Of a stretch of 64,000 nt of DNA, positions 1 to 64,000 are shown piece after piece. Source of the DNA: Desulfobulbaceae bacterium. GTDB taxonomy: Bacteria > Desulfobacterota > Desulfobulbia > Desulfobulbales > Desulfocapsaceae. Numbering within the stretch: the stretch's first letter is position 1; every line of letters begins with the position of its first letter. The DNA lies in the NCBI GenBank assembly GCA_016278675.1, contig JADQBJ010000022.1:60570-124569 (forward strand). The letters run 5' to 3'. The notes below the pieces were generated by a model. That model was not told the origin of the DNA. It made no database searches and was given only the letters and a program-made list of their open reading frames with translations. The translations under genes were made by a program, and so were the position numbers.

Positions 1-318
1 CAGCCGTTGATCATACTCCTCTGCCTCTTTTGCCGCCGTATCCAGTGAGATGACGATATCGCCAAGCTCCTGAATGGGAAGCGCAGAAAGATCTTCTTCA
101 AGGCCATCGGCAAACGGAAAAGAGAGCACGTTTGTTGCCTTGTCTATATTGCGGTAGGTATAATTAAGTCTGCGTATTTCAGTATCGTCGGTGAGCAAAA
201 TCGAGAGAGTGTGCCTGGCAAAGTCCATCTCTCTTAATAGCTTCTCGGCAATGTACCGGATTTTTTTTTCGGGCAACGGCAGTTTGAATCCGTAATGATT
301 GGAGATAACAACAGACAT
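1..318 (-). CDS. ybeY: rRNA maturation RNase YbeY (N-terminal part; gene runs off the left edge)
   Basis: Manual minus-strand translation from the ATG at 318-316 gives MSVVISNHYGFKLPLPEKKIRYIAEKLL...TDDTEIRRLNYTYRNIDKATNVLSFPF, a YbeY-type N-terminus. It stays open to position 1 and lies directly downstream of phoH, as in the conserved phoH-ybeY arrangement. Confidence 0.75.
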   Translation of the reverse strand, partial: MSVVISNHYGFKLPLPEKKIRYIAEKLLREMDFARHTLSILLTDDTEIRRLNYTYRNIDKATNVLSFPFADGLEEDLSALPIQELGDIVISLDTAAKEAEEYDQRL

Positions 319-392
319 TTTTGAAGTTATTGTTCCTGTAGAAATGAGACTGTCAATGTAAAGGCCCGGCCCCTTACTTTCCGATCACCCCG

Positions 393-1349
393 TTACTTCC
401 GGTTTTCATAAGCCTCGATAATTTTCTGAACAAGAGGGTGGCGGACCACATCTTCCTTGGCAAAGCTGCAAAACTGTATGCCGGCTATGTTCTTCAATAT
501 TTTCCTGGCTTCAAGAAGACCGGAATGCTTGGGTATGGGGAGATCGACCTGGGTGGAGTCTCCAGTTATCACCGCCAGTGAATCAAAGCCGATTCTGGTC
601 AGGAACATCTTCATCTGTTCTTTGGTGGTGTTTTGCGCTTCATCGAGTATGACAAAGGCATTCGAGAGCGTTCTGCCGCGCATGAAAGCCAGCGGTGCTA
701 TCTCTATTATTCCTCTTTCGATCAGGTCGGCACATTTATCGGCCCCCAGCATATCATTGAGGGCATCGTGGAGAGGCCGCAGATAAGGATTTACTTTCTG
801 GGCCAGATCCCCCGGCAGGAAACCAAGCTTTTCGCCTGCTTCGATCGCCGGCCTTGTCAGAATGATTGATCTGACCTGGTTACTGACCAGGGCCGACACG
901 GCCATGGCCACAGCCAGATAGGTCTTGCCGGTACCTGCGGGGCCGATGCCGAAGACAATATCGTTTTTGCGAATGGCATCTATATATATTTTTTGATTCC
1001 TGGTCTTGGGAGATATGACCCGGTGCTGCGTGGTCACATATACCTTATCAAGAAAAATCTTATCAAGCTTTGCCGATGGAGTGGATTCGAGAATCCGCAG
1101 GCCAAAGGCGATATCCGATGAATATACCGGATAGCCCTTGCCGATCATGTCGTAGAGTTGCTGCAGCAGATCTTTGACCAGCTTGACTTCATGTTCCTGA
1201 CCGACAATATTAAGGTCATTGCCGCGGGCATTTATCTTTAGGCCCGCAGCTTTTTCTATAGTTTGAAGGTTTCTGTTCAAATCACCAAAAAGCAATGCAG
1301 CACTACTGTTATCCGAGAAGTGTAGATCACAGCTAAAATCGTTTGTCAT
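393..1349 (-). CDS. phoH: PhoH-family ATPase
   Basis: 318-aa ORF with Walker A GPAGTGKTYLAVAMAV and overall PhoH-like sequence (ILDEAQN, GDxTQVDLP). Confidence 0.9.
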   Translation of the reverse strand: MTNDFSCDLHFSDNSSAALLFGDLNRNLQTIEKAAGLKINARGNDLNIVGQEHEVKLVKDLLQQLYDMIGKGYPVYSSDIAFGLRILESTPSAKLDKIFLDKVYVTTQHRVISPKTRNQKIYIDAIRKNDIVFGIGPAGTGKTYLAVAMAVSALVSNQVRSIILTRPAIEAGEKLGFLPGDLAQKVNPYLRPLHDALNDMLGADKCADLIERGIIEIAPLAFMRGRTLSNAFVILDEAQNTTKEQMKMFLTRIGFDSLAVITGDSTQVDLPIPKHSGLLEARKILKNIAGIQFCSFAKEDVVRHPLVQKIIEAYENRK

Positions 1350-1352
1350 TGT

Positions 1353-1465
1353 TGATAATTTCGTAAAAATTCATTGAAGTTGCCGAGATGGACTCTGTCA
1401 TTGACGCAGACCTCGAGTAAGCTCGATCTGCAACGACGTAGATCGAGCTTACGAGTTCATCGTTG
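1353..1465. repeat. Mosaic intergenic repeat, R1 family copy
   Basis: Core GATAATTTCGTAAAAATTCATTGAAGTTGCCGAGATGGACTCTG (1353-1396) recurs at 10334, 34001 and 46084. Hairpin GCTCGATCTGC-AACGAC-GTAGATCGAGC lies at 1420-1447. The tail TACGAGTTCATC is shared with 34180-34195. The element fills the whole phoH/dsbA-like spacer. Confidence 0.8.
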
Positions 1466-2329
1466 TTATTTCTTGTCTAATTCTTCATCTATAATCCGCT
1501 GAAATCCCTGTAGGCTTCTGTCTTGCAGAAGTCTGCCGTTTATAAAAATGGTGGGGGTGCCGGTAACTCCGGCTTTTTGTGCATCCTGGATGTCGGTATG
1601 GACTTTTTGCCGGATAACCGGGGATTCCATATCTTTTTTCCATTGCTCCAGATCAAGATCCAATTTAACGGCTATGTCTTCAATAACTTTGTTACTGAGT
1701 TTTTCGGCGGCGAAAAGTTCATCGTGAAATTCCCAGAATTTTCCCTGCTTTTCAGCAGCGAGTGCGGCGCGTGCGGCAGGGTCTGCAAATTTATGAAACT
1801 GCAAAGGCATATTTTTGAAGGCCAGTCTTACATTTTTAGGATTTCTTTCAAGAACCTGAGCAATCAAGGGTTCAATCTTGCTGCAGTAAGGACATTCGAA
1901 ATCAGTGAACAGGGCGATGGTTACCGGGGCATTTTCCGGACCGCGGATGGGGGCACCGGCGGTGTTAATATCCCTGATGAAGCTGACGGAAAGGGTTGTG
2001 AAACTGTTTTTTTCGCCATCGATCAGATAAAGCATTTCAGCCCTTGGAGCAATATCTATGGCATTCACTCCTTTGTCTACCGGTACGGTACCTTCCAGTT
2101 TGCCGTCGGCGGTGTACACAAGAACATTATGTTCGCTGGTGAGAACAAAAACGTATTTTCCATCAAGAGAGTGCACTATGTCTACAGGGCTCTGGGGGAG
2201 CTGCCATTGATTGAGGACCTGCCAGTCGAGATTGGACGATGAATCCTGCATGTTTGTGGCCCCGATTACAGGACTGCAAAGTGCCGCCGTTAAGATTGAA
2301 AGTGCTGCCAATATTTTTTTGAAATCCAT
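1466..2329 (-). CDS. DsbA-family thioredoxin-fold protein with signal peptide and N-terminal beta-rich domain
   Basis: 287-aa ORF with N-terminal hydrophobic leader MDFKKILAALSILTAALCSPVIG and a CxxC motif in FTDFECPYCSK, followed by a DsbA-like helical insert. Confidence 0.75.
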   Translation of the reverse strand: MDFKKILAALSILTAALCSPVIGATNMQDSSSNLDWQVLNQWQLPQSPVDIVHSLDGKYVFVLTSEHNVLVYTADGKLEGTVPVDKGVNAIDIAPRAEMLYLIDGEKNSFTTLSVSFIRDINTAGAPIRGPENAPVTIALFTDFECPYCSKIEPLIAQVLERNPKNVRLAFKNMPLQFHKFADPAARAALAAEKQGKFWEFHDELFAAEKLSNKVIEDIAVKLDLDLEQWKKDMESPVIRQKVHTDIQDAQKAGVTGTPTIFINGRLLQDRSLQGFQRIIDEELDKK

Positions 2330-2682
2330 AATAACCTCTGATTTTTTTTGTCTAATGTCTGTTTTTTAGGTTTACTGTTCTTTCAACTAACCCAATTGAG
2401 CTTTGATCAGTATCTCTTAGACGGAGTCTTATTTCCTGCAAAAAACAGGAAAACAATCTGAGAATACTAATACAGGTGGCCCTGTAATGCGCCTGAAACT
2501 TACCTTTGCTTCATCAGCAATGACAACAGAAGGTTCCCCAAACGCAAATTAAGATAGTATCCATTAACTGCTGATTTGGCAAGAACTTAGCACTTCTTGA
2601 CGTTCTTGAAAAGCAATAAGAAAAGATGCCCAGAAATCGAATAATTCCGGTCCGCTGTATAAAAGTTGAGCTGCGCCTATCC

Positions 2683-2963
2683 CTTATTCTGATACCGTCA
2701 CGAGAAGCACACGTGCGGGCATAGACCGACTTCGAGAAAGACAGTTTCCCCGAGTTGCAGGGCTGTTGACAGTCGGTTGGACACTGCCCGTATAGGCAAA
2801 GGTACCGCCAAAAACATATCTGCCCTGAAACTCAGCATCTTCTGGCCCAGCCGGAACTGCTCTTTTCATCAGGACGCCATAAACCCTGGGGGCTTCACTG
2901 CAGCCGTCCGGGCTGCAGTGACCCGTGAAAGAGCAGTCCCGACCTTGAGCTGAGGATTAGGGG
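2683..2963. repeat. Mosaic intergenic repeat: R3-type module plus R4 palindromic module (inverted relative to 45917-46065)
   Basis: 2705-2740 (GAAGCACACGTGCGGGCATAGACCGACTTCGAGAAAG) matches 34048-34085. 2823-2963 is the reverse complement of 45917-46065 at roughly 85-90% identity by eye, including the CTGCAGCC..GGCTGCAG hairpin. Confidence 0.8.
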
Positions 2964-3269
2964 TAATTAGGAACTTTTTAACGAGCCATTCTGACATCGT
3001 CACAACTTTTTTATGAGATTGTCAGATTTGATATGGTGGACGACTGCAGAAGTACAGCCGGATGGAAGTAGAAAAGTTTGCTTCGCTCTGAAGATTCGGT
3101 GATTTAATCCCCTGGAATACCTTGACTCGACTAAAGTTGTGAATTACAAATGATTCACCTGGCGCGTCAGACTTTTTCGGGACCAGTCCATTTTGTTTTC
3201 GCAAATATGATGATAAAATGTTATACTGACCTGTTTGTTCAGGTGAAAAGTAAGTAGAATCAGTTAATT

Positions 3270-3354
3270 GCGAGGGTGGCGGAACTGGTAGACGCACTAG
3301 ACTTAGGATCTAGCGCCTTTGGGTGTGGGGGTTCGACTCCCCCCTCTCGCACCA
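3270..3354 (+). tRNA. tRNA-Leu (anticodon UAG), CCA encoded
   Basis: Hand-folded cloverleaf: acceptor GCGAGGG/CTCTCGC (one G.U), anticodon stem CTAGA/TCTAG with loop CTTAGGA, long variable arm, T arm GGGGG-TTCGACT-CCCCC, 3' ACCA. Confidence 0.9.
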
Positions 3355-3484
3355 GGCTGAATTATAAATACTATTTCATAAAAATAACTTCTGTATTGCG
3401 GATCGGTATGGCGGATCGCCCATGAGCGAACTTACGTATGCCGACAAACGATTATGCAGAACACAGTCAAAAGGATGAAAACAG

Positions 3485-4810
3485 ATGGATGTAAAGGTTG
3501 AAGAGATAGGAACTCTTACTAGAAAAGTTACAGTTACTCTGCCTGAGACAGATGTTCGTAAGAAGCTTAAGAAAGCCTATGACAAGCTGCAGAGAGAATC
3601 CAAGATGAAGGGCTTCAGGAGAGGTAAGGTTCCACGTTCGATCATTGAAAAATCCTATAAACCGCAAGTTGAAGCCGAGGTAGGGGAGAAGCTTGTTCAG
3701 GATACCTATTTTGATGTGATCGAAAAGGAAAATATCGACGCGGTTATTCATCCGGAAATACTCAACCATGTTTATAACGATGATGGATCCTTCACCTATG
3801 ATGCTCAGGTAGACGTACGACCGCAGTTCGAGGTTACAGGCTATAAGGAGCTGGAAGTTGAAAGACCTCAAACCGATGTCTCCGATGAGGATGTCAACAA
3901 GGAAATCGAAAATCTGCGCCGCCAGATGGCACCTCTGAAATCCTCCGAAGATCGCCCCGCGGAAGAAGGCGATATTGTGATCATTGACTATCAGGGGTTC
4001 CATAAAGGCAACCCGATGAAGCAGGTCAAGAACGAAAACACATCCGTCGAAGTAGGCGCCGGGCAGATGGGAGAAGAGTTTGAAAAGAAGCTTGTCGGTA
4101 TGAGTAAAGACCAGGAGGCAAGCCATGAAGTGGAATTCCCTGAAAAACATCCCAATCCTATACTTGCCGGAAAAACAATTGAGTTCAAGGTTACCATAAA
4201 GGACATCAAGGAACGCATTCTAGCCGAGCTCGATGACGAATTCGCTAAGGATGTCGGTAAGGAATTCAATACCCTGGAAGAGCTCAAGACTGCCATTCGC
4301 GAGAAACTCACTCGCGAGAGAGAGGAAAGTGCCGAGGGCCAGTTGACTGACAGGATAATGCAGGCTATTTTAAAAGAGAACGAGTTTGAAGTTCCTAAAA
4401 AACTAGTCGATTTTGAAGTAGAGCAGATGATCAAGCAGACCGAAGAGCAACTCGAGAAAAGCGGTATGAACCTCGAGGCAGCCGGTCTCACCCGGGAAAT
4501 GCTTGCGCAGCGTAACGAACCTGTAGCCGCTCAGCGCGTCCGCGGTGATTTCATCCTGAAGAAAATTGCCGAGAAAGAGGAAATAAAGCTGAAGGACGAA
4601 GATATGGATCGTGGCTTCAAGCGCATTGGCGATCAATATAATATGCCCGTGGCCCAGGTAAAAGAATTTTTCGGCAACCGTGACGATTTGCTTCCCCTGA
4701 TGAATGAACTTCTCAATGAAAAAGTTCTCGATTTCCTGCGTAAAGAGGTGAAATACATCGAACCGGAAGCTGCTCCGGTTGAAGAAGAACAGTCACCGGA
4801 GGGGAGTTGA
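3485..4810 (+). CDS. tig: Trigger factor
   Basis: 441-aa ORF with a trigger-factor N-terminus (GFRRGKVP ribosome-binding motif). It sits upstream of clpP-clpX-lon as in many bacteria. Confidence 0.93.
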   Translation: MDVKVEEIGTLTRKVTVTLPETDVRKKLKKAYDKLQRESKMKGFRRGKVPRSIIEKSYKPQVEAEVGEKLVQDTYFDVIEKENIDAVIHPEILNHVYNDDGSFTYDAQVDVRPQFEVTGYKELEVERPQTDVSDEDVNKEIENLRRQMAPLKSSEDRPAEEGDIVIIDYQGFHKGNPMKQVKNENTSVEVGAGQMGEEFEKKLVGMSKDQEASHEVEFPEKHPNPILAGKTIEFKVTIKDIKERILAELDDEFAKDVGKEFNTLEELKTAIREKLTREREESAEGQLTDRIMQAILKENEFEVPKKLVDFEVEQMIKQTEEQLEKSGMNLEAAGLTREMLAQRNEPVAAQRVRGDFILKKIAEKEEIKLKDEDMDRGFKRIGDQYNMPVAQVKEFFGNRDDLLPLMNELLNEKVLDFLRKEVKYIEPEAAPVEEEQSPEGS

Positions 4811-4938
4811 TACATATCCTTCCGGACTTTATCATACAGCTTTCTGATTTCCGTTTCCGGAGATTGGAATTTGATTAAACAAGCGACTGCAGCAGGTTCG
4901 ATACCGCTGCAGTCGTGTCGTTTCAAGGAGAGATAAAA

Positions 4939-5541
4939 ATGAACCTGGTACCAATGGTAGTAGAGCAGACCCCACGTGGAGAGCGTGCTTTTGATATTTA
5001 TTCCCGTCTCCTCAAGGAGCGCATTGTTTTTCTGGGATCCGTGGTTGATGATTCGGTCGCCAATGTCATCATCGCTCAGTTGCTTTTTCTTGAGGCCGAT
5101 GATCCCGAAAAGGATATTACGTTCTATATCAATTCTCCCGGTGGATCTGTTTCCGCCGGCATGGCAATCTATGATACAATGCAATATGTCAAATGTGATA
5201 TAGCCACACTGTGCATGGGCCAGGCCGCGTCCATGGGCGCTTTGCTTCTTGGAGCGGGATGCGACGGTAAAAGATATTCTCTACCGCATTCCAGAATCAT
5301 GATTCATCAGCCGATGGGTGGATTTCAGGGACAGGCAACGGATATCGACATTCACGCCCGTGAAATTCTGCGCATGCGCGAAGAGCTCAACCAGATTCTT
5401 GCCTCACATACGAAAAAACCCATCGAAGAAATTCGAAAAGATACGGAACGTGATTATTTTATGAGTTCAAACGAAGCAAAGAGTTACGGCTTAATTGATA
5501 AGGTACTCAATAAGCGAGAAGAAATAGCAGAGGTAAAATAA
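4939..5541 (+). CDS. clpP: ATP-dependent Clp protease proteolytic subunit
   Basis: Strong ClpP sequence ([39 protein letters not shown]). Start moved to the ATG at 4939, which follows the SD AAGGAGAG. Confidence 0.95.
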
Positions 5542-6807
5542 ATGAGTGAGAAGGAAAAGAGCGGGCCTGAATGCAATTGTTCATTTTGCGGAAAAAATCA
5601 GGACGAAGTTAATAAGTTGATCGCCGGGCCTGATGTTTTCATCTGCGACGAATGCATTGATCTGTGCAATGAGATCGTCCAGGATGAAAACAGTGCTGAA
5701 GGTGAGGCCGATGCTGTCAAAAAAAATCTGAAGCCCCGGGAAATAAACGATCGTCTCAATGAGTATGTGATAGGTCAGGATTATGCCAAGAAAGTATTAT
5801 CCGTCGCCGTTCATAATCATTATAAGCGAATAGATGCTCCCAAGAGTGAGGATCAGGTAGAGCTGCAGAAGTCCAATATTATCCTTATTGGACCGACCGG
5901 ATCCGGAAAGACCCTGGTGGCGCAGACCCTTGCCCGCACCCTGAATGTCCCTTTTTCCATGGCAGACGCCACAACCCTGACGGAAGCCGGATATGTGGGC
6001 GACGATGTAGAAAACATTCTGGTCAACCTTCTCCAGGCTGCCGATTATGATATAGAAAAAGCCGAGCGCGGCATTATTTATATCGATGAGATTGATAAAA
6101 TCGCCAGAAAATCGGACAGTCCCTCTCTTACCCGTGATGTCAGCGGCGAAGGGGTGCAGCAGGCACTTCTCAAGATTATTGAGGGGACCGTCGCCTCCAT
6201 TCCGCCCAAAGGGGGAAGAAAACATCCTCAGCAGGAGCTGGTCAAAATCGATACCACCAATATCCTCTTTATCTGCGGTGGCGCCTTTGTCGGTCTCGAG
6301 AATGTAGTACGTCGCCGGAAGGGCAAAAAATCGATCGGATTCGGCAGCAATGTCATTGGCGAATCCACCAAAAAACTTGGAGAATTGCTCGCCGCCGTAC
6401 AACCAGAGGATCTTCTCAAATTCGGACTCATTCCTGAACTGGTTGGCCGCCTTCCGGTCATTGCCACCATGGAAGAGCTTCTCGAAGAAGATCTGGTGCG
6501 TATTCTCAAGGAGCCGAAAAATGCTCTGACCAAACAGTACACCAGGCTTTTTGAATTTGACGATATACGGCTGCGTTTCACGGAAGGAGCCCTGACCGCC
6601 ATCGCCCGTAAGGCGCTCAAGAGAAAATCCGGGGCCAGAGGACTACGCTCGGTCATGGAAGCAGCGATGCTGGAGGTGATGTATGATTTACCTTCCAAAA
6701 AGAATGTCCAGGAATGCGTGATCAGTGAGCAGGTGATAAATAATGGTGAATATCCTGTTGTCCTCTATAAGAAGAGTGAAAAAGAAGAAATAGCAGGAAA
6801 TGCTTAA
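5542..6807 (+). CDS. clpX: ATP-dependent Clp protease ATP-binding subunit ClpX
   Basis: N-terminal zinc-binding CSFCGK...CDEC, Walker A GPTGSGKT, and ClpX-like sequence throughout. Confidence 0.95.
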
Positions 6808-6842
6808 ATGACCAGGTGTAAGTATATTATGGAGATAAAGTA

Positions 6843-9254
6843 ATGCCCAGTAACGACAATACCACAAAACTGTATCCTCTGATGCCGCTCCGGGATATCG
6901 TTGTGTTTCCGCATATGGTTGCACCTCTTGTAGTGGGAAGAAGGAAATCTATCCAGGCTCTGGAAGATGCGATGCAGAAGAGAACCGAGATTTTTCTGGT
7001 TACTCAAAGAGATTCAACCATTGATGAACCTGAAGAAGACGGCGTCTATACCACGGGAACACTTGCTGTGGTGATGCAGCTTCTTCGTCTTCCCGACGGA
7101 ACTATCAAGGCTCTGGTCGAAGGTAAGGGGAGGGGCGAAATAGTCTCCTTCGTACCAAATGACAACTTTTTTCAGGTTGAAGTACGTCAATTTGAAGAAG
7201 AGGAGGGCGTTACCAGGGAAGTGGTTGCCTATGAGCGGGAATTGAGGAAATATTTCAGCGAATTCGCCTCGATAAACAAGAAAATTGCCAAGGAAGTGAT
7301 CAAGTCTCTGGAATCAATCGAGCAACCGGGAAAACTGGTTGATGTAATCTGCGCCCACCTCCCTATCAAAACCGAGGAAAAACAGTCTATTCTCGAGTGC
7401 AGAACCTTGCAGGAACGCATCGAGAAGATATTGGAAATCATCCATCGGGAGATTGAGCTTGCCGCACTCGAAAAAACCATAGACGCCAAGGTAAAGACCC
7501 GGATGGGTAAAACCCAGCGTAACTACTATCTTGGTGAAAAGGTACGTGAGATCCAAACCGAGATGGGGCAGGGCGAGGATGGTATGGACGATATCACCGA
7601 GCTTGAAGAAACCCTCAACAAGATGAAGATGCCGACGGTGGCCAGGGAGAAAGCCCTGAAGGAGCTGAAAAAGCTCCGGGCCATGCCGCCCATGTCTGCC
7701 GAGACCACGGTGGTCAGAAATTATGTTGAGGCGATCATCAGCCTTCCCTGGAAGAAAAAAGGGAAAAGCAATCTGGATATCAACACGGCCGAGAGGATCC
7801 TGGATGAAGATCATTACGGACTTTCCAAACCGAAGGAGCGCATTCTTGAATATCTTGCCGTCCAGACCCAGGTAAAGAAGATTAAAGGACCCATCCTCTG
7901 CCTGGTCGGCCCTCCCGGTGTCGGTAAAACCTCGATCTGCAAATCCATCGCCCGCGCCATGGACCGTAAGTTTGTGCGGCTTTCGCTGGGAGGCGTACGG
8001 GATGAAGCTGAAATTCGTGGTCATCGAAGAACCTATATCGGAGCCATGCCGGGGAAAATAATCCAGTCGATGCAGAAGGTCAATGTGTCGAACCCTGTTT
8101 TCTGCCTGGATGAAGTTGATAAAATGTCCATGGATTTCCGGGGTGATCCCTCTGCTGCTCTACTGGAGGTTCTTGATCCCGAACAGAATGTCGCATTCAA
8201 TGATCATTATCTTGATCTTGACTATGACCTGTCGGGTGTTTTTTTCATAACCACAGCAAACAGCCTGCACGGCATCCCGGTTCCTTTGCAGGACCGTATG
8301 GAAATTATCTCCATCAGCGGCTATACTGAAGAGGAAAAGCTGAAAATAGCCGAAGGCTATCTGGTGCCGAAACAGCTTGAGGCCAACGGCTTCAAAAAAG
8401 ATGATATCAAGCTGACCGAGGGAGCCATCCTCGAAATTGTCAGACGCTATACCAGAGAAGCAGGAGTACGAAATCTTGAGCGTTCCATTGCCTCTCTGTG
8501 CCGTAAGATAGCGCGCGACCGGCTTAAAAAGAAGGCCAAGGATAAAAAATACAGAATTGGAGTACAGTCTGTCCTCAAACACCTGGGTACGCCGAGATAC
8601 CGCTATGGTCTCGCCGAGGAAAAGGACTCCATTGGATTGACCACGGGACTCGCTTGGACCGAGGTTGGCGGAGAGTTGCTGCAGATTGAAGCAACCTTGA
8701 TGCCGGGAACCGGCAAACTTATTATTACCGGTAAGCTGGGCGAGGTCATGCAGGAGTCGGCCCGGGCTGCTCTCAGTTATGTGCGTTCGCGGGCGGATAT
8801 TTTAGGCCTGGATGTGGATTTCTATCAGAAGCTTGATATTCATATACATGTACCCGAAGGGGCAATTCCCAAAGACGGTCCTTCGGCCGGCATAACCATA
8901 GCGACAACACTTGTTTCGGCGCTGTTAAAAGCTCCGGTGCGGCATAAGCTGGCAATGACGGGTGAGATTACCCTGCGTGGCAGGATCCTGCCCATTGGCG
9001 GGTTGACCGAGAAATTGCTGGCCGCCAAACGAGGCAATATTACCCATGTTCTCATTCCCAAGGAAAACGAACGTGACTTGAAGGATGTTGCCCCGACCAT
9101 TCGCAAGAGCCTGACCATTGATCTTGTCGATCATATGGACGAAGTGCTTGAACATGCGATAGTTGTCAAGGAAGGGGAATCGTTATTTAAAAATGTTCCG
9201 GGCAGCAGTGTATATGGTGAGATCGAAGCGGCTTCACAGAACACACCACATTAA
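6843..9254 (+). CDS. lon: Lon protease
   Basis: 803-aa ORF with Lon N-domain, Walker [10 protein letters not shown] and proteolytic-domain motif PKDGPSAGI. Confidence 0.95.
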
Positions 9255-9274
9255 TTTTTTTCTGTCTTTTTTGC

Positions 9275-9303
9275 TTGACGGGGATGAGCTAAATTGGTAA
9301 ATA
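9275..9303 (+). promoter_or_regulatory. Sigma-70-type promoter candidate for the tRNA-Val/tRNA-Asp pair
   Basis: TTGACG (9275-9280), 17-nt spacer, TAAATA (9298-9303), about 20 nt upstream of tRNA-Val. Confidence 0.5.
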
Positions 9304-9324
9304 CTCATCCACGCTTGAATGAGC

Positions 9325-9400
9325 GGGCGGGTAGCTCAGTTGGGAGAGCATCGGCCTTACAAGCCGAGGGTCACAGGTTCAAGCCCTGTTCCGCCCACCA
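9325..9400 (+). tRNA. tRNA-Val (anticodon UAC), CCA encoded
   Basis: GGGCGGGTAGCTCAGTTGGGAGAGC..., anticodon loop CTTACAA, T arm ACAGGTTCAAGCCCTGT, 3' ACCA. Confidence 0.9.
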
Positions 9401-9415
9401 CAATATACGACATGC

Positions 9416-9492
9416 GGGGTCGTAGTTCAGTTGGTTAGAATGCCGGCCTGTCACGCCGGAGGTCGCGAGTTCGAGTCTCGTCGGCCCCGCCA
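9416..9492 (+). tRNA. tRNA-Asp (anticodon GUC), CCA encoded
   Basis: Acceptor GGGGTCG/CGGCCCC, anticodon loop CTGTCAC, T arm GCGAG-TTCGAGT-CTCGT, discriminator G plus CCA. Confidence 0.9.
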
Positions 9493-9502
9493 GTAAAAAA
9501 AA

Positions 9503-9533
9503 GGGATACAGCAGTTATGCTGTATCCCTTTTT
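9503..9533 (+). terminator. Rho-independent terminator after the tRNA pair
   Basis: GGGATACAGCA-GTTA-TGCTGTATCCC stem-loop followed by TTTTT. Confidence 0.75.
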
Positions 9534-9593
9534 GCGTTTATAAAGAAAATGATTACGCCTGAAATATAGCAGTCCCGGCTCTTGATCTGAATA

Positions 9594-9826
9594 TTAGGGG
9601 TAATAAGTTAGAATAACGCCGATATTTATTTTTTACTCAAAGACCATAATATCTTTGAAAGGGTCGGTTGGCGGTGAGCGCAGCGAACCCCAACAATCCA
9701 ACCATCAGACAATTCGAAAATAATTCATTCGCCTGCAGTACCTTAAAAGGACTTTAAGGGATAATCATATATCGGGCTTTCTCGAAGTCGGAACTTATGC
9801 CCGTACTGGTGCCCATCACGGATAAA
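9594..9826. repeat. Mosaic intergenic repeat (ATTAGGGGTAA box, R2 hairpin, R3 module)
   Basis: ATTAGGGGTAA at 9594 also occurs at 2956, 13306 (variant) and inverted at 45917. R2 GGTTGGCGGTGAGCGCAGCGAACCCCAACAAT is at 9666-9697. GGGCTTTCTCGAAGTCGGAACTTATGCCCGTA at 9774 onward is the reverse complement of the module at 34050-34086. Confidence 0.75.
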
Positions 9827-10312
9827 TCAGTTATAGCTGTCGATAAACTCGGTGGCCGATATACTACTCAAAGCCGCCGAACGAAGCAGCCAATCACCTC
9901 CCTCTCTTTGCAGTTCAGCCTCAAGTCGATAGCATTCGGCCTGAACCAGTTCGAGGTCTGTTTCAAGCAGTGGTTCTCTGGATACCGCCACATAGAGCGT
10001 CGCATATGCGGTAGTCTGATTATCTGTCAAAGCGATATCCCTGGTATTGGTCAATACATAGATACTTGGATGGCGGAGGAAATAGCCGGCAATGATCCGG
10101 GCAATATCCTGACGAGAGAAGTTTTTTGAATCGTGATAATTTTCCGAGATAAGCTTTTTTAGAGCTCCGGTGCTTTTTGTTTCGAAATTCTTCTCTGCAA
10201 CTGCAATATACTCATTGATTTCAACTTCAGGATTTTCAGATCCGGAGCAGGAGATAAGCAAGAGTAAAAACATTACCGATGACAAAAATTGAAATTGAGT
10301 TTTTAGCAACAT
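9827..10312 (-). CDS. Hypothetical lipoprotein
   Basis: 161-aa ORF with lipobox-like leader FLLLLISC-SGS. No recognisable family by eye. Confidence 0.55.
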   Translation of the reverse strand: MLLKTQFQFLSSVMFLLLLISCSGSENPEVEINEYIAVAEKNFETKSTGALKKLISENYHDSKNFSRQDIARIIAGYFLRHPSIYVLTNTRDIALTDNQTTAYATLYVAVSREPLLETDLELVQAECYRLEAELQREGGDWLLRSAALSSISATEFIDSYN

Positions 10313-10333
10313 ATGGCATCCATTTACATGTTT

Positions 10334-10577
10334 AAAATTTCGTAAAAATTCATTGAAGGTGCCTGGATGGACTCTGCGCTGCGCTTATCGCAAGTCCATC
10401 ATATATTGAAAATATCAGGAGAGTATGCCGTCCGTTAAAGTTGATAATCTCGTAAAAAGTTGCCACGGAGGTTCTCAGATGGCTAGATAAAAAGTTCGAT
10501 ATACAAGGCGCAGTGTTTTTTGAAAGTGGGAGATCGGGCTTTCTCGAAGTCTAGCGCTTATCACGACGCCGTCAAAG
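10334..10577. repeat. Mosaic intergenic repeat, two R1-type cores plus R3 module
   Basis: AAAATTTCGTAAAAATTCATTGAAGGTGCCTGGATGGACTCTG at 10334-10376. A degenerate second core GATAATCTCGTAAAAAG starts at 10443. GGGCTTTCTCGAAGTC is at 10536-10551. The tail TTATCACGACGCCGTCA resembles 46131-46147. Confidence 0.75.
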
Positions 10578-11654
10578 TTAAAGAAGCTTTTCGTCGGTAT
10601 AGGCAATGTCGGCATCTTTGGCACTGTATGGTTTCAACTCACGCTGGTTCCGGATATCTTCGACAAAATGCTGATTCAATAACATTGATTTCGCCGAGAG
10701 AGCGAAGTCGGCATCCTGCAGGGCCAGTTCGGCTGTCCTGTGGTCATATATTTTTCCGCAAATGAGAAGTGGGAGTTCGGTGACCTGGCGGGTCAGCTGA
10801 CTCATGGTATAATCGGTCCCGAATTCATTCTTTTGAAAATCATAGGCGGAAACGGAGATGGCATCGATATCCTGGCGTGACAGCAGGGTTATCAGTTGCT
10901 GCCATTCAACCTGGTCCTCGAAGAGCGAGACTTCCGTATCGGCAATTCCCCAGTTGGAGATTCTAAAGAAAAGCAGAATATCATCCGGGATCACTGCTTT
11001 GACACTCTCTATAATTTCACAGGCGAAACGGAAACGATTTTCCAAAGAACCGCCATAGTAGTCATTCCGCTTATTGGAGTATGACGAAAGAAATTGGCTG
11101 ATGAGATAACCGTGGGCTCCATGAATTTCAATGCCGTCAAAACCGGCTTCAACTGCGCCTTTTGCCGATTCGACAAAACCGTTTATGACATGGTCGATGT
11201 CAAACTTGCTCATTTCATCGGGAAGAGGATATTTTCTGCCGGTCAGCGAGTTATCCTGGACTGGAGCAATTGAGGAGGGAGCGATAACCCGGTTTGCCGG
11301 ATTAACACCCTCATATGCTATCCTGCCGCAATGGAAAAGCTGCATGATGCCGACGGAGCCATGTTCCCGGATTTTTTCGGCAACGGATTTCCACACCTCG
11401 ATCTGGTTGCTGTTGGTGATCCGGCTTTGCCCCGGGTAGCCCTGAGCGCTTTCATAATCGGTGACCAGCGCCTCGGTATATACCAGTCCGGCACCATTCC
11501 TGGCGCGCCGCACTAGAAAATCGAGAACATCCTGGCGAGGAATCGACGTCTCGTCTGCCGAAGTGCGTGTCATCGGCGCAACACCAAGGCGATTTTTAAA
11601 AGTGAATCCTTTGATGGTGAAAGGGGAGAAGATTCCACTGTTGCCGCTTTCCAT
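10578..11654 (-). CDS. NADH:flavin oxidoreductase, Old Yellow Enzyme family
   Basis: OYE-like N-terminus FSPFTIKGFTFKNRLGVAPMTR, plus GFDGIEIHGAHGYLISQFLS. Start placed at the ATG at 11654, preceded by the SD AAGGAGAG. Confidence 0.85.
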   Translation of the reverse strand: MESGNSGIFSPFTIKGFTFKNRLGVAPMTRTSADETSIPRQDVLDFLVRRARNGAGLVYTEALVTDYESAQGYPGQSRITNSNQIEVWKSVAEKIREHGSVGIMQLFHCGRIAYEGVNPANRVIAPSSIAPVQDNSLTGRKYPLPDEMSKFDIDHVINGFVESAKGAVEAGFDGIEIHGAHGYLISQFLSSYSNKRNDYYGGSLENRFRFACEIIESVKAVIPDDILLFFRISNWGIADTEVSLFEDQVEWQQLITLLSRQDIDAISVSAYDFQKNEFGTDYTMSQLTRQVTELPLLICGKIYDHRTAELALQDADFALSAKSMLLNQHFVEDIRNQRELKPYSAKDADIAYTDEKLL

Positions 11655-11784
11655 GTGTACTCTCCTTGGCAAGGGGGTAACTTTGAGTCTCAGCAGCTCG
11701 GCCGGCAGGCCGCATCTATGTGGCGATGGTATAATAGGATAAGTGTAAGTATAATAGAGCTGTTTTACAAGGAAAGGGATTTCG

Positions 11785-12087
11785 CTAATACCCTTTATCA
11801 GCCATTTTTTCTTGATATTTTTGGTTCACCTTATAGACAAAGGCCAGAACCTCGGCAACCGTCTGGTAAAGCTCGACAGGGATTTCATCGCCTATCGGCA
11901 CCTTGGAGAGCAGCTCGACTAAAGCCGGGTCTTCCTGGATGTGGATTCCTGCCTCTCTCGCTGTTTCTATGATCTTGTCGGCAATGACCCCCTGTCCGCC
12001 CGCGACAATCTTCGGTGCTGCACCTTTGTCGTCGTCATAAAGAATTGCTACGGCTTTGGGGATATTTTTTCTCTCCATATCCATCAT
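11785..12087 (-). CDS. Stand-alone FlhB C-terminal-domain-like protein (EscU/YscU/HrcU switch family, YlqH-like)
   Basis: The 100-aa ORF aligns by eye to the post-NPTH part of the canonical FlhB in this window. Compare KAVAILYDDDKGAAPKIVAGGQG..IIETAREAGIHIQEDPALVELL..EIPVELYQTVAEVLAFVY with ISVAVRYDSGQMDAPVVLAKGAG..IRTIARDNNIPIIENPPVARLL..AIPEELFKAVAEILAHVY. Its ATG overlaps the upstream stop (ATGA). Confidence 0.8.
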   Translation of the reverse strand: MMDMERKNIPKAVAILYDDDKGAAPKIVAGGQGVIADKIIETAREAGIHIQEDPALVELLSKVPIGDEIPVELYQTVAEVLAFVYKVNQKYQEKMADKGY

Positions 12088-13121
12088 ACCTTGGTATTGA
12101 CTATCGACTCACCTTCCGGCACCAATCTTCTCAATAGATCTGCCGCCGGATCAACATGTTCCTGAGAAAAAGAAATTTTCAGAGTTTTCCTGTCGAGTAC
12201 TCCGGGCAGGAGATCGTCCGAGAATTGTTCTAAAAACTGCAGCTTGTCCTTAGAATCGCAAATAAATTTGATGTAGATATTTTGCTTGTTCTGCAGGAGA
12301 TCAATGCGTAGGTTACCCAGTCCTTCCAGGGCAAGATGCAGGGAAAAACGATTGTCGGTCTCGCCATCGTCGGTATCACTTTCCCTGTGGAAATCCTCGA
12401 CAAGAAGATAACCTTTTTCTAGAAAAGGCATAGGCAGTGGAAAAATAAAGATATTTTCTTTTTCCAACTGAAGCTGCGTCAGCTGATAGAGTTCGATGGT
12501 GCTTAAGAGCTTGTTGGTACTTTCTGCCAGGTGTCCGGCCCCCTTAAAAGCTTGTGCCAGTTCGAGCAGTGCGGATTTCAAGGTCAATTGTGCATTGTTT
12601 TTCTCCCCTCTGGCGAGCAACGCCTCAAAAGACAGGCCGAGTCTGTCAATAAAGCTCTTTAGAAGGCCGCCGCCGTCTTTGCCCAGCAAGCCCTCCTGAT
12701 TGAAATGTAAATAGGATTCAAGCGTTTGTCTGCTTAATGAGTTGAGGTTGCTCAAGGGAGAAGGTGAAATCTGGCGTAGCGATGCGAAAAGCGCTTTGAG
12801 GTCGATATTTTCCCCCAGCAGCGTTATCGATTTTCCGGTGAGGAGATTGGTGGAATCACCTAAAATCCTAAGCTCTACCTGCGGTGCCGTGGACATCACC
12901 TGGAGCTGGAGTGTCTGACCGACTGACAGCGGCATCTGGGCTTGTGCCGTCATTCTATTGCCCCCGATCTCCAGAATAAACGTGGACGAGCCCTTTGTCT
13001 CCACCACGACAGCCTTGAATGTCTGTCCCAGTTGAGGCTGACTGTGCTTTCCTCTGGATCCCGACTCGGAAGTGGAAGAACCGAGGGGAAGAATTCCTGA
13101 GAGTGGAGAAATAGAGTGCAT
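12084..13121 (-). CDS. FliK-like protein (hook-length-control C-terminal-like domain), second copy in window
   Basis: 345-aa ORF. The C-terminal third (FSLHLALEGLGNLRIDLLQNKQNIYIKFICDSKDKLQFLEQ...) resembles the FliK C-terminal fold pattern. It is translationally coupled to the FlhB-CTD-like gene. Confidence 0.6.
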   Translation of the reverse strand: MHSISPLSGILPLGSSTSESGSRGKHSQPQLGQTFKAVVVETKGSSTFILEIGGNRMTAQAQMPLSVGQTLQLQVMSTAPQVELRILGDSTNLLTGKSITLLGENIDLKALFASLRQISPSPLSNLNSLSRQTLESYLHFNQEGLLGKDGGGLLKSFIDRLGLSFEALLARGEKNNAQLTLKSALLELAQAFKGAGHLAESTNKLLSTIELYQLTQLQLEKENIFIFPLPMPFLEKGYLLVEDFHRESDTDDGETDNRFSLHLALEGLGNLRIDLLQNKQNIYIKFICDSKDKLQFLEQFSDDLLPGVLDRKTLKISFSQEHVDPAADLLRRLVPEGESIVNTKV

Positions 13122-13127
13122 ACTCTC

Positions 13128-13154
13128 TTATCGGCGGGATTGGTCGAAGTGTTA
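13128..13154 (-). promoter_or_regulatory. Sigma-28 (FliA)-type promoter: TAAC-N15-GCCGATAA
   Basis: The minus strand reads TAAC ACTTCGACCAATCCC GCCGATAA GAGAGT ATG. The -10 box is a perfect 8/8 match to the enteric consensus and ends 6 nt before the ATG of the FliK-like gene. Confidence 0.55.
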
Positions 13155-13178
13155 AAGAAAAAGGAAACCTGGTTGCCA

Positions 13179-13436
13179 CTGAAACTCAGCTGGCTTCTTG
13201 GTGCTACAGGGCTTGAAGATATACAAAAAACCTATATTTAGCGTCATTCCTGCCCCGGATCAGTGCCCTGATGACGGATCGGGACTATAGTGGCAGCAGA
13301 ACAATCATTAGGAGTAAGGAAAATAGGTTCATCAGCAAAAAACCTCGACTTCCTTTCGTCAGCACCAATCAACCGGATCATTGCAAAAGAAATTTGGAAG
13401 AGTAGGTTGGCGGTGAGCGCCGCGAACCCCAACAAT
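13179..13436. repeat. Mosaic intergenic repeat (diverged R4 fragments plus R2 hairpin)
   Basis: CTGAAACTCAGC..CTTCTTGG at 13181 parallels 2826. TCGGGACT...ATTAGGAGTAAGG at 13290-13318 parallels 2935-2968. R2 GGTTGGCGGTGAGCGCCGCGAACCCCAACAAT is at 13405-13436 (1 mismatch to 9666-9697). Confidence 0.65.
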
Positions 13437-13464
13437 TTAAACCTTCTTTTCAGCATCAAGGCAA

Positions 13465-14157
13465 CTACTCATCCCATGCACGCACATTATCGCGCAGCTG
13501 TTGGCGCTGAACACCAAGCAAATAGGTGATAACTGAATCGCGATGTTTAGTGGAGATAGTGTCGAAATGGAAGGAAACCTGCCAGCGGCCATTGCGAAGG
13601 TGTTTTTTGTGTACGATATGGCTTACAGCGTTAATGGTCACGTTTTGGTGAGGAAGAAAGATCTCGACAATGATGTGATTTTGATTTTTCGGTTCGTCAA
13701 CGAAGAGCGCCAGCACTCCGGATCCCGATATGTCCTGGGTCTGTCCGCTGATAGTCCAGTCAGCGGAGGAACTATGCTGGGAATTTGTTCTGTAGGAGGC
13801 AACGATTTTGGTACTGGTATTGATCCGGAAATATTCTCTGAGACTTGCCGGGTCAAGGGTTCCATTAGCCTTTAAACGCAAGGTATCGTTTTGTCGCTCA
13901 ATAATGGATGTGTTTAGAGAAAGGGAAGAGGATTTTTGGGCTATGGAAACAAGATGCTCCGCTTTCAAATCAATACCATCCGGTAGGGTATCAGGTGGAA
14001 AAACCAGGAAGAAATTCGGTGCTTCGTCCTCCTTGAAGGTGCATTCATACTGATGCTGATTACCGCCCCTGACGGTCAGTTTTATCATAGCCGGCTGGCT
14101 ACCCTCGACCCCATTGATTATGTTGGCTATAGTTGAAGAGTCCACGATTTTCAGCAC
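13465..14157 (-). CDS. YcgR-like PilZ-domain protein (c-di-GMP receptor / flagellar brake family)
   Basis: 230-aa ORF with PilZ motifs RxxxR (REYFR) and DxSxxG (DISGSG) in the C-terminal half. The N-terminal half is of PilZN-like size. The start is a GTG with a weak SD, so the 5' end is uncertain. Confidence 0.75.
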   Translation of the reverse strand: MLKIVDSSTIANIINGVEGSQPAMIKLTVRGGNQHQYECTFKEDEAPNFFLVFPPDTLPDGIDLKAEHLVSIAQKSSSLSLNTSIIERQNDTLRLKANGTLDPASLREYFRINTSTKIVASYRTNSQHSSSADWTISGQTQDISGSGVLALFVDEPKNQNHIIVEIFLPHQNVTINAVSHIVHKKHLRNGRWQVSFHFDTISTKHRDSVITYLLGVQRQQLRDNVRAWDE

Positions 14158-14260
14158 CTTAAAAGAGGGTATAAGTGCCTTGGAGATAGAGAGCAGTTCA
14201 TAGTTGTCAAATTAATTTATTCGTTTTCCTTTTTAACGCCGGCCTTTTAGATGTAAGTCA

Positions 14261-14953
14261 CTAAAGATCTTTAACGTTAACCTTGAGACGAAGTAGCTTT
14301 CTTTGAATTTCCAGGCAGCAGCCGATTATTTTATCCCTGTCTTCCGTGGTTATTTCTTCAAAGTGGTAGGCCACGTCATATTGTTTGTCGGCTGTCTTCA
14401 CCGTCCTGATGTGACGTGCCAGGGCGGTAACAACTAGGGGTTCGTCGGTCGGAAGAGTAATTTCCAGAAGAATAGTTTGGTTTTCCGGAGGTTTTTCGGG
14501 AAAACTCGCCAGGATGCCGCTTCCACTGATGTCTATTGTTGCTCCTTTTAAGACCCAGCTCTTGCCGTCGTTTGCTTTTGCTTGAGAGAGAAACGCCCGC
14601 CCGATAACGCTGGTGACGGCGTCAACCCGGAAGAATTCCCTCATCTGCTCATGACTCATCGATTTGACTGCTGTCATTACAAGCTGCCGGGAGTCGACGA
14701 TTTTGGTAATATTGGCTTCAAGGGATACCGAAGGCCCCCCCATGTCAATATTCACAATACATGGTTTGGAGGTATCTATATTATCCACCGGCAGTAACCC
14801 GTGTCTGAAGAAGAGACTGAAAACGGATGCGGATGACTTCTGGTAAACCCCCTGCACCCGGTATCTCTCTCTAATGTTTATTAGAGGAAGAAACACCCGC
14901 ACAGGCTTTGAATCCGGAATATCCTGGAGGATACTACTTTTGTTGGTGGTCAT
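14261..14953 (-). CDS. YcgR-like PilZ-domain protein, tandem paralog
   Basis: 230-aa ORF with REFFR and DISGSG motifs in the same positions as its neighbour, and the same length and architecture. Confidence 0.75.
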   Translation of the reverse strand: MTTNKSSILQDIPDSKPVRVFLPLINIRERYRVQGVYQKSSASVFSLFFRHGLLPVDNIDTSKPCIVNIDMGGPSVSLEANITKIVDSRQLVMTAVKSMSHEQMREFFRVDAVTSVIGRAFLSQAKANDGKSWVLKGATIDISGSGILASFPEKPPENQTILLEITLPTDEPLVVTALARHIRTVKTADKQYDVAYHFEEITTEDRDKIIGCCLEIQRKLLRLKVNVKDL

Positions 14954-15067
14954 AGTATAAACTGCTATTTAAAAAGCTTTTTAGATAAAATTATCTCCTT
15001 CCACCCGACCACCATACATTAGCATTGAGAATAATACAATTCAAGTTAGTTAAGTAATATTTCATTC

Positions 15068-15094
15068 TAAGGATTTTGAAATATAAACCGATAA
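15068..15094 (+). promoter_or_regulatory. Sigma-28-type promoter candidate upstream of the pse operon: TAAG-N15-ACCGATAA
   Basis: TAAG GATTTTGAAATATAA ACCGATAA. The -35 variant and spacing match the fliC promoter candidate at 24411-24437. It lies about 220 nt upstream of pseB in an AT-rich divergent spacer. Confidence 0.45.
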
Positions 15095-15316
15095 TAAATA
15101 AGAAAACATTTTTTAATAACCGGAATCGTTTGTCATTCATAACTCAATCGGCATTTTGTGATTGCAATATCTTCTTCCAAGCGAAGGAGTTATTGATTGA
15201 AGATGATCTTATCCATAAAGTTTTTTTATGGTAATATGCGACCGATGCTCAAATATAGAAGCAATAGGAATCATAAAAAAAATTATTTACAGTAATAAGC
15301 AGAGGCAAAAAAAATA

Positions 15317-16327
15317 ATGCTTTCAAATCAATCTATTCTTGTAACTGGTGGAACAGGATCTTTCGGAAAAGCTTTTGTGCAAACCATACTGAAAAAATAT
15401 CCTCTCATCAAAAGAATTGTAATTTTTTCACGAGACGAATTGAAGCAGTATGAAATGCAGCAAATGTTTTCTGAATCAGAAAACCAGCGCCTTCGGTATT
15501 TTATCGGCGATGTAAGAGATAAATCAAGACTATACAGAGCCCTTGAAGGGATAGATGTCGTTATTCACGCGGCAGCTCTCAAGCAGGTTCCCGCAGCTGA
15601 ATATAATCCCTTTGAATGTATAAAAACGAACATTCTCGGCGCTCAGAATCTGATCGAAGCATGTCTTGATACCGATGTTAGGAGCGTTGTTGCATTGTCT
15701 ACAGATAAGGCAGCCGCACCTATCAATCTCTATGGTGCGACGAAATTATGCTCGGATAAACTTTTTGTTGCAGCTAATAATATCAAGGGAAAAAGAGATA
15801 TCCGTTTCAGCGTCGTTAGATACGGAAATGTGATGGGCAGCCGTGGATCGGTTGTTCCTTTTTTCCTCAAAAAGCGCCAAAGTGGAACATTGCCGATCAC
15901 AGACGCCAACATGACACGCTTCAATATAAGCCTGGATGAAGGGGTTGAAATGGTACTTTGGGCCATTGCCAATGGATGGGGGGGCGAAATATTTGTTCCT
16001 AAAATACCTTCGTACCGTGTAACCGATCTGGCTCAGGCAATTGGTCCTGAGTGTGAACATCCCATAGTGGGAGTTCGCCCGGGTGAAAAAATCCATGAAG
16101 AGATGATCACGGCCAGTGACAGTTTTAATACCGTTGACTTGGGGAAATATTATGCCATACTTCCTATAGGCGCCAAATTCTCAAATGGGGAATATTGTGA
16201 AAGAATGGGAGCAACTCAGGTGAAGCAGGGGTTTGCTTATAATAGTGGTGATAATCCCGAGTTTTTAACGGTGGAACAATTGGTAAAGCTGGTTCAGGAT
16301 GAAATCGAACCTGACCTCAGGCGGTAA
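15317..16327 (+). CDS. pseB: UDP-N-acetylglucosamine 4,6-dehydratase (inverting), PseB
   Basis: SDR with TGGTGSFG and YxxxK context, of FlaA1/PseB-like length (336 aa). First gene of a pseBCFGHI block. Confidence 0.88.
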   Translation: MLSNQSILVTGGTGSFGKAFVQTILKKYPLIKRIVIFSRDELKQYEMQQMFSESENQRLRYFIGDVRDKSRLYRALEGIDVVIHAAALKQVPAAEYNPFECIKTNILGAQNLIEACLDTDVRSVVALSTDKAAAPINLYGATKLCSDKLFVAANNIKGKRDIRFSVVRYGNVMGSRGSVVPFFLKKRQSGTLPITDANMTRFNISLDEGVEMVLWAIANGWGGEIFVPKIPSYRVTDLAQAIGPECEHPIVGVRPGEKIHEEMITASDSFNTVDLGKYYAILPIGAKFSNGEYCERMGATQVKQGFAYNSGDNPEFLTVEQLVKLVQDEIEPDLRR

Positions 16328-16329
16328 TA

Positions 16330-17493
16330 ATGGAAATTCCATACGGCAGACACAATATAACCGAAGATGACATACAAACGGTCGTCGATGTTTTGCGGTC
16401 AGATTTTCTGACGCAGGGTCCAGCCGTTCCCATTTTTGAAAAAAAGATAGCAGATTATTGTGGTGCCATTCAAGGCGTAGCTGTTAACAGTGCCACCAGT
16501 GCTCTTCATCTTGCTTGTTTAGCTCTTGGAGTTGGTTCAGGTGACATTGTCTGGACAACTCCGGTTACCTTTGTGGCCAGTGCCAACTGTGCCCTTTATT
16601 GCGAGGCTACCATAGATTTTGTGGATATCGATCCTTGCACATATAACCTCAGCCCGGAAAAATTGGCTGAGAAGCTGGAAGCAGCTGAAAAATCGAACTC
16701 TTTGCCAAAAGTCGTCATCCCGGTTCATTTGTCAGGGCAACCATGCGATATGATGAGCATCTATAATTTAAGTAAAAAATATGGATTCAAAATAATCGAG
16801 GATGCATCCCATGCAATAGGAGGTAGATATAAGGGAGAATCAATAGGTAACTGCCGATATAGCGATATAACAATCTTCAGTTTTCATCCGGTAAAAATCA
16901 TAACCACAGCCGAGGGTGGGATGGCCCTTACAAATGATAATATAGCTGCTGAAAAAATGACCTTGCTGCGCAGCCATGGTATCACGCGGAATCCAGAGCG
17001 TATGACTCGCGAGTCTGACGGTCCATGGTACTATCAACAGTTGGAGCTTGGCTTTAATTACCGTATGACTGATATGCAGGCGGCACTGGGAATAAGCCAG
17101 ATGAATCGCCTCGATGCCTTCGTCACCCGCCGACATATATTGGCAGAGCGATATACTGCTATGCTCGACGATCTGCCTGTTACCGTGCCAAATCATTCTA
17201 CTGGGAATTACTCGGGAATGCATCTCTATATAATCCGGCTTCAACTGGATAAAATACAATCCAGCCATCGCCAGATTTTTGAATCACTGCGTAAACAGGG
17301 GATTGGCGTGAATCTTCATTATATTCCGGTGCACCTTCAACCCTACTTCGAGAAAATGGGGTTTTACCTTGGACAATTTCCGGAAGCGGAAAAATATTAT
17401 GAGGAGGCGATCAGTCTGCCTATGTATCCGACCCTGAGCGAAGATCAACAGGATAGAGTAGTTTCAGCACTAAAAGAGGCTTTGGAGTCATGA
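16330..17493 (+). CDS. pseC: UDP-4-amino-4,6-dideoxy-N-acetyl-beta-L-altrosamine transaminase, PseC
   Basis: DegT/DnrJ/EryC1-type aminotransferase (387 aa, SFHPVKIITTAEGG lysine motif). Position is second in the pse operon. Confidence 0.85.
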   Translation: MEIPYGRHNITEDDIQTVVDVLRSDFLTQGPAVPIFEKKIADYCGAIQGVAVNSATSALHLACLALGVGSGDIVWTTPVTFVASANCALYCEATIDFVDIDPCTYNLSPEKLAEKLEAAEKSNSLPKVVIPVHLSGQPCDMMSIYNLSKKYGFKIIEDASHAIGGRYKGESIGNCRYSDITIFSFHPVKIITTAEGGMALTNDNIAAEKMTLLRSHGITRNPERMTRESDGPWYYQQLELGFNYRMTDMQAALGISQMNRLDAFVTRRHILAERYTAMLDDLPVTVPNHSTGNYSGMHLYIIRLQLDKIQSSHRQIFESLRKQGIGVNLHYIPVHLQPYFEKMGFYLGQFPEAEKYYEEAISLPMYPTLSEDQQDRVVSALKEALES

Positions 17494-18188
17494 ATCTGGC
17501 TGTAATCCCGGCACGCGGAGGCAGTAAAAGAATACCTCGCAAGAATATCAAGCTGTTTTGCGGTAAACCGATTATAGCCTGGTCGATAGAAGCTGCGAAG
17601 AAAAGCGGGTGCTTTGATGATATTATAGTATCGACTGATGACAAGGAGATTGCGGATATTGCTAAATCTTACGGTGCAAACGTCCCATTTCTTCGGCCAT
17701 CCAGCTTGGCTGATGACTACACTGGTACTATTCCGGTAATAAAACATGCGATTGAGTGGTTCGTTGAGCATTGTTCAACACCATCAAAGGTATGTTGTAT
17801 ATATGCAACTGCACCTTTTTTAAGGGAGGCCGATTTGAAAGAGGGATACACAAAGATCAGGAATTGCAAAGCAGATTATGCTTTTGCTGTTACCAAATAT
17901 CCATTTCCGATTCAAAGAGCCATAAAGTTAGATATAGAGGGTCATACAGAAATGTTTCAACCTGAGAATTTTAATGTACGTTCTCAGGATTTAATTCCGG
18001 CATATCATGACGCTGCTCAGTTTTATTGGGGAGACACTTCTGCCTGGCTGGATGAAAAATCGCTTTTCTCTGCACTTTCTCTTCCCATAATTATACCGCA
18101 TTATAGAGCACAGGATATCGATACATTAGATGACTGGCACAGAGCCGAATTAATGTTTTCGGCACTGCAGCGTTCCATCATTGGTTAA
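17490..18188 (+). CDS. pseF: Pseudaminic acid cytidylyltransferase, PseF
   Basis: CMP-sugar cytidylyltransferase N-terminus AVIPARGGSKRIPRKNI, 232 aa, overlaps the pseC stop. Confidence 0.85.
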   Translation: MNLAVIPARGGSKRIPRKNIKLFCGKPIIAWSIEAAKKSGCFDDIIVSTDDKEIADIAKSYGANVPFLRPSSLADDYTGTIPVIKHAIEWFVEHCSTPSKVCCIYATAPFLREADLKEGYTKIRNCKADYAFAVTKYPFPIQRAIKLDIEGHTEMFQPENFNVRSQDLIPAYHDAAQFYWGDTSAWLDEKSLFSALSLPIIIPHYRAQDIDTLDDWHRAELMFSALQRSIIG

Positions 18189-18193
18189 AGAAA

Positions 18194-19300
18194 ATGTATG
18201 TCGTTTTTCGTGTTGATGCCTCTCTCTGGATTGGCAGCGGGCATGTTATGCGATGCCTAACCTTAGCTGATCTATTTTCTGACAGCGGAGCTTCATGCTA
18301 TTTCATATGTCGGGAACTGCCAGGCCATATGATATCCCATATCGAGAAAAAAGGTCATTGTGTTTTGTCGCTGCCGGAACCGAATATTGATTTGGGGGCT
18401 TCGATAACTGATAAAAAAGTCAGGTATTCTTCCTGGCTGGGTGTAGATACTGCAGAGGATGCCCGGCAAACACTTGCTGCCGTGGAATCAATAAGAAGAG
18501 GTAAAGAAATAAATTTACTCATCTTAGATCATTATTCTTTAGATGAAACATGGGAAGGACTGGTAGGGAATAATTTTAGGAAGGTGATGGTAATAGATGA
18601 TCTGGCTAACCGAAAGCACAAGTGTGATTTTCTGCTCGATCAAACTTTTGGAAGGAATGAAAGTGATTATTATCAGTATGTTAGAAATGATTGTTCGTTG
18701 CTGATTGGACCCAAATATGCCATACTTCGTTCCGAGTTTTATTTTATACGTGAATATAGCCTTAACCGTCGTAGAACTCCTAATCTGGAACATATTCTCA
18801 TCACAATGGGTGGAGTAGACAAAGACAATGCTACAGGGAAGGTATTAGAAAGTTTACATGATTTTCCAATATTGCCAAATTGTCATATTACCGTTGTAAT
18901 GGGAGGTAATGCACCATGGCTGAATACTGTAAAAGAATTAGCCCAAAAGGCACACTATCCGGTAGAGGTTAAAACTGATGTCGACTACATCGCAAAGCTG
19001 ATGGCCGAGTGTGATCTATGTATAGGGGCGACAGGGAGCACTTCATGGGAAAGGTGTTGTTTAGGAGTACCCACTATCTCAATTGAACTTGCGGAAAACC
19101 AGAAGTTTGCCTCGCGCTCTCTCGAGAAGGCACGAGCGATAATCAGGCTTAAAGAAATTAACTCGATAACCTCTCGTCTGCCCAAGATTATAAGGGAATT
19201 GAAAGCAAAACCTGAAAAACTTGCTGAGTTGAGCAAAAGGTCCAGGAATATAGTGGATGGAAGAGGCGGTTCTCGCGTTATCTCTGAAATTTTAAAATAG
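18194..19300 (+). CDS. pseG: UDP-2,4-diacetamido-2,4,6-trideoxy-beta-L-altropyranose hydrolase, PseG
   Basis: N-terminus FRVDASLWIGSGHVMRCLTLA is typical of PseG. GT-B-like length of 368 aa. Confidence 0.82.
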   Translation: MYVVFRVDASLWIGSGHVMRCLTLADLFSDSGASCYFICRELPGHMISHIEKKGHCVLSLPEPNIDLGASITDKKVRYSSWLGVDTAEDARQTLAAVESIRRGKEINLLILDHYSLDETWEGLVGNNFRKVMVIDDLANRKHKCDFLLDQTFGRNESDYYQYVRNDCSLLIGPKYAILRSEFYFIREYSLNRRRTPNLEHILITMGGVDKDNATGKVLESLHDFPILPNCHITVVMGGNAPWLNTVKELAQKAHYPVEVKTDVDYIAKLMAECDLCIGATGSTSWERCCLGVPTISIELAENQKFASRSLEKARAIIRLKEINSITSRLPKIIRELKAKPEKLAELSKRSRNIVDGRGGSRVISEILK

Positions 19301-19307
19301 CAAATGG

Positions 19308-19859
19308 TTGCAAATGAACAGCTTTGGAAAATTAAGACCAATACGATCTGACGAGTTGGAGCTGATGCTGTCATGGCGAAACGCTCCTGCCGTAAGGATG
19401 AATATGTATACCCGGCATGAAATTCCCTTGTCTGAACATATGGCTTGGTGGGCAAAAGCTCAAAACAATGATTGCCAGAAATATTTTATGTATGAGTTCC
19501 GTGGTATTTCTTCGGGAATAGTAGGTTTCAGTGAAATTGACAAGGTTAACAATAATGCGTGCTGGGCATTTTACGCAGCGCCGGAAGCACCGAAAGGCAC
19601 CGGCTCCAGAATAGAATATCTGGCTTTAGATTATGCATTTACAAAGCTTAAAGTACATAAGCTATACTGTGAGGTCTTAGCTTTTAATAATCCTGTCATC
19701 AAACTTCATCGGAAATTTGGATTCAAAGAAGAGGGCGTTTTCAGGGAGCAACATATAATAGACGAAGGCTATGTAGACATTTATAGACTGGGAATACTGG
19801 CAGAAGAATGGATGGCAAATATGGAACAGATGCGAGAAAAGATCAGCAGTTTTTTATAA
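19308..19859 (+). CDS. pseH: UDP-4-amino-4,6-dideoxy-N-acetyl-beta-L-altrosamine N-acetyltransferase, PseH
   Basis: GNAT protein with a PseH-type N-terminus LRPIRSDELELMLSWRNAPAVRMNMYT...SEHMAWW. Confidence 0.82.
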   Translation: MQMNSFGKLRPIRSDELELMLSWRNAPAVRMNMYTRHEIPLSEHMAWWAKAQNNDCQKYFMYEFRGISSGIVGFSEIDKVNNNACWAFYAAPEAPKGTGSRIEYLALDYAFTKLKVHKLYCEVLAFNNPVIKLHRKFGFKEEGVFREQHIIDEGYVDIYRLGILAEEWMANMEQMREKISSFL

Positions 19860-19862
19860 GTT

Positions 19863-20933
19863 ATGAATCCAATAATAAAAATCGACGGACGGACAATAGG
19901 GATGGATTACCCGCCTTATATTGTGGCCGAACTTTCCGCAAATCATAATGGAAAATTTGAGAATGCACTAAAATTAATTGATGCCGCATTTAAATCCAAG
20001 GCTGACGCTGTCAAACTGCAAACCTACAGACCTGATACGATAACTGTTGATTGTCTGTCTGATGATTTCCTTATTTCCAGTGGCCTATGGTCTGGAAAAA
20101 CCTTGTATCAGTTATACGAGGAAGCCCACATGCCATGGGAATGGCATGAACCTTTATTTAAATATGCTAAAAAAAGAGGAATAACTGTTTTTAGTACTCC
20201 ATTTGATCATACAGCAGTTGATCTTCTTGAGGATTTGAATGCACCTGCATATAAAATCGCATCTTTTGAAGCAGTTGACCTTCCTCTTATTAAATATACT
20301 GCCGGTACCGGTAAGCCACTCCTTATCTCTACAGGTATGGCTGATATAGAGGAGATAGAAGAGGCCATTAATTCTGCAAGAGAAGCTGGTTGCACAGAAA
20401 TAGCCGTGCTTCATTGTGTTAGCGGCTATCCAGCGCCTGCAATAGATTATAACTTACATACCATACCCGATATGATTGCTCGGTTTGGTCTGGTTACTGG
20501 ATTGTCAGACCATACACGCGATAATACAACTGCAATTACCAGTGTTGCCTTGGGCTCCTCCATAATTGAAAAGCATTTTACTCTTGATCGAAGAGGTGGT
20601 GGTCCCGATGACAGTTTCTCGCTGGAACCACTAGAGCTCGCAGAGTTATGCAGGAGTTGTAAAGTAGCCTGGCAGGCGTTGGGGAAAGTTGATTATGGTA
20701 GAAAGGAAAGCGAACTGGTTAATGTAAAATTTCGAAGATCTTTATATTTTATCACGAAGATGAAAAAGGGAGATATGGTAACAGAGCAGAATATCCGCAG
20801 TATTCGTCCGGGCTTTGGCGTAGCACCAAAATATCTGGAGCAGGTTATCGGTAAAGTCGTAAATCAAGATGTGTTGGCCAATAGTCCAGTTAAGTTAGAA
20901 TATTTTGATGATAAAGCCGACCTTAGGGAATAA
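19863..20933 (+). CDS. pseI: Pseudaminic acid synthase, PseI
   Basis: NeuB-family sequence (IVAELSANHNG, GLSDHT) with a C-terminal SAF-like domain. Last gene of the pse block. Confidence 0.85.
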   Translation: MNPIIKIDGRTIGMDYPPYIVAELSANHNGKFENALKLIDAAFKSKADAVKLQTYRPDTITVDCLSDDFLISSGLWSGKTLYQLYEEAHMPWEWHEPLFKYAKKRGITVFSTPFDHTAVDLLEDLNAPAYKIASFEAVDLPLIKYTAGTGKPLLISTGMADIEEIEEAINSAREAGCTEIAVLHCVSGYPAPAIDYNLHTIPDMIARFGLVTGLSDHTRDNTTAITSVALGSSIIEKHFTLDRRGGGPDDSFSLEPLELAELCRSCKVAWQALGKVDYGRKESELVNVKFRRSLYFITKMKKGDMVTEQNIRSIRPGFGVAPKYLEQVIGKVVNQDVLANSPVKLEYFDDKADLRE

Positions 20934-21520
20934 TGTCAAAATAATAACATATCATATTCACCAGGTTTCTATTAAATCCGTTTCTGACTCAAGCTCGATA
21001 TATTCCAGAATCTTCTCTAAATCATTTTCAATCTCAGAAATGTATTCAGTTAGTATCACCATTGCTTTTTTGGGAGGCTCCATTGTACCTAGGTGCGCCA
21101 CAAAGTAACCCAACAAAAGAAAGTTGAGGCGCCTGGGATTTCTATGTTTTTTGGAAAAGTAATGATTACTCACAGATACGTTTATATGTAGTGCCAAGCC
21201 ATCCACCTACCGCTTTGAGCTTATTCATAAATGGGATAGTATGGATGGCAGGATTTACGCTGGGGGTAATCCTGCAAAGAACTTTGTCAACCTCATACCT
21301 TTGGGGTAACTACTATTCGAGTTAAGAAGGGGATGCATCGTCATGTAATACCTGAATCGCGATACGATGCAAAAATTTTTGAAAATCTAGAACTTTTATC
21401 TGAGCCTCTTGGTTGAAGGGGATCCCAAAATAAATCCTTTTTTCTGCGCTGCTGTAGATAAAGGGAATTCCATCACTCGTCCGGAATTTGCCATTCTGAC
21501 TTCAGCTCCTTAAGGTGCCA

Positions 21521-22050
21521 ATGACAAAAATTAAAGAATTGAAAAAACTTGACCCGCAGCAGCGTGCGATTGACTGGAAGCGACTCTTTAAAAAAAAACA
21601 AAGAATATTTTGCTAGAACTACCCCGCAGTTGCTGAAATTATGCGCCCGGGTGGCGCAGCACCGTTTCATATCCATGTAACAGATGATTTTCTTACCATC
21701 ACCAATACTGAAACTGGTGAGTTGTGCCATCCAGAATTGGGTCTGGATCGATTTACCGAAGCCCTTGGGAACTGGACCAGCAGCGCCTGGATTGACATGA
21801 TCGGGGGGAGTGCTGTGACTGGGTCGTTCAGAGGCCATTATCACCTGCTACGGCTTATCGTTGTTTGAGGCCTTGACAAGTGATGTGACTACTTTACTGT
21901 AGCCCACTCAACACCTCTTCAGTGACAGCGAACTGAATGCTTTAGGAGAGCTCAATTGTACGATTTTCAGAATAAACTCCTTACCCGGTTCCCAGATATA
22001 TACAAGCGCATGCAGGAGAGTATTATAAACTTGCCAAATGTCTCCAAGTC
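21521..22050 (+). pseudogene. Decayed partial duplicate of the maf 5' region (about the first 150 codons)
   Basis: Three out-of-frame fragments align to the N-terminus of the 655-aa Maf at 22397. (1) MTKIKELKKLDPQQR... (2) PFHIHVTDDFLTITNTETGELCHPELGLDRFTEALGNWTSSAWIDMI, against PFGIHVADEFLTITNTVTGELCHPEAGLDRFAEMLGDWTSSAWIDLI. (3) FQNKLLTRFPDIYKRMQESIINLP, against FQKEVLSRFPGLASRMGDQVINLP. The first frame break is at an A9 run (21590-21598). Confidence 0.8.
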
Positions 22051-22149
22051 TTTCTTTCAGTTAAATTTGCCCGCTGGCTTACCGATAAAACGAATATCAA
22101 ATTTATTCGTTGGGCTACGGAACGTCAAGTTCTGGCATCAGCTCGCAAT

Positions 22150-22190
22150 CAAATAAATATCCGGCCCCTATGGGGGCTGATATTTATTTG
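22150..22190 (+). terminator. Long near-perfect hairpin (possible bidirectional terminator) after the maf fragment
   Basis: CAAATAAATATC-CGGCCCC-TAT-GGGGGCTG-ATATTTATTTG, with a 12-bp perfect outer stem and a GC-rich inner stem, flanked by A/T-rich runs. Confidence 0.4.
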
Positions 22191-22396
22191 TTATCGAAGA
22201 TTATACTTCTGTTTCTGGTGCAACTGATGCTATCGATAGGTTTTGTAAGAAACATCAACTTGAAATAAAAAAATTGAATAACTATTATGTCCCTTCATTT
22301 ACTAAGAAGCCTGTTTGGAAAATTCAGATTTGTATTGGATAGTGTGATGTATAGAAGGGCACCAGATAGGGCAATTTGATTGCAAGAGGATATTAA

Positions 22397-24364
22397 ATGA
22401 CCAAGATAGACGAACTGAAAAAGCTGGCGCCTGATGATCGAACTAAATGTCTGAAACGTCTCTATGAGAAAAATAAACTATTTTTCTCAAAAAAATTCCC
22501 CAATGTAGCCAAACTTCTGCAACCCGGAGCAATGGATCCATTCGGTATTCATGTGGCGGATGAGTTTCTCACCATCACTAATACTGTGACTGGTGAGTTG
22601 TGTCACCCGGAAGCAGGATTAGATCGTTTTGCCGAAATGCTCGGAGACTGGACCAGTAGTGCCTGGATCGACTTGATCGAAGGTAGGGTGCATGGAAAAA
22701 AAGATTATGGTGCATATTCACAGTTTGGCATCAGGTTTCAGAAGGAGGTTCTTAGTCGATTTCCAGGTTTGGCATCACGCATGGGCGATCAGGTGATTAA
22801 TCTGCCTACATTGTCCAACGGGAAACGGTTTTCTAACTCCGTTGTGTTTGCGGGTGTTTTCCACGGACTGCATATTGATCACTATCTCAGTCGCACCCAG
22901 ATACGAAATGCTGCATTCGTAGAACCGGATTGTGCACGTTTTGTTTTGTCCTGCTATTTTCTCGATTATCAGGTCTTAAATGAACGCTTTGATGGCTTGG
23001 TTCTTCATGTGGGAGGCGATGTCCCCCAAAGTTTTGTTTCAACCTTTATTAGCAGAGGGAAAGTTACCGGGGCGGTTTGGGTACGTATATTACCGGGCTA
23101 TGTCTCCGACAAATTTGAGAATTTGATACGGAAAATACGTCTAGAGATACGCAAGGCATATGATGTATGGGTACCAGCGGAGTGGCTGATAAAAAGTTTA
23201 TCCAATACTGTTAAGAATCTGCGGTCGAGGGATCGAATTTATGCAGGAGCAAAGAAGCTATCAGGGCGTAGCCGGATCGCAGTTGTTGGTGCTGGGCCAT
23301 CACTGAGCAACGATCTTGATTGGCTGAAGCAGAATCAGAAACAGTTTATGGTGTTTGCTGTGCATAGTTCCGTATCTGCTTTGAAGGAGGCAGGGATTTC
23401 CGCCGATTTTCAATTTTCGCTTGATATTCATCCGTTTAGCAAGGAGCACTTAGATCGTTTACAACTTGATCCTTCGATTCCGATCATCACCCTGGTATCT
23501 GATGTACCAAACAAATTTGATAATTTTGAAGATGTCTTGAGGGTCGCGGAAACCGGGGGTGTATACCCTGTCCATTTAATTTGTTCGGTCCCTTTTCTTT
23601 CCCCGACAACTGGCAATATGGCCCTAGGTATTGCCTGTTGGTGCAGGCCTGATGAAATTTATTTGTTTGGCCTGGATTTTGGTTATCGGCAGGCTACAGA
23701 AACGCATGTTAAAAAAGGTACCGCTTATGTGACCGAGGAGCAGCACAGATCTATAATAGGATCCGGGCATTTACAAGTAGAGGCTAACTTTAACGATGCT
23801 GAAGCTGTTTATACACAGCCTTATTTCAACTTCGCATGTATATCTGCACGATCTCCGATTGCCGCTGTTGCCGGGCAGGTTAAAGTTTTCAACTGTTCAG
23901 ACGGTGCGCGTATTGATGGCGCGGTTCCCTGCCGTTCTGCTGATATCAAACTGCGTGAGTATGATAAATCGCAAGACATAAATATGATCCGATCGATGTT
24001 TGTTCCCGCAAAAGAGGATGTCCATTGGCAACCATTTTCTCTTGCTGGAGAGGTTCAATTTGAAGCTTATAAGAAAGCACTCTTGCGTCTATTTAAGATG
24101 AAGAAGTTCAATTGGTTAAAATTTTCAGAAAAAGTAGACAATTTAGATACGCTGATTGTAAAGCAGTTGCCCAATTATATTGGCCAGAACGTCGATCAGC
24201 GTCTTGTTCCCTATTCGACTATCGTCACGGACCTGCTTATTGGCTGGTACAGGTTGTTGTGTTTTACTAACACTGAGGCCGAATGGCAAAGGGTCTACGA
24301 GGAGGGATACGCCCAATTGAGTTCTCTAATGAATGAACTCGAATGGCTCAAGAAATTGGGCTGA
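22397..24364 (+). CDS. maf: Motility-associated factor (Maf/DUF115-type) putative flagellin pseudaminyl-transferase
   Basis: 655-aa ORF with a central IAVVGAGPSL nucleotide-binding-like motif and GLDFGY, typical of the Maf/MAF_flag10 family. It sits between the pse operon and the flagellin gene. Confidence 0.7.
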   Translation: MTKIDELKKLAPDDRTKCLKRLYEKNKLFFSKKFPNVAKLLQPGAMDPFGIHVADEFLTITNTVTGELCHPEAGLDRFAEMLGDWTSSAWIDLIEGRVHGKKDYGAYSQFGIRFQKEVLSRFPGLASRMGDQVINLPTLSNGKRFSNSVVFAGVFHGLHIDHYLSRTQIRNAAFVEPDCARFVLSCYFLDYQVLNERFDGLVLHVGGDVPQSFVSTFISRGKVTGAVWVRILPGYVSDKFENLIRKIRLEIRKAYDVWVPAEWLIKSLSNTVKNLRSRDRIYAGAKKLSGRSRIAVVGAGPSLSNDLDWLKQNQKQFMVFAVHSSVSALKEAGISADFQFSLDIHPFSKEHLDRLQLDPSIPIITLVSDVPNKFDNFEDVLRVAETGGVYPVHLICSVPFLSPTTGNMALGIACWCRPDEIYLFGLDFGYRQATETHVKKGTAYVTEEQHRSIIGSGHLQVEANFNDAEAVYTQPYFNFACISARSPIAAVAGQVKVFNCSDGARIDGAVPCRSADIKLREYDKSQDINMIRSMFVPAKEDVHWQPFSLAGEVQFEAYKKALLRLFKMKKFNWLKFSEKVDNLDTLIVKQLPNYIGQNVDQRLVPYSTIVTDLLIGWYRLLCFTNTEAEWQRVYEEGYAQLSSLMNELEWLKKLG

Positions 24365-24410
24365 TTTTATTGGACGGTGAGAAAAATAACTTAAACCCCA
24401 AAAAAAAGCT

Positions 24411-24437
24411 TAAGTTATCGACGGGCTCTACCGACAA
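24411..24437 (+). promoter_or_regulatory. Sigma-28-type promoter of fliC: TAAG-N15-ACCGACAA
   Basis: TAAG TTATCGACGGGCTCT ACCGACAA, about 125 nt upstream of the fliC ATG. Confidence 0.55.
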
Positions 24438-24523
24438 GATATCAGAAGAGGAAATTTAACGCCAAGGAGGTGATAGAAAAAAATCGCGATCCTCGACAAC
24501 GTAGATAGACAAGATCACAAAAA

Positions 24524-24557
24524 GGGCAAGGATGCCCGCTAACTTACTCATGGAGGA
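24524..24557 (+). promoter_or_regulatory. Putative CsrA-binding sites in the fliC 5' UTR (GGA hairpin plus SD)
   Basis: GGGCA-AGGA-TGCCC hairpin (24524-24537) presents AGGA in its loop. The SD region ATGGAGGA (24551-24558) lies 6 nt before the ATG. Further GGA motifs occur at about 24450 and 24465. Confidence 0.5.
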
Positions 24558-24563
24558 AAAATC

Positions 24564-25724
24564 ATGGCTCTTACAATTAATACTAATGTTGCTTCTCTGA
24601 ACGCCCAAAGAAACCTCGGCGCCTCTCAAACCAATCTGAATAAATCAATGCAGCGGCTCTCTTCCGGTTTGCGTATCAACAGTGCGAAGGATGATGCTGC
24701 CGGTCTGGCTATTTCCGACCGCATGACCTCGCAAATCCGTGGCCTTAATCAGGCTACCCGTAATGCCAACGACGGTATCTCCCTGGCGCAAACAGCTGAA
24801 GGCGCTTTGCAGGAGAGCACCAACATTCTGCAGCGGATGCGAGAAATTGCCGTGCAGTCGTCTAACGATACCAACAGTGATTCCGACCGTGCTTCGCTAA
24901 ATGATGAAGTCGTGCAACTTAAGGCGGAACTTGATCGTATTGCTGAAACCACCCAATTTAACGGCACTTCCGTTATCGATGGCTCAATGAGTAATGCAGT
25001 CTTCCAGGTCGGTGCCAATGCCGGTTCCAACCAGACGATTTCCTTCGGGATTACCAGCGCGAAGGCGGCAGATCTTGGGACGGCTGGAATTGAGGCTGTC
25101 GCAAAGACTATAGCAGAAGGATCTTGGAACGGTTTCGATATAGAAGCTACCTCAGGCACCGGTTCTACCGGCAATGCAGCGTTCGATGTTGTTGTGAAGG
25201 AAGGTACTACTTTAGGTGCGGCATTATCTGGTTCGACAATCACACTGACCCTTGCTGCTACAGCTGGTGGTAACACCGCTACTTTAATTGGTGCTGCGCT
25301 TTCAGGTATAGCCGGTATTGGCGCAGTTGACGTTACTGGGGCCGCTGACGTCACTACGAGCAGTAGTGGTTCCCTTACACTGAATGGTGGTTTTGACCAG
25401 ATAACGACTACTGCAATTGATAAACTCTCCGTATCGACCAGAGATAGTGCTCTGGGCGCTATCAAGAGTGTCGATCAGGCTCTTCAAGAAGTTGACACCA
25501 TTCGCGGTGGCCTCGGTGCGGTTCAAAACCGTTTCGAATCAACCATCGCCAATCTGAACAACGTCGCAGAGAACCTCTCGGCAGCCCGTTCGCGGATTCT
25601 CGATGCCGACATCGCCCAGGAAACCTCGGCGATGACCAAGAACAATATCCTGCAGCAGGCCGGTGTCTCGATCCTGGCGCAGGCCAACCAGGCTCCGCAG
25701 CTGGCTCTTTCCTTGCTCGGATAA
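24564..25724 (+). CDS. fliC: Flagellin
   Basis: Conserved N-terminus ([18 protein letters not shown]...[19 protein letters not shown]) and C-terminus ([25 protein letters not shown]). The central domain is Ser/Thr/Gly/Ala-rich. Confidence 0.96.
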
Positions 25725-25742
25725 CAGACTGATCCATACTTC

Positions 25743-25769
25743 GGGGACCGGTAAAACGGTTCCCGTTTT
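25743..25769 (+). terminator. Rho-independent terminator after fliC
   Basis: GGGGACCG-GTAAAA-CGGTTCCC stem-loop followed by GTTTTG. Confidence 0.6.
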
Positions 25770-25814
25770 GCCTGCCCAGTGGCAACAAGCTATTGTCAGG
25801 GAAAGGAGAATATC

Positions 25815-26162
25815 ATGAATATTGGAGTAATAGGCAGTCCCCAGGCCGAGCAATCCCCCATCAGCAGAACCCTAGAGTCGCTGGACCATTCGCGCAAAAG
25901 ACAGGAAAGCTCCGGCGACAGTGAACAGGTTGAGAAGAAACAGATCCAGCCGGAAGAGATGCTGCAACAGATCAAGGCGCTTACCGAAAACGGCTTGTAC
26001 AGTGTCCGCTTTGAAAATGACAGTGATCTTGGTGAGCTGGTGGTCAAGGTGGTGGATCAAAAAACCGATGAGGTTATTCGCCAGATCCCCCCTGAAGAAC
26101 TGCTCCACCTTACCCAGAGGCTTGAAGATTTGCGCGGTAATATTGTCAATACCGAAGGATAG
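25815..26162 (+). CDS. flaG: FlaG-family flagellar protein
   Basis: C-terminal pattern LYSVRFENDSDLGELVVKVVDQKTDEVIRQIPPEELL is typical of FlaG. Start at the ATG at 25815 after the SD AAAGGAGAA. Positioned between fliC and fliD. Confidence 0.8.
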   Translation: MNIGVIGSPQAEQSPISRTLESLDHSRKRQESSGDSEQVEKKQIQPEEMLQQIKALTENGLYSVRFENDSDLGELVVKVVDQKTDEVIRQIPPEELLHLTQRLEDLRGNIVNTEG

Positions 26163-26251
26163 TGGAGATTCGATTAGAAGAACGAATGGATGCCTAACAC
26201 AAGGTCTAAGCATGTACTTCGTTCAAGAAATCAGCGTTCAAGGAGTCAGCA

Positions 26252-27874
26252 ATGGCCATTACATTCGGCGGCCTAGCCACGGGTTTGGATACGGACAGCA
26301 TCGTCAGGGAACTGATGGCGCTGGAGCGGAGGCCGATTAACAGCCTGCAGACGGATAAGTCCTGGTATCAGGCTCGCAGCCAAGCCGTTACAGCTTTTGA
26401 CGGCAAGCTTAACAGTTTTCTTTCAAAAATCAAAAACCTCGGCTCCAGTGATGATTTACTGAAGAAATCGGTTTCTACTTCCAGCGAAGAGACCTTTTCC
26501 GTCAGTGCCGGAGTAGATGCCTTGCCGGGAGCCAGCTATGAAGTTGAAGTCCTCTCCCTTGCCCAGGTCCAGAAAAACGTCAGTAATGGCTATTTCGATA
26601 AAAGCGCCCAGAATTTCGGCACCGGAGAACTCACCCTGACGGTAGGAGACCAGGATCCTGTTACTATTACCATTAATGAGACCAATAATTCCCTGGAAGG
26701 GATTATGCAGGCCATCAATGATATGGATGGTGGAGTCAATGCATCTATTATCAATGATGGGACGGCCAATCCCTACAGGTTGGTTTTGACTGGAGATGAT
26801 GTGGCCACGTCCTTTAGCCTCTCCTCCAATCTTTCTGATTATAATGGAGATGTCAGCGGACAATTGCAGTCGGGTGGAATTGCCTCGCAGACCGCAGCCT
26901 ATTTTGGCGGGGGGACCCTCGGTCTCTCCACCGGTGATCAGATCAGCCTCAGTGGAACAAGTAATTCCCTGAGCGATATACGTGATGCCATTAATGCTGA
27001 ATCCGGGACCACTGGCATAACCTCTTCGATAGTAGCCGATGGCGACAATTTTATCTTGGCTCTGGATAACGGCGCAACTATTACCTCGACCAATTTCAGC
27101 GGCGGCTATGATTCCTTGCCAGTGAGCGAAACCCAGGCGGCGAGTCAAGCCCATATTCGCGTAGATAATGTCGATATTTACTCAGCCGGCAATACTCTGG
27201 ATGAAGCAATCCCTGGTTTGACCCTTGATCTGAACCACGCCGAGGCTGGGACGATGACGAATGTTTCAGTTTCACTGGATGAGGAGGCGATCAAAACGCA
27301 GATCAAGTCTTTCGTCGCCGGCTATAATGAAGTGATGTCTTTTATTGGCTCTCAATCGGTCAGTGAGGGTTCCTCCGGTGGTATTCTCGGCGGTGACCCG
27401 GGCATGAACGGGGTCAAACGGCAATTGCAGAATCTGTTGACGACGACTATCAACACCAGCGGCAGCTTCGCAGCTTTGTCGCAACTGGGGCTGGAAACAC
27501 AGAGAGATGGAACCCTGAGTCTGGATGATGACACCCTGACGGAGGCCATACAGAACGATCTCGAAAGTGTCGAGAAGCTTCTGGTCGGTGAGGGGCAAAC
27601 CGAAGGCATAGCCGTGCAGTTCCAAAACTACCTGGAAGGGAAGACAGACTCCCTTGACGGTCTTCTGGCCACCAATAAAAAGAGCACTGAATCGACTATC
27701 CGGGGTTTGGATAATCGAATTGAACAGATGAATGCCCGACTGGAAAAGAAAGAAGAAACTCTACGGAGTAAATTCACGGCCATGGAGCAGTTGATCAGCG
27801 GCATGAACAGCCAGAGCAGTTTCCTGAGTCAGCAGATGGATATGTTGACCAACATGATGACAAGGAAGAAATAA
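26252..27874 (+). CDS. fliD: Flagellar filament cap protein FliD
   Basis: N-terminus GLATGLDTDSIVRELMALERRP and a C-terminal FliD coiled-coil pattern; 540 aa. Confidence 0.92.
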   Translation: MAITFGGLATGLDTDSIVRELMALERRPINSLQTDKSWYQARSQAVTAFDGKLNSFLSKIKNLGSSDDLLKKSVSTSSEETFSVSAGVDALPGASYEVEVLSLAQVQKNVSNGYFDKSAQNFGTGELTLTVGDQDPVTITINETNNSLEGIMQAINDMDGGVNASIINDGTANPYRLVLTGDDVATSFSLSSNLSDYNGDVSGQLQSGGIASQTAAYFGGGTLGLSTGDQISLSGTSNSLSDIRDAINAESGTTGITSSIVADGDNFILALDNGATITSTNFSGGYDSLPVSETQAASQAHIRVDNVDIYSAGNTLDEAIPGLTLDLNHAEAGTMTNVSVSLDEEAIKTQIKSFVAGYNEVMSFIGSQSVSEGSSGGILGGDPGMNGVKRQLQNLLTTTINTSGSFAALSQLGLETQRDGTLSLDDDTLTEAIQNDLESVEKLLVGEGQTEGIAVQFQNYLEGKTDSLDGLLATNKKSTESTIRGLDNRIEQMNARLEKKEETLRSKFTAMEQLISGMNSQSSFLSQQMDMLTNMMTRKK

Positions 27875-27876
27875 TA

Positions 27877-28302
27877 ATGAATGCCTACGTAAATCAATAT
27901 AAAAACAATCATATACTCAATGCCTCCCCGGAACAGATCCTGATTATGCTTTATGATGGCGCCATTCGCTTCTGCCGTCAGGCAATGCAGGCCATGGAAG
28001 AGAACCGCATGGTTGACAAAGCCCAGAATATAAGCAAAGCCATGGCAATTGTCTGTGAATTTGGCAATACGCTTGATCATGAAGTCGGCGGCAAGATCGC
28101 CGAGGATCTCGACGCCCTCTACCATTTCATGACCAGGGAGCTCGCCCGTGCCAACCGCGAAAATGATCGAAAAGCTCTGGAGACCGTTGAAGATCTTCTC
28201 TCTGGCCTGCGAGAGACCTGGGCAGAGGCGGCCAAGATCTACACCTCGGAAAAACATTCGGCTCATAACCAGCATGGTGAGGGAATCTCAGCATCCTTAT
28301 AG
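27877..28302 (+). CDS. fliS: Flagellin export chaperone FliS
   Basis: YKNNHILNASPEQILIMLYDGAIRF... FliS signature; 141 aa; follows fliD. Confidence 0.9.
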   Translation: MNAYVNQYKNNHILNASPEQILIMLYDGAIRFCRQAMQAMEENRMVDKAQNISKAMAIVCEFGNTLDHEVGGKIAEDLDALYHFMTRELARANRENDRKALETVEDLLSGLRETWAEAAKIYTSEKHSAHNQHGEGISASL

Positions 28303-28320
28303 TGAAAAGAAGTGGTGGCC

Positions 28321-28740
28321 ATGAAAACGATACAGGAAACCGTCAAGCAGAGTTTACAATATTCCATCGATCAGTACACTGCCATATTGCGCCACTCTGA
28401 CGAACTCGTGCGCATGCTTGATACCTGCGATTATTCTGGGATCAGTCGGTATGCCGCAGAACTAGAGGAAATGCAAACCGAGGCAAGAAAAAATGATGAG
28501 ATATGGCTGTCTCATTTCAGAAAAAATCCATTGCCATGGCATGACAACGTCTTGTTTACCGAGAGGATGGAGATAATCCGTATAATTCTTGCGAGAAATG
28601 AAACACTTTTGCCTCGGCTTCAGGCAGTTATGGCAGTAGCCCAATCGGAACAAGCCAGGTTGAATGAAGGTAGGGCTGTAATAGCGGGCTATACCCCTTT
28701 AACGAAACGCACAAGGCAGATCACCAGAACAACAGCCTGA
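28321..28740 (+). CDS. Hypothetical protein in the fliT position (possible flagellar chaperone)
   Basis: About 139-aa helical-looking ORF immediately after fliS. No family recognisable by eye. The start could be the ATG at 28321 or the GTG at 28312. Confidence 0.5.
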   Translation: MKTIQETVKQSLQYSIDQYTAILRHSDELVRMLDTCDYSGISRYAAELEEMQTEARKNDEIWLSHFRKNPLPWHDNVLFTERMEIIRIILARNETLLPRLQAVMAVAQSEQARLNEGRAVIAGYTPLTKRTRQITRTTA

Positions 28741-28777
28741 TCGTAAAAAAACTCTCGAAAACAGCTCATTTAACAAT

Positions 28778-28810
28778 GAAGCCTCTGTGTATTGCACGGG
28801 GGCTTTTTTG
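28778..28810 (+). terminator. Rho-independent terminator after the fliD-fliS-X unit
   Basis: GAAGCCTC...GGGGGCTT stem followed by TTTTTT (28804-28809). Confidence 0.55.
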
Positions 28811-28844
28811 TTTGGTGTGTACTTGTGAAATCGGCGATGAGCTC

Positions 28845-29309
28845 TCAGGAAATATTTCCTTCCTCGACATCTTTGCCTTCTTTTTTGTCGAAGGAGGGCA
28901 GGGGAGTCTTGGTTTTATACTCGGCGTTTTCCAGAATTACCTGCATAGCTCTGTTGTTTTTAGGCGAGAAGAGGATAGGGGCGGCCAGATTGAGGGTAAT
29001 ATTATGATCGGGAGGCACGGTGACCACACTGAGGGCATAGCATTCCTCTATTGAATCAATCTGCAGGTGATTTTTTTCGCTTTCTTCGGGAATCACCTTG
29101 TAGTCGAGGTAAAAATTGGTAGGATCTGTGAGGACGAAGGCGATAGCGGGATCATCGACGCTTTGAACCCAGAAGAGCGGACCTTCTTTTTTATTGGGCA
29201 TGACAATGAAATCGTGCAGATTGGGAAAGCCAATCAGCCCTGCGGGAAAGTGGAGGAGGTTATCCGGGTCGTATTCAACTTCGCCGAAACGTGTCTCGAT
29301 TTTTTTCAT
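28845..29309 (-). CDS. fliW: Flagellar assembly factor FliW
   Basis: MKKIETRFGEVEYDPDNLLHFPAGLIGFPNLHDFIV...PLFWVQSVDDPAIAFVLTDP is classic FliW. The ATG at 29309 is 2 nt after the csrA stop. Confidence 0.92.
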   Translation of the reverse strand: MKKIETRFGEVEYDPDNLLHFPAGLIGFPNLHDFIVMPNKKEGPLFWVQSVDDPAIAFVLTDPTNFYLDYKVIPEESEKNHLQIDSIEECYALSVVTVPPDHNITLNLAAPILFSPKNNRAMQVILENAEYKTKTPLPSFDKKEGKDVEEGNIS

Positions 29310-29311
29310 CA

Positions 29312-29551
29312 CTATTTCTTATCTTTTTGTTTACCGGGAATGAGCGAGTCCAAATCATCTGGCTGCCAGTGAAGCGCCGCCTCCCTGTTTTCCGCCGATA
29401 TTTGTTCATAGACTTCCTGGCGGTATATCTTCTGTTCTTTGGGGGCGTCGATGCCTATACGGATCCCTCCGCCTTTTACTTCTATGACCTTAATGGTGAT
29501 ATTGTCGCCGATGACAATACCCTCACCGGCTTTCCTGGTCAAAACCAGCAT
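29312..29551 (-). CDS. csrA: Carbon storage regulator CsrA (FliW-partnered type with C-terminal extension)
   Basis: MLVLTRKAGEGIVIGDNITIKVIEVKGGGIRIGIDAPKEQKIYRQEVY followed by a tail of about 30 aa. Start at the ATG at 29551 after the SD GGGAGAG. Confidence 0.93.
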   Translation of the reverse strand: MLVLTRKAGEGIVIGDNITIKVIEVKGGGIRIGIDAPKEQKIYRQEVYEQISAENREAALHWQPDDLDSLIPGKQKDKK

Positions 29552-29645
29552 GATTCTCTCCCGGAAGAACGACAATCCGCACTGAAGCGCAAGCGAATTC
29601 AATGTTTAGTAAATAGCTTAATACTACGGTAACTTATTTTGCAAT

Positions 29646-29674
29646 ATACTATCCCTTCAGGAGATCGAAGTCAA
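29646..29674 (-). promoter_or_regulatory. Sigma-70-type promoter candidate for csrA-fliW
   Basis: Minus strand TTGACT-N17-TAGTAT, about 95 nt upstream of the csrA ATG, in the flgL/csrA spacer. Confidence 0.35.
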
Positions 29675-29780
29675 ATGAATTGCTCATCATCGCGTGTGGG
29701 TGAATGACGACTTTTCAGACTTATTATTGTTCTTGAAAAAGAAATGTATTTTTCAAAATTTTTTATGATGTTTAGCGATC

Positions 29781-30800
29781 CTAGATATAATTGAGGATTG
29801 AGATATCTGATACTTTGGCGGTAATATTAAGCGCCGCCTTAAAAGCCGTCTCCTGTTTTATGATATCGTTGAAAGTCTCAATCACGTCGGCATCTTGGTA
29901 TCTGGAGAGAATCTGTTCCAGATCGGCTTTCACGGTTTCCTGGCTTTGGATTGCATTTTCCACCCGGCGGGCACGGTTACCGAGCTGACTGCGCAAGCGT
30001 CTGTTTTGATCGGCGGCAAGGTCCAGATCGGCGAGACCTTTTTGTATGCCGTCGCCTGGTGTGGTTGGAGGTGCATTGTTGACATTACCGGCTCTGATGG
30101 AATCTTCCAGACGCTGCAACACGCTGAAAACATCGACACCTTTATCCGACTGGTAGTCGAAACCATTTGTAGGTGTATTACTTTGGGCTTGTATCGAGAC
30201 GTTGCTGATACCCATAAAGAGTTCATTACCGGTCAGAGTAACTTTCTGAAGTTCTCCCGGTGTAATCTCCAGTTGTGTGGAATTGCCGTCTCCCATATAA
30301 AAAACCGGCCACGTCTGTGAATCTAAAGGATCATAGCCGGCATCTGTATACCCTGTATTTTCGACGAATGGTTTTGTCTGCTCCTGATATCCGGCAAACA
30401 TATATTTTCCGTCAATGACACCGTTGGCAGAGTCTAAAAGTTCGTCTTTAAGGAAATTTACTTCATCGGCAAGAGTATTAAGATCCTGGGGGCTCAGGCT
30501 TTCGTTAACGGAGTTTATGCCGATTTCCTTAGCACGCTGCAGGATATTTTCGACATGTGCAAGATGTCCATCTGTAGCCTGCATTTTATCAAGGCTGACA
30601 CCCATGGTTTCGAGGTAGCGATCGGTTGTGCGCAGCTGCGTCCTGGTAGTGAGAACCGGGCGGATGGCTGAGGGATCATCGGACGGGTTATTGAGTTTTA
30701 TGCCGGTTGCCCCCTGGATACGCAGGTCTTCCAACCGGCCGGTAATCCGGCCAAGATTGGTCTGCAGCATTCTATATGTAGTATTTTCAGTGACTTTCAT
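29781..30800 (-). CDS. flgL: Hook-filament junction protein FlgL (HAP3)
   Basis: Flagellin-like N-terminus (VTENTTYRMLQTNLGRI) and C-terminus; 339 aa; follows flgK. Confidence 0.88.
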   Translation of the reverse strand: MKVTENTTYRMLQTNLGRITGRLEDLRIQGATGIKLNNPSDDPSAIRPVLTTRTQLRTTDRYLETMGVSLDKMQATDGHLAHVENILQRAKEIGINSVNESLSPQDLNTLADEVNFLKDELLDSANGVIDGKYMFAGYQEQTKPFVENTGYTDAGYDPLDSQTWPVFYMGDGNSTQLEITPGELQKVTLTGNELFMGISNVSIQAQSNTPTNGFDYQSDKGVDVFSVLQRLEDSIRAGNVNNAPPTTPGDGIQKGLADLDLAADQNRRLRSQLGNRARRVENAIQSQETVKADLEQILSRYQDADVIETFNDIIKQETAFKAALNITAKVSDISILNYI

Positions 30801-30851
30801 AGGCTATTCCTCCGTGATATGCACCGGGAGCAGAAAGGAGTCGATTGAACA

Positions 30852-32276
30852 TTACCGTCTGATGTTGATAAGAGAACCCATCATCTCATCAATAGTGGAT
30901 AAAAATTTCGCCGAGGATTCAAAGCCCCGCTGATAAATGATCAGATCAATCATTTCCTCCTCAAGGGAGACGCCGGCCAAGCCGTCGCGCATGTTTTCAA
31001 GCTGGTTGACGGCATCCTGTGAGCCTTCCAGATTCAATTGGTTCTGATTGGTATGTATACCCACTCTGGAAGTCATCTTGCCATAATAGGAGTTGAAATC
31101 ATCGATCCCGTCCACAAGGTAGGATTCCCCGATATTTGAGATAGTCAGGGCGTTGCGGTTGTCGCCCGGGGCTGCCGGTGAGCCCATGCCGGCGGCGACC
31201 TGATTGGAGTCCGCAAGCACGACAGACATGTTTCGTGCTGCATTGAGATAGTCGGCGGGCAGCGGCTCTGGCGGCGTTGTCGATGCCGCAGTGGGACCGG
31301 AGAAGAAGCTGAGGCCGGTGCTGTCATCGAGTCCGACACCTGCTGCGTGCTGAAGATTCACCTGGCTGCTGATTTCATAGGCGAGGCGGTCCAGATCGTC
31401 TCGAAGTGCGGGAATGAAGTTGTCACGCATTTCAAGCATTCCCTGGAATTCACCGCCCAGATGTCTTTCGTTGATGGATCGCGTCACTCCGCCGGCATGC
31501 AGGACCAGGTCCATGTCGGCGCCCGAGGAAACCGGCTCGATGACCATAGCTTCGGTGCCCTGGACTAAAGGAAGGCCTCCGGGCAGATTGACGGAGAGCA
31601 TCCCATTCGGTGTTTCATAGCTTTCGGCGCCAAGTGCGGCGGCAAGATCATTGGCCAGCGCGTCTCTTTTATCCCGTGCCGAATTAGCGGTCTGGCCGCG
31701 AATTTCAATATTGAAGATTGTCTGATTGAGGTCGGCGACTTCCTCGATCTTGGAATTGATGGCGCTTACCTTGGAAACGATGGTATCGTTAATGTTTTCT
31801 CTGACGGTCTGCAGATCGTTGGCGGTATTGTTGAAATTGGTGGACAGCAGCTCGCCGCGCTGGATGACGATATCCCGGAGAACAAGATCGCTGGGACTGG
31901 CGGACAACTCCTGCCAGGAGTCGAAAAATCTGTCGACATCGGTGGCGATATTCTCCTCTGAAATATTAAATATACGCTCAAGTTCACTAAGGGACTGGGT
32001 CTGGCCGTTAAAGAGTCCGAGGTCGACCACCTTGTCGCGCAGCTGGTTGGTGACAAAGACGTCGTGATCGCGGCGGACATCGCTTACCTTTACTCCCTGG
32101 CCCACAAAAAAATCCCCGAAATTGACAGCGGGGTAGGTGGAAAGCGTAGCGCTTTGTCGGGAATATCCCGGGGTATTGACATTGGAGATATTATTGCCGA
32201 CTATCTCAATCGACTTCTGGTTGACCTCCAGTGAGGTCCGCGCCGCATTAAGTGCGGAAAAGAGTCCACCGCCCAT
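30852..32276 (-). CDS. flgK: Hook-filament junction protein FlgK (HAP1)
   Basis: MGGGLFSALNAARTSLEVNQKSIEIVGNNISNVNTPGYSRQ is a FlgK N-terminus. Start set at the ATG at 32276, 1 nt after the flgN stop. The longer ORF to 32489 overlaps flgN. Confidence 0.9.
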   Translation of the reverse strand: MGGGLFSALNAARTSLEVNQKSIEIVGNNISNVNTPGYSRQSATLSTYPAVNFGDFFVGQGVKVSDVRRDHDVFVTNQLRDKVVDLGLFNGQTQSLSELERIFNISEENIATDVDRFFDSWQELSASPSDLVLRDIVIQRGELLSTNFNNTANDLQTVRENINDTIVSKVSAINSKIEEVADLNQTIFNIEIRGQTANSARDKRDALANDLAAALGAESYETPNGMLSVNLPGGLPLVQGTEAMVIEPVSSGADMDLVLHAGGVTRSINERHLGGEFQGMLEMRDNFIPALRDDLDRLAYEISSQVNLQHAAGVGLDDSTGLSFFSGPTAASTTPPEPLPADYLNAARNMSVVLADSNQVAAGMGSPAAPGDNRNALTISNIGESYLVDGIDDFNSYYGKMTSRVGIHTNQNQLNLEGSQDAVNQLENMRDGLAGVSLEEEMIDLIIYQRGFESSAKFLSTIDEMMGSLINIRR

Positions 32277-32277
32277 A

Positions 32278-32634
32278 TCAGATCCGTCCCGAGAGCAATC
32301 TGCCGTTTGTTTCCGAAGAGACGGTACCGGCATTTGCGGAATAGGTTGAAGACGAGGTTCTCTTGCCGAAGAATTCCATGGTTTCCCTGATCCAGCCGAG
32401 TGTGGATTTAAAGAGAAAGGCATTCCTGCGGTTTTCATGCCGGATCTGTTCGGCGAGCGGCTGGTCGGCCTTATCGATGCTTTTGACATGCGCCAGAACC
32501 TGAATCAGATCTTCCTTGGCCTTCATGGCGGTGTACATGCCGTCAAGGTTAAGATTTATTGCCTGCTCCCTCTCCTGGATGATCGCATCTTTCAGTGCCA
32601 GCAGATTTTCACGCGTGGTTCCGGCATTCATCAT
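32278..32634 (-). CDS. flgN: FlgN-like export chaperone
   Basis: 118-aa helical ORF between flgM and flgK, the conserved flgN position. Sequence similarity is judged only loosely. Confidence 0.6.
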   Translation of the reverse strand: MMNAGTTRENLLALKDAIIQEREQAINLNLDGMYTAMKAKEDLIQVLAHVKSIDKADQPLAEQIRHENRRNAFLFKSTLGWIRETMEFFGKRTSSSTYSANAGTVSSETNGRLLSGRI

Positions 32635-32957
32635 TATTTTTCCTCAACAATGAACTGCAGCAGGGAAGAAGCGACCTTATGCAGATCAGGTTTGTAGGAA
32701 CCTTCAGCAATCTGTGCCTTGAGGGCCTGCACTTTTGCTGCTCTTTCCGCGCTTATGGTGCTTTCAGACTGTTTTGCCTTGTTCACATCCTGAAGCACTG
32801 CTGAAAATTGTACCTGGTCCGGATTCTGTACGGCTTCCGTCTTTTTCCCCGATTGTGATTTCTGTGCATTCTTTAAATCACCAATCTGTCCCGGTCCGCC
32901 GATTCCAAAAAAATCAATACTCATATCGTCACCCGATTGTTTGAGCTTATTTGCCAT
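32634..32957 (-). CDS. flgM: Anti-sigma-28 factor FlgM
   Basis: C-terminal RAAKVQALKAQIAEGSYKPDLHKVASSLL matches the FlgM sigma-28-binding region. The start is ambiguous, either the ATG at 32957 or the ATG at 32924. Confidence 0.8.
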   Translation of the reverse strand: MANKLKQSGDDMSIDFFGIGGPGQIGDLKNAQKSQSGKKTEAVQNPDQVQFSAVLQDVNKAKQSESTISAERAAKVQALKAQIAEGSYKPDLHKVASSLLQFIVEEK

Positions 32958-33507
32958 CTGCCTCAGCAGCCCAGGCATCAAGCTTTTCCGTTACCGCGGT
33001 AAAGGTGGTGTGTGATATATCCGGCAGTGAACCGCCAAATGCTTCAAGGGCTTCATTGAAACCTTTTTCAACACCTTCTTTTATTGCATCAAGCCTGTCG
33101 GCATCGCGGTCGGCCGCAGCTATGGCGAATTTTACTATACGATCCGATGTCTGTCCAACACCAAAATAGCCGTCTTCCGCTATAAGTTCAGCGGCTTCTT
33201 CCCGGCTGATTTGGCCTATATCGATCTCCGAATCAGCAGCGGCTATGACAGAGTTGGCACCTTGTTCACCGAGCAGAGTAGCAACAAGTTTACGGAGTAT
33301 TTCGTAGCCCTTATCCGCAATCTCTCCGGAAGAAAAAGGAGAGCAGTAGGTTGTGGCCGGTGTTGAGCTCTGTTGAAGGGTTACTGTATCCATGGCTGCT
33401 TTTTGTGAACCGGATTCTCTTCTTTTATCCACTCGTTCGCGAGGCCGATGATCTGCATTGGCTGCCTTCGCATCCAAAGCCAATCCATTACTGATAGAAT
33501 TAACCAT
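32947..33507 (-). CDS. DUF5610-like hypothetical protein, first gene of the flgM operon
   Basis: 186-aa ORF. The C-terminal pattern GVGQTSDRIVKFAI...DRLDAIKEGVEKGFNEALEAFGGSLPDISHTTFTAVTEKLDAW resembles DUF5610 proteins (recalled, not searched). The ATG at 33507 sits 7 nt after the SD AAGGAGG. Confidence 0.6.
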   Translation of the reverse strand: MVNSISNGLALDAKAANADHRPRERVDKRRESGSQKAAMDTVTLQQSSTPATTYCSPFSSGEIADKGYEILRKLVATLLGEQGANSVIAAADSEIDIGQISREEAAELIAEDGYFGVGQTSDRIVKFAIAAADRDADRLDAIKEGVEKGFNEALEAFGGSLPDISHTTFTAVTEKLDAWAAEADGK

Positions 33508-33510
33508 TCT

Positions 33511-33572
33511 GCCGCCTCCTTGCGAAAAAAACTCATGCATCCATGCATGCTTTCTTTATATTTCTCTATTTA
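33511..33572 (-). repeat. 62-nt leader repeat, copy 1 (5' UTR of the DUF5610-flgM operon)
   Basis: Identical at 59/62 positions to 33859-33920. It contains the palindrome CATGCAT-GG-ATGCATG (33534-33549) and the SD CAAGGAGG. Confidence 0.9.
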
Positions 33573-33573
33573 T

Positions 33574-33600
33574 ATATCGGCTTTGCTACAGAAAACTTTA
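33574..33600 (-). promoter_or_regulatory. Sigma-28 promoter: TAAA-N15-GCCGATAT
   Basis: The minus strand reads CTAAAG TTTTCTGTAGCAAA GCCGATAT, a full match to the sigma-D/sigma-28 consensus with canonical spacing, about 65 nt upstream of the DUF5610-like ATG. Confidence 0.75.
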
Positions 33601-33858
33601 GTACCTTGCTCCACAAAAGCTGACAAAATTTACAAAAAGACGGGAAATGTATTTGAAATCGCAAAACTACATCTACAACCAAGGTACTTATACCCCTCGA
33701 GAGGGTACTGAACAAAGTCGAGCTCAGCTGGATTAGAACGAACTCGTCTTTTAAAAAAAAGTATTAACGTTGTCCTTTCAGGACTCATCGTGTGTGCGCA
33801 ATGTCTCCGGTGGTTAAAACCACCGGCTATACGACCCAATCCCTTCGGGATTCGTGTT

Positions 33859-33920
33859 GCCGCCTCCTTGCGAAAAAGAATCATGCATCCATGCATGCTT
33901 TCTTAATATTTCTCTATTTA
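33859..33920 (-). repeat. 62-nt leader repeat, copy 2 (no promoter box, no downstream start codon)
   Basis: Direct repeat of 33511-33572. On the minus strand it is followed by hairpins at 33838-33852, 33807-33826 and 33772-33784, then a T8 tract (33753-33760). Confidence 0.9.
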
Positions 33921-34000
33921 CAACAAAATTTTTTTCCGGAGCCCATGCCCGCATGGGAATCTCCTATGAGATCCGTTGGACCCCGTTGTAATTCAACTCT

Positions 34001-34195
34001 GATAATTCGTAAAAAGTCATTGAAGGCACCGGGATGGACTCTGCGATAAGCACCCCTACGGGCATAAACTCCGACTTCGAGAAAGCTTGATGGTAGGCGT
34101 AGTATCTGAAACGGCGATTTGGTAGTACATGTGGTACGGCAAATCGTCGTTTCAGATCTACAACGACGTAGATCGAGCTTTTTACGAGTCCATCA
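34001..34195. repeat. Mosaic intergenic repeat, most complete R1 copy
   Basis: Components in order: core GATAATTCGTAAAAAGTCATTGAAGGCACCGGGATGGACTCTG (34001-34043); R3 module CCGACTTCGAGAAAGC (34071-34086); 17-bp-stem hairpin TCTGAAACGGCGATTTG/CAAATCGTCGTTTCAGA (34105-34156); hairpin GATCTAC-AACGAC-GTAGATC (34155-34174); tail TACGAGTCCATC abutting the flgJ-like stop. Confidence 0.85.
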
Positions 34196-34501
34196 TTTGA
34201 TATTGCCTTTCAGCTGATCATACATCGCTTCACCGATTCCCATACCCTTCCCGGCTGCTGTTTTTCGTGCCATTTCCATATCCAGCATTTCCTCGAACAT
34301 AGTCGTGGCGGAGGATTTCTCCAAAAGGCCTCCTTCGGGAATGTTTTTTCGCATGGCTTTATACATTTCATTTATGTATATAGCCTCAAATTCACGGGCT
34401 GACTGACGAAGCTGTTTATCGTTTTTCGCCTTGTCAGGGGCAACCGACGGTGAGGTCGGTGTAACGGACTGGGTAATTCTCGGGTCTATTTGCAGATTCA
34501 T
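34193..34501 (-). CDS. flgJ: Rod-binding protein (FlgJ N-terminal domain only)
   Basis: The 102-aa ORF has SAREFEAIYINEMYKAMRK...MFEEMLDMEMARKTA, a FlgJ rod-binding-domain pattern. There is no muramidase domain. It follows flgI. Confidence 0.8.
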   Translation of the reverse strand: MNLQIDPRITQSVTPTSPSVAPDKAKNDKQLRQSAREFEAIYINEMYKAMRKNIPEGGLLEKSSATTMFEEMLDMEMARKTAAGKGMGIGEAMYDQLKGNIK

Positions 34502-34515
34502 GATATAAAAAAAAG

Positions 34516-35640
34516 TTATAGTATTATGAGTTCACCCTGCATGGAGCCGGATGCCTTGATTGCTTGAAATATGGCGATGAGATCGCGAGGAGTGGCGCCG
34601 ATGGCGTTGAGGGCGCTCGCTATTTCGCCGATGCTCACGCCATGGGGAAGATCCAGGACCGTAAGCCGACCTTCTTCTTCGACGACCTCGAGCGAAGTTT
34701 CCCGAGTGACGACGGTTTCTCCTTCACCAAGCGGATTTGGCTGAATGACATCCTCGTATTCCTTGACGACAAGACTGAGATTGCCGTGCGAGACGGCAAC
34801 GGTAGAGAGCTTGACGTCTTTACCCATGACGATGGTTCCGGTACGCTCGTTCACAACCACGCGGGCCACGGAATCGGATAGTATTTCAATGGATTCGACT
34901 TCGGAAACAAAGGAGACAACATTGTCTTGGTTCGACTCCGGTATATGAACAATTACTGTTCCGGAATCATTGGGAAAAGCAGTATTTTTACCAAATATCC
35001 GATTGATGGAATCGCTCATCCTGGTGGCAGTGGTGAAGTCGGCATTATTGAGTTGGTAAACTATTTTTCCTTCTTCGCCGAGTTCTACCGGGACGGTATT
35101 TTCAATAATCGCACCGTTGGAAATTCTGCCGACGGTCGGATGATTTTTCTGAGCTTTGGCCGCTTTTCCACCAAAGGAAAAAGCGCCGATGGACAATGGT
35201 CCCTGAGCTACGGCATAGACGTTGTCATCGGCCCCTTTGAGCGGCGTCATCAACAGGGTGCCCCCGGCCAGGCTGTCTGCATCGCCCATGGAGGAAACGA
35301 GCACATCGATCCGACTGCCCGGCCGTGAAAAAGGCGGCAGGGTGGCTGTAACCATTACCGCGGCAATATTGTCGATTTTGACTCCGTCAAGTTCCTTGGG
35401 ATCAATAGAAATACCGTTTCTTACCATCATATTGTATATGGCCTGCAGGGTGAAAGTGGTCTTCTTCATATCGTCACCGGTGCCGTTGAGACCGGTGACA
35501 AGACCATATCCAATCAGCTGGTTGGTACGTACGCCGTGCAGGTTGGCGATGTCTTTTATACGCGCTGAATAGGCAGGAGCGGCGATAAAGAAAACGATGA
35601 TGGTGATAATCAGGGTTCGTGAAAATTGAGTGAATTTCAT
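34516..35640 (-). CDS. flgI: Flagellar P-ring protein FlgI
   Basis: Signal peptide followed by RIKDIANLHGVRTNQLIGYGLVTGLNGTGD, the canonical FlgI motif. Confidence 0.95.
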   Translation of the reverse strand: MKFTQFSRTLIITIIVFFIAAPAYSARIKDIANLHGVRTNQLIGYGLVTGLNGTGDDMKKTTFTLQAIYNMMVRNGISIDPKELDGVKIDNIAAVMVTATLPPFSRPGSRIDVLVSSMGDADSLAGGTLLMTPLKGADDNVYAVAQGPLSIGAFSFGGKAAKAQKNHPTVGRISNGAIIENTVPVELGEEGKIVYQLNNADFTTATRMSDSINRIFGKNTAFPNDSGTVIVHIPESNQDNVVSFVSEVESIEILSDSVARVVVNERTGTIVMGKDVKLSTVAVSHGNLSLVVKEYEDVIQPNPLGEGETVVTRETSLEVVEEEGRLTVLDLPHGVSIGEIASALNAIGATPRDLIAIFQAIKASGSMQGELIIL

Positions 35641-35655
35641 AATAGTTTCGATTTC

Positions 35656-36345
35656 TTAAAATGGCCAGATATGGTCGATGCCCCGGGTAAGCCACCCAGG
35701 TTCCTGCTTGTCGCTAATGACGCCCTTGCCGGTATAGTGGATGCGCGCGTTCAATATTTTCTCGGAGTCGACGGTGTTGGCCGCGGTTATATCGACAGGC
35801 CGGATTATTCCGGTAATATATATGACCTGAACTTCATTGTTGACCGTTACCTCCTTGCCGCCCCTAATTTTTAAATTTCCGTTGCTGTATCTGCCCACAA
35901 CCTGGGTCGTCAGTGAGGCTCGGAGATCATCGGTGCGCACTGTTTTACCGCTGCCGTCAAATGAGTTGCTGGCACTGGTATTGATCAGACTGGAGAGGTC
36001 GGGAGTGAGAGAGCTGTCGGTTATAAAGCTGGCATTTTCAAGCCCGAAAAAATTGGAAATGCCGGCATTCCAGTTTGATGATTTACCGGAACTTGTGGTT
36101 GCTTCCTTGGTGGCGCTCGCCTGCTCGGAAATGGTGACGGTGACAATGTCGCCGATGCTTCGGGCTTTATGATCCGCAAAGATGGAATCGGTACGATGCG
36201 ACCATAGGGAACCGTTACCCTGTGGCTGAGCATCGGCATGCTGAATTTCTTCCAGAGGCTCGGGGATTTCGGTCAGGTCCGAATAATTCTTTGCTGAACA
36301 GGAGGTGAGCAGGAGCAACGCAGCGACGATGATATAGTTTTTCAT
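35656..36345 (-). CDS. flgH: Flagellar L-ring lipoprotein FlgH
   Basis: Lipobox LLLTSC, and GDIVTVTISEQASA...LKIRGGKEVTVNNEVQVIYITGIIRPVDI is typical of FlgH. Confidence 0.93.
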   Translation of the reverse strand: MKNYIIVAALLLLTSCSAKNYSDLTEIPEPLEEIQHADAQPQGNGSLWSHRTDSIFADHKARSIGDIVTVTISEQASATKEATTSSGKSSNWNAGISNFFGLENASFITDSSLTPDLSSLINTSASNSFDGSGKTVRTDDLRASLTTQVVGRYSNGNLKIRGGKEVTVNNEVQVIYITGIIRPVDITAANTVDSEKILNARIHYTGKGVISDKQEPGWLTRGIDHIWPF

Positions 36346-36346
36346 G

Positions 36347-37294
36347 TTAAATTATAACCTCCACAATTCCAGGTGCGGTAACCTTGCAATAAATAAGTTT
36401 ATTGGAGCTGGCATTGCGAACCCTGATCACTTCATTGAGCTTACCGTCCGTATTGGCAATCCCGGTCGCTGTCAGAACTAACCGGCGCTGTCTGATGAAA
36501 ATTTTGACAAACTGCCCTTTTTGAACAATTGCCGGAAATTCGACATCCGAGGTGTTGATGACATTGCCGGCTCTGACCGAACGGGTCAACCGCTTACCGA
36601 GGATGGAGCGCACATCCAGACAGGGATCTTTAAGCTCGGTAATATCCTTGCGGACCAGGTGAATGTTGTCCGGGGTGATGATTGCACCTCTTTCCAAGGG
36701 AGTGGTAGCTGCCACAGTGGAGGCGATGGCCTCGATTTTTCCCGGTATTGACAGATTTTCTCTTACCCTGCCGTCAACCCGAATGATAATGGCAAAACGG
36801 GTACTGTCGATAATGGAAGGACTTGATGGAATAATTTCCCAGGTGAGATCGCCTTTCGGAACCGAAAAGGGAAGGGGCATCGCTCCCGAAATAAAACGAA
36901 TATCGGCATCCGGCAATTGATTTTTATTATTTTCCAGATAGACGCCGATCTCGTTCTCTATCATCTTCGGTACTATCCGTACTCCCTGACGAAAAACCTT
37001 GACTGTCGCGGACCCGGACCAGAGAGTCGATCTGGACAGGGTGGTTTTGCGGATGATATTTTTGATGATATCCGTGGAACGAAGAAATTTCTGCTCGCCC
37101 GGTTCGGGAGATTTGGAAATTACCTGGTCGGCGAGTGTGCGGGTCAGATCATTATCCGTATCGAATTCAACAACATCCCCCAGGGTAATAAATTTATCGG
37201 AAACATCTGCTTTAGAGAGAAAAGAGATTTCCAGGGCATGGGCCGGTACGCCGATAGCAACAAAAAGCAAAATCACAGAATATCTTAGTAACAT
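36347..37294 (-). CDS. flgA: P-ring assembly chaperone FlgA
   Basis: Signal peptide and a C-terminal SAF-like segment (LTRSVRAGNVINTSDVEFPAIVQKGQFVKI). Positioned between flgG and flgH. Confidence 0.8.
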   Translation of the reverse strand: MLLRYSVILLFVAIGVPAHALEISFLSKADVSDKFITLGDVVEFDTDNDLTRTLADQVISKSPEPGEQKFLRSTDIIKNIIRKTTLSRSTLWSGSATVKVFRQGVRIVPKMIENEIGVYLENNKNQLPDADIRFISGAMPLPFSVPKGDLTWEIIPSSPSIIDSTRFAIIIRVDGRVRENLSIPGKIEAIASTVAATTPLERGAIITPDNIHLVRKDITELKDPCLDVRSILGKRLTRSVRAGNVINTSDVEFPAIVQKGQFVKIFIRQRRLVLTATGIANTDGKLNEVIRVRNASSNKLIYCKVTAPGIVEVII

Positions 37295-37295
37295 A

Positions 37296-38081
37296 TTACA
37301 CCAACTGGTTTGTGGCTTGCATCATTTCATCCGAAGTCTGGATGGTCTTGGAATTGATCTCGTAAGCCCTTTGGGCAGTGATCATGTTGGCGAGCTCCTG
37401 GACTATATTGACATTGGATCCCTCGAGAAATGTATGGATGAGCAGACCGAAACCGTCGTCACCCGGATTAGAGACCGCGGGAGCCCCTGAAGCGCCAGTT
37501 TCAAGAAACAGATTATTGCCTGCGGCGGAAAGTCCGGCATTATTGGTGAAGACGGCAAGCTCCAGGGTGCCGACCTCGGTGGCTTCGCTATCTCCTGCCA
37601 AAATGACGCTGACAATACCGGTATCGCTTATGGTGATTTGTCTGGAGCCCTCCGGTATGGTCAGAGCGGGCAGCACCGGATAGCCGTTTGAATTGGTGAT
37701 CCTGCCGTCACTGTCGCGCTTGAGAGAACCGTCACGAGTATAGGCGGTATTGCCGTTGGGAAGCTCTATCTGGAAAAAGCCATCGCCTTCGATGGCGACA
37801 TCGAGCTCATTTTCGGTCTGGATCAGCTCTCCCTGGCTAAATACTTTGGCAACGGCAGAGGGCCGCACCCCAAGGCCCACCATGATACCGGTTGGAGACT
37901 CGGTATCCGCCGACGTCGGGCTGCCCGGAACTTTTATGGTTTCATAGAGCAGGTCCTGGAAATTGTTAACGGACTTCTTGAATCCGGTAGTACTGACGTT
38001 GGCCAGGTTATTGGCAATAACATCGATATTCAACTGCTGGGAATTCATGCCGGTCGTGCCGGTATAGAGTGATCGAATCAT
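37296..38081 (-). CDS. flgG: Distal rod protein FlgG
   Basis: MIRSLYTGTTGMNSQQLNIDVIANNLANVSTTGFK and C-terminus VNIVQELANMITAQRAYEINSKTIQTSDEM. Confidence 0.93.
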   Translation of the reverse strand: MIRSLYTGTTGMNSQQLNIDVIANNLANVSTTGFKKSVNNFQDLLYETIKVPGSPTSADTESPTGIMVGLGVRPSAVAKVFSQGELIQTENELDVAIEGDGFFQIELPNGNTAYTRDGSLKRDSDGRITNSNGYPVLPALTIPEGSRQITISDTGIVSVILAGDSEATEVGTLELAVFTNNAGLSAAGNNLFLETGASGAPAVSNPGDDGFGLLIHTFLEGSNVNIVQELANMITAQRAYEINSKTIQTSDEMMQATNQLV

Positions 38082-38142
38082 TTTCTCTCTTTTCTCGTAT
38101 CTGTCTGCGATAGTGAATAGCTCACATCATTCTTTGGCCGGG

Positions 38143-38892
38143 TTAGGCAAGCGTGCCCAGCGCTTCAAGTTTCTCACCAAGTTTCGAATAGCTCTCCAGG
38201 ACACTGTGGTAGGCCTGGAATAGGCGATTGTCGTATATCATCTTGGTCATTTCATCGGTCATATTGACATTTGAAACCTCCAGACTGCCCTGTGATACAC
38301 GGAAATTCTCAGCGGGTATTTCCAGCGCTTCGGGCGGCACTGAATAGGCGGTATCAAGTTCATTTTCAAGGAGCGATTTGTCGTCAATATCGACGATGGC
38401 CAACTGTCCGAAAGGAGTTTGCTCGCCATTGGCACCGACGCCGGTAATATTGCCGGCCAGATCGATAATGATGGAAGCGGTATCCTCGGCCCGGATGAAA
38501 ATTTCACCGCCGCCATTATTTAAAACCGGCATTCCCGTATCAGTGAGCAGTCTGCCGGTGTCGTCGAGGACAAAATTTCCCTTACGGGTGAGAAGGTCGC
38601 CTTGGGCACTGCGAATTTTGAAAAATCCGTCTCCCATTATGGCAACATCCAAAGGGCTGTCGGTTTCCTTCAGAGGGCCTTGGGAAAAATCAATATAATT
38701 CCCTTTTACCCTGCTGTAATTAATACCTTTGGTATCGGCGATCTGCCGCTCCCCCTTGAGGATCGACTCGAAGCTCATCCGGGTCTTTTTATAGCCGATG
38801 GTGCTGACATTGGCGAGGTTGGCAGATGTATTGGCGATACTCTGTTCTCGTGCTATGGCACCGGAGAGAGCGCTGTATTTACCTGAAACCAT
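38143..38892 (-). CDS. flgF: Proximal rod protein FlgF
   Basis: Rod-family N-terminus (SIANTSANLANVSTIGYKK) and C-terminus; 249 aa; immediately upstream of flgG. Confidence 0.85.
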   Translation of the reverse strand: MVSGKYSALSGAIAREQSIANTSANLANVSTIGYKKTRMSFESILKGERQIADTKGINYSRVKGNYIDFSQGPLKETDSPLDVAIMGDGFFKIRSAQGDLLTRKGNFVLDDTGRLLTDTGMPVLNNGGGEIFIRAEDTASIIIDLAGNITGVGANGEQTPFGQLAIVDIDDKSLLENELDTAYSVPPEALEIPAENFRVSQGSLEVSNVNMTDEMTKMIYDNRLFQAYHSVLESYSKLGEKLEALGTLA

Positions 38893-38937
38893 GATTTCCT
38901 TTCTTGTTGATGTTGATGGTTTTTCTGAGATAGTAGT

Positions 38938-38965
38938 ATATCGGAAGGGACAGGGGTTATCTTTA
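38938..38965 (-). promoter_or_regulatory. Sigma-28-like promoter candidate upstream of flgF: TAAA-N16-TCCGATAT
   Basis: The minus strand reads CTAAAG ATAACCCCTGTCCCT TCCGATAT, 7/8 of the sigma-D-type -10 with a spacer 1 nt longer. It leaves a leader of about 40 nt to the flgF ATG. Confidence 0.4.
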
Positions 38966-39219
38966 GGATAACAGGCAGCTAATATTATAATAAAATGGTG
39001 TTTTTTGATGCTGATCAGCAGTTGACGCGCAATCGGTATTTCGCGGAGATTTTGGAATGAAATTATATTTTGGATTGTCAGGGGACATGGATTCCGGAGT
39101 TCTGATTGGATCCGGAAAGACGTTTAAAGGGAATTGCGGATATATGGAAGTTGTCGTGCCCGGTGGAAAGGCCGGCAAAAAGACCTTCTGTCCCGGGTTT
39201 TTAAGAATTTAAGAGAAAC

Positions 39220-39633
39220 TTAATTCCGGGAAAGATTGGCAAGGGCAACCAGCTGGTCGGCCTCCTGGTTGGATATGGTGAGGATGGAGGCGATGTCGGA
39301 GGCGTTTATACCTTTTTCAGCCAGCGAATGAATATATTGATAACGCTCGGGAGTGCGCAGCTCGCCGTTTTTCCGGCTTAACTCCAAGCGGGGCTGCTGG
39401 ATTTTGGTGGCGAGTTCTGCCTGGCTGAGGTTGGCCTTGAAGTTCTGGAAACGTTTTTGCATTTGCCGCAGTTTTTCCAGTTCAGCGGCGGCGCATTCGA
39501 GGGCGATGAGGGCTTCACCAAGTTTGGTCCTGTCCCTGATGAGAAGTCTTCTCAGATACATCGAACGAATGGTAATAAGGACACAGAGAAAAAAAGTGAT
39601 GGTTAGGAGTATTTCCGTATCAATATGGATCAT
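39220..39633 (-). CDS. Hypothetical single-pass membrane protein with coiled coil and small C-terminal helix-turn-helix-like motif
   Basis: 137-aa ORF 32 nt downstream of fliA. It has an N-terminal TM helix (ILLTITFFLCVLITI), a Q/K/E-rich helix, and the C-terminal IHSLAEKGINASDIASILTISNQEADQLVAL. Confidence 0.6.
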   Translation of the reverse strand: MIHIDTEILLTITFFLCVLITIRSMYLRRLLIRDRTKLGEALIALECAAAELEKLRQMQKRFQNFKANLSQAELATKIQQPRLELSRKNGELRTPERYQYIHSLAEKGINASDIASILTISNQEADQLVALANLSRN

Positions 39634-39665
39634 GATAATTTTTTCCCGTTAGAGCTGAATTCTTA

Positions 39666-40397
39666 CTAGTGAAGTCGTGTCCGGACCTTGTTTTTCAGAT
39701 TGATGAGGGCCTGGCTGTGCAACTGGGAAATTCTCCCTTCGGATACCCCCAGGACCTCGGCGATTTCCTTCTGCGTTAATTCTTCATAGTAATAAAGGGA
39801 AATGACCAGCCGCTCTTTTTCCGGAAGATTGCCTAGAATGTCGGCAATGATGGAAGTCACTTCGCTGTTTTCTAGAATGTCGACCGGTGATGAGCCTTTG
39901 CTTTCATCAACAAGTTCATCAATAAACTGACGTCCTTCTCCGCTGTTGTCCAGTGCTTCGTGCAGGCTGACACAGCCCAGGTGGGAAACCTGACCGAGAA
40001 GATTCTGGTATTCTTCCAGACCAAGCTTCATTTCTCCGGCCATTTCTTCTTCGCTGGGGTCGCGTCCGAGTTTGTTCTCCAGGAAGGACATGGTCTTGGA
40101 GACCCGGCTTTGTTTGTCTCTGAGGGTTCTGGAAAACCAGTCAAGTTTCCTCATCTCATCGAAAATTGCGCCGCGAATCCGGTACTCAGCAAAGGTTTTG
40201 AAGAGGATGTTTTTCGAAGTATCAAATTTATTGGCGGCATCGATCAGGCCCATCAATCCGGCGCTGCGCATATCATCGCGATTCATGAATGCCGGAACCT
40301 GTGTTGCCATACGTCCAACCAGAATATCGACAAGCTCTATATTATCCCGAATCAGCTTGGACTTATCTTCGCTGTGCTGCTGTTTAGCGTAAATCAT
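39666..40397 (-). CDS. fliA: RNA polymerase sigma-28 factor FliA
   Basis: Sigma-70-family regions 2-4 (GLMGLIDAANKFD, YRIRGAIFDEMR, LTQKEIAEVLGVSEGRISQLH); 243 aa; downstream of flhF-flhG. Confidence 0.93.
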   Translation of the reverse strand: MIYAKQQHSEDKSKLIRDNIELVDILVGRMATQVPAFMNRDDMRSAGLMGLIDAANKFDTSKNILFKTFAEYRIRGAIFDEMRKLDWFSRTLRDKQSRVSKTMSFLENKLGRDPSEEEMAGEMKLGLEEYQNLLGQVSHLGCVSLHEALDNSGEGRQFIDELVDESKGSSPVDILENSEVTSIIADILGNLPEKERLVISLYYYEELTQKEIAEVLGVSEGRISQLHSQALINLKNKVRTRLH

Positions 40398-40399
40398 AG

Positions 40400-41308
40400 T
40401 TACTCCCTGTTGCCCAGATTAAGGAGTTTCTTCCAGAAAAACTGAAGATTACCCTTTGGCTGTGTTGTCGATTTTTCAGAACACAATCGAGCGGCCAATG
40501 AAGAGAAGGCATCGGCAATGGGGGAAGAAGGGTGCATGTCGACAAAGACTTTCTGTTTTCGTATGGAGTCTACCATCAATTTATCAACTGGAATCGATCC
40601 CAGATAATCGATGGAGATATCAAGGTAACGATTGGCGACCATAGTGATTTTTCGATAGACATCGAGGCCTTCTTCATCATTCTGCGTCTGGTTGACGATG
40701 AGATTGAAATGTTTTTCATGGAACTGGGTGGAGAGCAGTTTCATCAGGGCATAGGCATCTGTAATTGCGGTCGGATCAGGAGTGGTAACCACCAGTATTT
40801 CCTGGGCCGCCGTGTTGAAATAGGTGACGTTCTCCGAGATGCCTGCCTCGGTATCGATGAGCACAAAGTCGAAATCTTCATGCATGGCGTCAAGGCCATC
40901 CAGCAGCCTCATTTTGTGATGTCCGTCCAGCCTGGTGAAGTTCTGTATGCCCGATCCGGCAGGCAGAATCTTTATACCGTACGGTCCTTCGACCATGATA
41001 TCTTCAAGTTCGTGTTCGCCTGAGAAAAAATGGTTAAGGTTGAATTGGGGAGCCAACCCGAAAACCACATCGACATTGGCAAGACCCAGATCGGCATCGA
41101 GAATAAGAACCGATTTCCCCATCTTGGCCAGAGTTACAGCGGTGTTGGCGACAACAGCCGTCTTTCCGACACCGCCTTTGCCGCTGGTGATGGAAAATAC
41201 CTGGGTGAAAGCATCGTTGTTTCGGCTGATGCTTTCCGCAGGTCTTCCGGTATTGATGGCCCGCAGTGTTTGTGCCTGATCGGCTGATGATTGTTTTTGA
41301 TTAATCAT
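40400..41308 (-). CDS. flhG: MinD/ParA-type ATPase FlhG (FleN/YlxH)
   Basis: Deviant Walker A SGKGGVGKT, MinD-like sequence; between flhF and fliA. Confidence 0.9.
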   Translation of the reverse strand: MINQKQSSADQAQTLRAINTGRPAESISRNNDAFTQVFSITSGKGGVGKTAVVANTAVTLAKMGKSVLILDADLGLANVDVVFGLAPQFNLNHFFSGEHELEDIMVEGPYGIKILPAGSGIQNFTRLDGHHKMRLLDGLDAMHEDFDFVLIDTEAGISENVTYFNTAAQEILVVTTPDPTAITDAYALMKLLSTQFHEKHFNLIVNQTQNDEEGLDVYRKITMVANRYLDISIDYLGSIPVDKLMVDSIRKQKVFVDMHPSSPIADAFSSLAARLCSEKSTTQPKGNLQFFWKKLLNLGNRE

Positions 41309-42638
41309 GTACGATTCCGTTGGGAGATGGAATTATTAGTTGTGCTAATTGGTTTTTGTCTGCTTCCAGTATGTCTTCGGGTACTCTTTGTCCGTTGGTG
41401 ACATAGGAAATGGGGTTGCCGTTTTGAACCTGAATATTCAGCAAAACCCCAAGTCTGGAACATTCGTCTATCTTGGTGAAAATGGTGCTGTGCAGAGGAA
41501 TTTGACTGAACTGGGCATATGCCTCCAATAGCTCATTGTCACGGGTTGTGGCGGAGAGCACAAGGTAATTGTCTATCTCCAGTTCGGGGGGCAGGAAACT
41601 CTGCAGATCGATGATGCTCAGGGCATCGTGCGGGCTTCTGCCTGCCGTATCTATGAGAATAAGCTCTTTGCCGCGATGTTTGTCAAGTGCATCTTTAAGC
41701 TGTTGCGGTGTGATCACCACCTCTACGGGAAGATGCATGATTTCACCATATACCTTCAACTGCTCTACCGCGGCGATTCTGTAGGTGTCGATGGTGATCA
41801 AGGCAATGGAGTTCGATTGCGAGGACAGGTACTTGGCGGCGATTTTGGCCAGAGTTGTGGTTTTGCCGACCCCGGTCGGCCCGACAAAGGCCATTCTTTT
41901 CTGAGTGCTGTTGTCGCTGAAGTCGGGAGTGTTCACCGTCAATATATCGGCGAGGGTAGTATGCAGGAACCCATAGACCTTGTCGGCATCCGCCAGATCA
42001 GCCTCATTGAGGCGTTCAGCTGCGAATGTGGAAATAATTCGCGCCGCCTCATTGGTGATTCCCCGGTTGAGTAAAATCTCTTCAACGATGTTTCCGCTCG
42101 AGGAAGAACGAAGTTTGTGCTCGAGGTTATGTATTGGCGTTCGTGTTGGCATTCTGCCTGCCGGAGTCTCTGCCAGAGGAACGCTGGAACTGATCCGCGA
42201 TATTTCGCCGGCAAGGCCTTTGACCATATTCCTGAGTTCATCAAATTCACGTAGCAGTGCCGGAGAATCCACCGTCGGATTGTCGAATCCGCCTCCCGGG
42301 CCTGAAGCTGGCACAGCAGGTGGAGGGGGGAGGCCGGCATCATTTTCAACGGTATTTTTTTTGTTTTTGCTGCTGTTTTGGCTGTTATTTTGACTAGTAT
42401 TTTGACGGTATGCTTTATCGGCTCTGGAGAGAGATGCCGAATTGCCCGAAACCGGAGGAGCCTCCGGCCATTGCTTGTCGATGGCTGCCGTTATCTCAAG
42501 AGTATTTTTGCCGAGGAGTCCCAGCTTGCCGTTTTTTACGGTTCTGGTTGAAAGTATCAGTGCATCGGGACCAAGTTCCCGACGTACTTTTCTCAGCCCG
42601 GATGCCATATCGGCAGCTTCAAAAACCTTAACTTGCAT
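41301..42638 (-). CDS. flhF: SRP-type GTPase FlhF
   Basis: N-terminal B-domain, then an NG domain with GPTGVGKTTT, DTAGR and TKIDE motifs. Confidence 0.92.
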   Translation of the reverse strand: MQVKVFEAADMASGLRKVRRELGPDALILSTRTVKNGKLGLLGKNTLEITAAIDKQWPEAPPVSGNSASLSRADKAYRQNTSQNNSQNSSKNKKNTVENDAGLPPPPAVPASGPGGGFDNPTVDSPALLREFDELRNMVKGLAGEISRISSSVPLAETPAGRMPTRTPIHNLEHKLRSSSSGNIVEEILLNRGITNEAARIISTFAAERLNEADLADADKVYGFLHTTLADILTVNTPDFSDNSTQKRMAFVGPTGVGKTTTLAKIAAKYLSSQSNSIALITIDTYRIAAVEQLKVYGEIMHLPVEVVITPQQLKDALDKHRGKELILIDTAGRSPHDALSIIDLQSFLPPELEIDNYLVLSATTRDNELLEAYAQFSQIPLHSTIFTKIDECSRLGVLLNIQVQNGNPISYVTNGQRVPEDILEADKNQLAQLIIPSPNGIVHD

Positions 42639-44724
42639 CGATCGTCACTGTTCCTAAAGATTTAACTTTCAAATTAGGCGCTATTTCATTATGTGAAATA
42701 ATCGTCAGCGCCGGATAATATCTCTCCGTTAAACTGCGTACATGAGGCCGTATCTGCGGAGCAACGAGCAGGGTCGGCATGTGGCCTCCCTGGAAAACAT
42801 TACTTGTCTCGCCGATTGCATCGAGTATTTTCTGTGCCGTTGGCGGGTCTATTGCAAGATAGCTGCCCTGCTCACGATGCTGGATAGCCTGCTGTATTTT
42901 ATCCTCCACCTCCTTGGCAAGGGTCATCAGCGGTATGACACCATTATCGACAAGCTGTGAACAGATAGTCCGGGAAAGGGCATGGCGGACGTATTCTGTC
43001 AAAATATCGGTATCCTGGGTGACAGGAGCCCAATCAGCCATTGTTTCAAGAATTGTACGAAGATCACGTATGGACACGCCTTCCTTGAGCAGATTTTGCA
43101 GAACCCTCATGATGGTCCCCAGGGAGAGGACAGTGGGGACCAGCTCCTCTACCAGTTTGGGATAGGATTTCAGGAGATTGTCGAGAAGGTTCTGGACTTC
43201 CTGCCGGCCGATGAGTTCATGAGCATGTTTTTTTATGACTTCGGTGATATGCGTGGTCATGACCGTGGTACAGTCTACTACGGTATAGCCCGCTATCTGG
43301 GATCTTTCTTTCTTATCCTCACTGATCCAGATTGCCGGCAGGCCGAATGCCGGTTCAACCGTGTCTATTCCTGGAATCTTTTCGGTAACGATGCCCGGAT
43401 CCATGGCCATGAAATAACCCGGAAGAATCTCCGCTTCGGCAACCTGAATGCCTTTCAGGGCGAGGGTGTACTGGTTGGGATTGAGCTGCAGGTTGTCTTT
43501 TATGTGGATCGGAGGGACAATAAATCCATTGTTGATGGCGAATTGCTTACGGATTGACTGAATGCGGGTCAGCAATTCCCCATCCTGATTGGAGTCGACG
43601 AAGGGGATAAGTCCGTAGCCGACCTCAAGCTCGAGGAGATCCACATTGAGCATTTCTTCATAATTTTCGGCGGTGCGTACCGGAGGTCCTTCTTTTTTCT
43701 CTTCGGGGATCAATGCTTCAGTTTCTTTCTTTTTATCCAGATAGTAGGCCAGCACTGCGAGCGAAATGGAGATCGCCAGAAAAGGCAGAAAGGGCAGGCC
43801 GGGAATAAGGGCAAAAATCAGCAGAATTGCGGCAACGACCCATAAGGCAATAGAATAGGTGGTGAACTGGGTGTGAAGATCGGTGCCGAAGTCTTTTTTC
43901 CCGGTCGCCCTGGTGACCAGCAAACCGGCGGAGGCCGAAATAATGAGCGCCGGTATCTGGCCGACCAGGCCGTCCCCCACGGTCAGGATGGTATAAATCT
44001 GTGCAGCTTCGGCTATCGGCATGCCCTTCTGCAGGACACCGATGACAAATCCCGCGCCAATATTGATAAGGGTGATGATAATGCCCGCTATGGCATCACC
44101 CTTGACGAATTTCGAGGCACCGTCCATGGCGCCGTGAAAAGCTGCTTCGTTGGATATATCTTCCCGCCTCTGCCGTGCCTGGTCTTCATCGATAAGTCCG
44201 GCATTGAGATCGGCGTCGATGGCCATCTGTTTACCGGGCATGCCGTCGAGAGTAAATCGTGCGGCCACTTCCGCAACCCTGCCGGCGCCTTTGGTGATAA
44301 CCATAAAATTAATGAGGACGAGGATGGCAAAAACGACAATACCGACAACATAGTTGCCTCCCACCACAAATTGGCCGAACGACTGGATAACCGTTCCTGC
44401 GGCTTCCGGTCCCTGATCTCCCCTGAGGAGTATCAGGCGCGTCGAGGCCACATTGAGAGAGAGCCTGAACAGAGTGGCGGTAAGCAGAATGGAGGGGAAA
44501 ATAGAGAACTCCACGGCCTTGACGGTATACAGGGTGATGACCAGTATGAGCAGGGCCAGAGTAATGTTGGCAGAGAGAAAGAGATCGATGAGCAGCGGCG
44601 GTAAAGGGATGATCATGATCATCAGAATAGAAACGAAACCCAGCGATACTACAACGTTGCTTCTTCCCGCAAAAAACTTCAGCTGGTTGACGTTGAATCT
44701 GTTCTGCAAGCCGGAGATTGCCAT
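42628..44724 (-). CDS. flhA: Flagellar export gate protein FlhA
   Basis: 698 aa with an FHIPEP-family TM region (FPSILL, GAMDGASKFVKGDAIAG) and a cytoplasmic domain. Confidence 0.96.
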   Translation of the reverse strand: MAISGLQNRFNVNQLKFFAGRSNVVVSLGFVSILMIMIIPLPPLLIDLFLSANITLALLILVITLYTVKAVEFSIFPSILLTATLFRLSLNVASTRLILLRGDQGPEAAGTVIQSFGQFVVGGNYVVGIVVFAILVLINFMVITKGAGRVAEVAARFTLDGMPGKQMAIDADLNAGLIDEDQARQRREDISNEAAFHGAMDGASKFVKGDAIAGIIITLINIGAGFVIGVLQKGMPIAEAAQIYTILTVGDGLVGQIPALIISASAGLLVTRATGKKDFGTDLHTQFTTYSIALWVVAAILLIFALIPGLPFLPFLAISISLAVLAYYLDKKKETEALIPEEKKEGPPVRTAENYEEMLNVDLLELEVGYGLIPFVDSNQDGELLTRIQSIRKQFAINNGFIVPPIHIKDNLQLNPNQYTLALKGIQVAEAEILPGYFMAMDPGIVTEKIPGIDTVEPAFGLPAIWISEDKKERSQIAGYTVVDCTTVMTTHITEVIKKHAHELIGRQEVQNLLDNLLKSYPKLVEELVPTVLSLGTIMRVLQNLLKEGVSIRDLRTILETMADWAPVTQDTDILTEYVRHALSRTICSQLVDNGVIPLMTLAKEVEDKIQQAIQHREQGSYLAIDPPTAQKILDAIGETSNVFQGGHMPTLLVAPQIRPHVRSLTERYYPALTIISHNEIAPNLKVKSLGTVTIDAS

Positions 44725-45791
44725 TATATGCTCTTTCCTTTCAATGAGTAGACATGTGCGAGAATTTCAGCTACTGCCTTGAAAAGTTCTTCAGGAATGG
44801 CAGCACCCAGCTCCACAGTATGCAATAAGCGAGCCACAGGCGGGTTTTCGATGATGGGAATATTGTTATCCCTGGCTATCGTGCGGATATTCATGGCGAT
44901 GACCCCGGCTCCCTTTGCCAGCACGACTGGAGCGTCCATCTGGCCGGAATCATAGCGAACAGCAACAGAAATATGGGTGGGATTGGTGATAATGACATCG
45001 GCATGCGGGACCTCGGCCATCATCCTCTTTTGCGCCATCTGCCGCTGTATAGCACGAATCTGAGATTTGACCAGGGGATCGCCTTCGGATTCCTTATGTT
45101 CCTCCTTTACCTCCTGTTTGGTCATTTTCATCTTCTCCTCCATCTCATAGCGGACGAAGATAAGATCGATAAAGGCGAGCAGAATGAGTACGGCACAAAC
45201 CTTGGCAAGAATAATGCCTGCGGTCCTCCCTAAAAACCTCAAGGTTTCGGAGATGCTGCTGTCGACCAGAGTGAGGGCCTGTTCGAAATTATTGGCGACA
45301 GTGGAGTAAGCGACCCATCCTATTAATATGATTTTAAAAATTGACTTTATCAGTTCGACGATAGATTTCTTGGAAAAGATTCTGCCAATGCCGGTAATGG
45401 GATTGAACTTGTTAATATCAGGCTGAAACGGTTTAGTGGTGAAAAGCCAGCCAATCTGGAAGAAAGACGAAAAAAAACCGATTATGAGAACAAGGACGAA
45501 GAGGGGAGCGAGCAGCAGACCCAGCTTTTGTGCCAGGTAAAAAGCAAGCTCCATTGTCTTGGCGGGTGTTATGATAATATCGGCGCCGGCCTCCAGTATC
45601 AGTGTCAGTACGGTTGTGAATTCAGTTATAAATATGGGGAGATATAAAACCCAAAAGAGAAGGAGAATGGTGAAAATGGCGGCAGTATGCACTTCTTTGC
45701 TTTGCGCAACCTGGCCTTTTTCACGGAAATCATTCCTCCGTTTTGCCGTTGCTTCTTCGGTGCGTTCGCCTGCCTGGTTCTCTTCCGCCAT
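44724..45791 (-). CDS. flhB: Flagellar export switch protein FlhB
   Basis: 355 aa with an N-terminal TM domain and a C-terminal domain carrying the autocleavage motif NPTH (VIITNPTHISVAVRYD). Confidence 0.95.
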   Translation of the reverse strand: MAEENQAGERTEEATAKRRNDFREKGQVAQSKEVHTAAIFTILLLFWVLYLPIFITEFTTVLTLILEAGADIIITPAKTMELAFYLAQKLGLLLAPLFVLVLIIGFFSSFFQIGWLFTTKPFQPDINKFNPITGIGRIFSKKSIVELIKSIFKIILIGWVAYSTVANNFEQALTLVDSSISETLRFLGRTAGIILAKVCAVLILLAFIDLIFVRYEMEEKMKMTKQEVKEEHKESEGDPLVKSQIRAIQRQMAQKRMMAEVPHADVIITNPTHISVAVRYDSGQMDAPVVLAKGAGVIAMNIRTIARDNNIPIIENPPVARLLHTVELGAAIPEELFKAVAEILAHVYSLKGKSI

Positions 45792-45916
45792 ATAAAAAAC
45801 TCATTGAGTTTTGTTAAATAGATCAGTTTGATAAAGGAGTGACAAGACTTGCTGATGCAAGAAAAACGCCAGATTAAGTTACCGAAAAAAGTAGCATTAA
45901 ATAAATTACCTGATTG

Positions 45917-46146
45917 CCCCTAATCCTCAGCTCAAAGTCGGGACTGCTCTTTTCACGGGTCTCTGCAGCCCGGACGGCTGCAGCGAAGCCCCCATGGACG
46001 GGGTTTATCGCGTCCCTATGAAAAGAGCAGTCCCGGCCTGGGCAGAAAAATGCTGAGTTTCAGGGGGAATCAGAATAAATTATGATAATATCGTAAAAAT
46101 TCATCTAAGGTACCGGGATGGGCTCTGCACAGTTATCGCGACGCCA
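45917..46146. repeat. Mosaic intergenic repeat inserted between fliR and flhB (R4 palindromic module plus R1 core)
   Basis: R4 spans 45917-46065, with a 16-bp outer stem GGGACTGCTCTTTTCA (45940-45955) / TGAAAAGAGCAGTCCC (46019-46034) and an inner hairpin CTGCAGCC-CGGAC-GGCTGCAG (45963-45983). It is the reverse complement of 2823-2963. The R1 core GATAATATCGTAAAAATTCATCTAAGGTACCGGGATGGGCTCTG is at 46084-46127. Confidence 0.85.
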
Positions 46147-46926
46147 TCAATTGAGATATTGCAGCAGGGAGAAGATTCGATCCGGCAGCATGTCAAATTC
46201 CCGACTTAAAAGGATCTTTACCAGTCCTAAAGTCAAACCAATGACGGCGAAAGAAATACCAATGTTGATGGGGAAGGAGAGCAGGAATACATTGAGTTGC
46301 GGAAAGGTGCGGGAGAGAATGCCCAGGATAAGCCCGGACAGCAACAGGATAACGAGGATTGGTGCACTGAATTGAACGCCCAGGATAAACATCCTGGTGG
46401 AAAGCTCGACAAGATAGGGAACGGCTTCGCCGCTGAAGTTGAGATTTCCGGGAGGTAGAATCTCATAGGAATGAACTGCCGTCCGGATGAAGTAATGGTG
46501 TATGTCCAGGGAAAGAAAGATCAGAATTGCAAATACGTTCTGGAATTGCGAGATAAGTGCTGTCTGACGCTGATTCTGAGGGTCGAAAATATTTGCCGCT
46601 GCAAATCCCATCTGATAGCCGATAATAGTGCCGCCGAACTCGACTGATATAAAGATAAAACGAGCGATGAGACCGATCATCATGCCGAGCAAGGTTTCAT
46701 TGATCACCAGAAGGAGAAATGCCGGTGGTCTGAAATCGACATCGACAACATAAGGCTGCAGCAGCGGAAAAAGGACGAGGGAGAGTGCTATGACCAGTCC
46801 TGCTTTCAGCCTCATCGGTGTCTGCGCTCCGAAGTACACCGGTATTGCCGTCAGAAAACCGGCTACTCTGGAAGTGCAGACGGCAAAGTTCTGGAACTGT
46901 TCAACCGGCAGGAGATCGAGATACAC
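46147..46926 (-). CDS. fliR: Flagellar export apparatus protein FliR
   Basis: 259-aa polytopic membrane ORF with a FliR-like pattern, following fliQ. Confidence 0.9.
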   Translation of the reverse strand: MYLDLLPVEQFQNFAVCTSRVAGFLTAIPVYFGAQTPMRLKAGLVIALSLVLFPLLQPYVVDVDFRPPAFLLLVINETLLGMMIGLIARFIFISVEFGGTIIGYQMGFAAANIFDPQNQRQTALISQFQNVFAILIFLSLDIHHYFIRTAVHSYEILPPGNLNFSGEAVPYLVELSTRMFILGVQFSAPILVILLLSGLILGILSRTFPQLNVFLLSFPINIGISFAVIGLTLGLVKILLSREFDMLPDRIFSLLQYLN

Positions 46927-46934
46927 TGGATCCC

Positions 46935-47198
46935 TTAAAACGTGGCAAGGGTCTCAAAGATCCCCAGGGAAAAATTTGTCAGCGTATTAATTATCCAGGG
47001 GCCGAAGAGGAGCAACGTCAGGAACACAGAGACAATTTTGGGGATGAAGGTAAGGGTCTGTTCATTTACCTGGGTTGCCGCCTGGAGAATGGAAACTATC
47101 AGGCCAACGATCAGGCCGGCGATAAGCATTGGTCCGGCGCACATAAAAATCGTCTGGATGGCTTTCATGCATACATTTACAGCGAGATCAGATGTCAT
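46935..47198 (-). CDS. fliQ: Flagellar export apparatus protein FliQ
   Basis: 87 aa; PMLIAGLIVGLIVSILQAATQVNEQTLTFIPKI is the FliQ signature. Confidence 0.93.
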   Translation of the reverse strand: MTSDLAVNVCMKAIQTIFMCAGPMLIAGLIVGLIVSILQAATQVNEQTLTFIPKIVSVFLTLLLFGPWIINTLTNFSLGIFETLATF

Positions 47199-47207
47199 TT
47201 GTTTCTC

Positions 47208-47966
47208 CTAACCGAAGCTCTTCAGCAGTGATCCGGCAACCAGGCCCCAGCCGTCGATAAGAACAAAAAGCAGAAGCTTGAAGGGCATGGAAATAATTAC
47301 CGGCGGAAGCATCATCATTCCCATGGACATCAGCACCGAGGCGACGATCATGTCAATGACCAGGAAAGGGATATAAATCATAAATCCCATCTGAAAGGCT
47401 CTCTTCAACTCGGAAAGCATGAACGCCGGGATCAGGGTCATGGTGGGAATATCCTCCTTGTCTACAGGCTCAGCTTCCAGGGTCAGATCGCTGAGGAGCG
47501 CAAGTTCCGCCTCCATGACGTGGGAAAACATAAAGTCACGCATCGGTTCGAGGGCATTTTCAAGTGCCTCCTGCTGGCTGATCTCTTCGCTGAGATAGGG
47601 CTGCAGGGCATCATTGTTGATCGCGTTCAGGGTCGGCGACATAATAAAGAAGGTCAGGAACAGGGAAAGCCCGATGACAACCTGAGTCGGCGGCATATTG
47701 TTTGTTCCCATTGCCATTCTGACAAAGCCAAGGACAATGACAATACGACTGAAACTGGTCATCATCAGCAGAATAGCAGGTGCAATCGATAAGATGGTGA
47801 GGAGAAAAAGAACCTGCAGAGCGCTTGAAACCTGGGTGGTGCTCTCGGCGTCTTCAACCCCGAAGGTCAAGGTCGGCAGCCCGACTGCCGTAGAGATTGA
47901 CGGCAGCCCAATAACAGCAAGAAGCGCTATCGCCGCAAGAAAAAGAGCTGGTGCTAAAGATTTCAT
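47208..47966 (-). CDS. fliP: Flagellar export apparatus protein FliP
   Basis: SFSRIVIVLGFVRMAMGT...PPTQVVIGLSLFLTFFIMSP and MLPPVIISMPFKLLLFVLIDGW are canonical FliP. Confidence 0.95.
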   Translation of the reverse strand: MKSLAPALFLAAIALLAVIGLPSISTAVGLPTLTFGVEDAESTTQVSSALQVLFLLTILSIAPAILLMMTSFSRIVIVLGFVRMAMGTNNMPPTQVVIGLSLFLTFFIMSPTLNAINNDALQPYLSEEISQQEALENALEPMRDFMFSHVMEAELALLSDLTLEAEPVDKEDIPTMTLIPAFMLSELKRAFQMGFMIYIPFLVIDMIVASVLMSMGMMMLPPVIISMPFKLLLFVLIDGWGLVAGSLLKSFG

Positions 47967-48361
47967 GGATGCTGCCGTTTCTCTTGAGTTGTCTCAAGGA
48001 TAGAGGGAAAGGATGCACCATGCTGCAGGGGAGTAATGGTGGTTATGGCATCACTTCCTGCTCCAACCAGAAACTCCCTGCCGCGAACCTCTATCAGCAG
48101 CAATGATTTTTTGGGTGGAATATGTTTGATTTCGATAACCTTTATAATACCTTTACCCTGCTGCTGGAATGCAGAAACGCGCTTGCGGAGCAAGGTATAC
48201 AGCACGAACATTATTGCTAATACGATCAGCAGTCCCCAGAGCATGCGTAAGCCGGAGCTCACCGCATCGTATTCGGCTGCATGCGCGCAACTGCTGGAGG
48301 CAACGGTTGCGAGAAATGAAAATGAAGGTAGAACAACAGTTCGTGGATACATGATATTCAA
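47963..48361 (-). CDS. fliO: FliO/FliZ-type flagellar biosynthesis protein
   Basis: 132 aa with a single TM (MLWGLLIVLAIMFVLYTLL), then IKVIEIKHIPPKKSLLLIEVRGREFLVGAG. Between fliN and fliP, with overlapping start/stop codons. Confidence 0.8.
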   Translation of the reverse strand: MNIMYPRTVVLPSFSFLATVASSSCAHAAEYDAVSSGLRMLWGLLIVLAIMFVLYTLLRKRVSAFQQQGKGIIKVIEIKHIPPKKSLLLIEVRGREFLVGAGSDAITTITPLQHGASFPSILETTQEKRQHP

Positions 48362-48741
48362 CCCAGTTTTTCAACCCTGTCGCTGGTACTGACCACATCC
48401 GTTAAACGAATACCGAATTTCTCGCCGACGAGAACAGCCTCACCATGAGCGATCAACCTCGAATTAACAAACAGGTCAAGTGGTTCACCGGCCAGCTTTT
48501 CAAGCTCTATTACATAACCTTCCGACATGCTGAGCAGGTCCTTGAGCAGGATCTTGCACCGGCCCACCTCAACAGAAACCTGCAAAGGTACATCGTAGAG
48601 GAAATCCAGCCCGCGTGATGATAGTGAGCCATTGCCCTGGCGCGGCATGTCATCGGGAGAATCGGACTCCTTTTCCAGCAATTCCTTAAGCTCTTCCGGG
48701 TCTGGTCGTGCAGATCTTTTTTCGGACTTAGGTGTCTCCAT
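48358..48741 (-). CDS. fliN: Flagellar motor switch protein FliN
   Basis: C-terminal SpoA domain LDFLYDVPLQVSVEVGRCKILLKDLLSMSEGYVIELEKLAGEPLDLFVNSRLIAHGEAV. Confidence 0.93.
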   Translation of the reverse strand: METPKSEKRSARPDPEELKELLEKESDSPDDMPRQGNGSLSSRGLDFLYDVPLQVSVEVGRCKILLKDLLSMSEGYVIELEKLAGEPLDLFVNSRLIAHGEAVLVGEKFGIRLTDVVSTSDRVEKLG

Positions 48742-48744
48742 AAT

Positions 48745-49737
48745 TTATGCTCCTTGATCCTTGACGCCGGTTATATTTATAGCTTTTTTGCCATTATGTG
48801 TCCCGGGTATCGCGAAAAATTTATGTTTGTTCTCAACCAGAACCTCGAGAGGGGAGTTCAGGTTATAGTCAAGAAATAGAGTATCGCCTTTTTTCATTTT
48901 TAAAACATCACCGACGGACATCGAGATCGTTCCCGACTGAGCAATGAGTTCAGAGTAGATATTATTGGCCTCCTGCTCCAGAACCTTTGTCCATATGCCC
49001 TGTTTGGCTTTGTTGACATTGAGAAGATCCTTGAGACCTTCCCGCAGAGGATCGATGGTGGACAGAGGGAAAACGATTTTCATTTCACCTGTCTGATCGC
49101 CGACGCGAACTTCGAAAGTACCTATGAGTATTTCGGCATCGGCATCGGTTATTGAAACCATCCGGCTGTTGCTTTCAACCTTGATTAAAGATGTTTTGAG
49201 GTTGATTAGGGGAGCAAAGGCCCTGTCCAGATCATCACATCCCTTGAGCATGATGGATTGGATGATGTTCAGTTCTATGGAGGTTAGCTTCCTGTTCGGC
49301 TGTATGAGTTCGATTTCCGTAGATGCTCCCAAAATTATCTCAACCATGGAAAAGCACATGTGAGAGTCGACCAGGAGTAATGCTCCATGTTTTAAGGGAG
49401 AGATGTCGAGGACCGCAATAGCTCCTACATCTTTATTTTCAAGCAGGAAATCAAGAAAATGGGAAGAGTCGATTTGCGATCTGCTGATCGAAAAGGTTCT
49501 CTGCAGATTATTCGTAAGGGTAATCGCCAGATTCTGGCAGAAATTATCAAGAATGATGTCGAAATTCGCCAGCCTGCTTAGTTCATCGCTGAAGGTATTT
49601 GCCTGGAAAAGATTCAGAGGAATACATTCTTTAGTGAAATGCTTGCGCCCATTCTTGTCGAGATCCAGCGATACCTGACCCTGTTTGATAGCTTTCAGGA
49701 GGTCGGCGATTTCTTTTTTACTGAGAATAGCTTCCAA
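48745..49737 (-). CDS. fliM: Flagellar motor switch protein FliM
   Basis: N-terminal LSKKEIADLL (CheY-P-binding-like), a middle domain and a C-terminal SpoA-like domain; 330 aa. Confidence 0.92.
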   Translation of the reverse strand: MEAILSKKEIADLLKAIKQGQVSLDLDKNGRKHFTKECIPLNLFQANTFSDELSRLANFDIILDNFCQNLAITLTNNLQRTFSISRSQIDSSHFLDFLLENKDVGAIAVLDISPLKHGALLLVDSHMCFSMVEIILGASTEIELIQPNRKLTSIELNIIQSIMLKGCDDLDRAFAPLINLKTSLIKVESNSRMVSITDADAEILIGTFEVRVGDQTGEMKIVFPLSTIDPLREGLKDLLNVNKAKQGIWTKVLEQEANNIYSELIAQSGTISMSVGDVLKMKKGDTLFLDYNLNSPLEVLVENKHKFFAIPGTHNGKKAINITGVKDQGA

Positions 49738-49759
49738 AATAGCGTCCAGGGGGTATCTA

Positions 49760-50278
49760 TTATTGAACTACGAAGTCGGTGAAATAAATGGAATTAATCC
49801 TGCCGGAGACCAGGATGGCATTGAGTTTACTGGCCAACTCGGCTTTAAGTTGCTTCTTTCCCTGAAGATCCTGAAGTTCATCGTAGGTTTTATTGCCGAC
49901 GGAGAGAAGAATAGAGTCTCTTACCTGTGGCATACGCTGAACAACTTCCTCTTTGACTATTTCATTTGATAGCTCCAGAGTGAATGATGCCTTGACGTAG
50001 TGGCTGGTTTCAGCGCTGATGATGTTGACAATAAAATCATTGATATCTATCATCGGGCCTATATTGGTGTTTTTCTGCAACTCAGGTACAGGCACCTCAA
50101 GGGCGGAAGTGGATTTTTTTTCTTCCTCGCCCTCGCTTTTGAGGAAGAAAAAAAGGCTCACTCCGGCACCTATAAGAACGATCAAAAGAATGATCGACGC
50201 CAATATGATTATGCGCTTTTTGCTGCCGCCGGATTCCGGTGTTTCCGGTTGTTTTTGTGTCCCTTTTTTTTCAGCCAT
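49760..50278 (-). CDS. fliL: Flagellar basal-body-associated protein FliL
   Basis: 172 aa, single TM, C-terminal FliL pattern (FIVNI...YVKASFTLEL...RDSILL). Between motB and fliM. Confidence 0.85.
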   Translation of the reverse strand: MAEKKGTQKQPETPESGGSKKRIIILASIILLIVLIGAGVSLFFFLKSEGEEEKKSTSALEVPVPELQKNTNIGPMIDINDFIVNIISAETSHYVKASFTLELSNEIVKEEVVQRMPQVRDSILLSVGNKTYDELQDLQGKKQLKAELASKLNAILVSGRINSIYFTDFVVQ

Positions 50279-50320
50279 TGGTGTTTTGTCCCTGTGTGTG
50301 CATTTTCATTTATCTGACTC

Positions 50321-51112
50321 CTAGAATGGAATCCGAGTCTCCAAATTTCTAGACTCTTCCGCATCCATACCTGTTTTGGCGCGGAGGACAAAGTCCACCC
50401 TCCTGTTTTGCCTTCGACCTTCAGGAGTATTGCTAATGGAGATCGGCTTGTCGGGTCCATAGCCTATGGCGCTCATTCTGTCCAGGGGAAGCAGGTCTCC
50501 CTTTTTCAGAAACCGCATAACCGAAACAGCTCTGGCCATCGAAATATCCCATTCTCCCAGTTCAGCTCCACTCTCCGAGAGGGAATCCGTATGCCCCTCA
50601 ATTCGCAGCCGTAAAGGCAACGGGCGTATTATGTCGGCGATATAACGCAACAGCTGATATGACTGTGGAGATATCTTCGTTTCACCGGGATCAAAGAGGA
50701 TGGTATCCTTGACCCGGAGAATTATGGTTTCGCCGTCTTTGTTGATGATATCTATTTCCTGAGAAAGATTATCTGCATCGATCCTGGTTTTGATGCGTCT
50801 ATAGATTTTGACGGTCATTTCATTTTGCATAGGCGAAAATTTAGTAACCGGAGGAGACGGGAGCACCGGTATTTCAAATTCTACCTGAGCCGGGTTGGCA
50901 TGCATTCCGAAGGCATCCTTAAGAGAACTTGATGCTTGAGTAAAGCGGACCGGATCAAGACTTGCCATGGAGAGGAGAAGAACAAAAAAGGTTAGCAGTA
51001 AGGTCACCAGATCCGAATAGGTCACCATCCACATTGGTGCACCGGGACTCGGTGAGGACCGCTTCTGTTTTCGTTGCTCTTCTTGTTTTTGCTGTTCTTC
51101 AGACATGGTCAA
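50321..51112 (-). CDS. motB: Flagellar stator protein MotB (OmpA-like)
   Basis: N-terminal APMWMVTYSDLVTLLLTFFVLL with the conserved Asp, and a C-terminal OmpA-like IEGHTD...RRQNRRVDF. Confidence 0.92.
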   Translation of the reverse strand: MTMSEEQQKQEEQRKQKRSSPSPGAPMWMVTYSDLVTLLLTFFVLLLSMASLDPVRFTQASSSLKDAFGMHANPAQVEFEIPVLPSPPVTKFSPMQNEMTVKIYRRIKTRIDADNLSQEIDIINKDGETIILRVKDTILFDPGETKISPQSYQLLRYIADIIRPLPLRLRIEGHTDSLSESGAELGEWDISMARAVSVMRFLKKGDLLPLDRMSAIGYGPDKPISISNTPEGRRQNRRVDFVLRAKTGMDAEESRNLETRIPF

Positions 51113-51115
51113 ACC

Positions 51116-51883
51116 CTACTTTTTGAAAGTGGATTCCCGCAGTTTAGGTGCGATGAAGGCATGCAGTTTCTGTTCCATAATGCGAGGATTCTCGCCAGAA
51201 AGAATCGACTGCATTCCCTCAATTATCAAGGTCTTGGTGAGCAGTTCTGCTTCGGAGCGCATTTTGAGTTTGCCGGCCATGGGCAGACAGATGACGTTGG
51301 CAATGACAGCGCCGTAAAAGGTGGTCAGCAGGGCAACGGCCATTGCCGGCCCGATGGAGGACGGATCATCCATGGTCTGCAGCATCTGCACCAGTCCTAT
51401 AAGCGTTCCCACCATCCCCATGGCCGGTGCGTAGGTGCCGATGGAGAGAAAAATATTGGCGCCTTTTTCATGTCTCTGCTGGATGTATTCGATCTCCGTA
51501 TTGAGCATGTTTCTCAAGGTTTCAGGCTCCTGGCCATCTACTGCCATCTGCATGGCCTTGATCAGAAACTCGTCGTTGATATTCTCCATGGCTCCCTGAA
51601 GAGCAAGAATACCTTCCTTACGTGCTTTATTGGCAAACTCCATAAGTTGAACGATAAGATTATTTATCGACTGCTCTTTATAGAGGATGGTTTTCTTGGC
51701 TACATTGAAGGCGTCAAAAACATCACTGAATGGGTAATTGACCAGGGTATTTCCGGCTGTGCCTCCAAAAACAATCATCAGGGAAGGAACATTGACAAAG
51801 ATCGAAAGCGGTCCTCCCTGGAGGATAGCCATCAGCATGAGGCCAAAAGCGGCGCCAATTCCTAATATGGTTGAGAGATCCAA
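51116..51883 (-). CDS. motA: Flagellar stator protein MotA
   Basis: 255 aa, MotA/TolQ/ExbB-family pattern (GTLIGLVQML, LTTFYGAVIANVICLP). TTG start with the SD GGAGGA 8 nt upstream. Confidence 0.92.
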   Translation of the reverse strand: MDLSTILGIGAAFGLMLMAILQGGPLSIFVNVPSLMIVFGGTAGNTLVNYPFSDVFDAFNVAKKTILYKEQSINNLIVQLMEFANKARKEGILALQGAMENINDEFLIKAMQMAVDGQEPETLRNMLNTEIEYIQQRHEKGANIFLSIGTYAPAMGMVGTLIGLVQMLQTMDDPSSIGPAMAVALLTTFYGAVIANVICLPMAGKLKMRSEAELLTKTLIIEGMQSILSGENPRIMEQKLHAFIAPKLRESTFKK

Positions 51884-51991
51884 AAATCAATCCTCCGAAA
51901 TGCATGTTTCTGTAATACTACTTTGCTATCAAGTAGATGCTGTTGGTGTTCTTTCCTGATATATTTCAGTCGTTCTGGATAAGCAGGGCTG

Positions 51992-52007
51992 TGCAATAAG
52001 CATTCCA
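51992..52007 (-). promoter_or_regulatory. Sigma-54-type promoter candidate upstream of motA: TGGAAT-N5-TTGCA
   Basis: The minus strand reads TGGAAT GCTTA TTGCA, with correct GG/GC spacing, about 110 nt upstream of the motA start. Confidence 0.4.
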
Positions 52008-52261
52008 GTAGAAGACCCTGACAGAGCTGGATGAAATTGACGGGAAAGATCATCCTCCACGAAAAAAGGAAACAAGAGAGTGAGAAGATATAAATATAGA
52101 CAGAATAATTTCATCGAAATCAGTGAGATAGGAAAGATTAGGGCATTTTTGAGTTGTTCATAAAATATTGTACTTGGTTATTTATGAAAGAAGAGATTTT
52201 CGTACCATAGCTGAAAAACTGGACACAAGGTAATAAAACAACAATAAAACAATATGGTTGG

Positions 52262-52313
52262 TAAAATATAAAAGGGAACCTCGATAAATTTGACTTTTAC
52301 CTCAGTTCCCTTT
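52262..52313 (-). terminator. Rho-independent terminator candidate after flgE
   Basis: Minus strand AAAGGGAAC (52313-52305), 25-nt loop, GTTCCCTTT (52279-52271), followed by TATATTTTAC. The loop is long. Confidence 0.45.
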
Positions 52314-52336
52314 CTGTAGTGTCAAAAATGTGACTT

Positions 52337-53611
52337 TTAGCGTTTCAGATTAATCAGTTCTCCAAGAAGTTCATCGACCGTGGTTATGATCTTTGAATTG
52401 GCCTGGAAACCTCTTTGAACTGTGATCATACGGACGAATTCCGCTCCCATATCCACATTCGATTGTTCCAGTGAGTTGGTGAATACCTTGCCGAGTTCAG
52501 GGCCGGGTAATCCTACCCGGGCAACCCCTGATGCATCGCTGGCCGTAAAAAGGTTATTCCCGACCAGTTCCAGTCCGTTGGGGTTGTTGAACTTTCCGAG
52601 AACCAGATTGGCCACTGCAATTTGTTCACCGTTGGAGTAGGAAGCGATAACCGCACCTTTCCCATCTATGTCCACGCTGGTCAGATTTCCTGCAGCAAAT
52701 CCATTCTGTTCCTGCGATATGACCGTAGATGCACTGTTAAACTGGGTTGTGTCAAAAGTAATATCGACCGCCTGGCCGGCATCGGAACCATTACCCCAGT
52801 CGATGGGGCCGATATTATTTGGACCACCTCCCGCCAGCATTGTGCCGTCATTGTCGAATGTGATGATACCCGCCGGAGGTTCGGCACCGCCAGCGGTAAG
52901 ATCCGAACCCATTGGATTGCCATCGACATCCTCCGCTGACCAGTTCCAGTTCCAGGTGTTGTCCACCGCATCTTTGGTAAAATACGTTGTAACAAGATGC
53001 GGTTCGCCTAAAGAGTCAAATATTTGGGTAGATGATGAATAGTTGAAGGTATCCGCATTGGTATAGTCAAAATCACCCGCCGGTGCTATCGCAGCAGCAT
53101 CGAGATTGGTATTAAGCGTCATCTCGGTAGTCATATTTCCGGCAATAAGTCCGGTATTGCCGATGCGAATATCCTCCGGATCTCCTGCTACCAGATTACC
53201 GTCAACATCAAATCTTTTTCCCTGGACCCTGAAGCCTTCAGGGTTGACGAGAAATCCATTTTCATCAAAGCGGAAAGCACCGGCCCGTGTATAGTAGTTG
53301 GTGTCGTTGCCCACCTCGCTGACCAGAAAAAAACCGTCCCCTTCAATAGCTACATCGAGTCCGGATTCGGTCGACTCGAAAGTTCCCTGGCTGAAGATAT
53401 TGTCCACCTTGGAAACATTGACGCCTCGTCCGACCTGGGATGTTCCGCCGGAGCCATTGATGGTGCTGGACAGCAGATCTGAAAAGATTGTCCTGGCTCC
53501 TTTGAAGCCCAGCGTGTTGGTATTTGCCAGGTTGTTGCCTATCACCGTCATTGCCTGAGAATTGGTATTGAGTCCGCTGACACCACTGTACAGTGCACTT
53601 GAAATACCCAT
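52337..53611 (-). CDS. flgE: Flagellar hook protein FlgE
   Basis: MGISSALYSGVSGLNTNSQAMTVIGNNLANTNTLGFK and C-terminus VDMGAEFVRMITVQRGFQANSKIITT. Confidence 0.95.
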   Translation of the reverse strand: MGISSALYSGVSGLNTNSQAMTVIGNNLANTNTLGFKGARTIFSDLLSSTINGSGGTSQVGRGVNVSKVDNIFSQGTFESTESGLDVAIEGDGFFLVSEVGNDTNYYTRAGAFRFDENGFLVNPEGFRVQGKRFDVDGNLVAGDPEDIRIGNTGLIAGNMTTEMTLNTNLDAAAIAPAGDFDYTNADTFNYSSSTQIFDSLGEPHLVTTYFTKDAVDNTWNWNWSAEDVDGNPMGSDLTAGGAEPPAGIITFDNDGTMLAGGGPNNIGPIDWGNGSDAGQAVDITFDTTQFNSASTVISQEQNGFAAGNLTSVDIDGKGAVIASYSNGEQIAVANLVLGKFNNPNGLELVGNNLFTASDASGVARVGLPGPELGKVFTNSLEQSNVDMGAEFVRMITVQRGFQANSKIITTVDELLGELINLKR

Positions 53612-53732
53612 AATTTACTCCTCCATGTTGAGCGTCACTGTTTTCAAAAAAACAATTTTCTCTTTCCGTTAAAGGTTTTTAGCTGAATTGAACCGGTTCT
53701 CTTCCGTGATCTCAGGTAAGTCAGCGATATGT

Positions 53733-53762
53733 TGTATTTTTATTTGATGTATTTTTATTTGA
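53733..53762. repeat. Tandem 15-bp duplication in the flgD-flgE spacer
   Basis: TGTATTTTTATTTGA occurs twice head-to-tail within a 226-bp AT-rich non-coding spacer. Confidence 0.85.
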
Positions 53763-53837
53763 AAACTGCATTGATCATGTATTTAACGGCAGGAGTCTTT
53801 CCCTGCCTCATTTCTATGGGCTTTCAGCTGGATAGCC

Positions 53838-54554
53838 TTATCCTTCGCTTTCATCGCCGCCCTCGTTATCGGTGGTATTGCCTTTGTCGTAGACCCCGAG
53901 AATTGATGCAAAAGAAACCTCACCCGCCATGGTCAGCAATTTGCCGCCATACTCACCGGTAAGATCAACACCGGTTACTTCGGCTTTGATCAATGGGGCT
54001 GCAGCCACACTTTCTCCCTCTGTCGCTTTCACTGAAACAGCAAAGGTATATGATCCCTTCTCGGCTTGAGTGCCGGAGTCGGTCATGCCGTCCCAGGTAA
54101 GAAAATGATTTCCATTTGTCAGCTCAGTACCATCAATAACGGCAACCGTGGCACCATTCTTTTGAATGGTTATTTCTGCCTGCGTTACTTCACCGTCAAG
54201 CTGATAGCCCAGTTCAATTTCTCCGTTTCCATCATATTCAAACTTGCTGTCATGATAGACCACGTTTTTGCCGATGGTTTGCAGTGTTGCAAAACGGTCT
54301 GCATTGGCATTGGATGTAACCAGATTTTCCATAGACTCGTTGAGTGTGAAAAGCTGCTCGAGCGAGCTGAATTGTGCAAGTTGAGAGGTAAACTCCGTCG
54401 GATCATCGGGGTTGAGGGGATCTTGGTTCTGCAACTGAGCTACAAGCAAAGTAAGGAAATCCTCTTTGCCCATGATATCGGTTGATTTTTTGGTACCTTC
54501 GGCGGCGATTTGAGTTGTTGCCGGAGTAGGAAACAGATTATTGATGTAACTCAT
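53838..54554 (-). CDS. flgD: Hook assembly (capping) protein FlgD
   Basis: MGKEDFLTLLVAQLQNQDPLNPDDPTEFTSQLAQFSSLEQ is the FlgD signature, followed by a FLgD-Ig/tudor-like C-terminus. Confidence 0.93.
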   Translation of the reverse strand: MSYINNLFPTPATTQIAAEGTKKSTDIMGKEDFLTLLVAQLQNQDPLNPDDPTEFTSQLAQFSSLEQLFTLNESMENLVTSNANADRFATLQTIGKNVVYHDSKFEYDGNGEIELGYQLDGEVTQAEITIQKNGATVAVIDGTELTNGNHFLTWDGMTDSGTQAEKGSYTFAVSVKATEGESVAAAPLIKAEVTGVDLTGEYGGKLLTMAGEVSFASILGVYDKGNTTDNEGGDESEG

Positions 54555-54563
54555 GCGGAGCTC

Positions 54564-56105
54564 CTAAATTTTAACGTTTACACCAGGCTGAGAAGATATT
54601 CCGGCTACCTCGCCCTCTTCAATCTCCTGCGCCAGCTCAAAGGAAAGCCCTGAGTGTGAGTTGTTGGGACTGGAAAAGGAGGTGTTTTCACGGGCAAGTT
54701 GATCTTCAAAAAGGTTATGATCCGCAGGTACATCGGAATCAAGGCTAATAGCAATTTCCCCAACAGAAAGGCCCTGGTCTTCCATTAACGCTTTTAGTCT
54801 GGGCAGATTTTTTTCCAGTATCTCCAGAACGTTTTGAGACTGTGCCAGAATGCTGGCGCTGATGGCCCCGTCTTTCAACTGGATGTCTATTTTCAGACTG
54901 CCAAGCTCCGCAGGATGAAGTTTCAACACCAGCTTTGAATCCTGCAGGTTGGGTGAGATTCGAAATTTCTGTGCGACCTGCTGCAGCACAGCATTCTCAT
55001 GGACAGATTGGGTAAATGTTAAAGTTCCTGGACGCAAAGTCTCACCGAGAGTTTGGCTCTTGTCCGTTGAGAGATTGCTCAGTGCCTGTGAAAAGGATGA
55101 TTCTGAACTTTCGCCTGATTTCACCGGAGAGGAAAGGGTGGGTTGTGCCGGCGCTTCACTGCCGGAGTCAAGAAGTTGCTGGTTATTATTTCGGGAATTG
55201 CCTGAATCAAGGTTCTGAGTCTGTGCCTCGAAAAGCTGAGGGCTGCCAATTTCACGGCGCAGTGACAAGGTATGGTCTCTCAACGGTGTGCCTTTCAGCT
55301 GAGCAGGTATTTCCGTAAGTCCTGCAATAATTTTTTCTGCTGAAAGGGAAGGTGCGGCAGGTCCGGAAGGTATTTCCGCAGTGGGCAGCAGTAAATTATT
55401 TTGCAGTAATGAGACCGGCACCCGCTCATTCCCTCGCAACACGCTAATGGAATCGTTATTCTGCAAAAGATTCAAGGCAGAGGTGGAGTCTTGTGACTGA
55501 AAGAGTGGCTGAGAAGGAGTCATGGCTACGGGTTTTACAGCCATGGAGGATGAATTGAATATTGCCGTTTCCCCGGCTCCAGTTCGTAATCCCGCTCTTG
55601 TCGAAACATCAGCAGGTATAATGAGTTTTATGACGGCATCCCGATCTGCAGGTGAAGGCAAAATGGGGGAATATGGCTGGGTGGGGAACTCGTGCTTTCC
55701 CGATATGGAAATTCCATTGACGGCAGCAGCAGATGAAAACCGAGCAGGACGGCCATCAACACCTGTTTGCGGTTGCTCAGCCGGCAACACATTGCTAATC
55801 TGTTGTTTATAAAATGGGGGTATTGATTCGTCAGGATATCTGAATTCAGCAGTTCCGGCGGGATCTTCTTCTTTGGCGAAATGACTGTCTCTGCTCTTTT
55901 CCTTGGCCGCAGCTGTTTTTTCAGAGCTTGAATCTATGCTTTTAGAGGTGCTGGGATCCTTAGTTTCCTGTAACTTTGCTTTGTCGTTGATTGCCTTGCT
56001 TAACTTGGGAGCGAAGGAGGATTCGCCGTCTTTGGGCTCGGTATTTGGGCTGCTCTTTGATGGACGAGCTTGAGGTGGTGCGGGGGCGACGGCAAATGCT
56101 TCCAT
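54564..56105 (-). CDS. fliK: Hook-length control protein FliK
   Basis: 513-aa Pro/Ser/Gln-rich ORF with a C-terminal FliK domain (LVLKLHPAELGSLKIDIQLKDGAISASILAQSQNVLEILEKNLPRLKALMEDQGL). Confidence 0.88.
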   Translation of the reverse strand: MEAFAVAPAPPQARPSKSSPNTEPKDGESSFAPKLSKAINDKAKLQETKDPSTSKSIDSSSEKTAAAKEKSRDSHFAKEEDPAGTAEFRYPDESIPPFYKQQISNVLPAEQPQTGVDGRPARFSSAAAVNGISISGKHEFPTQPYSPILPSPADRDAVIKLIIPADVSTRAGLRTGAGETAIFNSSSMAVKPVAMTPSQPLFQSQDSTSALNLLQNNDSISVLRGNERVPVSLLQNNLLLPTAEIPSGPAAPSLSAEKIIAGLTEIPAQLKGTPLRDHTLSLRREIGSPQLFEAQTQNLDSGNSRNNNQQLLDSGSEAPAQPTLSSPVKSGESSESSFSQALSNLSTDKSQTLGETLRPGTLTFTQSVHENAVLQQVAQKFRISPNLQDSKLVLKLHPAELGSLKIDIQLKDGAISASILAQSQNVLEILEKNLPRLKALMEDQGLSVGEIAISLDSDVPADHNLFEDQLARENTSFSSPNNSHSGLSFELAQEIEEGEVAGISSQPGVNVKI

Positions 56106-56111
56106 ATGGGT

Positions 56112-56642
56112 TCACTCTATTTGTATGGTTGTAAATACTGTACTCAGCTCTGTTGTTGTCTGTTTATTCAGCATGTCCAGGACTTCGGCAGCAGCCTTTG
56201 GCTTCATATTTGCTAAAAGCTCGGTGGCCAGATCAGGAGCCATGCCGGACATTGCAAGTGCCGCTCGCTGCGGAGCCATCTTTTCATAGATGGCGCTTAA
56301 ATCCTTTATTCGCTTTTTCTCTTCAGTTGATTTTTCCGCCAACAGCGCTTCGATCTTGTTGCGCATATTTTTTAACTCAGCGAGTCTTTTGTCTATCTCT
56401 GCAAGCTTCTTATCGACGGATAATTCCAGAGTCTTTAGTTCCTTTTCTCGTAATTCTAAATCTTTCTTTTTCTGAAAGACTTTTTCGCGCTCTTCCTGCA
56501 TCAACGCATATATTCGCCTTTCCTCCACCGATTTATACTGTTGTTCATCAGTCACTTCCTCGGCAGCACAGGGCATGGTCGAGATGAAAAAGAGCAATGC
56601 AGTCAGGAAAATATACTTTTGTAACTCTCTGAACATTTTCAT
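56112..56642 (-). CDS. YlxF/FlbB-like flagellar protein (MgtE-N/MotE-like C-terminus)
   Basis: Signal/TM segment, a K/E-rich coiled coil, and C-terminal AALAMSGMAPDLATELLANMKPKAAAEVLDML. Between fliJ and fliK as in Bacillus fla/che. Start set at the ATG at 56642, downstream of the fliJ stop. Confidence 0.65.
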   Translation of the reverse strand: MKMFRELQKYIFLTALLFFISTMPCAAEEVTDEQQYKSVEERRIYALMQEEREKVFQKKKDLELREKELKTLELSVDKKLAEIDKRLAELKNMRNKIEALLAEKSTEEKKRIKDLSAIYEKMAPQRAALAMSGMAPDLATELLANMKPKAAAEVLDMLNKQTTTELSTVFTTIQIE

Positions 56643-56670
56643 AATATCTCGTTGAGTGAAGGTTGAGTGT

Positions 56671-57117
56671 TCATGTTTTCTGCTGATCGCGGTCATGGGC
56701 CAGAACTGCAATTTCGTCAAGCTGTGCCGCTTCTTTCTTTTCCAGATACTGCCGCCATTCACGATTCTGTTTGTCTTTCAATTTTTCGAGGATCTTTTTG
56801 TCGCGTCGTCTGTCAACAACAAGACGCCGCTTTTGGCGTACTTTCACGGTGGCTGAATGAAGCTCATCGGCAACTTTTTTCTGCTGTCCTTTAAGCCAGC
56901 TGAGATGATTCTCATATTGCAGTAGATCCCCTACCGTAATTCCGCCGTCCTGTAATTGGTCGAGGCGGGCAAGGAGCTTGGTATAGCGGTCCACTACTTC
57001 GTCATACTCCTTCTGCTTTTCCTGGAGCTCAAGCTGAGCATGAACGAGTCTGGTTGCAGCTGCATCTTCCAGCTGCCTGCGGTATTGAAGAACTGCGGTC
57101 AGGGAAAAAGGCTTCAT
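56671..57117 (-). CDS. fliJ: Flagellar export protein FliJ
   Basis: 148-aa coiled-coil ORF (LTAVLQYRRQLEDAA...), directly after fliI. Confidence 0.8.
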   Translation of the reverse strand: MKPFSLTAVLQYRRQLEDAAATRLVHAQLELQEKQKEYDEVVDRYTKLLARLDQLQDGGITVGDLLQYENHLSWLKGQQKKVADELHSATVKVRQKRRLVVDRRRDKKILEKLKDKQNREWRQYLEKKEAAQLDEIAVLAHDRDQQKT

Positions 57118-57133
57118 AGCTTAGCCATCGAAA

Positions 57134-58498
57134 TCAGCGGTCATTTTTTCTTCGTTTCTGAAAAGGCTGCTCACCCTTGCGTTCATTAAGGAGAATGCCG
57201 AGTTCTTCCCTGGTGGTTTCCAACGAGGTTGATTCGTCAAAAGACTGCTGCAGGAAAGAATTGACTGCCTCGATCTTACTGATGGCCAAATCGATCTGAG
57301 GGTTGGAGCCGCCGGTATAGGCTCCGATGTTAATCAGATCTTCGGCCTCTGCGTAGGTGGCCAGTATGCTTCTTGCCTTGGCGGAGAGTTCGAGGTGTCT
57401 GGTGGTGACAATATCCCGCATAACCCTGCTGGCGGAGTTGAGCACGTCGATTGCAGGATAATGATTTCTGGCGGCAATATCCCGGGAGAGAACAATATGT
57501 CCGTCAAGTATTGATCTGACCGAATCAGCGACCGGTTCAGTCATGTCATCACCTTCGACCAGAACGGTGTAGAGTCCGGTGATGGACCCCTGGTCCCGAA
57601 AACGTCCGGCTCTTTCGAGGAGTCGGGGCAAGGTGGCAAATACCGAGGGAGTATAGCCTTTGGTGGTCGGCGGTTCGCCCACGGCAAGACCGATTTCCCG
57701 CATTGCCATGGCAAATCGGGTAACGGAATCCATCATCAGAAGTACATTCTTGCCTTTCCTGCAGAAGAATTCGGCGATGGTGGTGGCGACAAATGCTCCT
57801 CTCATTCTCAAAAGCGGGGATTGGTCTGAGGTAACTACCACGATAACAGAGCGTGCCAGGCCTTCTTTTCCCAGATCCCGTTCGATAAATTCACGCACTT
57901 CCCGGCCGCGCTCGCCTATCAGGGCAATAACATTGACGTCAGCCCGGGCGTATTTTGACATCATTCCCAGAAGGACGCTTTTGCCTATGCCCGATCCTGC
58001 CATTATTCCCATACGCTGTCCCATACCGCAGGTCAGCAGGCCATTTATCGCCCTGATCCCCAGATCGAGAGGATCGGTTATGTTTTTTCTTTCCATCGGT
58101 CCGGGAGGATCGGCATAGAGGCTCATCTCCGTACTTAGCAGGGGGACAGGCAAGCCATCCTGGGGCTCTTCCATGGCGTCTATGACCCTGCCGAGAAGAT
58201 TGTCGCCTACTTTGATGGTAGCCGCATCCCTGATTACCCGTATTGTACTGCCTGGACCAAGGCCACGAACTGTCCCCAGCGGCATCAGCAGGGCTCGGGA
58301 ATCTCTAAATCCGACAACTTCGGCATATATTCCGGAATCCTTATCCAGAGTGGAAATCCGGCAAAGAGAACCGATGGTGGAATTAGGGCAGTGCCCCTCT
58401 ATGACCAGACCGACTATCCTGGTCACTTTGCCATACACCTTTATGGTTTGCAGGTTCTCAAGAGAGGATGGCTTTAATGGCATGTGACCACCTGTCAT
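57134..58498 (-). CDS. fliI: Flagellum-specific ATPase FliI
   Basis: Walker A GSGIGKS, Walker B LLMMDS, F1/T3SS ATPase sequence. ATGA overlap with the fliH stop. Confidence 0.95.
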   Translation of the reverse strand: MTGGHMPLKPSSLENLQTIKVYGKVTRIVGLVIEGHCPNSTIGSLCRISTLDKDSGIYAEVVGFRDSRALLMPLGTVRGLGPGSTIRVIRDAATIKVGDNLLGRVIDAMEEPQDGLPVPLLSTEMSLYADPPGPMERKNITDPLDLGIRAINGLLTCGMGQRMGIMAGSGIGKSVLLGMMSKYARADVNVIALIGERGREVREFIERDLGKEGLARSVIVVVTSDQSPLLRMRGAFVATTIAEFFCRKGKNVLLMMDSVTRFAMAMREIGLAVGEPPTTKGYTPSVFATLPRLLERAGRFRDQGSITGLYTVLVEGDDMTEPVADSVRSILDGHIVLSRDIAARNHYPAIDVLNSASRVMRDIVTTRHLELSAKARSILATYAEAEDLINIGAYTGGSNPQIDLAISKIEAVNSFLQQSFDESTSLETTREELGILLNERKGEQPFQKRRKNDR

Positions 58499-59271
58499 TT
58501 CTGCTTGATTGCACTCGAAATAAGCTCAAGTTGACTCGCCACTGTTGCATCCACTGTGCAATTGCTTGACTCCACAAGACAGCCGCCCTGTTCGATTACC
58601 GGATCGGATTTTACAATAATATTTTCCAGGCCGTTTATGCCGGTGATAAAATCTGCCGAACGGGAGCTGATTGTTTCAAAATCATCCGGGTTTACCCTAA
58701 TGATGAATTCATCAGATTTTACGGCCAGCTGAATCGCTTCATCCACCGTTCTGATAATAGTATTTTCCTGTGAAGCTACCGAGTGCCGGATGACTTTTTC
58801 GGCAATTTTCAGAACCATGTTGTGCATTTCCTCAAGGCTGTTTTTAAGGATGATTTCATGCACGGAATTGAGCTGTTCACAGGCCGACTGGAGGGTCCTG
58901 ATACTTGAGCCGTAATCGCTTTCCATCCGTTCGATACCTGCTTGTACTCCTTTATTGAAATATTCTTCGGTTAAAGCGTCTATATCAATTGGGGGCGCTT
59001 GGGTCTCTTGTATTTCCCCTTGGCCCGGATCGCTACCGGGTTCATTTGCCGTTTCCGGAGAGGAGAAATCATCGAACGATGAGAAATCGTCTGCACCGGT
59101 GCCTGAGTCCCGGCTGTCTGTCGGCTGGTCTTGGCTGGCCTGCCGTACGGATTCCTCGCTTTCCCTTTCTATCCGTTGGGCAAGATCCTCCCAGATCGGG
59201 GGTCGCTCAATATCGCCAGCGATTATTTTGACGGGGACAAACCCGTTTGAATCCTTGATCACCTTAGACAA
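58495..59271 (-). CDS. fliH: Flagellar assembly protein FliH
   Basis: The C-terminal half is FliH-like. It lies between fliG and fliI. The start is proposed at the TTG at 59271 (SD GGAGG 8 nt upstream), overlapping the fliG stop. The ATG at 59319 would overlap fliG by 56 nt. Confidence 0.8.
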   Translation of the reverse strand: MSKVIKDSNGFVPVKIIAGDIERPPIWEDLAQRIERESEESVRQASQDQPTDSRDSGTGADDFSSFDDFSSPETANEPGSDPGQGEIQETQAPPIDIDALTEEYFNKGVQAGIERMESDYGSSIRTLQSACEQLNSVHEIILKNSLEEMHNMVLKIAEKVIRHSVASQENTIIRTVDEAIQLAVKSDEFIIRVNPDDFETISSRSADFITGINGLENIIVKSDPVIEQGGCLVESSNCTVDATVASQLELISSAIKQK

Positions 59272-60265
59272 ATTCGTCGCCTCCGACCTTGTTGAGTACA
59301 ATCTTACCCTCTTCCTCAAGCTTCATGGCGATCTTAACTATCGACTGCTGCATCGCTTCAACTTCGGACAGCCTCACCGGACCCATGGCTTCCAGGTCGT
59401 CTTTGATCATGTCGGCGGCCCGGATGGACATGTTGGCATAGATTTTCTCTTTCATTTCATCGGATGCGGTTTTCAGAGCCATGGTCAGCGAATCATTGTT
59501 TACTTCCCGAAGGATCATCTGTAGAGATCTGCCGTCCAGACCGACAAGATTCTCGAAGGTGAACATTCGTTTGCGAATCTCTTCAGCCAGTTCGGGATCG
59601 GTTTCTTCTATAGTCTCCAGGATATCGGCATCAAGATTGTTCTGCAGGTGGCCGAGTAGATCGACAACTTTGTCGAGGCCGCCAACCTGCCGCTGCTCCC
59701 TGCCTATGTTGCTGCCGAGTTCCTTGTTGAGGGCCTCCTCGATTCCCGAGATAACCTCGGGCGATACCTTTTCCAGTTTTGCAATGCGATAAACGACATC
59801 GGCCTGGAATTCTTCGGGCAGCCAGGAAAGGATTTCGCCGGCATGCTGTACATGCTGCGTTGAGAGAATGAGGGCGATGGTCTGAGGATGCTCCTTTTCC
59901 AGGAGGCCGGCGACCATTCTTGCCTGCATCATGGCAATGGTTTCCAGCGGTCGTGATTCGGTTCCAGATATGAACTGATCGAGAAGGTCGTCAGCTCTTT
60001 CGTTTTCGGTCTTGGCAAGCGCGAGTTTGGCGAAGTCACTGCCCTTAAGGAAAAGGCCGGCATATTTTTTCTCGGCTTCGAGAAAGGTGTTCACAACCAT
60101 TTCCTTGACATCGCTGGGGATATGATCGATAACCGCCATCGCTTTGGTTACCCGGCGAATTTCATCGTCAGTAAACTCCTGAAATATCTTGGCGGTGGCA
60201 TCTTCACCAAGACACATCAGGACAACGGCAGCCTTTTTAATATTACTGAGGTCTTCAATGCTCAT
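59264..60265 (-). CDS. fliG: Flagellar motor switch protein FliG
   Basis: KAAVVLMCLGEDATAKIFQEF..., FENLVGLDGRSLQMILREV and MSIRAADMIKDDLEAMGPVRLSEVE are canonical FliG. Confidence 0.95.
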   Translation of the reverse strand: MSIEDLSNIKKAAVVLMCLGEDATAKIFQEFTDDEIRRVTKAMAVIDHIPSDVKEMVVNTFLEAEKKYAGLFLKGSDFAKLALAKTENERADDLLDQFISGTESRPLETIAMMQARMVAGLLEKEHPQTIALILSTQHVQHAGEILSWLPEEFQADVVYRIAKLEKVSPEVISGIEEALNKELGSNIGREQRQVGGLDKVVDLLGHLQNNLDADILETIEETDPELAEEIRKRMFTFENLVGLDGRSLQMILREVNNDSLTMALKTASDEMKEKIYANMSIRAADMIKDDLEAMGPVRLSEVEAMQQSIVKIAMKLEEEGKIVLNKVGGDEFV

Positions 60266-60268
60266 GTA

Positions 60269-61900
60269 TTATGCTTCCTGGAGCCAGTTTTTTATAATAT
60301 GCGCCGCAGGTGTCGGGTTTTCCATAACCTTTCGGCGAATTAACACAAGAGGATCCTCGGAGATGAGCTCTTCCGCCTTGCGTTTCTCCATCGCCAGAGC
60401 CTTGGCGGTCTGCTGCTGTTCCAGTTCCAGTGCTTCCACTGTCTTGTAGTGCTCTTTTACTTCACCGCGCAGCGTTTTAATCACAGGACGCACCAGCAGA
60501 AGGTAGAGCATAAGTGCACCGCAGGCAAACAGCCCGATTTTGACAAAGGGGAGATACTCATAAAGCAGATTGTCCGGCAGTTTTTCGGCGACCATTATTT
60601 CCTTGGGTGCTTCCGTGAACGGCATCGACAGAACATTGATCTGATCGCCGCGTTCGGCGTTCAGTCCCAGCGCTGTGGCTACCATGGTTTGCAGTGAGTT
60701 CAACTCCTCGTCTGTTCTCGGTACAACTGTCTGCGCAGCATTTTCGCTCGCCGGAACGACTTGGTCGGCAACGAGAATCGAGACGGAGAGATTCTTGATA
60801 GTGCCCACCGGGTTTATTATCTTGCTGATGGTCTTACTGATTTCATAATTGGTTGTGCGTGAGGTTCTCGAATTGGAACTCGCTTCACTCTGCAGCGGAT
60901 CGATGCCGTCAAGATTTGACTGGACTCCGGGGATACCGGCCGGCGCAGGTTTGCCGTTCTCTTCCTGGTTTATTTGTTCACTGCGGATTACCGGTTCTTC
61001 TGAATCAAAAAGCTCCTCGGTTTTTTCCACTTTTGAGAAATCCAGGGCAGCACTGACACGAACCATTGCCTTGTCTCTGCCCATGGTTCGGTCGAGCAGG
61101 TCCTGAGCGCGTATCTCCAGCCGCTGCTCTACTTCCTGCTGGTACGCCAGCATATCAACGGAGAAATATTTATCTTCCTCTTCCTTCTGCCCGGCATCAA
61201 GCGCCATGCCATTGGAATCGATTACGGTGATGTTTTCCGGAGTGAGACCGGTGATCGATCCGGCCACCAGATGAACAATGCCCTGGACCTGCTTCTGATC
61301 CAGTGTTTTTCCCTTGGCCAGTGCGAGAATGACGGAAGCTGTCGCCTGCTTCTGTTGATTCTTGAATAATCTTTTCTCAGGTAAAGCGAGATGAACCCGG
61401 GCTGAGACCACCGGTTCCAGTGTGGCGATGGTGCGGGAAAGCTCACCCTGAAGAGCGCGGGTATAGTTTACTTTTTGGACGTAGTCCGTAAGGGCGAAAC
61501 TTTGTTTGTCGAATACCTCAAACCCCACTCCATTTCCTGCCGGCAGACCATTTCCGGCGAGGTTAAGTCTAGTCTCGTGAAGAATGGCGGCGGGAATCCA
61601 GATATTCCTGCCATTGTTTTTCAGTTCATAGGGGATATTTTCCCCTTTGAGCCAGGCAACCACAGGTGCGGCATCATTCTCGGCCAGATTAGCGTACAGC
61701 AACTGGTAATCCGCCTTCTTTCCCTGAAAGATCAGAATGCCGAAAAGGGTAACGGAAACCAGAATGACGCCCGCCAGGGCCAGTTTTCTCGATAAAGGCC
61801 ACTCTTTGATGAGCGTGGTAAGGTTCTTTCTTTCGATCGCTTGCTCGGATGAAGCTGTCGGTAAAGTAGTTTCTCCCGCGGGTAAAGTTTCTTCAGCCAT
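60269..61900 (-). CDS. fliF: Flagellar MS-ring protein FliF
   Basis: 543 aa; LYANLAENDAAPVVAWLKGENIPYEL and YTRALQGELSRTI motifs; C-terminal TM helix. Confidence 0.95.
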   Translation of the reverse strand: MAEETLPAGETTLPTASSEQAIERKNLTTLIKEWPLSRKLALAGVILVSVTLFGILIFQGKKADYQLLYANLAENDAAPVVAWLKGENIPYELKNNGRNIWIPAAILHETRLNLAGNGLPAGNGVGFEVFDKQSFALTDYVQKVNYTRALQGELSRTIATLEPVVSARVHLALPEKRLFKNQQKQATASVILALAKGKTLDQKQVQGIVHLVAGSITGLTPENITVIDSNGMALDAGQKEEEDKYFSVDMLAYQQEVEQRLEIRAQDLLDRTMGRDKAMVRVSAALDFSKVEKTEELFDSEEPVIRSEQINQEENGKPAPAGIPGVQSNLDGIDPLQSEASSNSRTSRTTNYEISKTISKIINPVGTIKNLSVSILVADQVVPASENAAQTVVPRTDEELNSLQTMVATALGLNAERGDQINVLSMPFTEAPKEIMVAEKLPDNLLYEYLPFVKIGLFACGALMLYLLLVRPVIKTLRGEVKEHYKTVEALELEQQQTAKALAMEKRKAEELISEDPLVLIRRKVMENPTPAAHIIKNWLQEA

Positions 61901-62004
61901 CGGACAATCCTTGTTAAGTAACTGTTATTGAGATGATGATCCCGGGTCAATTAATATTGATTTCGAGCTTTGAGGCTTTAATGCAATGGCCGCCTACGCC
62001 GCCA

Positions 62005-62304
62005 TCATATTTGCAGCCTCATGATTTCATTATAGGCCTCCAATGCCTTATTCCGCATCTGTACAAGCATGCGGATGGAGATGTCCGCCTCTGCCGTGGC
62101 TATCATCACCTCATGGAGGTTCTCGGCCTTTCCTGTATGCAATTTCTGTATCGCGATATCACCCTTTAAACTCGTCTGGTTTACCTGTTCTATGGTTTTG
62201 CTGAGCAGTTCACCGAAATTTTCTCTAGCCTGGGTTATCTCGATACCGTCTGTCTTCGGCAGGGCAAGGGGAAGCTTGCCCCCGACAATTATTGAGGATT
62301 CCAT
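62005..62304 (-). CDS. fliE: Flagellar hook-basal body protein FliE
   Basis: 99 aa; C-terminal HEVMIATAEADISIRMLVQMRNKALEAYNEIMRLQI is typical of FliE. Confidence 0.9.
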   Translation of the reverse strand: MESSIIVGGKLPLALPKTDGIEITQARENFGELLSKTIEQVNQTSLKGDIAIQKLHTGKAENLHEVMIATAEADISIRMLVQMRNKALEAYNEIMRLQI

Positions 62305-62307
62305 GGA

Positions 62308-62739
62308 TTATCTCCCAATTTCCAGGGCCTTCATGGCCATGCGTTTGGCTGATTTTATCGTTGTGGCATTGGCTTCGTAGGAGCGCGTTGTCGACATCAT
62401 ATCAACCATTTCCTTGAGAACATTGATATTGGGCATGGCAACATAGCCGTTTTCATCGGCATCGGGATGCTCGGGCCTGTATACTTTTTGCGGCGGTTCT
62501 TTGTCTTCGAGAATTTCAGACACTTTTACTCCCTGGATGGTAGTTTGGAGATTTGAATCAAGATGTTCCTGGAAGGAAAGAGGAGAACTTTGAAAATTGA
62601 CGGATTTACGCTTGTATGGTCCGCCTTCAGGTGTTGAAGTGGTCTCAATATTTGCCAGATTTGAACTGATGGTATTGAGCCTGATACTGTTGGCCTTAAG
62701 GGCCGAGGCGCCTATTTGCATAGATGTAAAAATATCCAT
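62308..62739 (-). CDS. flgC: Proximal rod protein FlgC
   Basis: SALKANSIRLNTISSNLANIETTSTPEGGPYKRK and C-terminus VNVLKEMVDMMSTTRSYEANATTIKSAKRM. Confidence 0.95.
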   Translation of the reverse strand: MDIFTSMQIGASALKANSIRLNTISSNLANIETTSTPEGGPYKRKSVNFQSSPLSFQEHLDSNLQTTIQGVKVSEILEDKEPPQKVYRPEHPDADENGYVAMPNINVLKEMVDMMSTTRSYEANATTIKSAKRMAMKALEIGR

Positions 62740-62762
62740 TACTCTCTCCTTGACGACCTTTT

Positions 62763-63176
62763 TTACTGGCCGCCCTGTATGATGTATTTCCTTAAAGTCA
62801 GTTTATTACTGAGGAGCTGCGCCGCCGTCTCATAGAGGAGTTCGTTCTCGGAAAGAGCGAGCATCTCCTGCTCGAGGCTGACACCGTTTTTATCACCGAT
62901 GCCGATGTCATTGTTTTCTTTAATGATACGTCCGTTGACGTCGCCTACGTTTCCGGGTGTGATAGGTATGTGTGAATTGTGTGTGGTTTTCAGGGAAAAT
63001 GATCCTTTGTCGATTGCATGTTGTAATTCTTTTTGGAATTCGAACCGGGACGGCTCATATCCGGGAGTTTCACTGTTGGCGATATTTGAAGCGATAACCT
63101 TTTCATTGCCGGCACGGAGATCCAGGACTTTTTGCAATAGGGTAATGTTTTGATCAGATATCGAGTTGCTCTTCAT
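62763..63176 (-). CDS. flgB: Proximal rod protein FlgB
   Basis: LDLRAGNEKVIASNIANSETPGYEP and C-terminus LEQEMLALSENELLYETAAQLL are typical of FlgB. Confidence 0.93.
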   Translation of the reverse strand: MKSNSISDQNITLLQKVLDLRAGNEKVIASNIANSETPGYEPSRFEFQKELQHAIDKGSFSLKTTHNSHIPITPGNVGDVNGRIIKENNDIGIGDKNGVSLEQEMLALSENELLYETAAQLLSNKLTLRKYIIQGGQ

Positions 63177-63216
63177 TGTATTCTCCGACGTTTAGCGCCT
63201 TATAAATTGTTTACCA

Positions 63217-64000
63217 TCAATACTGTTTATCGATTTCGTGGAACTCCAGTTCCTTCTCAGCTAATCTTTTCCATAATGGGTCATTTCCTTTTTCGACAAT
63301 TTCCCTGAAGAGCTTTAAAGACTTCTCTGTTTCTTCTCTTTCCCTGGCGATCATCGCCAATCTATGTCGGGACTGGTCAAAAAATTTTGTCTTTTCCTTG
63401 AGGCGTAGAAAAAGCTCTTCCGAGCTTTGATGAAAATTTTCCTGGAAAAAGCTTTCAGCAAGTATGAAAAGAGAGTCATCTGAGCGAAGCTCACCGGATT
63501 TCCAGGCTGGAGTGAGCACTTCTATGGCTCGAGCATATCGGTTTGTGGTAAAATAGACTCTTGCGGCAATTTCCTGGACCTCGGGTTCATCCGGCAGGGG
63601 AGAGGAGAGCAGGGTAAGCGCCCGTTCGCTTTTTCCAGCTGCCACCAGAGATTGAAGATATATGAGAGAGATTTCCTGTCTGTCCCTGCCGCTCGGATAA
63701 TTGTAGTTGTACTGCAATACATGATCTTCGACCAGTTCATGCTCTCCCTGGGCGTAGAGGATGGAAAGAAGAGGCAGGTAATATTTCTCCTTTTCCACCT
63801 GTCCCGCTATTTTCAATAAATAGAGATAGAGCTTTCCGGCTTCATGATAAATTCCCAGTTCATGATATGACTTGGCGAGGAGGCTCAATAGTTCGATATC
63901 CACCCAGCTATTTTGGAAAAGCTCCCTGTTTTTCTTAGCCAGGACAATGGCGTCGACATAGTTGCCCTCAGCCAAATGCTTCTCGAGCTGTTTCGGCAGT
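63217..64000 (-). CDS. TPR-repeat protein (C-terminal part; the ORF stays open to the right edge)
   Basis: Repeated A/Y/L TPR-like helices (AKSYHELGIYHEAGKLYLYLLK, ARVYFTTNRYARAIEVL). The frame continues upstream of the listed ATG with no stop before position 64000. Confidence 0.6.
   Translation of the reverse strand, partial: LPKQLEKHLAEGNYVDAIVLAKKNRELFQNSWVDIELLSLLAKSYHELGIYHEAGKLYLYLLKIAGQVEKEKYYLPLLSILYAQGEHELVEDHVLQYNYNYPSGRDRQEISLIYLQSLVAAGKSERALTLLSSPLPDEPEVQEIAARVYFTTNRYARAIEVLTPAWKSGELRSDDSLFILAESFFQENFHQSSEELFLRLKEKTKFFDQSRHRLAMIAREREETEKSLKLFREIVEKGNDPLWKRLAEKELEFHEIDKQY

Follow-up and report, generated by a model that had tools for sequence, protein, structure and literature searches.

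CsrB/RsmZ-type small RNAs (sRNAs) titrate CsrA, and the known sponges are many-sited or very abundant transcripts; to our knowledge, FliW-type systems lack CsrB-like sRNAs. The Bacillus subtilis hag leader is reportedly part of a Hag-FliW-CsrA partner-switch circuit (Yakhnin 2007; Mukherjee 2011; see also PMC6529632). The leader considered here, found in a 64-kb stretch of a Desulfobulbales contig (the window), resembles that of hag in its sigma-28 (sigma-D) promoter, in the two GGA motifs of its 5' UTR, of which the first is in a hairpin loop and the second in the Shine-Dalgarno (SD) sequence, and in the company of adjacent csrA and fliW genes within a late flagellar cluster and of a flagellin leader of the same type. 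Unlike hag, it is found not just at flagellin but ahead of a DUF5610-like gene and flgM, it is known from sequence alone, and it belongs to a diderm host in which the gene order is csrA-fliW.

A second point of reference is Campylobacter jejuni, in which CsrA binds mainly flagellar mRNAs (Dugar et al. 2016, PMC4894983). In the flaA leader of this organism, a distance of 21 nt separates two GGA motifs that occupy CANGGANG-type loops; its flgM mRNA was co-purified with and gel-shifted by CsrA, and a leader able to titrate CsrA was described (PMC4894983); 5' UTR decoys that titrate CsrA, the Salmonella fimAICDHF leader and the C. jejuni flaA leader, are cited in the same work. The GGA spacing at the present locus is close to that of flaA, but both flaA sites lie in hairpin loops whereas here the second lies in the SD. 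Moreover, C. jejuni flgM is a lower-affinity target with no described conserved leader, whereas the flgM-operon leader described below is conserved as well as the flagellin leader, and is more uniform. Since CsrA binding to flgM mRNA has already been reported in Campylobacter, the leader would be a further instance of an already known type, the CsrA-type leader.

A repeated leader at the flgM operon

The operon (DUF5610-like gene, flgM, flgN, flgK, flgL) and the two leader copies comprise the following features, with scores for the covariance model R1 introduced below:

33574 to 33600, minus strand: sigma-28 (FliA-type) promoter TAAA-N15-GCCGATAT of the operon, a perfect consensus match directly upstream of copy 1
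33510 to 33572, minus strand: leader copy 1 (L1), making up nearly the entire 5' UTR of the operon, a repeat unit (R1 46.4 bits, E = 1e-17)
33534 to 33549, minus strand: hairpin CAUGCA-UGGA-UGCAUG of copy 1, from folding, with the loop GGA at 33540-33542; predicted high-affinity CsrA site
33515 to 33522, minus strand: Shine-Dalgarno CAAGGAGG of copy 1 with the second GGA at 33517-33519; predicted second CsrA site
33858 to 33920, minus strand: leader copy 2 (L2), with its hairpin at 33882-33897 and an SD-like CAAGGAGG at 33863-33870 (R1 37.5 bits)
32947 to 33507, minus strand: first gene of the operon, encoding a 186-aa DUF5610-like protein (weak Pfam DUF5610 match, below cut-off)
32634 to 32978, minus strand: flgM, encoding the anti-sigma-28 factor (Pfam FlgM, E = 2e-13)

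The initial annotation of this locus had described two copies of a 62-nt leader. A repeat finder recovered the pair with a unit of 63 rather than 62 nt (33510-33572 versus 33858-33920, 60 of 63 positions identical or 95%, spacing 348), and the blastn self-match (E = 2e-21) is far beyond chance. Copy 2 is placed 285 bases upstream of copy 1. On the minus strand of the whole 64 kb the palindrome CATGCATGGATGCATG is confined to 33534-33549 and 33882-33897, with CAAGGAGG 3' of it in either copy. In copy 1 the SD GGA lies 23 nt downstream of the loop GGA and an ATG (33505-33507) follows 2-3 nt past the end of the repeat; the palindrome, SD, sigma-28 box and nearby ATG assigned to this copy were all confirmed. 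Equally, as had been stated for copy 2, we found no sigma-28 box at that copy and no ATG, GTG or TTG 4-12 nt after its SD. The copy 1 hairpin contains an in-frame ATG (33540) that leads gene callers to a 197-aa product, but the SD-spaced ATG at 33507 is the likelier start of the first gene; the codon at this position is ATG in the window and GTG in two related strain types (B and C, see below).

The 186-aa protein has 495 homologues, all from Desulfobulbales where named. It had no match in NCBIfam or in a PDB sequence profile search, and Foldseek against the PDB returned no fold match (best E 0.27); its AlphaFold model (mean pLDDT 60) has 63 disordered N-terminal residues and a helical C-domain. 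The flgM ATG lies 29 nt upstream of the stop codon of this gene, giving an overlap of 32 nt.

Conservation of the leader and its CsrA-type architecture

The layout of sigma-28 box, GGA-loop hairpin, GGA-containing SD and ATG precedes the orthologous gene in nearly all of 80 species-level genome loci and recurs upstream of it in 21 further metagenome loci (about 100 Desulfobulbales loci altogether, with cultured relatives in Desulfogranum, Desulfosediminicola and Desulfobulbus elongatus, among them Desulfogranum mediterraneum, D. japonicum and Desulfosediminicola flagellatus with one leader each), the sigma-28 box being at the equivalent place in nearly all 80 related loci and in strain types B and C. 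Neither the loop GGA nor GCA-GGAGGC varies among 79 leaders, and a GGA-to-GGA spacing of 20-24 nt holds for 71 of 75, while the leader survey counted 29 distinct 5-nt stem arms. Covariation in relatives, which the initial annotation had proposed to look for, was found: the covariance-model alignment contains compensatory changes in six of six stem pairs of the leader hairpin, and 87.5% of its cells are paired compared to 65% in shuffles and 20-45% in slid controls, pair counts obtained after fitting the alignment to the structure of the model itself. On a plain MAFFT alignment of the 79 leaders, RNAalifold predicted no pairs because there are two hairpin classes (GGCC-AGGAU-GGCC is one column out of register), and it was replaced by a Python hairpin survey together with the covariance-model alignment. 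A(N)GGA is present in 79/79 leaders, and the CANGGANG/ANGGA CsrA motif is matched by 55/79 of them and by all three hairpins in the window, those of copy 1, copy 2 and the flagellin leader.

The covariance model built from the leaders (R1) had three significant matches in the window, at these same three places. Rfam at the gathering threshold returned three tRNAs only for the whole window, and at E <= 10 only miRNA-type noise on a long hairpin for 33400-34300. With about 100 examples, the leader is a clean, covarying RNA motif some 55 nt long; it is missing from Rfam, where it would be suitable for curation as a family. Counting the two-GGA architecture with a start codon independently of the model gave 2 occurrences in the window versus a simulated mean of 0.9, which is not above simulation, so that only positions and conservation carry weight.

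Three further features of the cluster bear on how the leader may act:

24513 to 24566, plus strand: flagellin leader, the third and last significant R1 match in the window (25.6 bits, E = 2e-8)
29312 to 29602, minus strand: csrA (Pfam CsrA, E = 1e-25)
28845 to 29312, minus strand: fliW (Pfam FliW, E = 1e-35)

Copy 1 is very probably a CsrA-repressed leader, judging from sequence architecture and co-occurrence. It places one GGA in a hairpin loop of a short 5' UTR and a second GGA over the SD, and the 23 nt between them fall within the range that a CsrA dimer can bridge (about 10-63 nt, with an optimum near 18; general knowledge and PMC4894983). Both csrA and fliW are encoded in the genome, where the same motif also stands at flagellin. 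The csrA gene with a FliW partner that the initial annotation placed 4 kb away was recovered as Pfam CsrA and FliW domains at 28845-29602, about 4 kb downstream of the leader in the same cluster, and csrA lies downstream in 43 of 50 full-length related loci as well. The CsrA-repressed architecture proposed there for copy 1 likewise held up, given the covarying hairpin GGA and SD GGA in about 100 loci and the R1 match to the flagellin leader.

The flagellin leader consists of the hairpin GGGCA-AGGA-UGCCC (24524-24537) and the SD CAUGGAGG (24549-24556) ahead of an ATG at 24564, with 22 nt from GGA to GGA. It was also picked up by the model-free scan, the R1 match ends at the flagellin ATG, and its hairpin is kept between strain types A and B amid a background of 75% identity. 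This leader also holds a conserved start-less SD-like AAGGAGGUGA, and a start-less SD alone is therefore no proof of junk.

In the mechanism that this arrangement suggests, one CsrA dimer would span the loop GGA and the SD GGA of copy 1, and bound CsrA would cover the Shine-Dalgarno and block translation initiation of the first gene. Since flgM overlaps this gene by 32 nt, it would probably be affected too. FliW, freed on flagellin export, would then sequester CsrA and relieve the repression, in the manner of the flagellin circuits of Bacillus and Campylobacter. Since the flagellin gene has the same two-site leader, a single CsrA/FliW switch would govern the two late flagellar transcripts. If so, the operon for FlgM, its chaperone FlgN and the hook-filament junction proteins would be under CsrA-FliW, translation of a checkpoint regulator would be tied to flagellin export, and the switch would control more than flagellin across an order of sulfate-reducing and sulfur-cycling bacteria.

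Origin and status of copy 2

Three strain types can be compared at this locus. Type A comprises the window and contigs L001, L004, L005 and L087, which are identical; samples that yielded type A contigs are ERZ27277067, ERZ23500262 and JGI 3300032098. Type B (L002, L003 and L006, 89-95% nucleotide identity) has a single leader, and type C is L088, one 1.2-kb contig; as L089 is the same contig, type C represents that one contig. A metagenome DNA-pattern scan for the leader gave 0 matches and a metagenome protein scan no relative closer than 57%, hence no further strain variants were found. Copy 2 is flanked by the following segments, of which M adjoins the operon promoter:

33736 to 33857, minus strand: segment X, a hairpin-rich REP-like repeat, present in type C and missing from type B
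33921 to 34192, no strand assigned: segment U, a mosaic of dispersed intergenic repeats after the flgJ stop codon, missing from type B
33573 to 33735, minus strand: segment M, the promoter-proximal region that the three types have in common, at 88-89% identity from 33695 downwards

Type B lacks U, copy 2 and X, whereas type C has U and X joined as GTTGTAACAGG without copy 2. Copy 2 is therefore a precise 61-63-nt indel between two blocks of REP-like dispersed repeats, within an intergenic region that rearranges rapidly. The three short hairpins (33838-33852, 33807-33826 and 33772-33784) and the T8 run (33753-33760) that had been noted beyond copy 2 are present in segment X, and RNA folding, also suggested at that time, indicated that 33745-33860 folds better than shuffles (z = -3.6). 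However, X is not derived from the leader: it is a REP-like repeat, of which 33806-33849 is 84% identical to positions 5423-5466 of L002, a different intergenic region, and its T8 run is not kept in the closest relative with the segment (TTTTCATCC in L088). Segment U is composed of module c (34155-34192), a long hairpin (34099-34161), module b (34044-34086), module a (34000-34045) and a palindrome (33942-33957), with blastn matches elsewhere in the window at 1350-1464, 2701-2740, 9776-9812, 10329-10401 and 46083-46149. As in REP, BIME and MITE elements, U and X are made of short hairpin modules with copies in several unrelated intergenic regions between co-directional genes, and their presence is polymorphic between close strains; unlike described REP families, they have no sequence relation to such families and are seen only in this lineage.

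Several candidate features of the region were rejected. The initial annotation had called the segment ORF-less, which is inexact in that a mechanical 88-aa ORF exists (33630-33896, 84 aa of it called by the gene caller on L001); the point nevertheless stands in substance, as this ORF is not credible, having no Pfam or NCBIfam match, starting inside copy 2 (which is missing from a close relative) and crossing the sigma-28 promoter. An 85-aa plus-strand ORF (33792-34049) had no Pfam or NCBIfam match either. Module a was considered as a gene-specific promoter driving copy 2, but it recurs between unrelated co-directional genes and is thus a generic intergenic repeat; inspection of it by eye for a sigma-54-type -24/-12 box gave no convincing match. 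A perfect sigma-28 box inside flgA (36900-36926), considered as a driver of read-through into copy 2, is missing from type B.

Copy 2 is most probably a strain-specific templated insertion in one strain lineage, and is probably functionless or neutral. It may have arisen via a template switch during replication or repair, the junctions having 2-3 nt of microhomology, and its effect would at most be to provide additional CsrA sites on transcripts that read through from the flgJ operon upstream. A relic of segmental duplication, as the initial annotation had entertained, does not fit, and a 348-nt tandem or segmental duplication was rejected: only 63 nt are repeated, and type C differs by these 63 nt alone, its flanks being joined in L088 without copy 2 and with X and M kept. 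The direction of the change, insertion in type A versus precise deletion in type C, rests on parsimony and one 1.2-kb contig. For the explanation as a whole, with copy 1 as a CsrA-type leader of the flgM operon and copy 2 as a neutral templated insertion, we estimate a probability of roughly two in three. On this explanation copy 2 is the lesser matter, an illustration of how a spacer rich in repeats can acquire a copy of a short regulatory leader.

It is unlikely that copy 2 is instead ancestral to types A, B and C and was lost by a microhomology deletion in C and a larger deletion in B, in which case it would be a relic of an older arrangement, for example of a lost upstream gene with the same leader. 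Copy 2 and the single leaders of types B and C do carry the ancestral GATTCTTTTT whereas copy 1 has the derived GAGTTTTTTT, so that at least two substitutions came after the duplication. Over the promoter region that all three types share, moreover, B and C differ from each other by 8% and either differs from A by 11-12%; as B and C are mutually closer than to A, a single loss on their common stem costs as many events as a gain in A. Yet recombination between the copies would also have removed X and M, both of which type C keeps, and the outgroup species all have one leader and no U or X, which calls for an extra gain step. In addition, X is unlike the 5' end of the gene and there is no trace of a lost coding sequence.

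Rather improbable is a functional role of copy 2 as a recently born CsrA decoy that titrates CsrA and tunes translation of flagellin and the flgM operon in this strain. Transcription of such a decoy would depend either on flgJ-operon transcripts that read through or on a promoter in segment U that has escaped recognition. Read-through is plausible since we found no canonical terminator on the minus strand between the flgJ stop codon and copy 2; the only terminator-like feature is the weak hairpin-plus-U5 of copy 2 itself. In copy 2 the hairpin is still perfect and the two GGA sites are intact, with 23 nt between them. Copy 2 scores 37.5 bits with R1 and, like CsrA-titrating RNAs, is a start-less segment, its two GGA sites being the same as in a genuine target leader; a start-less SD-like site is conserved in the flagellin leader as well, and the C. 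jejuni flaA and Salmonella fim 5' UTRs provide precedents for leader-derived titration of CsrA (PMC4894983). Copy 2 is also nearer the inferred ancestral leader (0-1 changes, versus 2-3 derived changes in copy 1), which could hint at constraint, although the numbers are too small. Against this, multiple GGA-loop sites and conservation would mark a decoy, whereas copy 2 has two GGA sites and is missing from two close strain types, B and C, with 0 second copies in the about 100 other loci; the conserved decoy or sRNA is therefore not supported, lack of the duplication in close relatives being an outcome that the initial annotation had itself listed as refuting. Nor did we find a sigma-28 or sigma-70-like promoter upstream of copy 2 on the minus strand. 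A single extra two-site unit would be a weak sponge compared to the known multi-site antagonists, the protein antagonist FliW is present, and the downstream hairpins belong to a generic repeat outside copy 2 whose T8 run is not conserved. It is quite improbable that copy 2 is a decoy caught at birth, a templated 63-nt leader copy in the untranslated tail of the flgHIJ transcript that titrates CsrA and shifts the flagellin/FlgM set-point in one strain lineage. Were it a true decoy, it would show in nature how leaders give rise to CsrA antagonists in FliW-type systems.

The copy 1 hairpin and its loop

That the leader hairpin serves as a terminator or attenuator, an mRNA-stabilising stem or the site of another protein, rather than of CsrA, is highly improbable: although in the window strain the copy 1 hairpin is followed by U7, is flanked by an A-rich tract and was flagged as terminator-like on both strands by a consensus scan, other species do not keep the U-run but share an invariant loop GGA on a stem of freely varying sequence, termination or stabilisation leaves the fixed 20-24-nt distance to a second invariant SD GGA unexplained, the hairpin lies away from the extreme 5' end, the same motif occurs at the flagellin gene, and csrA-fliW co-occurs with the leader. 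As an intrinsic terminator or attenuator in particular, the hairpin was rejected on its 6-bp stem with 3 G-C pairs and the lack of a U-run in most orthologous leaders.

In the single contig of type C, the loop of the sole leader reads UCCA and not UGGA. If real, this change, which is what a flipped palindrome centre would give, indicates that the loop site can be lost and would be a natural loop-site knockout. For comparison the locus offers three natural variants, namely a duplicated leader, a single leader, and a single leader whose loop has CC.

The flgM-operon leader and its flagellin counterpart

The two leader copies lie on the minus strand of a flagellar cluster, in the spacer ahead of the flgM operon:

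34516-35640, minus, flgI
34193-34501, minus, gene for a FlgJ-like rod-binding protein
685-nt spacer, between the FlgJ-like and DUF5610-like genes in minus-strand order
33858-33920, minus, copy 2, within the spacer
33510-33572, minus, copy 1, within the spacer
32947-33507, minus, DUF5610-like gene (186 aa), then flgM, flgN, flgK, flgL, csrA and fliW

The direct repeat reported in the initial annotation was recovered as 63 nt (60/63 identical, offset 348 nt; blastn E = 2e-21), and each copy carries the palindrome CATGCAT-GG-ATGCATG, which occurs nowhere else across the 64 kb, with CAAGGAGG 3' of it. The predicted fold of the palindrome is the UGGA-loop hairpin described initially, with a 6-bp stem extended by A-rich and U-rich flanks. 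Copy 1 is preceded by a perfect sigma-28 consensus (TAAA-N15-GCCGATAT, 33574-33600), begins 2 nt after it and ends 2-3 nt before the ATG (33505-33507); copy 2 has neither a sigma-28 box nor a start codon.

Homologues of the 186-aa protein number 495, the named ones belonging to Desulfobulbales (Desulfogranum, Desulfobulbus). Inspection of the 130 nt 5' of each orthologue at 80 species-level loci revealed, upstream of nearly every one, the order TAAAG-N15-CCGATA, GGA-loop hairpin, 10-15 nt spacer, GCA(A/G)GGAGGC and ATG. Neither the loop GGA nor GCA-GGAGGC changes in any of 79 aligned leaders, the stem sequence is free to vary (29 distinct 5-nt arms in a Python hairpin survey; for example CUGCA/UGCAG, GGCC/GGCC, CAUGCA/UGCAUG, CCGGCA/UGCCGG and GAGCA/UGCUC), and the loop GGA lies 20-24 nt from the Shine-Dalgarno (SD) GGA in 71/75 leaders. 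RNAalifold failed on the raw MAFFT alignment because two hairpin classes were one column out of register; in its place, a covariance model with 6 pairs (R1) was derived from 48 seed leaders, and all hits were re-aligned to it. The covariation that the initial annotation had proposed to look for was found: standard pairs fill 87.5% of cells, versus 65% in column shuffles and 20-45% with the partner slid 1-3 columns, and compensatory double changes occur at 6/6 pairs (96 cells), in an alignment that is fitted to the model's own structure and with which the independent Python survey agrees. Desulfobulbus-type leaders (L037, L039, L043, L045, L056, L065, L070, L073, L079, L084 and L085) have an extra 5' hairpin, AACAGGAAG...CCUGUU, ahead of the conserved one and ~60-80 nt 5' of the start codon; as it carries its own GGA, these leaders may hold three GGA sites.

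Searching the whole window with R1 (filters off) gave three significant matches:

copy 1, 46.4 bits
copy 2, 37.5 bits
24513-24566, plus, flagellin leader, 25.6 bits, E = 2e-8

The third match terminates exactly at the flagellin ATG (gene 24564-25724), in a leader laid out as GGGCA-AGGA-UGCCC, CAUGGAGG 22 nt downstream and AUG, with a sigma-28-like box (TAAG-N15-ACCGACAA, 24411-24437) upstream. Between the window's strain type, A, and the related type B this leader is only 75% identical, yet the hairpin, the SD and an extra start-less AAGGAGGUGA are kept. The latter (24461-24472, plus; also in the type B contig L002) is SD-like, lies ~60 nt 5' of the GGA hairpin and may be a third CsrA site.

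In B. subtilis, FliW-partnered CsrA has flagellin mRNA as its classical target. The same holds in C. jejuni, whose flagellin mRNA has two GGA motifs 21 nt apart and where high-affinity loops are CANGGANG; binding of C. jejuni flgM mRNA by CsrA has likewise been reported, from gel shifts (PMC4894983). Here, csrA and fliW indeed reside in the same flagellar cluster as the flgM operon, and csrA is downstream of the operon in 43/50 related loci with long enough flank. Promoter consensus, hairpin, two GGA sites, spacing, conservation, covariation, csrA-fliW co-occurrence and the flagellin motif thus uphold the CsrA-leader architecture first proposed for copy 1, which is very probably a CsrA-type leader and, judged by its sequence, would be an unusually clean example. 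Our overall reading, to which we assign a probability of roughly two in three, combines this leader with a copy 2 that is a non-conserved insertion. No Rfam family matched, and the literature searched covered neither DUF5610 nor the CsrA-FliW pair of Desulfobacterota. The CsrA/FliW leader mechanism as such is well known, and the finding is thus a further case of it: in Desulfobulbales, a conserved leader of CsrA type ahead of the flgM operon.

Transcription by sigma-28 would begin a few bases inside the repeat, and a CsrA dimer would span the loop GGA and the SD GGA, blocking 30S binding until flagellin export releases FliW to remove CsrA. The flgM ATG (32976-32978) lies 29 nt 5' of the first gene's stop codon, so that repression could possibly reach flgM via translational coupling. 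The first gene's 186-aa product (32947-33507, minus), seen so far in Desulfobulbales only, is predicted to have a disordered N-terminus of ~63 residues, which recalls flagellar export substrates, and a C-terminal domain that is helical and bears a conserved DGYFGVEQTSDRIVDFA motif; a search for a solved or annotated relative found none.

Strain distribution and origin of copy 2

By spacer layout, three types can be told apart among contigs that encode either the window's FlgJ-like protein unchanged or a near variant of the 186-aa protein; here L1 and L2 are copies 1 and 2, U is 33921-34192, X the hairpin-rich 33736-33857 and M the promoter-proximal 33573-33735:

Type A (window, L001, L004, L005, L087): identical to the window; U - L2 - X - M - L1
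Type B (L002, L003, L006): 95% identity upstream, 89% downstream; 305-nt spacer, one leader with sigma-28 box, without U, L2 and X
Type C (L088 = L089, one 1.2-kb contig): 91-94% identity; U - X - M - L1, without L2

The nearest relatives (types B and C) thus lack the duplication, and a second leader copy was found in 0/80 genome loci and 0/21 further leader-bearing metagenome loci. At the junction, type C reads ...AAATTTGTTGTAACAGGAATCC... and the window ...TTTTGTTG[TAAATAG...GGCGGCA]ACACGAATCC..., a difference of a leader-length piece only, with 2-3 nt of junction microhomology. Copy 2 is therefore likely a non-conserved insertion; parsimony favours its gain in lineage A, for which a templated insertion by template switching would be the simplest mechanism, although type C may instead have undergone a precise deletion. 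Copy 2 retains GAUUCUUUUU, which types B and C also have in their one leader, and copy 1 bears the derived GAGUUUUUUU, so the copying event is older than two substitutions in copy 1.

A role for copy 2 as a CsrA decoy is improbable. Its full two-site unit is intact, CsrA titration by leader-derived RNA has precedents (PMC4894983), and, as no canonical terminator lies between flgJ and copy 2 on the minus strand, it may ride on flgJ read-through RNA; however, it has no recognisable promoter, amounts to a single two-site unit alongside a FliW that the genome already encodes, and is missing from the nearest relatives. The strain-specific copy is probably ordinary and neutral. The segmental duplication initially suggested, taken as a 348-nt tandem event, is incompatible with the type C junction pattern. 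Recombination between both copies, also considered, would not yield that junction.

A second perfect sigma-28 consensus (TAAA-N15-GCCGATAT, 36900-36926, minus) falls within the coding sequence of flgA, upstream of flgH-flgI-flgJ; type B has no such box, so this one may be fortuitous or may be an internal promoter specific to the strain. The sole type C leader (L088 454-469; window 33534-33549) reads CATGCAT-CC-ATGCATG, with loop UCCA in place of the otherwise invariant UGGA, the change expected from flipping the palindrome centre, as read from a single metagenome contig of 1.2 kb with two deposits (NCBI GCA_023268315.1, JGI 3300033553); its U-run is 1 nt shorter.

Repeats in the spacer and elsewhere in the window

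The three short hairpins and T8 run noted 3' of copy 2 are present, and 33745-33860 folds more stably than shuffled sequences (z = -3.6). Described as ORF-less, the segment is in fact spanned by a mechanical 88-aa ORF, but this is not credible as a gene. Copy 2 does not head the segment as had been thought: X is an independent REP-like element, its hairpins matching a different spacer of type B (L002 5423-5466), itself a further point of difference between types A and B. Type C does not keep the T8 run. U is a mosaic whose modules recur at 1350-1464, 2701-2740, 9776-9812, 10329-10401 and 46083-46149, in spacers that all separate co-directional genes of unrelated function. Since type C has X without copy 2, and X and U match other spacers, copy 2 is flanked on both sides by dispersed repeats that do not derive from the leader.

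The dispersed modules (~40-50 nt each; 34000-34197 besides the five other sites) include module a, with consensus GCAGAGTCCATCCCGGCACCTTCAATGAATTTTTACGAAATTATCA (minus strand), and module c, a 10-bp hairpin immediately 3' of a stop codon. None of 80 other Desulfobulbales species yielded a member of the family, which may be REP- or MITE-like. Types A and B are also non-homologous in another spacer, the one separating a 137-aa gene from flgF (38966-39208 versus L002 5398-5536), where B carries an X-like hairpin repeat; repeat turnover therefore hits several spacers of the flagellar cluster.

Just past the flgJ stop codon, 34099-34161 forms a long near-perfect hairpin (18-nt arms, 94% complementary). 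On the plus strand, a sigma-70-like site (TGGACC-18-GATAAT, 33977-34006) and, farther along, a hairpin with T5 (34155-34184) could delimit a ~170-nt RNA antisense to the spacer. Metagenome contigs L004 and L005 both break within this stretch. Two more dispersed repeats lie elsewhere in the window. One, of 160 nt (2823-2977 versus 45903-46065, inverted, 86% identity), contains the palindrome CTGCAGCC..GGCTGCAG; the other, of 44 nt, recurs at 9654-9697 and 13393-13436 (91% identity).
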